Shown here: positions 1-29,571 of the stretch, piece after piece
How positions within the stretch are numbered: position 1 is the first letter of the stretch
Layout of the letters: the number at the start of each line of letters is the position of its first letter
IMG/VR virus record: IMGVR_UViG_2541047736_000006
Reading direction: 5' to 3' (one strand)
Source: a virus
Lineage: Duplodnaviria; Heunggongvirae; Uroviricota; Caudoviricetes
DNA length: 29,571 nucleotides
Translations under genes and position numbers: made by a program
The notes under the pieces: model-generated
Databases searched by the model: none
Told to the model about the DNA's origin: nothing
What the model saw: only the letters and a program-made list of their open reading frames with translations

Positions 1-1989
1 GAAGTCGGTGAACTTTGCCGGCAGAGCAACGCCGAAATATTTCAGCGCAGCCGCAAAGGCTTTATAGAGCAGGCCTGCCGGCGACCAGTTAATCAGCAAC
101 TTACCGGTTCCCGCGATACCGCCGTTAAAGGCTTCCTGAATGTCAGCCCAGCGCTGTTTAAACCAGCTACTGACTGCCCCCCAGTTGCGGTAGATAAGGT
201 AAGCTGCTGCCGCGACAGCTGTGATAACGAGACCGATGGGATTCATCATCAGCGCACGTCCAATCCAGAGAACAGCACGTCCGGCGAGCATAATTCCGCG
301 AACCAGCCCCCCGGAGAGCACGCCACTCAGTGTTCTGGCTCCTCTGGCGACGGCGCTAAATCCGGTCACCAGCCAGCGGAGCTTACCGCCTTGCCCCAGT
401 GCGAGCAACAGACGAAGCCAGTTGGTCCGAAGTAAAACAGCATTTTTCCAGACACTTACAAAGGGGGAAATAAGAAGATTCAGCCCCAGTTTGAGACCAA
501 CAGTCGCTATCTTAATCGCAAGGAGCGCACTGATGAGCTTAAAAGCCCCACTGACAAATTGCGGGTGAGTCGCTACCCAGTGTTTTGTCCCCTGAATGAG
601 TGGGAGCAGTTCCTGAGTCAGAGAAATAAAAGATGGAGCTAATTGATCGCCCAGCGTAATTGCCAGATCGCGACTGCTGACCATAAGTGCTTTAGTGGCT
701 TCAAGGGGAGATTTCAGCCGCTGATCATAAGCACTGGCAAGCAAATCGTTATCCGCAGCCCTGAGAGCACCGGCGCGGATCTCGCGATATCTGTCCATGT
801 TGGCCAGCATCGGGCGGATAAATGCCATGACCTGCATATCCGCGAACATATCACCCAGACCAAAGTTTTTCGCCAGAGCCTGAAGTGCCTCATCTCTTGC
901 CGTATCATTCTTTATTTTCATGGCGGATTTGAAGCCGGCCAGCGCTTCGGGGCTTTTGGCATTGAGGTAACGTTCTATAACACTCAACATCCCTTCAATC
1001 GGAGAGATCCCCGCAGCTTTATAACTCGCAATAGATCCCTGCAAATCAATACCCAGATCAGCAAACTGTTTCTGAGTATCGCGGGCAAAAATTTTGGTAA
1101 GAAAGTTTTTAAAATTATTGGCTGCTTCGTCGGTGGAACCTGCACCGATTTTTGCTATCTGGAGACTGGCCCCGATTTCAGCAACAGCCTCTTTTCCACT
1201 GGCAATACCCGCCATCATTGGGGCCAGGGACTGCATCCACTTGACCTGATCCGGGATTTCAAATGACCCCTGGTCACCGGCATAAGCCATAATATTCTGA
1301 ACGGCACCAAAATCTCTGGCCGCACCTTTCAGGGAGTTTTGCCAGACTGCGGCCACTTTTGCCCAGTCCTGAGCAGACGTGCGTGTTGCCGTTGCCGCGC
1401 GGGCAATATCCGGCATCAGAAAACCGATATCTGACACATTATCAATATTGTCGCTGATGAGTGAACCCACCGCCTCCTGCAGCTCATCCTGATACTGATT
1501 GTATTTAAGCGCCCAGCCTTTTATCTGTCCGGCAAGTGCATCCCGCGTTTTATTGTCATATTTTGCGGTGATCGACATATCAATCATTTTGTCCTGAAAA
1601 GACATGGACTGCTGAACGGCAGGGGAAACCGTATGATAAACAGTCTGTGCCATGCCATACGCTTCAATCCCCTGACCATACAGCGCCATGCGGTTAGCTT
1701 TCAGCGCATCACTGGTAGCGGATGCCGCTGACAGACGGCGCTGCTGGCGCTCAATTTGCTCCATGGTGCGGCTTACCCGCAGCAGCTCGCTGTTGAGATG
1801 CTGCATCCGGGAAGAACCCAGTTGACCATAACGTTCTGTTGCACGGGTTAAAGCGTTCTGACGTTCCTGCAGGCGGCGTGAGGTATCGCTCAGGGAATCA
1901 AGCGCACGGCGGGTACCGCTCATTGCAGAACGGAATGTGCTGCCAATCATCCCGCCGATAACAACGCCGACTGAAAACTGTCCCGACAT
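1..1989 (-). CDS. Tail tape measure protein (3' end runs off the window)
   Basis: Minus-strand ATG at 1989..1987 preceded by GGAGG. Manual translation begins MSGQFSVGVVIGGMIGSTFRSAMSGTRRALDSLSDTSRRLQERQNALTRATERYGQLGSS, and the frame stays open to position 1. Position directly downstream of the frameshifted chaperone pair is the canonical tape-measure location. Confidence 0.75.
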   Translation of the reverse strand, partial: MSGQFSVGVVIGGMIGSTFRSAMSGTRRALDSLSDTSRRLQERQNALTRATERYGQLGSSRMQHLNSELLRVSRTMEQIERQQRRLSAASATSDALKANRMALYGQGIEAYGMAQTVYHTVSPAVQQSMSFQDKMIDMSITAKYDNKTRDALAGQIKGWALKYNQYQDELQEAVGSLISDNIDNVSDIGFLMPDIARAATATRTSAQDWAKVAAVWQNSLKGAARDFGAVQNIMAYAGDQGSFEIPDQVKWMQSLAPMMAGIASGKEAVAEIGASLQIAKIGAGSTDEAANNFKNFLTKIFARDTQKQFADLGIDLQGSIASYKAAGISPIEGMLSVIERYLNAKSPEALAGFKSAMKIKNDTARDEALQALAKNFGLGDMFADMQVMAFIRPMLANMDRYREIRAGALRAADNDLLASAYDQRLKSPLEATKALMVSSRDLAITLGDQLAPSFISLTQELLPLIQGTKHWVATHPQFVSGAFKLISALLAIKIATVGLKLGLNLLISPFVSVWKNAVLLRTNWLRLLLALGQGGKLRWLVTGFSAVARGARTLSGVLSGGLVRGIMLAGRAVLWIGRALMMNPIGLVITAVAAAAYLIYRNWGAVSSWFKQRWADIQEAFNGGIAGTGKLLINWSPAGLLYKAFAAALKYFGVALPAKFTDF

Positions 1990-2064
1990 AGTGGTTAACC
2001 TCCGGGGAAGGTGAAAAGACGTGAGGGGATAACGCAGAACAGCCGCTACTGGCGGCTGTCTGTA

Positions 2065-2322
2065 TTATGATTTGTCGCCGTACTCGCTTTTTATTTGCTC
2101 TTCAGCCTGCTCCAGCCACATCTCCAGATCGTCAGTATCGAGGGCATCAATCTCCCCCGGCTGAAACCGGAACCATCTCGCCAGCAGCCCCTGCGCCTGC
2201 GTCAGCGCCTTTGTCGCTCTCACCCATCCCCGTGATGAGCTGAAATCGTTTCTGTAACTGCAGGTAATCAGCCAGATCCATATTGTCGAGATCTTCCGGG
2301 AGAAGACCAGTACTGCGGGCAA
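2065..2322 (-). CDS. Frameshift extension of the tail assembly chaperone (alternate frame)
   Basis: 85-aa overlapping ORF whose C-terminal part (FQPGEIDALDTDDLEMWLEQAEEQIKSEYGDKS) reads like real protein. The extension frame is +1 (equivalently -2) relative to the upstream frame, worked out from codon phases on the minus strand. Confidence 0.45.
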   Translation of the reverse strand: MPAVLVFSRKISTIWIWLITCSYRNDFSSSRGWVRATKALTQAQGLLARWFRFQPGEIDALDTDDLEMWLEQAEEQIKSEYGDKS

Positions 2323-2482
2323 TCAGCGGTTCGTCCCAGTCTGCCGGGTTTTTGCTGATTTTGCGCACCTGCTTCAGGTCTTTTACCGTCAGGCGTTTCA
2401 GTTCAACCTGCTCAATTCTGGTGCCTGCAGCAGTGGTGAAGGGATAAGACAATTTAAAAGTATCGGATGGGGTCTGTGACAT
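2147..2482 (-). CDS. Tail assembly chaperone (upstream frame of a frameshift pair)
   Basis: 111-aa ORF immediately upstream of the tape measure gene; AGGAG 7 nt before the ATG at 2482. Overlapped by a second ORF in another frame. Confidence 0.6.
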   Translation of the reverse strand: MSQTPSDTFKLSYPFTTAAGTRIEQVELKRLTVKDLKQVRKISKNPADWDEPLIARSTGLLPEDLDNMDLADYLQLQKRFQLITGMGESDKGADAGAGAAGEMVPVSAGGD

Positions 2483-2532
2483 GATTGTGCTCCTGTGTAA
2501 GTTCAGGGCAGTATGTCGGGAGAAGCGCGTGA

Positions 2533-2573
2533 CGGATATTAAAGGAGATTAAGAAGAAGGGGCCGGAGCCCCT
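2533..2573 (-). terminator. Candidate intrinsic terminator or attenuator (minus strand)
   Basis: On the minus strand: AGGGGC-UCCG-GCCCCU (6-bp GC stem, plus coordinates 2558..2573) followed by a U-rich run UCUUCUUAAUCUCCUUUAAUAU (2557..2533). Lies just after the 93-aa ORF stop and before the chaperone RBS. Confidence 0.5.
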
Positions 2574-2579
2574 GTGATG

Positions 2580-2861
2580 TCAGCAAGTGCGAAACCCCTT
2601 GCAGTTACGCAGGAAAGCGATGAGAAGCGTCTTTCCCTCAGATTTGCCGGTGCCGGAGAACCAGTGGTCGGGAGGCTCCCATGCTTCAATCAAATCCGCC
2701 AGTTTGCGGGCCTTTGAACGTGTGCAGTCAATCGGGTCATTGGTTTTACGGGTATTAAAAAGGGTTTCCACCCCCGGAATATCAAGGAGGGTAAACCACG
2801 TACCATTTGACATGCCCAGTGCCGCACATCGTCTTCCTTTATCCGTCAGTTCAACACTCAT
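2580..2861 (-). CDS. Hypothetical late protein (93 aa) between tube and chaperone
   Basis: ATG at 2861 sits two nucleotides after the tube stop codon (TGA-CG-ATG), with a G-rich stretch upstream. No recognisable motif. Confidence 0.5.
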   Translation of the reverse strand: MSVELTDKGRRCAALGMSNGTWFTLLDIPGVETLFNTRKTNDPIDCTRSKARKLADLIEAWEPPDHWFSGTGKSEGKTLLIAFLRNCKGFRTC

Positions 2862-2863
2862 CG

Positions 2864-3385
2864 TCAGCCCCCGATATTGATACGGTAGTCAGTCAGTTGA
2901 TCAACACCGCCGACCCGGAAGATGTTGGCCAGATAGTCCAGTTGCAGCAGCTCTTCACCATCCAGTACCTGTCTGATATACGTGCAGGTGAAGCTACTGG
3001 AGAACTCGGCGTTCTCGTGCTGTTTGAACGTCCCCAGCGGGTTCTTCTTGAACATAATCGTCAGGAAGGTGACCAGCGGGATTTCGTCAATCAGCCCCTG
3101 CGAGCTGTAGCGCTGGACGCTGGAACGACACTGCAGTGCCAGCGACCTGTACGGGTTCGCGGCAGACAGCATCGCATCGCGGTAAAAGCTGTTCCATTTG
3201 ATTTCGCCTTCCAGTTTGTCAAAACCAGCCGGGAGTTCCACCTTACCCACCATCCCCAGCGCCTTGTGTTCCTGCATAATCATGGAGACATCGGGGAGTT
3301 TAACTTCCTCAGCCCGTCCCAGCAGGTTAGTACCATCCAGATAGATGTTGGCATTCGTGATGCGGTTTATCTCAATCTTTGACAT
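2864..3385 (-). CDS. Contractile tail tube protein
   Basis: 173-aa ORF directly downstream of the sheath gene (ATG at 3385 follows the sheath stop); size and position match a myovirus tube protein. Confidence 0.75.
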   Translation of the reverse strand: MSKIEINRITNANIYLDGTNLLGRAEEVKLPDVSMIMQEHKALGMVGKVELPAGFDKLEGEIKWNSFYRDAMLSAANPYRSLALQCRSSVQRYSSQGLIDEIPLVTFLTIMFKKNPLGTFKQHENAEFSSSFTCTYIRQVLDGEELLQLDYLANIFRVGGVDQLTDYRINIGG

Positions 3386-4812
3386 CAGTTGCCCCCTTTC
3401 AGGGTTAACAGGTATTCCGAGGTGATCTCAGTCTCAAACGTCAGTCGCTCCAGCGGCGGTGGTGGCGTATATTTGTAGCTCAGCAACAGGTGCCCGGCGG
3501 CCAGCTCCGTCTCCGGATTGCGGGCCGGATCAAACCAGCAACGGAAGCCCAGTACCGCACCATCACCAGTCATTTTGCGACCGTAGGCGTTGACCGACTC
3601 CGTCAGTGCATCAATCAGCGCCTGAGTAATCGGCATGTCGATGTACTGCTGGCTGAAATAACGAATGGACTCGTTGATCACATCACCGGTGCGGCGAACG
3701 TTCTCAAAGTTACGCATATGGGTGACCGTTGGCCATGCTGCCGTCCGGTTACCCCACAGACGAAGGCCGCTGCCGTAACTGCTGAATACCGTGGTGATCC
3801 CCTGTTCGTTAAGCAGGTTTACCTCACTCTGCGGGTCATCAATCATCGCGGACAGCTGGCGCTCCACGCCGGTGATCCCCAGAATCTCCTGATTGGAGGA
3901 TGACCACCAGTAGCCCTTGTCCAGATCGACTCTGGCACGCAGACCTGCTGCACGCTGGCTGAGCGGCTCCAGACGCTCTGTGTTTGTCACCGGGTCATAT
4001 ACCTTCACATGCGGATAGCACAGACGGACGCGGTCGGAGCTGGTATTGAAGTTGATGGTGCCTTCCGGGCCACGACCTGCCAGAGCCTGTGCAAAGGTGG
4101 TACCGACAGGCGCATCAATGTAGGTTACCGCGCCCAGCTTCTCTGCCATGGCGATAAGCTCAACTGCGACACTCTTCTGGGTGCAGAACACCGGCGCAAT
4201 CAGAATTTTGGCGAAATAGCCGTACAGGTTGAAGCTGTCGTTAAGCAGCTTCATGCCGGTTCGGTTTCCGGCGCTGTTCACCCCGCCGATGATGTCCGCC
4301 GCAGTCACCTTCGACGGGTCCGCGTACTCATAGCTCACCTTCACGCTGCCACCGGCCTCAATAGCCTTGCCCAGGTTCGTGAGCACACCCGCCTGCGCAT
4401 CAACACGGTAGTCCGTGTTCGCCGTGTGGGTGGTGCTGCCTTCACTGTTTTTCACCACCACATTAGCGACAACCGGATGCGCCAGTCTGGCCTGCCCTGT
4501 CGATTTGTCAAAGGTAACCACCTCATCCTCGATCGCCGTTTTATGTTTCGCCGGGTCGAGGACGTTAATGACCAGAACGGTGCCTGCACCATGGTCATAA
4601 ATCGCATCCAGCGCCTGCGGAATGGTAAAGCCGGTGAACTGGCTGCCAAATGCCGCTGCGTCTTTCTCAGACAGGCACTGTACCAGCGTATTGACATCCC
4701 CCATCGGGGCGGTACCAATCAGGCCAATAACGGCAGATTTCACCGTTTTAACCGGGCGGGCTCCGTTTTCCACCTCAATGGTTTCGGGACCATGCAGATA
4801 GTTAGCTGCCAT
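3385..4812 (-). CDS. Contractile tail sheath protein
   Basis: 475-aa ORF; size, position and sequence character (MAANYLHGPETIEVENGARPV... and LRLWGNRTA) are consistent with the Mu L-type sheath family. Confidence 0.8.
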   Translation of the reverse strand: MAANYLHGPETIEVENGARPVKTVKSAVIGLIGTAPMGDVNTLVQCLSEKDAAAFGSQFTGFTIPQALDAIYDHGAGTVLVINVLDPAKHKTAIEDEVVTFDKSTGQARLAHPVVANVVVKNSEGSTTHTANTDYRVDAQAGVLTNLGKAIEAGGSVKVSYEYADPSKVTAADIIGGVNSAGNRTGMKLLNDSFNLYGYFAKILIAPVFCTQKSVAVELIAMAEKLGAVTYIDAPVGTTFAQALAGRGPEGTINFNTSSDRVRLCYPHVKVYDPVTNTERLEPLSQRAAGLRARVDLDKGYWWSSSNQEILGITGVERQLSAMIDDPQSEVNLLNEQGITTVFSSYGSGLRLWGNRTAAWPTVTHMRNFENVRRTGDVINESIRYFSQQYIDMPITQALIDALTESVNAYGRKMTGDGAVLGFRCWFDPARNPETELAAGHLLLSYKYTPPPPLERLTFETEITSEYLLTLKGGN

Positions 4813-5056
4813 GGGCGTCCTCCGTTTTCACTTCGCTGTCACTGCTGCTTCTGCGCTTTGGTGACTGCACAGCCGGTGTGACGGCGGGTTTAGTATCTTC
4901 TGGTACCGGCGTCAGATGCTTCAGCGCCACCAGTACCTTCACGTAGTCATGCTCCTCCGGCAGGGAAACCGCCTTCCCCGGCCAGAGCAGGATTTCGGTT
5001 CCGTCCGACAGCGTGACGCCGCTGGCCGGGCCGGAATAGCGGTATGCTTTCATCAC
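4802..5056 (-). CDS. Small hypothetical virion-module protein (84 aa)
   Basis: ORF packed between the gp37-like gene and the sheath gene, overlapping both by a few nucleotides (translational coupling). Confidence 0.45.
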   Translation of the reverse strand: MMKAYRYSGPASGVTLSDGTEILLWPGKAVSLPEEHDYVKVLVALKHLTPVPEDTKPAVTPAVQSPKRRSSSDSEVKTEDAHGS

Positions 5057-5517
5057 TCGCTTTCCTCATAGTTCACTTCGGTTAACAGCGGGCCGGACGG
5101 TAAATCGCTGTCTTCGATAAAGATGCTTTCAGTCGCGAAGTCGAGGGCGTATTGCCACAGCCCCCTGACTTCACCGATAAACACCTCGCGGGTCAGCCAG
5201 ATACGGCGGCGGCAGCCGGGCGGGGTGTGGCCACCGAGAATGCGGCGGACAGCATCCAGGACATTAATCGCCCCTTTTTTACCGTTGAGCTGGCGGAAGA
5301 CCACCGTGACGCAGAGCTGGATAGTCTGAGACTGGATCACCGCACCGGTATCATCCGGCCTGTCAAAGCGCGAACCGGCATAGCTCAGCAGCAACGCGCC
5401 AACCGGATGGTTCAGGCGATATTCAGCCGGTTTCTCCGGGAAGTACTCCACCTGCAGTTGCGGCAGCTTCTCGCGTAACCGGGCCAGTACCGCATCAAGG
5501 ACGGGCAGAACGTTCAT
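5053..5517 (-). CDS. Mu gp37-like virion protein (neck or tail completion candidate)
   Basis: 154-aa ORF, gene-to-gene overlap with neighbours, position between head and sheath genes as in Mu-like phages. Confidence 0.55.
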   Translation of the reverse strand: MNVLPVLDAVLARLREKLPQLQVEYFPEKPAEYRLNHPVGALLLSYAGSRFDRPDDTGAVIQSQTIQLCVTVVFRQLNGKKGAINVLDAVRRILGGHTPPGCRRRIWLTREVFIGEVRGLWQYALDFATESIFIEDSDLPSGPLLTEVNYEESE

Positions 5518-5963
5518 CAGTATTTCTCCAGTAAACCGTCACGACCGCCGAAAGTGGCCGGGCGACTGCGTACACGAAACTCGCCAGGCTCAGGCACATC
5601 TTTCTGAGTGGACGGCAGCCCCAGCGTGAGCCTGTTATCACGTAACTCCCTGAGTTGCCGCAGCGCTTCTTTGTGGTCATCCTTCACCGTATCCGGGAGG
5701 TCACCTTCCGGGCGGCGGGCGTAGAGCCGGTATCGGACCAGCGTGATGGCAATGTCCCGCAGAACAGTCGGTATCTCTGCCAGTGGCAGGATATAGCGTC
5801 CGCGCAGATGGGCATCAATCAGCTCGTCGGCATAGCGGATACAGCTGTCCACCACACGGGTATTCACTGTTGCAGGCGAGTCGAAGTCCATCTCTTCACT
5901 GGTGAGCTCGATAAGCGTCCGCTCCGGCACCTGCGCAAGCAAATCCTCCAGGGTGCAGTACAT
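5517..5963 (-). CDS. Mu gp36-like head-tail joining protein
   Basis: Start reassigned to the internal ATG at 5963..5961 (MYCTLEDLLAQVPERTLIEL...), which sits two nucleotides after the upstream gene's stop (TGA-C-ATG). The longer 202-aa form in the track would overlap the upstream gene. Confidence 0.55.
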   Translation of the reverse strand: MYCTLEDLLAQVPERTLIELTSEEMDFDSPATVNTRVVDSCIRYADELIDAHLRGRYILPLAEIPTVLRDIAITLVRYRLYARRPEGDLPDTVKDDHKEALRQLRELRDNRLTLGLPSTQKDVPEPGEFRVRSRPATFGGRDGLLEKY

Positions 5964-5964
5964 G

Positions 5965-6303
5965 TCACACCCCGCGCAGGATACGAATGACGTCGCCTTC
6001 ACCCCCGGCTTCATCAAGTGCAATACCACAGGATTTACCGTCGCCGGACTGCGGCACGGCTCTGGCCTGAGCATCTGACTGAACAGCCACACCACGGCTG
6101 ACAGCGGCCCCGGCCTCGACAGCAATAATGCCCAGAACGCTCACCGGCGTGCTGTCGCCGGTAACAGCATCCACTTCGGCAACCCCGAGCGCTGCGGCAC
6201 CGGCTTTACAGGGGGTATTATCTGCCCCGACAAAACGCTGCTGTGCCAGTGCTGCCCCTGCCGTTACGGTTGTGATCAGAATGACCTGCTGAGTGGTTCC
6301 CAT
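5965..6303 (-). CDS. Small Ala/Gly/Val-rich head protein (decoration or head-completion candidate)
   Basis: 112-aa ORF immediately downstream of the major capsid gene; low-complexity A/G/V-rich composition. Confidence 0.5.
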   Translation of the reverse strand: MGTTQQVILITTVTAGAALAQQRFVGADNTPCKAGAAALGVAEVDAVTGDSTPVSVLGIIAVEAGAAVSRGVAVQSDAQARAVPQSGDGKSCGIALDEAGGEGDVIRILRGV

Positions 6304-6312
6304 AACGCCTCC

Positions 6313-7266
6313 TTATTTACTGATACCGGTAATGAGATACCCGGCATCGCCACCAACCACGGCGACTTTGTAGATATCGGTATAACGGCAGTACTTCACC
6401 TTGCCACCGGCTCCGTCGTATTTGTCGGCAACAGGCATCCCCTTACGACGCAGGGTGTAGCCGAAGGACGGCTCGTTCTCGTCCGCGCTGTCCGCCCCCG
6501 GCTGCGGTTTGCCGACATAGTGCAGCATCAGATTGTCTCCCCAGATATCCGCCGGCACGCTGTTCTTATCCATTGCCGCTTTCATGGACGGCAGGGAGAC
6601 TGGGGCACCGATGACGATCTCTTCGATCTGAAAGAGGTCCTGCAGGATTTCTGTGGTGATGCGCTTGCGTTCGTTGGCTCCGATGGCGGCCTGAATCGCC
6701 GGGTGGAACTTCAGCAGCGCCATCACGCCGGCCCCCATGGTCATCAGGTTAGGACGCAGCCCCGTGGCCGTACGGACCGCTTCCATACCGGCTTCAATCA
6801 CCCCGATGGGGTCCCCCTTACCACCGGCCCAGCGATCACTGGCTGTCAGTTTTTTGACGTGCCCGGTACGGTAGACCTTTTCATCCTGAGCCAGACGGGC
6901 AGCGATAAGTTCACGGCGCAGGTTCACGCCATTCGTGGCGCGACGGATGGCCTTGCTCTCTTCGTTAAACATGGACTCCGCCTGCTCGCGATAGTCCACC
7001 GGCGCAGCCAGATCGTGTTCACCCAGCACCAGGTCCAGCGTGCCTGTTTTTTCACGAACCAGAACATTGCTGTCCGCCCCGACGGCACGCTCGGTGTCAT
7101 ATTCCACAAAGGCGGTTTTCCCGAAGGTCGGTACACGCACGCCTTCCTTGTCCGTCAGCACGACGGGGAAAATACGTTCGCCGATGAATGCGGCATTTTT
7201 ATAGCCACGGACGATACTGGTCAGTACCGGATCAACGACACGTTTACCTTTTAAGTAATCAGACAT
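6313..7266 (-). CDS. Major capsid protein (Mu T-like)
   Basis: 317-aa ORF directly downstream of the protease/scaffold gene; size and position match the Mu major head subunit. Confidence 0.8.
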   Translation of the reverse strand: MSDYLKGKRVVDPVLTSIVRGYKNAAFIGERIFPVVLTDKEGVRVPTFGKTAFVEYDTERAVGADSNVLVREKTGTLDLVLGEHDLAAPVDYREQAESMFNEESKAIRRATNGVNLRRELIAARLAQDEKVYRTGHVKKLTASDRWAGGKGDPIGVIEAGMEAVRTATGLRPNLMTMGAGVMALLKFHPAIQAAIGANERKRITTEILQDLFQIEEIVIGAPVSLPSMKAAMDKNSVPADIWGDNLMLHYVGKPQPGADSADENEPSFGYTLRRKGMPVADKYDGAGGKVKYCRYTDIYKVAVVGGDAGYLITGISK

Positions 7267-7280
7267 GCTCTCTCCTTAAA

Positions 7281-8396
7281 TTACAGGCAGCGTGCGACAG
7301 CAGCCTCATAGCTGATGCCTTCTTTTTTGGACAGGGCCACTGCTTTCTGATGCAGGGCCAGACGCTCAGGATCGGCTTCCGCAAACTCTGCCACATCCAC
7401 CTTCACCGTGTCGCCGACACGCTCTTTTGTGGCCTGTTCGGCGAAATTCATCACCGGCTCCCCGTCGGAGAGCAATGAACGAAAGGCGGTGGCCAGCGGT
7501 GTGCGGCTTTCCCCCTCAGCAAACTCCACCGGCTTGTCGCCACCGGCGACGGCATCCAGCAGGGCAACCACCACGGAGGAGGCGCGGGGAGCCAGACGGC
7601 CCTCTGCGACCAGTTTTTCTGCAAAGGCCACATTGTCCTTATGCAGTTGCTCCTGTCTGACCTGTGCATCACGCGCATCGCGATCAGCAGCCTGCTGCTT
7701 CAGGCGGCGGTTCTCCTCCTGAAGGGCTTCAATCTCTTCTTTTGTCATCGATGATTCCTCGTTACTTGCGGAAGACGGCACCTGGCCTGTCTCACTGAAT
7801 TGCGCACCTGCTGCATCCTGCGACGGTGTGTCGCGGTACGCCTCTTCGCGCAGATTGTTGAGCTGCCATTCCGGCAGGACTTTTTCTGCTTCGTCCAGAC
7901 TGAAGCGGGCGATCAGAAAATCGCGCAGCTTTCCCCACAGGGAGGCATTCGTGATGGCCTGCCAGTCGGCGAACTCCACCACACCTTCTTCCTGCTCACT
8001 GAAGGACACCTGTTTCAGCCCCTTGACGGAAGGTGGCTGTGCCCCGAGAAAGCCCACATGGCGCAGGTAGAGCACGCCGGGCTTCGGATTGGACGGTGAA
8101 TCCGGGAGGTAGAAAGAGGCGGACACTTTTTTGAATCGTCCGTCGGTGACCATCTCAGCAAACTGCGGGTCCAGCTGGGCAGGCTCTGCCATCAGATCGA
8201 CGCCGCTGAGCGACAGGGCTTTCACCCAGCCCCACGCCGGGTCTTCCGTTCTGGGATGACCAATCACGAGTGGTGCTTCATGGACGGACGGGTCATAGGC
8301 TTTCACGCAGGCGGCAAGATCGTCTGGCGTGAACGGCAGTTTTTTGCCGTGCATATCGGTATGAGTACCGGCTTTAAAAATGTGAATGGCTGACAT
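7281..8396 (-). CDS. Head maturation protease / scaffold protein (Mu I-like)
   Basis: 371-aa ORF with an N-terminal protease-like region and a charged, coiled-coil-like C-terminal half (EEIEALQEENRRLKQQAADRDARDAQVRQEQL), directly upstream of the capsid gene. Confidence 0.75.
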   Translation of the reverse strand: MSAIHIFKAGTHTDMHGKKLPFTPDDLAACVKAYDPSVHEAPLVIGHPRTEDPAWGWVKALSLSGVDLMAEPAQLDPQFAEMVTDGRFKKVSASFYLPDSPSNPKPGVLYLRHVGFLGAQPPSVKGLKQVSFSEQEEGVVEFADWQAITNASLWGKLRDFLIARFSLDEAEKVLPEWQLNNLREEAYRDTPSQDAAGAQFSETGQVPSSASNEESSMTKEEIEALQEENRRLKQQAADRDARDAQVRQEQLHKDNVAFAEKLVAEGRLAPRASSVVVALLDAVAGGDKPVEFAEGESRTPLATAFRSLLSDGEPVMNFAEQATKERVGDTVKVDVAEFAEADPERLALHQKAVALSKKEGISYEAAVARCL

Positions 8397-8610
8397 TTTG
8401 CTGTCCCGCGTTATGTTGTCGGAGACAGTTTGTGAGAAATGCAGGCCCGGCGATTTTAATCTGCTTTAGAAAACATCAGGGGAGAAGGACAGGGAAAGCA
8501 ATACGGTGAACCGGAGGCGGTTATAAAACAGAGGCTGTAAAGCCTTTATAAAGGTAATACAGCCCCTCATTCGCTGGCAATGATAAATCACCCGCCTGAA
8601 GAGAGAAAAC

Positions 8611-9069
8611 TCAGCGACGGGCCGCTGATTCAAGATGGCGGACAATGGTATCGAGGATGGGGATTACCACTTCAGGCTGTAGTTCTCCATCCCCCGTCAC
8701 CGGCAGGAACGGGCGAGCCGGAAGTTCAACAGACTCATTACGCCCCGTTTTACCCCCGAACTGGTGAATGGCACCGTAAACAACGTTGGTCCCCACAACA
8801 GCCTGCCGGTCGTCATGGTCGGTTGATACTGACCCCATCAGACGCCCGGTATCCTGCAGTGTCTGCCCGTCACGCTCTTCCGCTGCCAGCGAGGGCATCC
8901 ACCCCGGACGCCCCTCATCAAGAAAGTTAAACTGTGTTTCCGCCAGCAGGGTTCCGGCAATTTTGCGCATCGCGGGCTCCAGGTCTGTGGCAGCAAGATC
9001 CAGCGCACGGAGGCTCCGGCGCAGGGATTTATCGTTAATGGTGATACTGACCAGGTTATCGGAAGCCAT
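8611..9069 (-). CDS. Virion morphogenesis protein (Mu G-like)
   Basis: 152-aa ORF following the F-like gene; position and size match Mu gpG. Confidence 0.65.
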   Translation of the reverse strand: MASDNLVSITINDKSLRRSLRALDLAATDLEPAMRKIAGTLLAETQFNFLDEGRPGWMPSLAAEERDGQTLQDTGRLMGSVSTDHDDRQAVVGTNVVYGAIHQFGGKTGRNESVELPARPFLPVTGDGELQPEVVIPILDTIVRHLESAARR

Positions 9070-9071
9070 TG

Positions 9072-9893
9072 TTATCCTCTCAGTTCCTGTTGTGCCAGTG
9101 GCTGAAGCGTACCCTGATAGCGGGCCAGGTCGGGACGGTATGCTGCCCCCGGTGCATAAGACCAGCCGACGTCGGTGGTCACCTTCGTGGTGCCGGTATT
9201 AAAGGTGGCCACGTTCCGCATTTCGCCGGTTTTCTCTGAGACCAGTTTCAGTTCCTGGCCCATGGCAGAGCCGGAGCTGATAACCTTCAGGCCACGGGCA
9301 CGTACATCCGCCGCACTCAGGGCAATCACACTACAGCGGCAGCGCCAGCCGTTCGGCGGGTAAAATGCCTGCCAGAACGGGTCATCCCAACGCAGCACCA
9401 GACCATGCAGCGCCAGATGGCTCCTGCGGGTATGACTGTCGTTGATGCCGGTATACATCCAGTACGGCCTGTCGTCGACGTTTTCCATCTGTTCCGCCCA
9501 ACGACCGGCGCTGTAGAGTACGGACATATTGGTGCGAAAGATGGTATCGAGCCGCCACGGACTGCCCTGCTGAATGGTGACCGGCTCACCCGTTACCGGG
9601 TCAGTCGTGTCACGTGGTCCCCACCATCCCTTACGCTTCAGCACCGGCTCCAGCTCCTGCCGGAACCAGCGATCGGTTTTTCCTTCATCGACAGCCTGCT
9701 GCAGTGCCCCGCGAATATCTTCCAGGATATCCAGGCGGGTCACTTTAGCAACGGTAAAGGCGCGGGCATGGGCCTCCTGCCACATTTCTTCCCAGTCCCA
9801 GGTAATCTGATACCCTTTGGACTTCAGGTAGTTGATTGCCCGCTTCGGGGGAAGCGTCATGCAGTACGCCAGTTCAGCCGTTGTCACGCTCAT
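9072..9893 (-). CDS. Head morphogenesis protein (Mu F-like minor head protein)
   Basis: 273-aa ORF overlapping the portal gene's 3' end by 20 nt. Confidence 0.75.
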   Translation of the reverse strand: MSVTTAELAYCMTLPPKRAINYLKSKGYQITWDWEEMWQEAHARAFTVAKVTRLDILEDIRGALQQAVDEGKTDRWFRQELEPVLKRKGWWGPRDTTDPVTGEPVTIQQGSPWRLDTIFRTNMSVLYSAGRWAEQMENVDDRPYWMYTGINDSHTRRSHLALHGLVLRWDDPFWQAFYPPNGWRCRCSVIALSAADVRARGLKVISSGSAMGQELKLVSEKTGEMRNVATFNTGTTKVTTDVGWSYAPGAAYRPDLARYQGTLQPLAQQELRG

Positions 9894-11370
9894 GCAGACG
9901 CCCCCAGATATTTGTCACAAAGAGAATGCGGGCCAGCCGCTCCTGCAGATCGTCCGTGTTCATCTGAGGGTAGAGCTCCGCCAGTTCGCCCAGCAGCTCA
10001 GACGGGTTAACCCCATTTTCGACCCGCCTGAACAGAGGTGCCAGGACGGGTTCCAGCGTGCCATTTAACGCGCCTCCGTTCATCAGAATGTCCAGCGCGT
10101 CGTCAAGCTGCTGCTGAGCCTGAATATCAGCATCAATCGCCTCGGCAAATGACAGCGGCAGCATGTTATTCTGGCGTTCCGACGGTGATATCTCGTCAAT
10201 ATCGCCGTCCTGCAGTTGGTACTCACGCATGAAGTACTGCGGGGTCAGACGCAGACCCGCCCGGGTGAGTTTTTCGTCGCGGGTGGCACGGGTGTCATCA
10301 ATGGCCTCCTGTTCCCACATGGCCCAGACCGGACACGGCACATCGCCGAAGTTCAGGGTGACCACCGTTCTGATGACCTGATTCACTGCCGCCTGAATGA
10401 TGTCCGCATCCGCATCGCGGATATCAGCCGTCACCTCCAGCCCGGCCTGTGCAGAGGCCTTGTTACTGTTCGCTTCCGTGGTCTGATTCTGACCGAGTAA
10501 TGCAATGGAGATCTCACTGCGTGACAGTGTGATCAGCTCGCGAAATACCTCGCTGCTGTCTGCCTTGCCATCCGCTGCCCTGAGCTCAATACTGCTGTCA
10601 TCGGGGATGGCGGCCACCGCGTCCTCCACCATCTGCTCCATGGAGTCCAGCAGTTTTTCAATCTCTGCATCATTTGCGCCCCTCGGGTGCTTACCGATCA
10701 CCCACGGGGAACCAAACTTTTCGGCAAAGCGGAGCCAGAATTTCATCCCGCCTTTCTTGAAGGCAACCGGCCAGAAGCACATGGACAGGTCAGGGAAACC
10801 GTAAGGATTGTCATACGAGGCATCCTGTGCCGGCACCACGAATTTTGACGGTGACAGCAGCTCACCCTCCACACCCGCATCACGAGCCCGGAAGCGCAGG
10901 CAGTTGTCCGTATCAAACTGAAACCACTCTGGCGGTTTGCCGACAATATCCGTCACCGCCCACGCCCTGACCGAACGGCCCCACATGATTTCACAGGGCT
11001 GATACCCGTAGAGCACGGCATCGCTCATCTCACCGATGATACGGGACAGATCCAGATCGTCGAGCATGTCGCGGATGAAACGGAAGACCCGGGCAGAAGC
11101 GTGACCGCGCTCCAGTCCACGCTCCAGCGATTTGAGCGCTGCTTTACGTCTGCGGATACAGCCCCCGACCAGCGGGTCGGTGCGCAGTTCCCGGTAGATA
11201 CGGATATCCCGTCCCTGCGCCTTGAGAATGGGATCAGGATTGGGCAGATACATGCCCAGAGCGTAAAAGTCGATGGCGCGACTGCGCGAGGCAATCTGCG
11301 CGGTCAGTGATTTCTGAGGCTCAGAAAACGCAACAAATTCATCGGGTGAAACCCAGATACCTTTAGCCAT
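9874..11370 (-). CDS. Portal protein (Mu gp29 / DUF935-type)
   Basis: 498-aa ORF; its ATG overlaps the terminase stop (ATGA). Size and position are typical. Confidence 0.85.
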   Translation of the reverse strand: MAKGIWVSPDEFVAFSEPQKSLTAQIASRSRAIDFYALGMYLPNPDPILKAQGRDIRIYRELRTDPLVGGCIRRRKAALKSLERGLERGHASARVFRFIRDMLDDLDLSRIIGEMSDAVLYGYQPCEIMWGRSVRAWAVTDIVGKPPEWFQFDTDNCLRFRARDAGVEGELLSPSKFVVPAQDASYDNPYGFPDLSMCFWPVAFKKGGMKFWLRFAEKFGSPWVIGKHPRGANDAEIEKLLDSMEQMVEDAVAAIPDDSSIELRAADGKADSSEVFRELITLSRSEISIALLGQNQTTEANSNKASAQAGLEVTADIRDADADIIQAAVNQVIRTVVTLNFGDVPCPVWAMWEQEAIDDTRATRDEKLTRAGLRLTPQYFMREYQLQDGDIDEISPSERQNNMLPLSFAEAIDADIQAQQQLDDALDILMNGGALNGTLEPVLAPLFRRVENGVNPSELLGELAELYPQMNTDDLQERLARILFVTNIWGRLHERDNG

Positions 11371-12962
11371 CAGTACCCCTCCAGCATGCGGGCCGCCTGA
11401 CGACGACGGCGTGAGCTTGCCTTCACCGGCCCTTTGTTAATTTCACGGCTGGCGAAATACGCCAGCGCCAGTGCGATGGCTGAATCCCCGTGACGTTTAC
11501 CACCATCAGCCTTTGCTTTTGAGCGTTGCTCCGGCACGCGGGGGACACCGTTCACCACCTGAACGGCCCGCAGGTCATCCAGTGTGTCTTCATCCTTTGG
11601 TAAGTCCACCAGGTTACCGTCTTCCAGTGCAGCTTTGACCGGAGGCATATGCTCCCGGTACCAGCCTTCGGTTGGCATCACCTGCTGAACCCGGCCGGAG
11701 CCGTAGCGCTGCATGGCGTATTCAGCCAGATAGGCACCATTACCACGGGCATCAAACGCAGCACCCAGCAGACCGGGCAGGCCATCCATCAGATACCAGG
11801 TGATTTGCTCCTGCTGCCTGAACGGCACGTTACGCAACTCCAGTACGAATGGCACGCGTCGTATCAGGTTCTTCTCCTGCAACAACGGGTAGTCCACCGA
11901 CAAATCCCCGCTGCGACCAAAGTCACGCCCTAGAAAAGAGCGGGCACCAGCGGGGAGCGCCTCCAGTAATGGTTTCAGATGCTCATCAAGCCAGTCCTGC
12001 GTCTCGCGGAAGCGAACTTCATCAGACAGCAGTTCATAACCTTCCTTGCAGGTCAGACGCAATACCGGCGTATCAGCGGACATGCGGGACTCTATCAGGG
12101 CTCGGGACAGCCAGGCACCGCCACCGTTGGCCGGAATACAGTCAAGCTCTTCGGATGCACCGGCACCGTAGAATTTGTACACCGACGCCATCCAGGCCTG
12201 CTCGGATGCCTCCGACCATTCCTTCCCGGTGCGCAGACAAACGCGCCGGAACAGCCCCTCAGATACGGCTTCCCGGAAAGTGATGCGATGTACGCTGCCT
12301 CCCTGACGTCCGGCACGGATATCCCCGATAAGCGTATTGAACGGATTGTCGTCACCGTCATGGGTGGAGATAACGCGTACCTTTCCCCCCCAGATAAGCA
12401 TCGCCAGCGCCGCTTTCAGCAGTTCGTCCAGTTGCTCATGGAACGCCGCTTCGTCGATAACAATAATACCCTGACGGCCACGCAGGTTAGACGGGCGGCT
12501 GGAGAGCGCAACAATACGAAAGCCGGAGTCAGGAAATTTGATGGTGTAAGTCTTGATGTGTTTGTCGTCGTCCTCTTCCCAGAATCCTTCTTCAATTTCA
12601 CTGGCCGCATAGTTGAATGCCCGTGCCCACATCGCACACGCCTGAATGTATTCGACGGTCATGTCCTGGTTATAAGCGATGTAATACACATTCATCCCGC
12701 CTGCTGGCGCAGAAGAGGCGGCGGTCAGTACGTTATCGGATGCCTCAGCCCATGTAATACCGGTACGACGGCTCTTTTCTATCACCTTAAGCGGAGAGGT
12801 GTCTGCCACCCAGCGCTGCTGGTAAGGCAACAGAACGGGAGGGGCATCCAGCGCCGAGGTATCAGGCAAAACGGGAGCAAGGTTATTCCTCCCGTCCATG
12901 GGACTCATCCCTTCGGGGCCGCCGCCAGCGGCGTTTAAAATCACTCCGGATGATTTTGTCAT
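11370..12962 (-). CDS. Terminase large subunit (Mu gp28-like)
   Basis: 530-aa ORF with a Walker-B-like IIVIDEAAFH and a C-terminal nuclease-like region; ATGA overlap with the upstream small-terminase-like gene. Confidence 0.85.
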   Translation of the reverse strand: MTKSSGVILNAAGGGPEGMSPMDGRNNLAPVLPDTSALDAPPVLLPYQQRWVADTSPLKVIEKSRRTGITWAEASDNVLTAASSAPAGGMNVYYIAYNQDMTVEYIQACAMWARAFNYAASEIEEGFWEEDDDKHIKTYTIKFPDSGFRIVALSSRPSNLRGRQGIIVIDEAAFHEQLDELLKAALAMLIWGGKVRVISTHDGDDNPFNTLIGDIRAGRQGGSVHRITFREAVSEGLFRRVCLRTGKEWSEASEQAWMASVYKFYGAGASEELDCIPANGGGAWLSRALIESRMSADTPVLRLTCKEGYELLSDEVRFRETQDWLDEHLKPLLEALPAGARSFLGRDFGRSGDLSVDYPLLQEKNLIRRVPFVLELRNVPFRQQEQITWYLMDGLPGLLGAAFDARGNGAYLAEYAMQRYGSGRVQQVMPTEGWYREHMPPVKAALEDGNLVDLPKDEDTLDDLRAVQVVNGVPRVPEQRSKAKADGGKRHGDSAIALALAYFASREINKGPVKASSRRRRQAARMLEGY

Positions 12963-13504
12963 GTGGCAATCCCCAGAATCTCGCGACGAAGCGCCTGTAC
13001 TGCGTCGCTTGACAGTCCCCCCTTACGGGCAATTTTCTCGGCGTTGCTGGCTGCCTGCTGCGCTCTGGCCCGTACTTCAGACTGGAACTTTTTGAGGTTG
13101 ACGGACGCGCGGGACAGCGTAGCCACATTCTTCGCCACCTTCGACAGCAGGGCCACGCGTTCTTTAGGATCGACTTCGCCTTCTTCCGCCTCCTGCAACT
13201 GGACAATACTCTCGAACAGCTCGGTCTGAATAAGGGCTATCACAGCCTCCGAACGCGCATCCTGATCGTCTGCTGCGCCTTCGGTCAGCATGCGGGCCGC
13301 TTCTGTTGCCGCACGGATAGCACCATAGCGGCGCTCAATCTTCTGTCCATAGCGATGGATAGCGGATTTGCTGATGACGTACCCCCGCTCACGCAGCAGG
13401 GACTCCAGCTCGTTATACCCGCTGAAGCCGGATTCAGTCAGCGCCCGTTCAAGCCAGCGGCGCACGTCTTCCGGCAGCTTTTCTATTGTGCTGCGTCTGG
13501 CCAT
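12959..13504 (-). CDS. Putative terminase small subunit / DNA-recognition protein (Mu gp27-like)
   Basis: 181-aa charged alpha-helical protein immediately upstream of the large terminase. Confidence 0.55.
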   Translation of the reverse strand: MARRSTIEKLPEDVRRWLERALTESGFSGYNELESLLRERGYVISKSAIHRYGQKIERRYGAIRAATEAARMLTEGAADDQDARSEAVIALIQTELFESIVQLQEAEEGEVDPKERVALLSKVAKNVATLSRASVNLKKFQSEVRARAQQAASNAEKIARKGGLSSDAVQALRREILGIAT

Positions 13505-13815
13505 TATTCACTCCAGTACTTTTCCGGGCGGGCAATACCCGGACCACATTCCACGGTGTATTCCACCAGGTCTACGCCGAGGCGGGTCAGGTCAGCAAAC
13601 CAGTCGCCAGAAGGTTTTTTCTCCAGATCAACCATTTTACGGTCAGCCAGATAATCCAGTTCGCGGCGCAGTTCCAGCGGTGTGGTGTCCGGGTAGATGG
13701 CACGGGACACATCCAGCAGCAGCGTCTCGCTGGCGGTGTAAGGGCGGGTCTTGTTCAGGGCAACCAGCAGACTCCAGCGCAGGGATTCGCGGCGTACCCG
13801 GGTAATATCGACCAT
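13504..13815 (-). CDS. Hypothetical late protein (103 aa)
   Basis: ORF tightly packed between the spanin/TM-protein genes and the terminase genes. Confidence 0.45.
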   Translation of the reverse strand: MVDITRVRRESLRWSLLVALNKTRPYTASETLLLDVSRAIYPDTTPLELRRELDYLADRKMVDLEKKPSGDWFADLTRLGVDLVEYTVECGPGIARPEKYWSE

Positions 13816-14141
13816 TATTGACCTCCGGTATTGCGGTACTGCTGTACCACTTCCAGTTTGTTATAAAGCGCGTCCAGTTTGGCCTCGATGACTGTCTGGC
13901 CACGGATATAATCCTCGCGACGGACATAATTCAGCGGTAAATCCGCTTTAAATCGCATAAATTCTTTTTCCAGCTCGCCCCAGTTGGAGGCGGACTGTTG
14001 CAGGGCCTGTTCAAGGGAGGCGAATCGTGCCGCCTGGCGTTCTTCTGTTTTACTGAACAACCATTTGGCGAGCCCTCCCACAAACCCCATGAAGGTGAGC
14101 AGAAAACTCACCACCGTCCAGAATTCAACCTGCAGTGTCAT
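13815..14141 (-). CDS. Small membrane-anchored late protein (108 aa)
   Basis: N-terminal hydrophobic helix (FWTVVSFLLTFMGFVGGLAKWLF) followed by a charged helical region; end of the lysis cassette. Confidence 0.5.
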   Translation of the reverse strand: MTLQVEFWTVVSFLLTFMGFVGGLAKWLFSKTEERQAARFASLEQALQQSASNWGELEKEFMRFKADLPLNYVRREDYIRGQTVIEAKLDALYNKLEVVQQYRNTGGQ

Positions 14142-14788
14142 TTCTGTAATCCTTCCCGTTCATCCAGTAACGCGTTTATCTGGTTCCGCCAGCGACGACA
14201 TTGTCCTGCGTTGTCGATGATGTTGGCGAGAACGTCACGCTGGGAGACACCCGAATCGCGTAACCGGGTGTCAGTGGTTTCAGGTTGCCCGGTCGCTGTG
14301 CCAGAGCGGGTGCCAGCGGCGGCAACTGAGTCTGAATGACCGGTGTCGACGGATGCGTTGTCATATCCGAGTGCGGCGTTGTACTGGCGCACGAAACCGC
14401 GAGTAAACACGCACTCAATGGGATGGCTCTTACCTTTTTCATCAATCCAGCGCTGTGTGACATCGTTAATTTGCCCCTGTAGTTGTTTATTCCGGCTCTC
14501 CAGTTGAGCAATCTGCTCAAGATAACCGGCTTCAGCCCGCTGCCCGGCGGCCACCTGCTCCTGATACCGTCTGGCCCAGGCCCGCAGCGCAGCATTCTCA
14601 AGCGTTGTCTGCTCCGTTTTGTACGCGTCAAATGCTGACTGCAACTGACTGAGCGCGGTATCACCGTCACGCTTTGCAGAGTCATGACCACTTCTGTATC
14701 CCATGGCATACAGGCCGACCAGAAAGGCATTGATAAGAATGGCCAGCAGAATGCCGCGCCACGGCAGCTTTTTAACCAGATGCCACAC
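14138..14788 (-). CDS. Inner-membrane spanin (Rz-like)
   Basis: Start reassigned to GTG at 14788 (GGGGAGG 8 nt upstream). N-terminal TM helix (WRGILLAILINAFLVGLYAMGY) then a long coiled-coil-like periplasmic region; contains the nested lipoprotein ORF. Confidence 0.65.
   Translation of the reverse strand: MWHLVKKLPWRGILLAILINAFLVGLYAMGYRSGHDSAKRDGDTALSQLQSAFDAYKTEQTTLENAALRAWARRYQEQVAAGQRAEAGYLEQIAQLESRNKQLQGQINDVTQRWIDEKGKSHPIECVFTRGFVRQYNAALGYDNASVDTGHSDSVAAAGTRSGTATGQPETTDTRLRDSGVSQRDVLANIIDNAGQCRRWRNQINALLDEREGLQK
14176..14442 (-). CDS. Outer-membrane spanin lipoprotein (Rz1-like), embedded in the Rz-like gene
   Basis: ATG at 14442..14440. 88-aa product MKKVRAIPLSACLLAVSCAS... with a lipobox (LSAC or AVSC) and a proline-rich mature part; lies entirely inside 14138..14788 in another frame. 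Confidence 0.7.
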   Translation of the reverse strand: MKKVRAIPLSACLLAVSCASTTPHSDMTTHPSTPVIQTQLPPLAPALAQRPGNLKPLTPGYAIRVSPSVTFSPTSSTTQDNVVAGGTR

Positions 14789-15512
14789 AACTGCTGCCTC
14801 CCCATGTGAGATATCGCGGTGCCAGTTCGCGCAGGATGCGCTGCGGATAATGGCGGTTCTCCCGCCAGCTGGCCGCATTGCGTCCGGCATTCACCGTGGC
14901 GACATGTCCGAACCAGCGGGTGCTGTCCAGACCTTTCTGTGATGCAAGCCGCCTGTCCCGTTGTACCCAGCCCAGACCACCGTTATAGCCCGACAGTGTC
15001 ATGGCCATACGCTCGCAGTCACTGGCGGCGCTGACACGCTGCCACAGCCAGCGGTCATAGCTGACCAGCGCCCGGATAGCCCATGCCGGATTAAACGGCT
15101 CACGACTGCTCAGCATCGGTATCAACTGGCTTATCCAGTCGGCAGTGGCAGGCATGAACTGCGCCAGTCCCTGAGCGCCAGCCGGCGAGATCGCATCAGG
15201 TCGCCAGCCGCTTTCCTGATGCAGTTGCGCGGCGAAATCGGCCACCGGCGCAGACAGTCCCCATTCAAGCCGGGCATTACGGATCACATCATCGCGATAC
15301 TGCAGCGCAGCCTGCGGAGGTTGTGCTGCGCATGCCTGGCTGAAAAAGCCGCCACACCAGAGCAACATTGCGACAAAGAATACCCATGCCATATGAACCA
15401 GAAAGGTCCCGGCGCGGACTGACAGGCGTTCGGTTCTGATGAAGACCCGAAAGGCTTCGAAAGCCAGTTTCAGGGACATGCATACAATCCAGGTGATCTG
15501 CGGCCAGTTCAT
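14772..15512 (-). CDS. Endolysin, lytic transglycosylase (SLT domain)
   Basis: SLT signature (LHQESGWRPDAISPAGAQGLAQFMPATA). Hydrophobic N-terminal segment(s) suggest a secreted or signal-anchored endolysin. Start is ambiguous (ATG at 15512 right after the holin stop, or an internal Met). Confidence 0.8.
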   Translation of the reverse strand: MNWPQITWIVCMSLKLAFEAFRVFIRTERLSVRAGTFLVHMAWVFFVAMLLWCGGFFSQACAAQPPQAALQYRDDVIRNARLEWGLSAPVADFAAQLHQESGWRPDAISPAGAQGLAQFMPATADWISQLIPMLSSREPFNPAWAIRALVSYDRWLWQRVSAASDCERMAMTLSGYNGGLGWVQRDRRLASQKGLDSTRWFGHVATVNAGRNAASWRENRHYPQRILRELAPRYLTWGGSSCVASG

Positions 15513-15514
15513 GA

Positions 15515-15865
15515 TTAAAGCCCCATCGCAACAGCCAGGCAGACCGCTGCAACAATCAGTGCACGGCGGATTAACGCAGCAGAAAACACCAGGTGAAGGC
15601 CGGTCTGTACCGGGAAACGCCCTTCAGCCATCAGCCTGTCGTCATGTTTCAGGTACTGACCGGGACGGGCTTTGGGGAAGAGCGAACGGTCAAGCCAGTA
15701 ACCCAGCACTGCTGCCAGCGTGATGAGTGCCAGCTTGTAGATCACAACAGGCAGCTGCTGTGGTGAGACCAGAGCGATGGTGCCCAGCAACAGCACTGAG
15801 GTCAGCAGCCAGCCGCTGAGGCGAGGTTTTTTAACAGGGGGAATGAATTTTTTCAGGTTTTTCAT
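15515..15865 (-). CDS. Putative holin (first gene of the late operon)
   Basis: Start reassigned to ATG 15865..15863 (GAGGAGA 6 nt upstream). 116-aa product with two or three hydrophobic helices (WLLTSVLLLGTIALV, VVIYKLALITLAAVLGYWL, LIVAAVCLAVAMGL). Confidence 0.6.
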   Translation of the reverse strand: MKNLKKFIPPVKKPRLSGWLLTSVLLLGTIALVSPQQLPVVIYKLALITLAAVLGYWLDRSLFPKARPGQYLKHDDRLMAEGRFPVQTGLHLVFSAALIRRALIVAAVCLAVAMGL

Positions 15866-15995
15866 GTGTGTCTCCTCGTTTGGTGGAGACAGCATCACAA
15901 ATACAGGGCGCAAAGGATTTTAAAGCGCGTTAAGAGAGCCGGGGATACGGGATGTGCAGGATAAACGATGAATTATTCACAGAGGAGAATACGAT
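15866..15995. promoter_or_regulatory. Divergent control region: late-operon promoter (leftward) and promoter of the P-loop gene (rightward)
   Basis: 130-bp gap between divergent first genes, each with a strong SD (GAGGAG). Inverted repeat GTCTCC-N9-GGAGAC (15870..15890) overlaps the holin SD. Confidence 0.45.
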
Positions 15996-16724
15996 ATGAC
16001 GCACACACTGAATCCGGTCATCACTGTCACTGTGTCCGGTCCTGTGGGCAGCGGTAAAAGTTACGTACTGGCGCGGATAGAAGAGATGGTGAAACAGGAA
16101 CTCGGAAACAGCGTCATTGTCGATGCTGCTGACGTGGAGAATGAGCGCCGTATGAATGGCGAAGATCTGACGACCTGGCAGAAGCCACGGGGTGGCACAG
16201 TGATCAGGCTGGAGGAATACACGGGACAGGGCCTGTTGTCATACGGCGAGGAGCGTATCTGTCGGACGAATGAGCTGCTGGATGTTATATGCCCCACGGG
16301 CCGGCAACCCTGGATACTGCCCGATGCACTGCATGCCACCATTGCGGCACTGATGACAGTTTACGATCAGGAGCTGCTCATGAAGGAGTTACGTAAACTC
16401 ACCGGTCAGCCAACAGAATGTTGTTCGTCTCCGAAGTACGGCAAACAGGAACACATCCCGATTAACCAGCCTCCCCGGTTCTTCGACGAATACCTTCTGA
16501 CACCGGAAAATAAAGCTGAGCATGAAGAGATCAAAGCGGCGTTGTTCCGGGAAATCAGGAAGATTGCTGAAATGCAGTTGGGGGGCGGGCTGGACAGAGT
16601 GATGGCGAGAGGAGAATGGGCATCGCTGTTTGAAAGAGTTTCCCCGGAATTACTTCCCCTCGCACTGGCTATCGGGATTATGCAGACAGCGGATAAACCT
16701 CACTTACGTTCATTAAACACGTAA
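15996..16724 (+). CDS. P-loop NTPase / kinase-fold protein of unknown function
   Basis: Walker A motif GPVGSGKS at residues 15-22, preceded by a hydrophobic strand (VITVTVSG); GAGGAG 8 nt upstream of the ATG. Transcribed opposite to the late operon. Confidence 0.6.
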   Translation: MTHTLNPVITVTVSGPVGSGKSYVLARIEEMVKQELGNSVIVDAADVENERRMNGEDLTTWQKPRGGTVIRLEEYTGQGLLSYGEERICRTNELLDVICPTGRQPWILPDALHATIAALMTVYDQELLMKELRKLTGQPTECCSSPKYGKQEHIPINQPPRFFDEYLLTPENKAEHEEIKAALFREIRKIAEMQLGGGLDRVMARGEWASLFERVSPELLPLALAIGIMQTADKPHLRSLNT

Positions 16725-17104
16725 CGCATAATCCGGGATACGCATTCAGCGATGACTGCATTTTCACCGGTTTTTACTGCATCCAGAAGTGACTCTTTAA
16801 ATGGTACGGGCCGGGGCTGCAGAAAGGTCGGCATGGCATTGAGCAGACAGAGCGTTTTTTCCGTGAGGACGACATCAGCCGCTCCCACAGCCAGCAACTG
16901 AGAGTAACGAATATAGCTGTTATCCCGAAGCCATATCAGCGTATCAATAAAACACCGGCACTTTTTCTGGTCGTGATCAACCTGGTCCGGGATATCGAAA
17001 AAACCAGAATAAATCAAAACCTGAGGTGCCGGATGCGTGTTCAGTAATCGGCAGAATATTTTGCCGGTGAGTACATAAAAATCATCATTTAAGGAGTGCA
17101 TCAT
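16700..17104 (-). CDS. Hypothetical protein (134 aa), uncertain
   Basis: Only open frame across a 380-bp, AT-richer segment. No convincing SD, and its start codon overlaps the start of the divergent 71-aa ORF. Confidence 0.3.
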   Translation of the reverse strand: MMHSLNDDFYVLTGKIFCRLLNTHPAPQVLIYSGFFDIPDQVDHDQKKCRCFIDTLIWLRDNSYIRYSQLLAVGAADVVLTEKTLCLLNAMPTFLQPRPVPFKESLLDAVKTGENAVIAECVSRIMRYVFNERK

Positions 17105-17318
17105 GAATCCCCGATTAACGTTAACAGAACATCAGCGCCGTGCTGAAGCAGTGAACAATGTTCTGGAAGATATTATCCGGTTATACCGCGGAGAACTGAG
17201 TGTCTGTCGTGCCGCTTTTCATTTTCAGGGAATACAAAAGCAGTTTGATACTTCTGTTTTTGCAGAAGGTATTACTTATGCCCTGGACCGGATAAGGTCA
17301 GAAAATCGCCCCGGATAA
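17103..17318 (+). CDS. Small hypothetical protein (71 aa)
   Basis: ATG at 17103 with AAGGAG 6 nt upstream; followed 55 nt later by a perfect 12-bp hairpin. Confidence 0.45.
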   Translation: MNPRLTLTEHQRRAEAVNNVLEDIIRLYRGELSVCRAAFHFQGIQKQFDTSVFAEGITYALDRIRSENRPG

Positions 17319-17372
17319 TCCCTAAACCACATTAACAGAAATCCCGCCATCCCTGCCGCATCATGAAAGAAC

Positions 17373-17404
17373 GACCAGCCCGGCACCCGAAAGCCGGGCT
17401 GGTC
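17373..17404. terminator. Perfect 12-bp stem hairpin (possible terminator or RNA structure)
   Basis: GACCAGCCCGGC-ACCCGAAA-GCCGGGCTGGTC. No clear U-tract on the plus strand; a moderately T-rich run follows on the minus strand. Confidence 0.4.
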
Positions 17405-17508
17405 ATCGCCCCACAGGAATGCGCTGTGAGCCGACCAAGGTTCAGTCAGTCTCGCGAGACCTGACCAGACTGCCATATTTTTTAATAATTGTAAAAGGCT
17501 TACAGATT

Positions 17509-18276
17509 ATGAAAATGCAGACATTACCCATCGTGCCGTGGATTGGTGGCAAACGCCGCCTTGCAAAACACATTCTGCCGCTGTTTCCGGCGCATGAATG
17601 TTATGTGGAGCCGTTTTGTGGGGCAGCAGCGCTCTATTTTCTTAAGACACCCGGCAAGATCGAAGTCATCAATGATATCAACGGTGAACTGGTGAATCTG
17701 TACCGGGTGGTAAAGCATCACCTGGAAGAATTTGTCCGCCAGTTCAAATGGGCGCTGGTCAGCCGTCAGATCTACAAATGGCTGCAGATCACCCCGGAAG
17801 AAACACTGACGGATATCCAGCGTGCGGCACGGTTCTACTACCTCCAGAAGCAGGCGTTTGGTGGCAAGGTGGCAGAGCATAGTTTCGGCACCTCCACCAC
17901 ATCCCCGCCACGCTTCAACCTGCTGCGTATTGAGGAAGAGCTCTCAGCGGCACACCTGCGACTTTCCAGAACGGTGATAGAACACATGGACTGGCAACAG
18001 TGCATTGAGCGTTATGACCGTCCGCACACGCTGTTCTACTGCGACCCACCGTACCTGGGTACGGAAGGCTATGGTGTGGATTTTCCTGAAGGGAACTACT
18101 CGCGGTTGGCAGAGCTGGCCCGTTGCATCAGAGGAAAGATGATTATATCGGTCAACGATATCCCGGAAATGCGGCAGGTTTTTAACGGTCTGAACATTCA
18201 CTGTGTGAAGGTCAACTACAGTCTTGCAGGAAAGGGAACACTACGGCGCGAACTTATTGTAAGTAATTTAGAGTAG
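17509..18276 (+). CDS. dam: DNA adenine N6-methyltransferase (Dam-like, D12 class), orphan
   Basis: Conserved N-terminus (PIVPWIGGKRRLAKHILPLFP... YVEPFCGAAALYF), catalytic DPPY (LFYCDPPYLG). Start at ATG 17509 (MKMQTLP...). No adjacent restriction endonuclease ORF. Confidence 0.85.
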   Translation: MKMQTLPIVPWIGGKRRLAKHILPLFPAHECYVEPFCGAAALYFLKTPGKIEVINDINGELVNLYRVVKHHLEEFVRQFKWALVSRQIYKWLQITPEETLTDIQRAARFYYLQKQAFGGKVAEHSFGTSTTSPPRFNLLRIEEELSAAHLRLSRTVIEHMDWQQCIERYDRPHTLFYCDPPYLGTEGYGVDFPEGNYSRLAELARCIRGKMIISVNDIPEMRQVFNGLNIHCVKVNYSLAGKGTLRRELIVSNLE

Positions 18277-18301
18277 GCTCAGAAGGAGGTAAGTAGTCTT
18301 G

Positions 18302-18333
18302 CATAACAATGCACCTGATGGTGCATTGTTATG
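18302..18333. terminator. Bidirectional terminator-like hairpin between convergent genes
   Basis: Perfect 14-bp stem CATAACAATGCACC-TGAT-GGTGCATTGTTATG, between the Dam stop (18276) and the membrane-protein stop (18329..18331, inside the stem). Confidence 0.5.
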
Positions 18334-18766
18334 ATATCACTTTGATTATATTGAATAATCGCCTACCTGTTTGTAATAAACACAACATAGACATAACAAC
18401 AAGCCCAATGAGGATAGCGGCTACAATCTCTTGATGCTTACTTTGCAGCATCAACCCAATCAAACATGTCAACACCAACACTAGCAAAACTAAGCAAGTG
18501 TAGAATGCATCGGTCATCAGACGCTTGTAATGTCCGGTTTTTTGCATGTTTTTAAGTAACGGTTTATCAAGCAATGATGCAAGTAGTGCAATTGCTGTAA
18601 TAATAAAACCTAACAACGTTGCAAAGACACTGGACAATGTAGTCATGAAGTTTGGGATTGCGGCTACTGGCATATGGGGCAACTTGAACCAGTAGAGAAA
18701 ACCAATCCCACATCCAATCAATAAACTAAGCAATAGGGCCGAGTTCATCTTCTCCAATATATGCAT
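18329..18766 (-). CDS. Small four-TM membrane protein (candidate effector of a repressor-linked module)
   Basis: Four hydrophobic helices (ALLLSLLIGCGIGFLYWF; LSSVFATLLGFIITAIALLASLL; AFYTCLVLLVLVLTCLIGLML; IVAAILIGLVVMSMLCLL). Preferred start is ATG 18766 (GGGAGAG 5 nt upstream), inside the 3' end of the upstream 297-aa gene; the track's ATG 18790 is the alternative. Confidence 0.6.
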   Translation of the reverse strand: MHILEKMNSALLLSLLIGCGIGFLYWFKLPHMPVAAIPNFMTTLSSVFATLLGFIITAIALLASLLDKPLLKNMQKTGHYKRLMTDAFYTCLVLLVLVLTCLIGLMLQSKHQEIVAAILIGLVVMSMLCLLQTGRRLFNIIKVIS

Positions 18767-19619
18767 TGATACTCTCCCGGTTTTCAGCATACGCAGTATC
18801 GATTAGACGGTACATGGTTTCGGCTGGAGGGAAACGAGCGTCAGTAACTACCGATTGATAGGACGAAATACGCTCGGCAATCAAATCCACAGGATGGACA
18901 ACACCATCAGCATCGAACACATCAATTACAGCCTTTTTCGCCCCAAACTCGACTAACTCTTGCATAGCAAATTTTATATTCTGCTTAAGCCTACCATCAC
19001 TATCGCCACGGCGAGTATTAATCCCCATTACAATTTGCATTGTATCGGCACCTGCATCACCAAGCAGTTGTAGTGTCTTTTGACTGAAATCAGTATCAGG
19101 GTAAAACTCAGGATTACGGGGGCGAGGAATCGTCAACTGGATTTTTTTCATTTTGACATCTCCTCTCATAAGCCTAGCGATTGCATCTTTTTCCAGCAAA
19201 GGTGCGGGCTTAACCTTTGAACCAAAGATAGTTGAAAGAAATGCACTAAAACGGCTTATACCACAAGCCATATGATTATAGTGCCAACCTATAACATTGA
19301 TTCGAGGATAGAATACAAAGAAATTGCGCTCAATGATCCCTTCATCCTTGGCAAGTGGAATAGGGGTAGACTGTTTCCCTGGTGCACCTTTATCCGGAAT
19401 GTTCGAGTTGCGAAATTTTCTCAACTCTCCACTAAAAGAACCATCCGCGCGTTTTTTCAACCCCCAAATTTCTCTAGTAAAACCCTCATGGTTTGAAGAG
19501 GAAGGGCTCTGTTTATCAATTACAGATTGAAAAGCATCTCCGAGATTTGCCAGCTGATCTGTGGCCTTAAACGATAGCTGATGAAACTCAATACGATAAT
19601 TTCTCACATCACCACTCAT
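18726..19619 (-). CDS. 297-aa soluble protein of unknown function (candidate sensor partner)
   Basis: ATG at 19619 with AAGGA 8 nt upstream; no TM segments or motifs I recognise. Overlaps the start of the 4-TM gene; visibly AT-richer than the phage backbone (by eye, not computed). Confidence 0.6.
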   Translation of the reverse strand: MSGDVRNYRIEFHQLSFKATDQLANLGDAFQSVIDKQSPSSSNHEGFTREIWGLKKRADGSFSGELRKFRNSNIPDKGAPGKQSTPIPLAKDEGIIERNFFVFYPRINVIGWHYNHMACGISRFSAFLSTIFGSKVKPAPLLEKDAIARLMRGDVKMKKIQLTIPRPRNPEFYPDTDFSQKTLQLLGDAGADTMQIVMGINTRRGDSDGRLKQNIKFAMQELVEFGAKKAVIDVFDADGVVHPVDLIAERISSYQSVVTDARFPPAETMYRLIDTAYAENRESINAYIGEDELGPIA

Positions 19620-19741
19620 ACGATTAATCCTTAACGCGGAAAGTTCAGATGGTTAGTGCAAACAGCACATCCTACTGTTTAAATCAGCGCATATAACGAA
19701 GAGGTTTGATAACCTTGTCAATTGTTCTCATTGGGAATAGA

Positions 19742-20173
19742 TTAACCCACATTTTTTAACCGCTCAATCGTTGCGGATAATTCCTTCAGTTGTTTTTCCA
19801 TCTCGATCACTCGCTGTTTTTCCGCAGCGCCTCGCAGAAGATCGTTACGAACCTCGGGGTCTAGCTGCTTTAAAAGCTCAAGCATAGTAAGGTCAGCTTG
19901 GCTAAACTGCACTTGCGTCGGAGTTACGTCTACTTCTTTTGATAAACCTTGTTTTCTACCTGTTAGCAACCAATCTAAAGAAACCCCCTTTTCTTCTGCG
20001 ATGTTTATGCAAATTGCATAAGGCACAGAATCACGCTTCCTCCAACTTGCAAGTGTCTGCCTATTGACGTTAAGCGCTCTTGCCAACTCACTATCATTCT
20101 CTGCTTGGAATAGTGACATTAACCGGGAAAGCACAGCGTTAACATCTTTGTTATTCATTTTGCGTAATTCCAC
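19742..20173 (-). CDS. Prophage repressor (CI/c-type HTH)
   Basis: HTH segment LARALNVNRQTLASWRKRDSVPY. Divergent from the Ner-like gene across a 73-bp operator region. Start may be the GTG at 20173 or the ATG at 20158. Confidence 0.75.
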   Translation of the reverse strand: MELRKMNNKDVNAVLSRLMSLFQAENDSELARALNVNRQTLASWRKRDSVPYAICINIAEEKGVSLDWLLTGRKQGLSKEVDVTPTQVQFSQADLTMLELLKQLDPEVRNDLLRGAAEKQRVIEMEKQLKELSATIERLKNVG

Positions 20174-20246
20174 TTGATTTATTTATTTTGAATAAGTACA
20201 TTTATTCATATTGAGTACATGATAACCCAACTGGAACTATCCGCAT
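20174..20246. promoter_or_regulatory. Immunity switch region (operators and divergent promoters)
   Basis: Direct repeats AGTACAT at 20195..20201 and 20214..20220, and an inverted repeat GAATAA-GTACAT-TTATTC at 20190..20207, between the divergent repressor and Ner-like genes. Confidence 0.45.
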
Positions 20247-20471
20247 ATGAATAAACAACAAGTTCGGGCACGACTAGTTGAACGAGGCAGTAGCTTGCGC
20301 CAGTTCGCGCTTAACGCAGGCTATGAGCCACGAACAGTCACACAGGCAGTCAGTCGCTGGGCTGGTAAAAGTGAACTACCACGTGGTCGTTTGACTTATC
20401 GGATTTTGCGAGATCTATCGGTTGCAATAGGTAAAGAAGTTACCCCCGGTATCCTTAAGGAGGTGTCATGA
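20247..20471 (+). CDS. ner: Ner-like / Cro-like DNA-binding protein
   Basis: 74-aa protein in the same place as Mu Ner (75 aa), first gene of the early operon and divergent from the repressor; HTH-like segment SLRQFALNAGYEPRTVTQAVSRW. Confidence 0.6.
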   Translation: MNKQQVRARLVERGSSLRQFALNAGYEPRTVTQAVSRWAGKSELPRGRLTYRILRDLSVAIGKEVTPGILKEVS

Positions 20472-20776
20472 ATAAACCAAATACATCAAGCGCAGGTACC
20501 CGTATTTTGCGTGTTCTTAAGGCGTTACGTGGCCACGCTCTGAACGGTATCTCCAACGGTGAACTGGCGGCAGCACTGCACGAGTCACCAGCAAACATTA
20601 ATCGGGCACTCAACACCCTCATTGAAGAAGGGCTGGCCCTGAAACTGGAGAATGGACGTTTTGCACCGGGCATCCAGTTACTGCAGATCGCCATGGCTCA
20701 CAGTAACGAGATGGCACGAGCGCAGGATCGTATTAACGAAATCAACCAACGTGTCATTTCAGGTAGTCGTTTATAA
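20468..20776 (+). CDS. Winged-HTH regulatory protein (102 aa)
   Basis: ATGA overlap with the Ner-like gene; wHTH-like N-terminal region (RILRVLKALRGHALNGISNGELAAALHESPANINRALNTLIEEGLA). Confidence 0.5.
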   Translation: MNKPNTSSAGTRILRVLKALRGHALNGISNGELAAALHESPANINRALNTLIEEGLALKLENGRFAPGIQLLQIAMAHSNEMARAQDRINEINQRVISGSRL

Positions 20777-20786
20777 GGAGTAATCA

Positions 20787-21698
20787 ATGGGACGTACCAA
20801 ATCACCAATGTCCACTGATCTGAATGCTGAGGTGCCGCTGTCTGATGATCTCAACATCAGTCTTAATACCATGGCACAACACCGCGTGGAGATCATGCAG
20901 CAGTTCGGCGATGGTCTGCCTTATGAACGTGATCGCATTGTTCACGAAGCACGCTTTTATATGGCACAAAGTGCTGAGGCCATGCTAGAGGCAGGTAAAC
21001 GACTGATAATACTGAAAGAAAATGAACCACATGGTGATTTCATAAATATTGTCGAGTCTGAATTATCAATGTCAAAGCGTACTGCACAGGTAATGATGCA
21101 GGCATCAATAAAATATTTATCACCACAACTTGAGTCAAAAGCGCAGACGTTTGCGCTTTTAGGAAAAGCCAAATTATTCGAGTTAATGACGGAAGACGAT
21201 GAAAACCTTGCCGAACTGGCTGATGGTGGCACTGTTGCCGGCCTGACGCTTGACGACGTTGATCGCATGTCAGTACGCGAACTTCGCCAGGCCCTGCGCG
21301 AAGCGCGCGAAACCAACGCAGCACAACAGCGCGTACTCGCCGATAAAAATGAAAAAATTGATTCTCTCTCTACCAGACTGGAAAAGAAATCCCGTATTCA
21401 GCCGCCTGAGCCTGATGAGGAGGTTAAGAAGCTGCGGGCGGAAGTGACAGCATTAGCGGTTGAGGCGGAATCTGCTATCGCCGTCCGACTGTCCAGCGCT
21501 TTTGAGACACTGTGCGCATATTGTGCTGAAAACATGATTGATACCCCCAGAGACTTCATGGCAGGCCTGGTCTGTCAACTGGAAAGCACAGCGCGTAGCC
21601 TGCGCTCCACATTTGACCTGCCGGACGAGCCAACAGGCAATGCAGCGCCTTCATGGCTGACTGAGCCGACGCCACAGATTAACGGGCTGGAGGCATAA
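20787..21698 (+). CDS. Hypothetical early protein (303 aa)
   Basis: Helical, charged protein directly upstream of the transposase; contains an internal AT-rich patch (about 21,000-21,200). Confidence 0.55.
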   Translation: MGRTKSPMSTDLNAEVPLSDDLNISLNTMAQHRVEIMQQFGDGLPYERDRIVHEARFYMAQSAEAMLEAGKRLIILKENEPHGDFINIVESELSMSKRTAQVMMQASIKYLSPQLESKAQTFALLGKAKLFELMTEDDENLAELADGGTVAGLTLDDVDRMSVRELRQALREARETNAAQQRVLADKNEKIDSLSTRLEKKSRIQPPEPDEEVKKLRAEVTALAVEAESAIAVRLSSAFETLCAYCAENMIDTPRDFMAGLVCQLESTARSLRSTFDLPDEPTGNAAPSWLTEPTPQINGLEA

Positions 21699-21701
21699 CC
21701 A

Positions 21702-23471
21702 ATGAATGCTGCCCTGACTGAACGACTGGTTTATGTCGCCCGCGCGGCACGTGACGCGGGGCATGGTAAACGCGGTGCAATATACGACGCTGCCTGTGCT
21801 GAACTTGGCATGTCCCGCGCCACTCTGCTGCGCAGGCTGAAGGAGGTCTCTGTGACTGATAAACGCAAAAAACGCGCCGATGCCGGGCGCAGCGCCCTGA
21901 CCCGCGACGAAGCCGCGCTGATATCTGCCACACTGCGTGAGGCCACCCGCAAGAACGGTAAGCGTCTCTATTCCATCGCGGATGCAGTGGAAACCCTGCG
22001 GGCTAACGGCTTTATCTCCGCAGGCAGAACAGATGAAACCACCGGTGAGTTTTTCCCGTTGTCCGAAGATGCCATCAGCCGTGCCCTGCGTAACTATGGC
22101 CTGCACCCGGAACAACTGGATGCCCCTGCGCCGCATACCGAAGTGGCCAGTCTGCATCCCAATCATGTCTGGCAGATTGATGCCTCGCTCTGCACGCTTT
22201 ACTACCTGAGCAATGGACACAAAGGGCTGCAGGTGATGGACAGCGCGAAATTCTACAAGAACAAGCCCGCTAACCTTGCCCGTATCGCCAGTGACCGCGT
22301 GTGGAGTTATGAGATTACCGACCATGCCAGCGGCTGGATTTACGTTGAGTATGTGACGGGTGCGGAATCCGGTGAGAACCTGTGTTCTGTGCTTATCAAC
22401 GCCATGCAGGAGCGTGGCGGCGCAGACGTGCTGCACGGCGTGCCAAAAATACTCTATCTCGACCCCGGCTCGGCAAACACCGCGGGTATGACGAAAAACA
22501 TGTGCCGCTCACTGGGCATTGACCTGATAGCGCACAAGCCGCATAACGCCCGCGCCACCGGACAGGTGGAAAAGGCGCGAGACATTATCGAACGCAAGCT
22601 GGAGCCGGGTCTGAAGTTCCGGCCGGTTCACAGTCTGGAAGAACTCAACGCGCTGGCCGCGAAATGGCGCAGCCACTTTAACGCCACGGCTGTTCACAGC
22701 CGCCACGGTAAAACCCGCACGGATATCTGGCTGAAGATTACTACTGAGCAGCTGAAAAAAGCGCCTTCCGTTGAGGTATGTCGTGAACTGGCTGTGGCGG
22801 CACCAGAACTCCGCAAAGTCACGCCAAAACTTCGTGTCTCGTTCCGGGGCACTGAATTTGACGTATCAACGGTACCGGGCGTACTGGTCGGTGAAAAACT
22901 GATGATTACCCGTAACCCGTGGCGCAGCGATGTGGCACAGGTGGTTCTGACCGGTGAGGACGGCCACGAGACGTTCTTCCTGGTCGAAGAGGTCAGAAAG
23001 AACGAGTTTGGCTTTGCTGAAGGCGCGGCGGTATTTGGCGAAAGTTACAAAGCCCTGCCGGAAACACCGGCGCAGACGGCGGCAAAAGAAACTGAAGCGC
23101 TGGTCACCGGTACAGACAACGCCACAGATGCAGCTGTCGCACGCAAGGCGAAGGCGCTGCCGTTCGGCGGGCGGCTTGACCCGTATAAACATATTGATGA
23201 CGCCACACTTCCGGCCTATATGCCGAAGCGCGGTCAGGCCTCTGACGTACGCGGGCCGCGCACTGAACAACGTCCCATGACTCATGTGGAGGCCGCGAAA
23301 GCCCTGCGCGATAAGTTCAGCGCCGACGGCCTTACCTGGACGCCGGAACATTACCGCCAGTTAACGGCACAGTACCCGGACGGCGTACCGGAAGCCGCAC
23401 TGGATGAAGTCATGGCCACGCTGACCACACCGGCCCGCAGCAGTGTTATCAGCATTGTTAACGGCAACTGA
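21702..23471 (+). CDS. DDE transposase (retroviral-integrase-type catalytic core)
   Basis: Catalytic triad candidates in HVWQIDASL, ILYLDPGSANT and TGQVEKARD; N-terminal HTH-like region; GGAGG upstream of the ATG; followed by the MuB-like ATPase. Confidence 0.85.
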   Translation: MNAALTERLVYVARAARDAGHGKRGAIYDAACAELGMSRATLLRRLKEVSVTDKRKKRADAGRSALTRDEAALISATLREATRKNGKRLYSIADAVETLRANGFISAGRTDETTGEFFPLSEDAISRALRNYGLHPEQLDAPAPHTEVASLHPNHVWQIDASLCTLYYLSNGHKGLQVMDSAKFYKNKPANLARIASDRVWSYEITDHASGWIYVEYVTGAESGENLCSVLINAMQERGGADVLHGVPKILYLDPGSANTAGMTKNMCRSLGIDLIAHKPHNARATGQVEKARDIIERKLEPGLKFRPVHSLEELNALAAKWRSHFNATAVHSRHGKTRTDIWLKITTEQLKKAPSVEVCRELAVAAPELRKVTPKLRVSFRGTEFDVSTVPGVLVGEKLMITRNPWRSDVAQVVLTGEDGHETFFLVEEVRKNEFGFAEGAAVFGESYKALPETPAQTAAKETEALVTGTDNATDAAVARKAKALPFGGRLDPYKHIDDATLPAYMPKRGQASDVRGPRTEQRPMTHVEAAKALRDKFSADGLTWTPEHYRQLTAQYPDGVPEAALDEVMATLTTPARSSVISIVNGN

Positions 23472-23481
23472 GGAGGGAAAC

Positions 23482-24648
23482 ATGCTGGTACTGAAGCAGC
23501 AACTGAAAGAGGCCCGTATTCCACAGGCGGTGGTGGCGAGAGCTGTCGATGTTTCTGAGGCCACGCTGGCCCAGATTGTGAATCATAACGCGTGGCCCCG
23601 CACCAGCCCCGGAGAAGTGCGCCGGCGTCTTGCGTCCTGGCTGGAAAGTCAGGGGATTGATACAACGAAGAGTTTTGATGCTGTACAGGGCGCGGCCACG
23701 CCCCGTACAGCGGGTACCACAGATAAAACGAGCCTCAGTGAGGAAGAGAATATGTTACTCAAAAAACAGGTGTTATTTCCAGCAACCAAAAAAGCGTTTG
23801 GTCTTTTCCGTGACCCGTTCGCCGACGAAGCCATGCAGGGTTCTGATGATGTGTTCACCACCCCGGATATTCGCTACGTGCGTGAGGCGTTGTACCAGAC
23901 AGCCCGTCATGGTGGGTTTATGGCCGTCATCGGTGAGTCCGGTGCGGGTAAATCCACGCTGCGCCGCGACCTGACTGAACGTATCAACCGCGAGAATGCG
24001 CCGGTAATTGTTATCGAGCCATACATCATCGCTATGGAAGACAACGATGTGAAAGGGAAAACCCTGAAGGCAGCAGCGATTGCCGAAGCCATTATCAGTA
24101 CCATCGCACCACTGGAAAGCATCAGACGCAGTCAGGACGCCCGCTTTCGCCAGTTGCATCGCGTCCTGAAAGACAGCAGCCAGGCGGGGTTCAGCCACGT
24201 TCTGGTGATTGAGGAGGCCCACAGTCTGCCCATTCCGACACTGAAACACCTCAAACGCTTTTTTGAGCTGGAGTCCGGTTTCAAAAAACTGCTGTCCATC
24301 GTGCTGATTGGCCAGCCGGAACTGGCGACAAAACTGTCTGAACGCAATATGGAAGTCCGTGAAGTCGTTCAGCGCTGTGAGGTGGTCGAACTTCTGCCTC
24401 TGGACAATAACCTTGAAGAGTTTCTGACGTTCAAACTGCAACGGGCCGGTAAACAACTGACGGACATTATGGACGCCAGCGCAGTGGATGCCATACGTGC
24501 CCGCCTGAGCAATCCGGGAAGTCATCGTAAAAATATGGTCAGCCTGCTGTATCCGCTGGCCGTCAGTAACCTGGTAATAGCCGCCATGAATCTGGCCGCT
24601 GAAATCGGGGTTCCACAGGTCAACGCTGACGTTGTCAAAGGGGTTTAA
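23482..24648 (+). CDS. Transposition ATPase (MuB / TniB-like)
   Basis: Start reassigned to ATG 23482 (GGAGGG upstream). N-terminal HTH-like segment, Walker A GESGAGKST and Walker B HVLVIEEAH. Confidence 0.8.
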   Translation: MLVLKQQLKEARIPQAVVARAVDVSEATLAQIVNHNAWPRTSPGEVRRRLASWLESQGIDTTKSFDAVQGAATPRTAGTTDKTSLSEEENMLLKKQVLFPATKKAFGLFRDPFADEAMQGSDDVFTTPDIRYVREALYQTARHGGFMAVIGESGAGKSTLRRDLTERINRENAPVIVIEPYIIAMEDNDVKGKTLKAAAIAEAIISTIAPLESIRRSQDARFRQLHRVLKDSSQAGFSHVLVIEEAHSLPIPTLKHLKRFFELESGFKKLLSIVLIGQPELATKLSERNMEVREVVQRCEVVELLPLDNNLEEFLTFKLQRAGKQLTDIMDASAVDAIRARLSNPGSHRKNMVSLLYPLAVSNLVIAAMNLAAEIGVPQVNADVVKGV

Positions 24649-24650
24649 TA

Positions 24651-24920
24651 ATGAAATCCACCACAGGTATCAACCAGCAAATCAGCAAAGTGCAGTCAGC
24701 CATTATGGCGCTTAAGGCGACGAACACGGATGTACAAAGCATCACCATCAGGGGTAACAAACCTGTCATCCGCGTTTCCCGGAGTGCGCATTGCATGCGC
24801 ATGCTTGAGCAGGGAAAGGCCTGTTATCTGTATACCGGTCATGACCACAGGGGACATTTCCGTCAGGGCGTTTTCGAACTGCACGGCTGTCGCGTCGTGT
24901 GGCCGGAATCTTTGTGGTAA
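24651..24920 (+). CDS. Small hypothetical early protein (89 aa)
   Basis: ORF between the ATPase gene and gam; no recognisable motif. Confidence 0.4.
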   Translation: MKSTTGINQQISKVQSAIMALKATNTDVQSITIRGNKPVIRVSRSAHCMRMLEQGKACYLYTGHDHRGHFRQGVFELHGCRVVWPESLW

Positions 24921-24947
24921 TCAGCACAACAGGAGGAGTCATAAAAT

Positions 24948-25478
24948 ATGGCAAAAAGTACAAAAGGGGCAAAACGTATCAAAGCCGCAGCAGCACTCTG
25001 GGTGCCGGGGACACGCGAAGAGGTCATTGAGGGAATCAGACTGCTTGGTGACGCGCAACGTGAACTGGTCAGGGCTGAAACAGAAATGAATGACACCATT
25101 GGCGACATCACTGCACGTTATGCCCCGCTCACCGAGAGCCTGAAAAAACGCATGGCCGAACTGCAGTCCGGTATCCAGACATGGTGTGAGGCGCACCGTG
25201 ATGAACTGACCGGCAACGGGAAGGTGAAGTTCGCTAACCTCACCACCGGCGAGGTGCAGTGGCGAAACCGTCCGCCATCAGTCAGTATCCGTGGGGCGGA
25301 TAATGTTATTGAATTACTGAGACGTCTGGGGCTTGAGCGCTTTATTCGTGTAAAAGAGGAAATAAATAAAGACGCTATCCTGAATGAAAAAGAGGCCGTG
25401 AAAAATATTCCCGGTATTTCCATTAAAAGCGACATTGAGGATTTTTCAATAATTCCTTTTGAGCAGGATGTGCAGTAA
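24948..25478 (+). CDS. gam: Host-nuclease inhibitor protein Gam (DNA-end binding)
   Basis: 176-aa product closely resembles Mu Gam as I recall it over its whole length (MAKSTKGAKRIKAAAALWVP...WCEAHRDELTGNGKVKFANLTTGEVQWRNRPPSVSIRGADNVIELLRRLGLERFIRVKEEINKDAIL...DFSIIPFEQ). AGGAGGAG precedes the ATG. Confidence 0.9.
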   Translation: MAKSTKGAKRIKAAAALWVPGTREEVIEGIRLLGDAQRELVRAETEMNDTIGDITARYAPLTESLKKRMAELQSGIQTWCEAHRDELTGNGKVKFANLTTGEVQWRNRPPSVSIRGADNVIELLRRLGLERFIRVKEEINKDAILNEKEAVKNIPGISIKSDIEDFSIIPFEQDVQ

Positions 25479-25575
25479 ACACACCACGTTAATTATTTAA
25501 TAAAAACATTTTCTTTTTTATTCCGGCGTCAGCGCCGTGGGCTTCTGCACGCCGGAAACAGAGGAGAATTAAATT

Positions 25576-25770
25576 ATGATATTTAAATGTATTCAGTGCG
25601 AGAGGGATATAACAGCCCTGCGTTTTCACAGCGCCATCGCCGTGATGTCCGGTAAATACCACATCCCTGCGGTACGCGTCACCCTGGTCTGTCCGTACTG
25701 CAGCCAGCATTTTTCGGCGGACGTGCCCGTCATGGAATTCTCCCGCCCTGACAGGGAGGACGCGCAATGA
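25576..25770 (+). CDS. Small zinc-ribbon protein (64 aa)
   Basis: Two CxxC pairs (CIQC and CPYC); GAGGAG upstream. Confidence 0.5.
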   Translation: MIFKCIQCERDITALRFHSAIAVMSGKYHIPAVRVTLVCPYCSQHFSADVPVMEFSRPDREDAQ

Positions 25771-26039
25771 TTACCCCACAGGAAGCACGACAGCGCACCC
25801 GAACCCTTGTTGAACACTATGTCAACGAGTGTGAATGCCGCGACCTCACCGATGTGAAGCACGTCCTGACGGCGTTAATCAGCATGGCCGCTCAGGCCAT
25901 TGTGGCAACCAACGGAAAGGCGGCTGCCCTGCAGGTACTGATGAACACACTCACCCACACGGCAGAGCACGAGGTGCCGTACCGGGTGGAAACCACTGCA
26001 GAAGGCGGCCTGAACATCACCGTCGACCGGAAACACTGA
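25767..26039 (+). CDS. Hypothetical early protein (90 aa)
   Basis: ATGA-coupled to the preceding ORF. Confidence 0.45.
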   Translation: MITPQEARQRTRTLVEHYVNECECRDLTDVKHVLTALISMAAQAIVATNGKAAALQVLMNTLTHTAEHEVPYRVETTAEGGLNITVDRKH

Positions 26040-26048
26040 GGGCGCGGC

Positions 26049-26354
26049 ATGACACGGAACACCGAACTCACCCGCACCGCCCTCTACCGTCTGGCCCTGC
26101 AGCGTTTCGGTCCGGATGCACAGGCCCTGAAACTGACAGAAGAGGCCGCTGAACTGGCGGCCAGTGCTGCCCGCAACCTGAACGGACAGGGCAGCGAAAG
26201 TGACCTCGCGGCAGAGCTGGCAGACGTGGAAATCATGACAGAGCAGCTGCGCCTTCAGGGGATGGACCGGCTGATTGACTTCCACAAACAGAAAAAACTG
26301 GAACGCCTTGCCGCACGGCTGGGCGTCATGTACACCGGAGATACTGAACAATGA
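26049..26354 (+). CDS. Possible MazG-like NTP pyrophosphohydrolase (101 aa)
   Basis: All-alpha protein with acidic E-E-x-x-E and E-x-x-D motifs (LTEEAAELAASAA ... AAELADVEIMTEQL), typical of small phage MazG-like proteins. Confidence 0.45.
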   Translation: MTRNTELTRTALYRLALQRFGPDAQALKLTEEAAELAASAARNLNGQGSESDLAAELADVEIMTEQLRLQGMDRLIDFHKQKKLERLAARLGVMYTGDTEQ

Positions 26355-27034
26355 CAGACCAGGATAAACACATTGAGAAACTGAAAAAGTTGCTGGCGCT
26401 GGCCGCATCCGGCAACCCTCACGAGGCCGCTCTGGCACTGCGCCGCGCCCGTAAACTGATGGATGTTCACGGCATCACACATTCCGACATCGCCATGAGT
26501 GATATTGATGAAACCATCAGTCACTACTGGCCGACAGGCAGCCTCCGTCCGCCGCGCTACATGCAGGGCCTGATGAACATCATCCGCGAGGCATTTGGTG
26601 TTAACTCCATCATTCACCCCGGCACATATCCGGGTGTGGGGTTCTACGGCAACCGGGAACGGGCCGCACTGGCCGCGTACACCTGGGAAGTGCTGGCCCG
26701 TCAGCTGAAAAAGGCGCGTCAGCAGTATATCAGTGCACAGAACAAAAGAATAAAAACCGCCACCCGCACCAGCCGTGGAAACCAGTTTGCTGAAGGCTGG
26801 GTGCTGGCCGTTATCAGTGAAATACAGTCCTTCGCCTTGACCGATGACGAACGTGAACTGATGCAGCAGTGGCTGGAACATAAATACCCGCAGACGCAAA
26901 CCACCAGGGCGCGTAAACCGGGAAGAAGTCGCAATGGCGACGCCTCGCGCTATGCGGGGTTTCGAGAAGGGCAGAACGTCAGACTGCACCGACCGGTCAG
27001 TGGGCGGGAACAGCAGAAACTGGAGGCCAGATGA
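26351..27034 (+). CDS. Hypothetical early protein with DUF2786-like N-terminal helical domain
   Basis: N-terminus IEKLKKLLALAASGNPHEAALALRRARKLMDVHGIT; ATGA overlap with the upstream gene. Confidence 0.55.
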   Translation: MTDQDKHIEKLKKLLALAASGNPHEAALALRRARKLMDVHGITHSDIAMSDIDETISHYWPTGSLRPPRYMQGLMNIIREAFGVNSIIHPGTYPGVGFYGNRERAALAAYTWEVLARQLKKARQQYISAQNKRIKTATRTSRGNQFAEGWVLAVISEIQSFALTDDERELMQQWLEHKYPQTQTTRARKPGRSRNGDASRYAGFREGQNVRLHRPVSGREQQKLEAR

Positions 27035-27261
27035 TTACGTTATCAGGTAACAGCCGGAAATTAAAAGCCTGCCGAATATCTGCCAGATACCTTTTTGCCC
27101 GCGCCTTTTTTAAGAACGTCAGGCCGGGGATCACAATTGGTGTTATTGCCGGACGCGAACAGGTTGAAAAATACATGTCAGGTGCATGGTGGAATAAAGA
27201 CCCTGTCATTGCTGCCCGTAATATTCATATCAGTTGGGGGGATATTCAGAATGACGGCTGA
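27031..27261 (+). CDS. Small hypothetical protein (76 aa)
   Basis: ATGA-coupled ORF. Confidence 0.4.
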   Translation: MITLSGNSRKLKACRISARYLFARAFFKNVRPGITIGVIAGREQVEKYMSGAWWNKDPVIAARNIHISWGDIQNDG

Positions 27262-27466
27262 ATCTGTTGTATGTGCCCTGTTCTGGTATTGTTTTGTCGG
27301 TTGGTGTACTGCTGAACTGCACCGCCGTTCAGGGTTTTATTCACGTTACAGTGGTGCCGGTTACTGGATTAGCTGGTCGGTGATGTTCCTGTGCTGGCCT
27401 GTGGCACTTCCTTTATATGTCGATTATATCGGTGATGCAGGCAGAAGGAGCAACGATGATGACTAA
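27250..27466 (+). CDS. Small membrane protein (72 aa)
   Basis: Start reassigned to ATG 27250 (GGGGGGA upstream). Product MTAESVVCALFWYCFVGWCTAEL...WISWSVMFLCWPVALPLYV has two hydrophobic helices. Confidence 0.4.
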
Positions 27467-27908
27467 ACAACGTCTTATCCAGCTCATTCATATTGCCCGT
27501 AATGAACTGGGTATGGATGAAGACAGCTACCGCCAGATGTTACAGGGGCTGACCGGTAAAGCCTCAACCAAAGGAATGGATACCACACAACTAAACTGCG
27601 TGCTGGAATCCATGAAAAGGAAAGGCTTTCGCGTTAAGCCTGCCGGAAAAGCCAGCTCCGGTTTACCGCTGGATAACCATCCGCAGTCCAGGAAAATCCG
27701 TGCGCTATGGCTTGAAATGGCTGCTGCCGGCATTGTTCGTGACCGTTCAGAAAATGCATTAGCGCGGTGGATCAAGCGGGAAACGGGCATCAGCGCCCTG
27801 CGCTGGCTCAATACTGAACAGGCAAGCAGTGTTATTGAGAAACTGAAGAAGTGGCAGCGCAGAGCTGCGGGAGTAAAACATGAGCGACCTGAATCAGTTT
27901 CGAAGTAA
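27456..27908 (+). CDS. gemA: GemA-like regulatory protein (Mu gp16 family)
   Basis: Start at ATG 27456 (GAAGGAG 5 nt upstream). N-terminus MMTKQRLIQLIHIARNELGMDEDSYRQML fits the GemA pattern; lies directly upstream of the Mor-like gene, as in Mu. Confidence 0.65.
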   Translation: MMTKQRLIQLIHIARNELGMDEDSYRQMLQGLTGKASTKGMDTTQLNCVLESMKRKGFRVKPAGKASSGLPLDNHPQSRKIRALWLEMAAAGIVRDRSENALARWIKRETGISALRWLNTEQASSVIEKLKKWQRRAAGVKHERPESVSK

Positions 27909-28269
27909 AGGGCCGGAACTCCTGGTGGAACTGGCACAGCATACCTCTGAGACCGTTCGCGAGATTATTGATATTGAGCCCGCAATTGCCGACCAGATTG
28001 GTCAGGCCGTCGCGAACCGCATGATGCAGGTCTGGGGCGGGCAAAACGTTTATTTCCCGATGGGCATGGTATGGAAGGTCAGTCAGCGCGATCGGGAAAT
28101 CTTCAGGGAGTTTAACGGACGTAACCACCATGAACTGGCCCGCAAATTTGGTGTTTCGCTTCAGTGGGTCTACAGCGTGGTTAAGCGGGTAAGAAAAGAA
28201 GAACTGGATCGGATGCAGGGCAAGCTATTTGCTGATGAACCCGATGTAGATACGGAGAAAAAAGAGTAA
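27880..28269 (+). CDS. mor: Mor/C-family transcription activator (late-gene activator)
   Basis: C-terminal half matches the Mor/C pattern (GGQNVYFP..RDREIFREFNGRNHHELARKFGVSLQWVYSVVKR); GGGAG upstream of the ATG. Confidence 0.75.
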   Translation: MSDLNQFRSKGPELLVELAQHTSETVREIIDIEPAIADQIGQAVANRMMQVWGGQNVYFPMGMVWKVSQRDREIFREFNGRNHHELARKFGVSLQWVYSVVKRVRKEELDRMQGKLFADEPDVDTEKKE

Positions 28270-28299
28270 TATCTGCAATCAGGCTGGCGCGAGTTCTGT

Positions 28300-28448
<149 letters not shown>

Positions 28449-28449
28449 G

Positions 28450-29571
28450 TTGCGCTATAACGGCAATAACGCCCTGATGTTCGCGACATATCAGGACAAG
28501 ATGCTGGTGTTTTCCAGCACGGATATGCTGTTTAAAGATGATCAGCAGGATACCGAAGCCACGGCGATCGCAAGTGATTTGTTGAGCGGCAAAAAACGCT
28601 GGCAAGCCAGCTTTGGCCTGGAAGAGCGTGCTGCCGAAAAAACGCCAGTACGCCAGCGCATCGTGGCCAGCGCCAGGTTGCTGGGTTTTGGCTACCAGCG
28701 ATTAATGCCTTCTTTTGCTGGCGTACGCTTCGAAATGGGTAACGACGGCTGGCACAGTTTTGTGGCGTTAAATGATGAATCCGCCAGCGTAGATGCCAGT
28801 TTCGATTTTACGCCGGTCTGGAACAGTATGCCTGCCGGGGCCAGCTTCTGTGTGGCGGTGCCGTATTCACACGGTATTGCCGAAGAGATGCTTTCGCACA
28901 TCAGCCAGGAAAACGACAAGCTGAATGGGGCGTTAGACGGTGCCGCGGGGCTGTGCTGGTATGAAGACTCAAAATTGCAAACCCCGCTGTTTGTCGGTCA
29001 GTTTGATGGCACTGCCGAACAGGCGCAATTGCCAGGGAAACTGTTTACGCAAAATATTGGTGCGCACGAAAGCAAAGCGCCAGAAGGTGTTTTGCCGGTA
29101 AGCCAGACTCAGCAGGGCGAAGCGCAAATCTGGCGTCGCGAAGTGAGTTCCCGATACGGCCAGTATCCGAAAGCGCAGGCGGCGCAACCCGATCAATTAA
29201 TGTCGGATTATTTTTTCCGTGTGTCGCTGGCGATGCAAAACAAAACGCTGCTTTTCTCCCTCGATGACACGCTGGTTAATAACGCGCTGCAAACACTGAA
29301 TAAAACCCGCCCGGCAATGGTGGATGTAATACCCACTGATGGCATCGTTCCGCTCTATATCAATCCACAAGGAATAGCGAAACTGCTGCGTAACGAAACG
29401 TTGACCAGTCTGCCGAAGAATCTCGAACCGGTTTTTTATAACGCCGCACAAACTTTATTAATGCCGAAGCTGGACGCTTTATCTCAACAACCGCGTTATG
29501 TCATGAAGCTGGCCCAGATGGAACCCGGTGCCGCCTGGCAGTGGCTACCCATAACCTGGCAGCCGCTATGA
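28450..29571 (+). CDS. Host chromosomal gene, probably 5'-truncated by the prophage insertion
   Basis: 373-codon open frame ending in TGA at the last base of the window. It begins at a TTG with no SD, and the frame is open from 28,429 (in-frame TAA at 28,426..28,428), inside the phage-end repeats. I have a vague memory of an enterobacterial YfaA-type (DUF2138) protein but cannot confirm it. Confidence 0.55.
   Translation: MRYNGNNALMFATYQDKMLVFSSTDMLFKDDQQDTEATAIASDLLSGKKRWQASFGLEERAAEKTPVRQRIVASARLLGFGYQRLMPSFAGVRFEMGNDGWHSFVALNDESASVDASFDFTPVWNSMPAGASFCVAVPYSHGIAEEMLSHISQENDKLNGALDGAAGLCWYEDSKLQTPLFVGQFDGTAEQAQLPGKLFTQNIGAHESKAPEGVLPVSQTQQGEAQIWRREVSSRYGQYPKAQAAQPDQLMSDYFFRVSLAMQNKTLLFSLDDTLVNNALQTLNKTRPAMVDVIPTDGIVPLYINPQGIAKLLRNETLTSLPKNLEPVFYNAAQTLLMPKLDALSQQPRYVMKLAQMEPGAAWQWLPITWQPL

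What the first reader, a model, noticed from the sequence alone, without database searches (positions are those of the whole stretch)
15996..17318. Accessory cluster next to the late promoter: orphan P-loop NTPase with convergent and divergent small ORFs
Seen: a 242-aa ORF with an N-terminal Walker A (GPVGSGKS) in a kinase-like strand-P-loop-helix arrangement, transcribed divergently from the late operon with a strong SD. It is followed by a convergent 134-aa ORF (weak signals) and a 71-aa ORF whose ATG (17103) overlaps the opposite-strand start (17104), then a perfect 12-bp hairpin. None belong to the conserved Mu-type early or late modules. Inference: a moron region; small P-loop kinases in prophages include toxin-like (zeta-type), nucleotide-modifying and anti-defence proteins, so this could be a toxin/immunity or defence/counter-defence unit.
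Basis: partly seen in the sequence, partly recalled or inferred. Interest (0 to 1): 0.6.

Follow-up and report, generated by a model that had tools for sequence, protein, structure and literature searches.

The report
Prophage accessory cassette with head-to-head genes
In a common Mu-like (BcepMu-type) prophage of E. coli, the three flagged genes are real but of unknown function: a mosaic protein that carries only a 75-residue fragment of an ATP-binding fold, and a swappable pair (a winged-helix DNA-binding protein and a small partner) whose start codons share the same four bases, an arrangement that recurs in the defence-gene hotspot of unrelated P2-like phages.

Summary
All three ORFs, the Walker A motif, the shared start (CATG, 17102-17105) and the 12-bp hairpin are present, and all three ORFs are conserved genes (PHROGs 3787, 2266, 4490). 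The window is a BcepMu-like transposable prophage found in about 10% of complete E. coli genomes.

The region is a recombination hotspot, but the 242-aa protein is not a recognisable kinase or complete NTPase. Only its first ~75 residues (strand, GxxGxGKS, helix, strand, W61, E74) are conserved. That mini-domain gene keeps a fixed backbone position, divergent from the lysis/late operon and upstream of dam, while its C-terminus is a mosaic of swapped modules.

The exchangeable unit is ~16397-17309: the C-terminal module of the 242-aa protein, the 134-aa protein (predicted winged helix) and the 71-aa protein. The 134/71 pair has relatives in the old/tin hotspot of P2-like phages, always with CATG-overlapping divergent starts (57 of 57 loci) and non-homologous small partners.

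Proposed but unproven mechanism: an antisense-coupled switch. Late transcription (P242, S71, dam), probably Mor-activated, opposes leftward expression of the winged-helix gene. No known defence, toxin or anti-defence family matches.

The parts
15866..15995 (.). Divergent control region between the holin (lysis/late operon, leftward) and the 242-aa gene (rightward). It holds an invariant dyad TTAAAGC|GCGTTAA at 15920-15933 (centre 15926.5). Invariant -10-like hexamers lie 33 bp to either side: GATGCT on the - strand (15891-15896) and CAGGAT on the + strand (15957-15962).
   Evidence: Alignment of six loci with 65-100% overall identity. A Mor-family activator gene lies at 27880-28269. Promoter function is inferred, not shown.
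15996..16724 (+). 242-aa mosaic protein (P242, phrog_3787): N-terminal mini P-loop domain, middle module and C-terminal helical module.
15996..16226 (+). N-terminal ~75-77-residue domain, the only part conserved across the family. Walker A GPVGSGKS is at 16038-16061. Invariant residues are G20, K21, I28, W61 and E74.
   Evidence: Exhaustive HMMER search (62 hits, nearly all covering profile positions 1-~75). Alignments. The PDB profile search matches only the strand/P-loop/helix of many NTPases.
16397..17309 (.). Exchangeable segment: C-terminal part of P242, the 134-aa gene and the 71-aa gene. The left breakpoint is at 16396 (locus L082) or 16460 (L061). The right breakpoint is at 17310.
   Evidence: blastn of the window against related prophage loci. 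Genome counts.
16461..16724 (+). C-terminal helical module of P242 (about residues 156-242). It is a free-standing 102-aa ORF in locus L016 and always accompanies the 134/71 pair.
   Evidence: The AF2 helices at 173-241 have pLDDT about 60-78.
16700..17104 (-). 134-aa protein (B134, phrog_2266): predicted winged helix plus C-terminal helices. Its last 25 nt overlap the end of P242. An alternative start is at 17101.
17102..17105 (.). CATG shared by the two divergent start codons.
   Evidence: Present in 57 of 57 loci from three diverged lineages.
17103..17318 (+). 71-aa protein (S71, phrog_4490). Its SD AAGGAG at 17091-17096 lies inside codons 3-5 of the 134-aa gene.
   Evidence: Homologue in L016 (31% identity, E 6e-9).
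17373..17404 (.). Perfect 12-bp stem with an 8-nt loop. There is no U-tract on the + strand. GUUCUUUC follows it on the - strand. It is a backbone element upstream of dam.
17461..17515 (.). Overlapping divergent sigma-70-like promoter candidates: + strand CTGACC-17-AATAAT (towards dam) and - strand TTTTCA-16-TACAAT (towards the hairpin, the antisense of S71, and B134).
   Evidence: Consensus scans only.
17509..18276 (+). Dam-family N6-adenine DNA methyltransferase, a backbone gene downstream of the cassette.
   Evidence: Pfam MethyltransfD12 1e-29 and TIGR00571. Synteny.

Best explanation
The flagged cluster is two things joined together inside the accessory hotspot of a BcepMu-like transposable prophage of E. 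coli.

(1) A backbone gene. It encodes a ~75-residue Walker-A mini-domain and is the first gene transcribed rightward from a symmetric, probably Mor-activated, bidirectional late promoter region. It heads a transcription unit that runs towards dam. I read this unit as analogous to Mu's late mom operon (an analogy recalled from memory, not tested here).

(2) A ~0.9-kb exchangeable cassette fused in frame to that gene. It comprises a helical C-terminal module, a winged-helix protein (134 aa, leftward) and a small soluble protein (71 aa, rightward).

The winged-helix gene and the small gene have no intergenic space: their ATGs share CATG. Each gene's ribosome-binding site, and almost certainly its promoter, therefore lies inside the partner gene, and each mRNA is antisense to the other's translation start.

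The most likely working principle is a mutually exclusive, antisense-coupled switch. Leftward transcription, in the direction of the repressor and the other lysogen-expressed cargo, makes the winged-helix DNA-binding protein. Rightward late transcription (P242, then S71, then dam) makes the small protein and silences the winged-helix gene.

Shown: the genes are real; the fold class of the 134-aa protein; the mosaic structure; the linkage of the three parts; the conserved CATG architecture in two phage families; the hotspot location.

Inferred: the promoters, the timing of expression, the antisense coupling, and any role in phage-phage or phage-host conflict.
For: Identity of the element:
- The flagged 1.55-kb segment (15900-17450) is 98% identical to Escherichia phage PhiKM (Bcepmuvirus) and is present in 614 of 5426 complete E. 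coli genomes.
- The late operon starts with holin, SLT endolysin and Rz.
- The early operon carries the transposase, Gam, GemA and Mor.

Backbone gene:
- In all 27 BcepMu-like loci (24 retrieved with the N-domain as query, 3 with the 182-aa variants), the mini-domain gene lies directly divergent from the holin. In most it is followed, after variable inserts, by dam.
- This holds even where the holin is only 64-68% identical and the C-termini are unrelated.
- C-terminal modules of family members match other small PHROGs of unknown function.

Cassette:
- Breakpoints are at 16396/16460 and 17310.
- C-module 499 genomes/530 places, S71 499/529 and B134 492/520, against 570/620 for the N-terminal part.
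- The C-module is free-standing next to the pair in L016.
- The 182-aa variants keep the C-module and the pair.

Pair:
- Homologues of ~31% identity in P2-like phages lie between portal Q and replication gene A, flanked on both sides by changing cargo: a reverse-transcriptase-like protein (annotated 'polymerase'; YVDD motif read by eye), a Fic protein (annotated in FSL SP-004), and proteins read by eye as DUF262-like and ATPase-like.
- CATG overlap in 57 of 57 loci.
- Both genes are under purifying selection.
- The small partners of the two lineages are not detectably homologous.

Control signals:
- Invariant dyad with symmetric -10-like hexamers.
- Mor gene present.
- No sigma-70-like promoter scoring above a weak 6.6 lies directly upstream of S71, which fits read-through from P242. 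In L067 and L070, where B134 is deleted, S71 follows P242 by 56 nt.
- Candidate face-to-face promoters lie inside the P2-type pair (26/36 and 17/36 sequences).
Against: - No transcript, protein or binding data exist.
- The consensus scans found no more promoter-like sites than shuffled sequence. The candidate promoters inside the window's pair are weak (score 6.6).
- The hairpin could terminate leftward transcripts before they reach the 134-aa gene.
- Loci were retrieved with the pair itself as query, so its apparent constancy within P2-like hotspots is partly ascertainment.
- The 57 loci represent only three diverged lineages.
- The Mor-site reading rests on spacing rules for Mu's Mor and C proteins recalled from memory.
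Confidence: 0.4

Rival explanations
1. Toxin/immunity unit. The 242-aa protein is a zeta-like or other small P-loop kinase toxin, and the 134-aa and/or 71-aa proteins neutralise it.
For: A Walker A motif is present and invariant in the family. The three coding parts are linked. The location is an accessory hotspot.
Against: - No kinase or zeta family hit. Similarity to NTPases ends after strand/P-loop/helix.
- The conserved domain is ~75 residues, and stand-alone 78-88-aa versions exist.
- Common variants lack residues 53-124 or the whole C-terminus.
- What is linked to the pair is the C-module, not the P-loop domain.
- The pair occurs without any P-loop gene in P2-like phages.
- The genes are not a co-directional operon.
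Confidence: 0.07
2. Regulator plus anti-defence effector, resembling Aca-Acr loci. The winged-helix protein is a conserved autoregulator, and the small, lineage-specific partner (71 aa here, 63-64 aa in P2-like phages) is an inhibitor of a host or competitor defence system, made early or late in lytic growth.
For: - A conserved HTH-type protein is paired with non-homologous small soluble proteins.
- The small gene is co-oriented with lytic transcription in both phage families and has a strong SD.
- S71 is retained when the winged-helix gene is deleted.
- In the window's lineage S71 evolves faster than the backbone genes (S71 0.3-0.6 against 0.05-0.15 for holin and dam).
Against: - Known acr-aca pairs are co-directional operons (recalled from memory), whereas this pair is divergent.
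- No similarity to any solved structure or family.
- The pair sits among defence genes rather than in known anti-defence loci.
- No target can be named.
Confidence: 0.2
3. The 134/71 pair, with or without the C-module, is itself an anti-phage defence or superinfection-exclusion system carried as hotspot cargo.
For: It lies in the P2 old/tin hotspot next to defence-like cargo and in the variable region of the BcepMu-like prophage. The hotspot concept is from PMC9122126 and PMC13586616 (titles and abstracts; text of PMC13586616).
Against: - No PADLOC hit.
- There is no enzymatic or membrane effector domain.
- The pair stays constant while the cargo on both sides changes, which suits a regulatory hub better than cargo.
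- Retrieval bias applies.
Confidence: 0.15
4. The mini P-loop protein is a nucleotide- or DNA-metabolism accessory factor that works with the Dam methyltransferase or with nucleotide supply, and the rest is unrelated cargo.
For: The N-domain gene and dam are syntenic in most BcepMu-like loci that carry the N-domain gene. A stand-alone 82-aa homologue lies between thymidylate synthase and dihydrofolate reductase, 2.4 kb from an N6-adenine methyltransferase, in Vibrio phage 1.101.O. Another lies among replication genes in L088.
Against: - Variants lack the conserved W61 and E74.
- In L016 the position is occupied by a protein without the domain.
- The C-termini are hypervariable, which is unusual for a housekeeping factor.
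- The association rests on a few contexts.
Confidence: 0.15
5. One or more of the small ORFs are non-coding chance ORFs.
For: Translation signals of the 134-aa ORF are weak (GGGGA). PhiKM's depositors did not annotate it.
Against: Amino-acid-level conservation where the DNA is no longer alignable. dN/dS of 0.08 and 0.14 over hundreds of pairs. PHROG families. A confident fold prediction.
Confidence: 0.03

Closest known systems
Face-to-face promoter switches of P2 (C/Cox, Pc/Pe) and 186 (CI/Apl, pL/pR), and IS10 RNA-IN/RNA-OUT (recalled from memory)
   Same: Divergent genes whose transcripts overlap at their 5' ends, so that one transcription unit interferes with the other. In IS10 the antisense RNA covers the partner's ribosome-binding site and start codon, as would happen here for both genes.
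   Different: Here there is no intergenic region at all: the ATGs share CATG. Both RNAs would be protein-coding. The proteins are unrelated to C, Cox, CI or Apl. No promoter has been mapped. The module lies in accessory hotspots, not in the immunity region.
Anti-CRISPR/Aca-type loci (a conserved HTH regulator next to variable small inhibitors; recalled from memory)
   Same: A conserved DNA-binding-fold protein is paired with small, non-homologous, fast-evolving partners in temperate phages, Mu-like ones included.
   Different: Divergent rather than operonic arrangement. A winged helix with no sequence match to any family in Pfam; not compared with Aca families specifically. No known Acr match. 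No defence target identified.
Cargo of the P2 old/tin hotspot between replication gene A and portal gene Q (Rousset et al. 2022, PMC9122126; PMC13586616)
   Same: The P2-type relatives of the pair sit exactly there, among defence-like genes (reverse-transcriptase-like, Fic, and DUF262-like and ATPase-like by eye).
   Different: The pair stays while the cargo on both sides changes. It has no recognisable effector domain and no PADLOC match.
Mu late transcription: Mor/C activators and the com-mom DNA-modification operon (recalled from memory)
   Same: A Mor-family gene ends the early operon. A conserved dyad lies ~43 bp from each putative start of two divergent units, one being the lysis/late operon and the other leading to a DNA methyltransferase.
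   Different: A single shared dyad for two divergent promoters. The modification enzyme is a Dam-type methyltransferase, not Mom. The genes upstream of it (P242, S71) have no Mu counterpart.
P-loop NTPases, and the ~55-110-residue designed 'P-loop prototype' proteins (PDB 6c2u, 9jix)
   Same: A strand, GxxGxGK[ST], helix element. The profile matches ABC ATPases, CMP kinase, PilT and the designed P-loop proteins over ~35-45 residues.
   Different: The conserved natural domain ends at ~75 residues. It has no Pfam-level membership, no clear Walker B (only an invariant Glu after a predicted strand) and no further core strands.

Membership tests
P-loop NTPase (any class) | Walker A motif GxxxxGK[ST] after a beta-strand and before a helix | tested here: met
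   GPVGSGKS at residues 15-22. G20 and K21 are invariant in 15 diverse family members; a few members have GKN instead of GKS/T.
P-loop NTPase (any class) | Walker B (hydrophobic strand ending in Asp/Glu) and a full alpha/beta core of at least five strands | tested here: inconclusive
   Conservation ends at ~residue 75. The only candidate is the invariant E74 after predicted strand 69-76. D43 is not conserved. The 182-aa variants lack residues 53-124. The AF2 model is of low confidence.
P-loop NTPase (any class) | Match to a curated family model above its gathering score | tested here: not met
   The best Pfam hits are AAA_30 at 16.9 bits (cut-off 27) and others lower. NCBIfam and PADLOC hits are likewise below cut-off and limited to residues ~2-58.
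Zeta-toxin / small P-loop kinase / dNMP kinase | Sequence or fold similarity beyond the P-loop (lid, substrate-binding region) | tested here: not met
Winged-helix (wHTH) DNA-binding proteins (MarR/PadR/Z-alpha-like folds) | Helix, strand, helix, helix and beta-hairpin wing topology | tested here: met
Winged-helix (wHTH) DNA-binding proteins (MarR/PadR/Z-alpha-like folds) | Membership of a named sequence family (MarR, PadR, DUF2513 and others) | tested here: not met
   No Pfam, NCBIfam or PDB sequence hit for six family members or for their profile. UniRef's 'DUF2513' label for P0091 was not reproduced.
Winged-helix (wHTH) DNA-binding proteins (MarR/PadR/Z-alpha-like folds) | Sequence-specific DNA (or RNA) binding | not testable with these tools
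   Needs EMSA, ChIP or footprinting. A 10-bp palindrome TTAACGTTAA at 17115-17124, read by eye in the sequence just upstream of the 134-aa start, is only a lead and is absent from L016.
Type II toxin-antitoxin module | Two co-directional, usually overlapping genes in one autoregulated operon, one with a toxin fold | tested here: not met
   The genes are divergent or convergent. No toxin domain was detected. A deletion variant keeps S71 without B134.
Known anti-phage defence systems (PADLOC-DB 2.0) | Match of at least one component to a system model | tested here: not met
   The 134-aa and 71-aa proteins have no hit. The 242-aa protein has only P-loop noise (E >= 0.009). Only dam matches methyltransferase models.
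Face-to-face (convergent-promoter) genetic switch | Promoters placed so that the two transcripts overlap at their 5' ends | tested here: inconclusive
   The overlap of the start codons forces the RBSs, and very probably the promoters, into the partner gene. Candidate promoters were found in the P2-type pair (26/36 and 17/36 sequences) but only weak ones in the window. No transcript data.
BcepMu-like transposable phage (Bcepmuvirus), context of the window | Near-identity to a classified member. Mu-type transposase, Gam, GemA, Mor and DUF935 portal, with early and late arms divergent | tested here: met
   The flagged 1.55-kb segment is 98% identical to phage PhiKM (Bcepmuvirus). Gene content.

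The most novel reading that the evidence does not exclude
The winged-helix/small-protein pair with CATG-sharing divergent start codons is a previously undescribed, horizontally mobile 'mutual-antisense' toggle. It travels between the accessory hotspots of unrelated temperate phages (P2-like and BcepMu-like) and gates lysogen-specific against lytic-specific expression of hotspot cargo, or is itself a defence/anti-defence couple. Separately, the 75-residue Walker-A domain would be a natural minimal P-loop domain used as a constant 'handle' for swappable effector modules.
Probability: 0.2. Interest if true: 0.75.

Novelty: new variant of a known kind. Interest (0 to 1): 0.5.

Why it matters
This prophage sits in roughly one in ten complete E. 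coli genomes, many from clinical isolates, and all three genes are annotated only as hypothetical.

If the head-to-head pair is a switch that couples hotspot cargo to the lysogenic/lytic decision, it would explain how prophages keep defence or conversion genes on in the lysogen and off during their own replication. It would also give a portable marker for finding hotspots in other phage families.

If the small partners are inhibitors of host defences, the conserved winged-helix gene could serve as a guilt-by-association anchor for finding new ones, as Aca genes did for anti-CRISPRs.

The mini P-loop family bears on the question of how small a functional phosphate-binding domain can be in nature.

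None of this is established yet. At present the finding is a well-characterised unknown.

Tried and rejected
- **Family scans.** Pfam, NCBIfam, PADLOC and PDB sequence searches of all three proteins and of family profiles gave nothing above cut-off except generic Walker A similarity.
- **Foldseek of the 134-aa model against viral structures.** No hit at E <= 0.001. The afdb50 library was unavailable.
- **Homology between the 71-aa protein and the P2-type 63-aa proteins.** Rejected (hhalign probability 0.1%).
- **186 Tum-like antirepressor idea for the large protein.** Not supported: only 11 phage records (6 of them distinct phages) match, and 186 is not among them. I did not check that 186 is in the collection.
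- **LexA box search.** No site in or near the cluster, and counts are at chance level.
- **Rfam.** No RNA family in 15500-20600.
- **Sigma-70 and terminator consensus scans.** Counts are no higher than in shuffles.
- **P242 as the late activator.** Unnecessary, because a Mor-family gene is present.
- **Literature searches** for BcepMu-like E. coli prophages, DUF2513, overlapping divergent start codons and small P-loop anti-defence proteins found nothing that describes these genes.
Full report
**What the window is.** The 1.55-kb segment around the finding is 98% identical to Escherichia phage PhiKM, which is classified in Bcepmuvirus. It is present on the chromosomes of 614 of 5426 complete E. 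coli genomes. Leftward from 15865 runs a lysis/morphogenesis operon: a Holin_2-3 holin, an SLT endolysin, Rz, a terminase and a DUF935 portal. Rightward from 20468 runs the early operon. It carries an IclR-type HTH protein in the position of Mu ner, DUF3102, an rve transposase, an AAA+ transposition protein, Gam, GemA and a Mor-family activator at 27880-28269. A host DUF2138 gene follows from 28450. The finding lies in the central region between the two arms, together with dam, two low-GC genes and the repressor.

**Check of the observation.** These are the three ORFs and their coordinates, GPVGSGKS at 16038-16061, the strong SDs of the 242-aa and 71-aa ORFs, the start codons sharing CATG at 17102-17105, and the perfect 12-bp hairpin at 17373-17404. 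All three ORFs are genes. They match PHROGs 3787, 2266 and 4490 over their full lengths, and RefSeq annotates them. They evolve under purifying selection that is weaker than for holin or dam.

**The 242-aa protein.** The word-indexed search found only E. coli relatives. They occur in three architectures: 247 aa; 182 aa lacking residues 53-124; and 141 aa lacking the C-terminus. The exhaustive HMMER search found 62 representatives, and nearly all share only profile positions 1 to ~75. That segment is a strand, GxxGxGK[ST], a helix, a strand, a loop with an invariant Trp, and a strand ending in an invariant Glu. It occurs in front of unrelated C-termini of 100-290 residues and also alone as 78-88-aa proteins.

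**Position of the mini-domain gene.** In all 24 BcepMu-like loci retrieved with the N-domain, and in three more retrieved with the 182-aa variants, the gene is the first one divergent from the holin. In most of them dam follows, after variable inserts. This holds where the holin is only 64-68% identical and the C-terminus is entirely different. The N-terminal part is therefore backbone, not a moron. Stand-alone homologues lie among replication genes in a high-GC phage. Another lies between thymidylate synthase and dihydrofolate reductase in Vibrio phage 1.101.O.

**The exchangeable cassette.** Related E. coli prophages share the window's sequence up to 16396 (L082) or 16460 (L061). They then diverge, and in L082 similarity resumes at 17310. 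The replaced segment holds the C-terminal module of the 242-aa protein, the 134-aa gene and the 71-aa gene.

| Part of the cluster | Genomes (of 5426) | Places |
|---|---|---|
| N-terminal 400 nt of P242 | 570 | 620 |
| C-module of P242 | 499 | 530 |
| 134-aa gene | 492 | 520 |
| 71-aa gene | 499 | 529 |

(Counts.)

The 182-aa variants keep the C-module and the pair. Variants without the pair lack the C-module. In the more distant locus L016 the C-module is a free-standing 102-aa ORF without any P-loop domain. It is convergent with a 54%-identical 134-aa homologue and a 31%-identical 71-aa homologue. A deletion variant (L067, L070) has lost 16733-17050, most of the 134-aa gene, but keeps the 71-aa gene 56 nt after the 242-aa gene. 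The three coding parts are thus a linked unit, and in E. coli the first part is fused in frame to the backbone mini-domain.

In every one of 57 loci examined, a 63-86-aa ORF starts on the opposite strand with its ATG overlapping the large gene's ATG by two bases, forming CATG. These loci comprise the window type, L016 and the P2 type. The small proteins of the window type and the P2 type are not detectably homologous. Each type is conserved as protein: for the P2 type, median dN/dS is 0.14 for the small gene and 0.08 for the large gene, and the other reading frames contain stops.

In P2-like prophages the pair lies between portal gene Q and replication gene A, which is the old/tin hotspot. The cargo on both sides changes from locus to locus. 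It includes a reverse-transcriptase-like protein (annotated 'polymerase') with an HTH protein, a Fic protein, a DinI-like protein, and, judged by eye from sequence motifs only, DUF262-like, ATPase-like, TIR-like and metallo-beta-lactamase-like proteins. Because the pair was the search query, its constancy is partly ascertainment.

**How it may work.** With no intergenic space, each gene's SD lies in the partner's first codons. The promoters must lie inside or beyond the partner gene, so the two mRNAs would be complementary across both translation starts.

No good promoter precedes the 71-aa gene. It is co-oriented with the 242-aa gene and dam, and in the P2-like phage Midge the small gene is co-oriented with the gene A operon upstream of it. 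The 134-aa gene is co-oriented with the repressor and the other presumed lysogen-expressed cargo. A sigma-70-like leftward promoter overlaps the dam promoter at 17461-17515. Candidate face-to-face promoters exist inside the P2-type pair.

Upstream, the holin/242-aa intergenic region contains an invariant dyad, TTAAAGC|GCTTTAA, with its centre at 15926.5. It is flanked symmetrically, 33 bp on each side, by invariant -10-like hexamers on opposite strands. Together with the Mor gene this suggests a single activator site serving both the lysis/late operon and a rightward late unit (P242, S71, dam). That arrangement is comparable to Mu's C-dependent Plys and Pmom, although the spacing rule for Mu is recalled from memory.

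I therefore propose a mutually exclusive, antisense-coupled switch: the winged-helix protein is made in the lysogen, and the small protein together with the mosaic protein is made late. All of the expression steps are inferred. The consensus scans are no better than shuffles, and the hairpin might stop leftward transcripts.

**Comparison with known systems.** The architecture resembles the face-to-face promoter switches of P2 and 186, and IS10 RNA-IN/RNA-OUT, but it is more extreme and sits in hotspots rather than in the immunity region. The pattern of a conserved HTH-type protein with variable small partners resembles Aca-Acr loci, but the orientation differs. No component matches PADLOC, toxin, kinase or anti-defence families. 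A role in defence or counter-defence stays open, resting on context only.

**Verdict.** The genes are real, widespread and uncharacterised. The notable features are the conserved CATG head-to-head pair shared by two phage families, and the mosaic proteins built on a 75-residue Walker-A domain. Function and mechanism remain hypotheses that simple transcript mapping and genetics could settle.

Noticed in passing
window 15866-15995 (dyad 15920-15933; hexamers 15891-15896 and 15957-15962); Mor gene 27880-28269: The holin/P242 intergenic region carries an invariant dyad, TTAAAGC|GCTTTAA. It is flanked 33 bp on each side by invariant -10-like hexamers on opposite strands, conserved in six loci of 65-100% identity. 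It looks like one Mor/C-type activator site shared by two divergent late promoters.
   Followed up: partly
window 18329-19619 (- strand): Two low-GC (42%) genes co-oriented with the repressor: a 153-aa multi-pass membrane protein and a 297-aa protein (phrog_7651). They are absent from PhiKM and most related loci but present in L082. No PADLOC or Pfam match. They look like a lysogen-expressed moron, possibly an exclusion or abortive-infection pair.
   Followed up: partly
window 20151-20217: Three 16-nt direct repeats (TTATTCATTTTGCGTA-like, spacing 28 and 23 nt), starting within the 5' end of the repressor ORF as listed (19742-20173) and extending into the region upstream of the early operon. 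They are probably repressor operators.
   Followed up: no
window 18302-18333: A perfect 14-bp inverted repeat with a 4-nt loop between the convergent dam and membrane-protein genes. It is likely a bidirectional terminator.
   Followed up: no
window 17106-17129 and 17317-17340: A 24-nt direct repeat (75% identical; AATCCC...ATTAACAGAA) brackets the 71-aa ORF almost exactly, from 3 nt after its ATG to its stop codon. The right-hand copy lies at the cassette's right breakpoint (~17310). It may be chance or a recombination scar.
   Followed up: partly
L069 6588-7052 (-); L090 and L091 5393-5773 (-): Some E. coli prophages carry a second, 126-aa paralogue of the winged-helix protein (27% identity). 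It is inserted just upstream of dam and divergent from it, without a CATG-overlapping small partner.
   Followed up: partly
L093 2471-2719 (Vibrio phage 1.101.O, MG592473); L088 4992-5240: Stand-alone 82-aa versions of the Walker-A mini-domain occur in unrelated phages. One lies between thymidylate synthase and dihydrofolate reductase near an N6-adenine methyltransferase. The other lies among replication genes.
   Followed up: partly
window 16733-17050 (absent in L067 and L070): A 318-bp deletion with ~7-nt overlap at the junction removes residues 18-134 of the winged-helix protein but leaves the 71-aa gene intact. About 9-10 places in complete E. coli genomes appear to have it.
   Followed up: partly
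window 16450-16470: The window's 242-aa protein lacks five residues (PVNTL/PVNTI) found in the 247-aa majority form, within a short repeat PVNT-PVNQ.
   Followed up: no
window 28270-28450: The prophage's early-arm end must lie between the Mor gene stop (28269) and the host DUF2138 gene (from 28450). The transposable-phage end sequence was not examined.
   Followed up: no
L003-L060 (P2-like loci), about 190-222 nt upstream of the large gene's ATG: A ~30-nt non-coding stretch just beyond the stop of the P2-type small ORF (GAGATAACATATTGATATAGATCC) is almost invariant across 36 distinct sequences, whatever gene follows. It could be a cassette boundary or a control element.
   Followed up: no

Follow-up and report, generated by a model that had tools for sequence, protein, structure and literature searches.

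Two overlapping genes next to the repressor gene of an E. coli Mu-like prophage probably constitute an exclusion (abortive-infection) module of the Rex type, with two components, that the immunity region bears as cargo. Their products, here called proteins A and B, are most likely very distant relatives of lambda RexA and RexB, so that the pair would belong to a known type of abortive-infection defence and not to a wholly new system, and no new kind of defence is revealed. What the analysis shows is the structure of the genes, the similarity of protein A to the RexA fold, the similarity of both proteins to Rex profiles, the strict pairing of the genes, and their recurrent placement in immunity or cargo sites. 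No abortive-infection system has been known for longer than RexAB. In the window (the whole stretch of DNA analysed, 29,571 nucleotides), the module comprised the following features:

18302..18333, unstranded: hairpin located at the module's 3' end, with a perfect 14-bp stem and a loop of 4 nt, in the interval where gene B and the methylase gene converge
18329..18766, minus strand: gene B, RexB-like protein of 145 aa with four transmembrane (TM) segments, presumed effector
18726..19619, minus strand: gene A, RexA-like soluble protein of 297 aa, divergent DUF6731 member, presumed cytoplasmic sensor
19620..19741, minus strand: 122-nt spacer between the repressor gene and the RexA-like gene, holding the ribosome-binding site AAGGA
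19742..20158, minus strand: prophage repressor of 138 aa from the RefSeq ATG, likely the first gene of the operon
20174..20246, unstranded: AT-rich divergent control region (GC, 0.27) with inverted repeats, in the interval between the repressor and Ner-like genes

An earlier note, made from the DNA sequence alone, had described two overlapping minus-strand genes downstream of the repressor and co-oriented with it, the first having its own ribosome-binding site, and the open reading frames listed above bear this out. Both genes are co-oriented with the repressor gene, which lies 122 nt upstream, and the AAGGA of gene A is located 9 nt 5' of its ATG. Read from its first ATG, gene B would span 18329-18790(-) and encode 153 aa; the start at 18766, giving 145 aa, is favored by RefSeq, by all homologues and by a GGGAGAG sequence 5 nt upstream, and from this ATG gene B overlaps gene A by 41 nt. 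The four hydrophobic helices ascribed to a protein of ∼145 to 153 aa were likewise found, as four hydrophobic segments at residues ∼8 to 28, 40 to 66, 84 to 106, and 113 to 135, and the AlphaFold2 (AF2) model of protein B, of low confidence (pLDDT 60), showed four long helices and, in a loop, a short one.

The repressor is a helix-turn-helix (HTH) protein, labeled as such in RefSeq, that matched Phage_CI_repr (PF07022) with an E value of 1.2e-17; an upstream GTG at 20173 would extend it to 143 aa. Its gene is divergent from the Ner-like gene and the transposase genes. A sigma-70 promoter proper to the pair was sought in the spacer that separates it from the repressor gene, and neither a consensus sigma-70 promoter nor a consensus terminator was found on the minus strand of these 122 nt. 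By analogy with Mu Pc and lambda PRM, the region at 20174..20246 is presumed to be the operator/promoter region that drives the repressor, gene A and gene B in the lysogen.

The window was identified as an E. coli Mu-like (transposable) prophage from Pfam matches and from an annotated copy in NZ_CP015076. In that copy, the genes for the tail, the head, and lysis are directed leftward, and the genes for a DDE transposase, an ExeA-type AAA+ ATPase (in the position of MuB), Gam, and Mor run rightward, with the immunity region placed between both blocks. The 2.1 kb around the pair were present with at least 99% identity in 23 of 5,426 complete E. coli genomes, at varied chromosomal positions, and the pair itself was 100% identical in at least 8 of these 23 carriers. 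A megablast search of deposited phages with the 2.1-kb region gave no match, and tblastn rendered just two phage records and one weak plasmid match. To judge by the near-identical copies in the 23 genomes and by the ∼1,051 homologue clusters described below, both genes are real.

Searches with standard models gave little. Protein A had no match in Pfam, even at E values of up to 10, and none in PADLOC (E ≤ 0.1; 2023 release of the library), while protein B (E ≤ 0.1) and five of its relatives lacked a RexB match in Pfam or PADLOC. NCBIfam was uninformative for both proteins, as was a sequence search of the PDB for protein A, and PHROGs yielded only families of unknown function. In positive-control searches, Pfam and PADLOC detected lambda RexA and RexB and RexA-like proteins at 23 to 30% identity, and distant RexB proteins were detected by the standard Rex models; the failure of these models with the pair is thus due to distance and not to a defect of the libraries. 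A pair present in at least 23 of the 5,426 complete E. coli genomes is missed by the PADLOC 2023 and the current Pfam and NCBIfam models.

The relatives of protein A were more informative. Neither protein A nor the identical P0001 matched DUF6731 (PF20505; gathering threshold, 27 bits), whereas P0004, with 76% identity to protein A, reached 26.4 bits, just below the cutoff, and P0007, P0013, and P0017 (40 to 47% identity over 96 to 97% of the length) scored 35 to 54 bits. Relatives of protein A are labeled "DUF6731 family protein" in NCBI and UniRef as well, and through these relatives protein A is assigned to DUF6731. A profile search with the family rendered ∼1,051 clusters at 50% identity, the best 150 of which were mostly of 280 to 305 aa. 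Family members occur in Salmonella (P0013 and P0028) and on a 1.94-Mb contig of Vibrio natriegens. The clusters looked up for 30 representatives of the family included members from Shewanella, Pseudoalteromonas, V. natriegens, Halomonas, and Psychrobacter, and none from Vibrio cholerae or Pseudomonas putida. DUF6731 was not mentioned in the literature searched.

The AF2 model of protein A, built from an alignment, was of moderate confidence (pLDDT 75.5; pTM 0.73), and its elements were ordered as in a globular domain split by the insertion of an alpha/beta domain. In this model, the secondary-structure elements follow the same order as those of RexA, with its split globular domain and inserted dimerization domain, so that protein A is predicted to adopt the RexA fold. 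When the model was compared with the full PDB by Foldseek, lambda RexA (PDB 8TWQ) ranked first (E value, 1.1e-7; ∼315 aligned columns) and the recombination-associated DNA-binding ring protein RdgC (PDB 2OWL) ranked second, RexA clearly outscoring RdgC in both structure searches that were run. These are the folds given as relatives of RexA in PMC11077077. The pairwise identity between RexA and protein A was ∼13%, and the low global TM-scores to RexA (0.38 to 0.40) indicate a domain orientation unlike that of the crystal form. The search of BFVD structures recovered mostly unnamed proteins and one RdgC-like protein. Thus, of the model and structure searches that the earlier note had proposed, those in Pfam and PADLOC were silent, and the Foldseek search of protein A pointed to RexA.

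The same note had seen no sequence resemblance to RexA or RexB. This holds for direct comparisons, since the pair did not match the RexA (PF15969) and RexB (PF15968) sequence models and BLASTP of protein A against lambda RexA stayed at noise level, but it does not hold for comparisons between profiles. These required depth on both sides: a shallow profile of 17 sequences against the single RexA sequence gave a probability of 3%, and the early, shallower profile comparisons ranged from 3 to 54%. RexA and RexB profiles were therefore built from database homologues plus 40 viral loci, including pairs only 23 to 30% identical to those of lambda. All of these distant pairs pass the PADLOC Rex models and three of the four also pass Pfam; the RexB-like protein of locus L053 had no Pfam match. 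All hhalign comparisons were run without the secondary-structure term, and their scores are moderate. The DUF6731 profile (149 sequences) aligned with that of RexA (40 sequences) with a score of 49.7 and a probability of 89%, residues 9 to 293 being colinear with residues 4 to 277; the maximum for 60 block-shuffled RexA profiles was 21.3, and a reversed profile scored 15.4. Similarly, the protein B family (27 sequences) aligned with RexB (16 sequences) with a probability of 87%, an E value of 4e-6 and a score of 40.0, against a maximum of 27.6 for 60 shuffled profiles. The RexB HMM gave protein B 19.7 bits; of 500 window-10 shuffles, one scored as high, and 1,000 looser shuffles all stayed below this value. 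Membrane proteins are known to inflate profile scores, a caveat for any comparison of protein B with RexB. The AF2 model of protein B being poor, its likeness to RexB rests on these sequence profiles.

A joint alignment revealed two features common to RexB and the protein B family, namely, the TM2 motif GT-LGFLI and a basic TM2-TM3 loop that ends in K-x-G-[HY]-[YFM]. The distant RexB proteins bridge both groups; that of locus L052, a bona fide RexB by Pfam (E value, 1e-8), carries the motif of the protein B family as GTILGFLI. Taken with these alignments, the profile comparisons suggest remote homology of both partners, at moderate scores. On the structure matches and on the profile comparisons with shuffled controls, we consider it most likely that proteins A and B are distant homologues of RexA and RexB, beyond mere architectural analogues. 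The likeness of the locus to lambda cI-rexA-rexB, which had been proposed for its arrangement, is thereby strengthened to a likely distant homology.

Gene order was strictly maintained among relatives. In all of the 33 loci examined, which extended to identities as low as 28%, gene B overlapped or abutted the DUF6731 gene, always in the order A then B, and its product was a four-TM protein of ∼140 to 150 aa encoded directly downstream, as in Rex systems. The surroundings of the pair were more varied. In L072 and L014 it lies directly downstream of, and co-oriented with, repressor genes of the HTH plus Peptidase_S24 type that face Cro-like genes, an arrangement equal to a lambda-type immunity region. 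In Pseudomonas phage AUS531phi it directly follows the same type of repressor (the CI gene), which faces an annotated HTH-XRE antirepressor gene. A CI/LexA-type repressor gene was found directly upstream of the pair in three of the 33 loci; location in an immunity region was observed in the window, L072, L014, and AUS531phi, and is not a family-wide trait. A survey of neighborhoods, also proposed in the earlier note, thus found homologues both beside repressors (L072, L014, and AUS531phi) and adjoining AbiE.

In Pectobacterium and Serratia, the pair occupies the same Mu-like slot, sometimes with extra genes. In lambdoid prophages it lies opposite or beside the Q antiterminator gene, it is also part of a CP4-like island, and in P2-like prophages it adjoins the portal and terminase genes. 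P2 itself carries old and tin at the portal/terminase site. In E. coli, the flanks of the locus were matched in 635 genomes, most of them without cargo, the repressor gene adjoining the methylase gene; such an empty slot is found in an ST131 prophage, and one strain carries a different gene, of 175 aa, in the slot. These varied prophage and island contexts, together with the presence or absence of cargo in the slot, indicate that the pair is a mobile cassette that recurrently lands in lysogen-expressed cargo sites. If the Rex-type reading is right, such modules travel as cassettes among genomic islands and prophages of the Mu-like, lambdoid, and P2-like kinds.

The resemblance to lambda extends to the layout of the locus, with genes for a repressor, a soluble protein of ∼280 to 300 aa and a four-TM protein of ∼145 aa on one strand. 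Among PDB folds, that of RexA matched protein A best; protein B shares with RexB its hydropathy layout, TM2 and loop motif; and each partner resembles its counterpart over the full length and above the null. The differences from lambda are also clear. rexA and rexB are separated by a gap of 15 nt, whereas the genes described here overlap; the element, a Mu-like transposable prophage, has a repressor that is not of the LexA type; and the conserved motifs, RKFR and IDLIADR in protein A and NMxKTGHY and GRRF in protein B, set the family apart from RexAB. Lambda RexA forms dimers and binds DNA non-specifically, and RexAB excludes T4 rII mutants (PMC11077077).

The earlier proposal of an undescribed, unnamed family is not supported, because protein A falls within DUF6731 through its relatives and because RexAB-like pairs that escape the RexA and RexB models have already been validated, namely, Sucellos (bioRxiv 10.1101/2024.07.02.601686) and RexABpp (PMC12894663). 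Sucellos, formed by SclA and SclB, is a cassette of the V. cholerae superintegron in which both genes are needed and SclB is predicted to be a membrane pore; its homologues are found mostly in prophages, often of Salmonella (bioRxiv 10.1101/2024.07.02.601686). The cassette is number 68 of strain N16961, and to judge by the name of a primer its two genes are probably VCA0367 and VCA0368. In one study, DefenseFinder detected Sucellos in ∼98% of Salmonella Enteritidis isolates. Compared by description only, Sucellos and the present pair have in common a predicted RexAB-like structure with two genes, the absence of Pfam Rex matches, carriage by prophages, and members in Salmonella; on that comparison, the pair may be Sucellos, a sister lineage of it, or unrelated to it at the family level.

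RexABpp (PP_5643/PP_5644) belongs to prophage P1 of Pseudomonas putida. Both of its genes are needed for defense, its A protein binds DNA, and overexpression of A leads to growth arrest and membrane damage that depend on B (PMC12894663). The present pair resembles it in having a soluble and a four-TM protein encoded downstream of a CI-like repressor gene, and the DUF6731 pair directly after the CI gene of AUS531phi offers a context of the RexABpp type; in P. putida, by contrast, two extra genes part the pair from the repressor gene. The terminal peptides of RexABpp deduced from primers (MHRTATFV... and ...VYNKQSRLMV; MLIGQLANP... and ...LYYLGYKLQE) occurred in no protein collected here, a comparison confined to those termini, and the primer sequences were absent from viral and metagenome collections.

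Rex-like pairs are also known from actinobacteriophages: gp30/gp31 of Sbash, gp44/gp43 of CarolAnn, and gp30/gp31 of Butters, the RexA-like proteins of which dimerize and bind DNA (PMC11077077). In Butters, the effector role falls to the soluble protein. As far as their description allows a comparison, these pairs resemble ours in that a soluble and a membrane protein are encoded near the immunity repressor gene, and they exclude heterotypic phages; they differ in having Actinobacteria as hosts.

From homology, synteny, and the validated relatives, we infer that the pair is cotranscribed with the repressor gene, that protein A binds DNA and interacts with protein B, and that a trigger, membrane depolarization, and an anti-phage phenotype follow the Rex pattern. 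In the lysogen, the repressor promoter would give rise to a single leftward transcript carrying the repressor gene and genes A and B and ending at the hairpin. Protein A, with its predicted RexA/RdgC-type split two-domain fold, would probably act as a dimeric, non-specific DNA-binding sensor, and protein B would be a RexB-like four-helix inner-membrane protein, with its N terminus, its positive TM2-TM3 loop, and its C terminus predicted to be cytoplasmic. Upon infection by a second phage, protein A would be activated by a phage protein or by a DNA-protein intermediate of replication or recombination. Activated protein A would then switch on oligomeric protein B, and the membrane would be depolarized or permeabilized, so that growth would stop and the infection would be aborted.

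Other readings were weighed against this one. The pair might mainly tune the switch of its own prophage from lysogeny to lytic growth, with protein A binding DNA or the repressor and favoring induction, protein B restraining protein A, and exclusion being a side effect. The RexA-like fold and the recurrent position beside repressor genes would suit such a role, which has been given to lambda RexA in PMC11077077, where it is argued that exclusion by lambda may arise secondarily from a function in the lysis-lysogeny switch. Nevertheless, the pair is also found far from repressor genes (at the Q antiterminator and P2-like portal genes, at AbiE, and in the CP4-like island), and the validated Rex-like relatives act in defense. 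Furthermore, most of the related E. coli Mu-like prophages do not carry it, which places it outside the core switch. A main role in the switch is thus rather improbable. It is very improbable that the likeness to RexAB arose by convergence, protein A being an RdgC-like DNA-binding protein or recombination modulator that a small membrane protein tethers, with a role in the control of transposition or replication and not in exclusion. RdgC does share the fold class of protein A, but it is encoded by a lone housekeeping gene, lacks a membrane partner, is not a prophage-borne protein, and scored clearly below RexA in the structure searches; besides, proteins A and B each exceeded the null against their Rex counterparts, the order of the genes being the same, and the pair moves among unrelated kinds of mobile elements.

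Some other known defense with one membrane and one soluble protein (for example, Kiwa, with KwaA and KwaB), a toxin-antitoxin system, or a lysis cassette would share with the pair only the general combination of a membrane protein with a soluble one of ∼300 aa, and we regard these as extremely unlikely. For KwaA and KwaB (DUF4868) there was no match to a model or a fold, and the toxin-antitoxin reading had no match of any sort.

Within the preferred reading of a Rex-type exclusion module, a broader proposal can be made, which we hold to be conceivable and on balance unlikely. Under it, the Rex superfamily would include a large branch made up of DUF6731 and its four-TM partner, which counts more than 1,000 clusters in Proteobacteria (50% identity) and would be separate from lambda RexAB as well as from Sucellos and RexABpp; this branch would have a trigger specificity of its own and, in Mu-like phages, would act also on the repressor/Ner switch. 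If the more general link of DUF6731 and its unnamed membrane partner to RexA and RexB is true, many natural variants become available for comparative and structural work.

The base composition and the hairpin complete the description of the module. The pair had been proposed to be a horizontally acquired moron because of its AT-richness. It is indeed AT-rich, with GC contents of 0.39 for gene B and 0.43 for gene A compared to 0.55 for the rest of the window, and the presence or absence of genes in the slot among related E. coli prophages supports the view that it is cargo. However, the repressor gene (0.43) and the operator region (0.27) are as AT-rich as the pair, so the low-GC block corresponds to the whole immunity module; this weakens the compositional argument, and AT-richness was discarded as a mark of the pair alone being foreign.

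The perfect 14-bp hairpin that had been noted at the 3' end was confirmed, its arms (18302-18315 and 18320-18333; 14 nt each) being 100% complementary and overlapping the stop codon of gene B. By our own arithmetic, ∼7e-4 perfect hairpins of this kind would be expected by chance per 29.6 kb. It has no T-tract and is therefore not a canonical intrinsic terminator. In L057, a 94%-identical relative, two compensatory pair changes maintain the stem, and more distant relatives bear other, unrelated hairpins at the same position, which argues that the stem-loop is under selection and forms part of the module, probably as a transcript-end or stabilizing element.

Related E. coli Mu-like prophages, here those whose slot flanks matched in 635 of 5,426 E. 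coli genomes, proved to differ in what they carry in the slot that separates the repressor from the dam-like methylase. This slot was mostly empty, and in some of them it held the RexA-like/RexB-like pair. In strain G5, a single ORF of 175 amino acids filled the slot, and searches of it against Pfam and PADLOC gave no match. The regions considered within the window were as follows:

15996-17318, alternating orientation: three ORFs of 242, 134 and 71 amino acids, of unknown function, flanked by the methylase and the lysis genes
18277-19741: variable slot between methylase and repressor, compared with the related prophages L083 (2375-2490), L084 and L085 (2427-2954)
20177-20255: inverted repeats in a 27%-GC region running from the repressor to the Ner-like gene
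20247-20471, plus strand: Ner-like helix-turn-helix ORF of 74 amino acids, divergent from the repressor

The three ORFs preceding the methylase may constitute a second small cargo region. The inverted repeats form two pairs, one imperfect and 19 nt long, the other perfect, 11 nt long and with 33-nt spacing; they are candidate operators. The Ner-like ORF was left unannotated in the identical RefSeq copy (NZ_CP015076, strain Ecol_448), while the equivalent gene is annotated in L085.

Observations in elements from other hosts were as follows:

L007 6882-7870 and L010 4435-4866: extra small genes in the repressor-to-pair interval of Pectobacterium and Serratia Mu-like prophages
L081 1389-2896: distant pair directly after the integrase in Vibrio phage 10N.286.54.F4_PE001, a small tectivirus-like element

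In one of the Pectobacterium and Serratia prophages, genes for a Flk_N-like protein and a likely lipoprotein separate the repressor from the pair, and in the other a gene for a zinc-ribbon membrane protein does so; these intervening genes suggest that cargo accumulates at this site. The Vibrio element encodes a very distant, longer relative (351 amino acids), followed by a 150-amino-acid membrane protein that carries the same TM2 and loop motif in a weaker form. Thus, the pairing of soluble and membrane proteins reaches beyond tailed phages.

Whereas the layout of Mu follows a single direction, that of this prophage (window 1-29571 and the RefSeq copy) follows two, with early transposition genes running rightward and late genes leftward from a central immunity region. 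The tape-measure gene and one tail gene are annotated as frameshifted in the RefSeq copy. In Ecol_448, flgB lies ∼320 bp downstream of the Mor-gene end of the prophage (L001 30070-30389, NZ_CP015076), a position from which the inserted prophage may interfere with the control region of flagellar flgA/flgB; in other genomes, the prophage is inserted at different positions.
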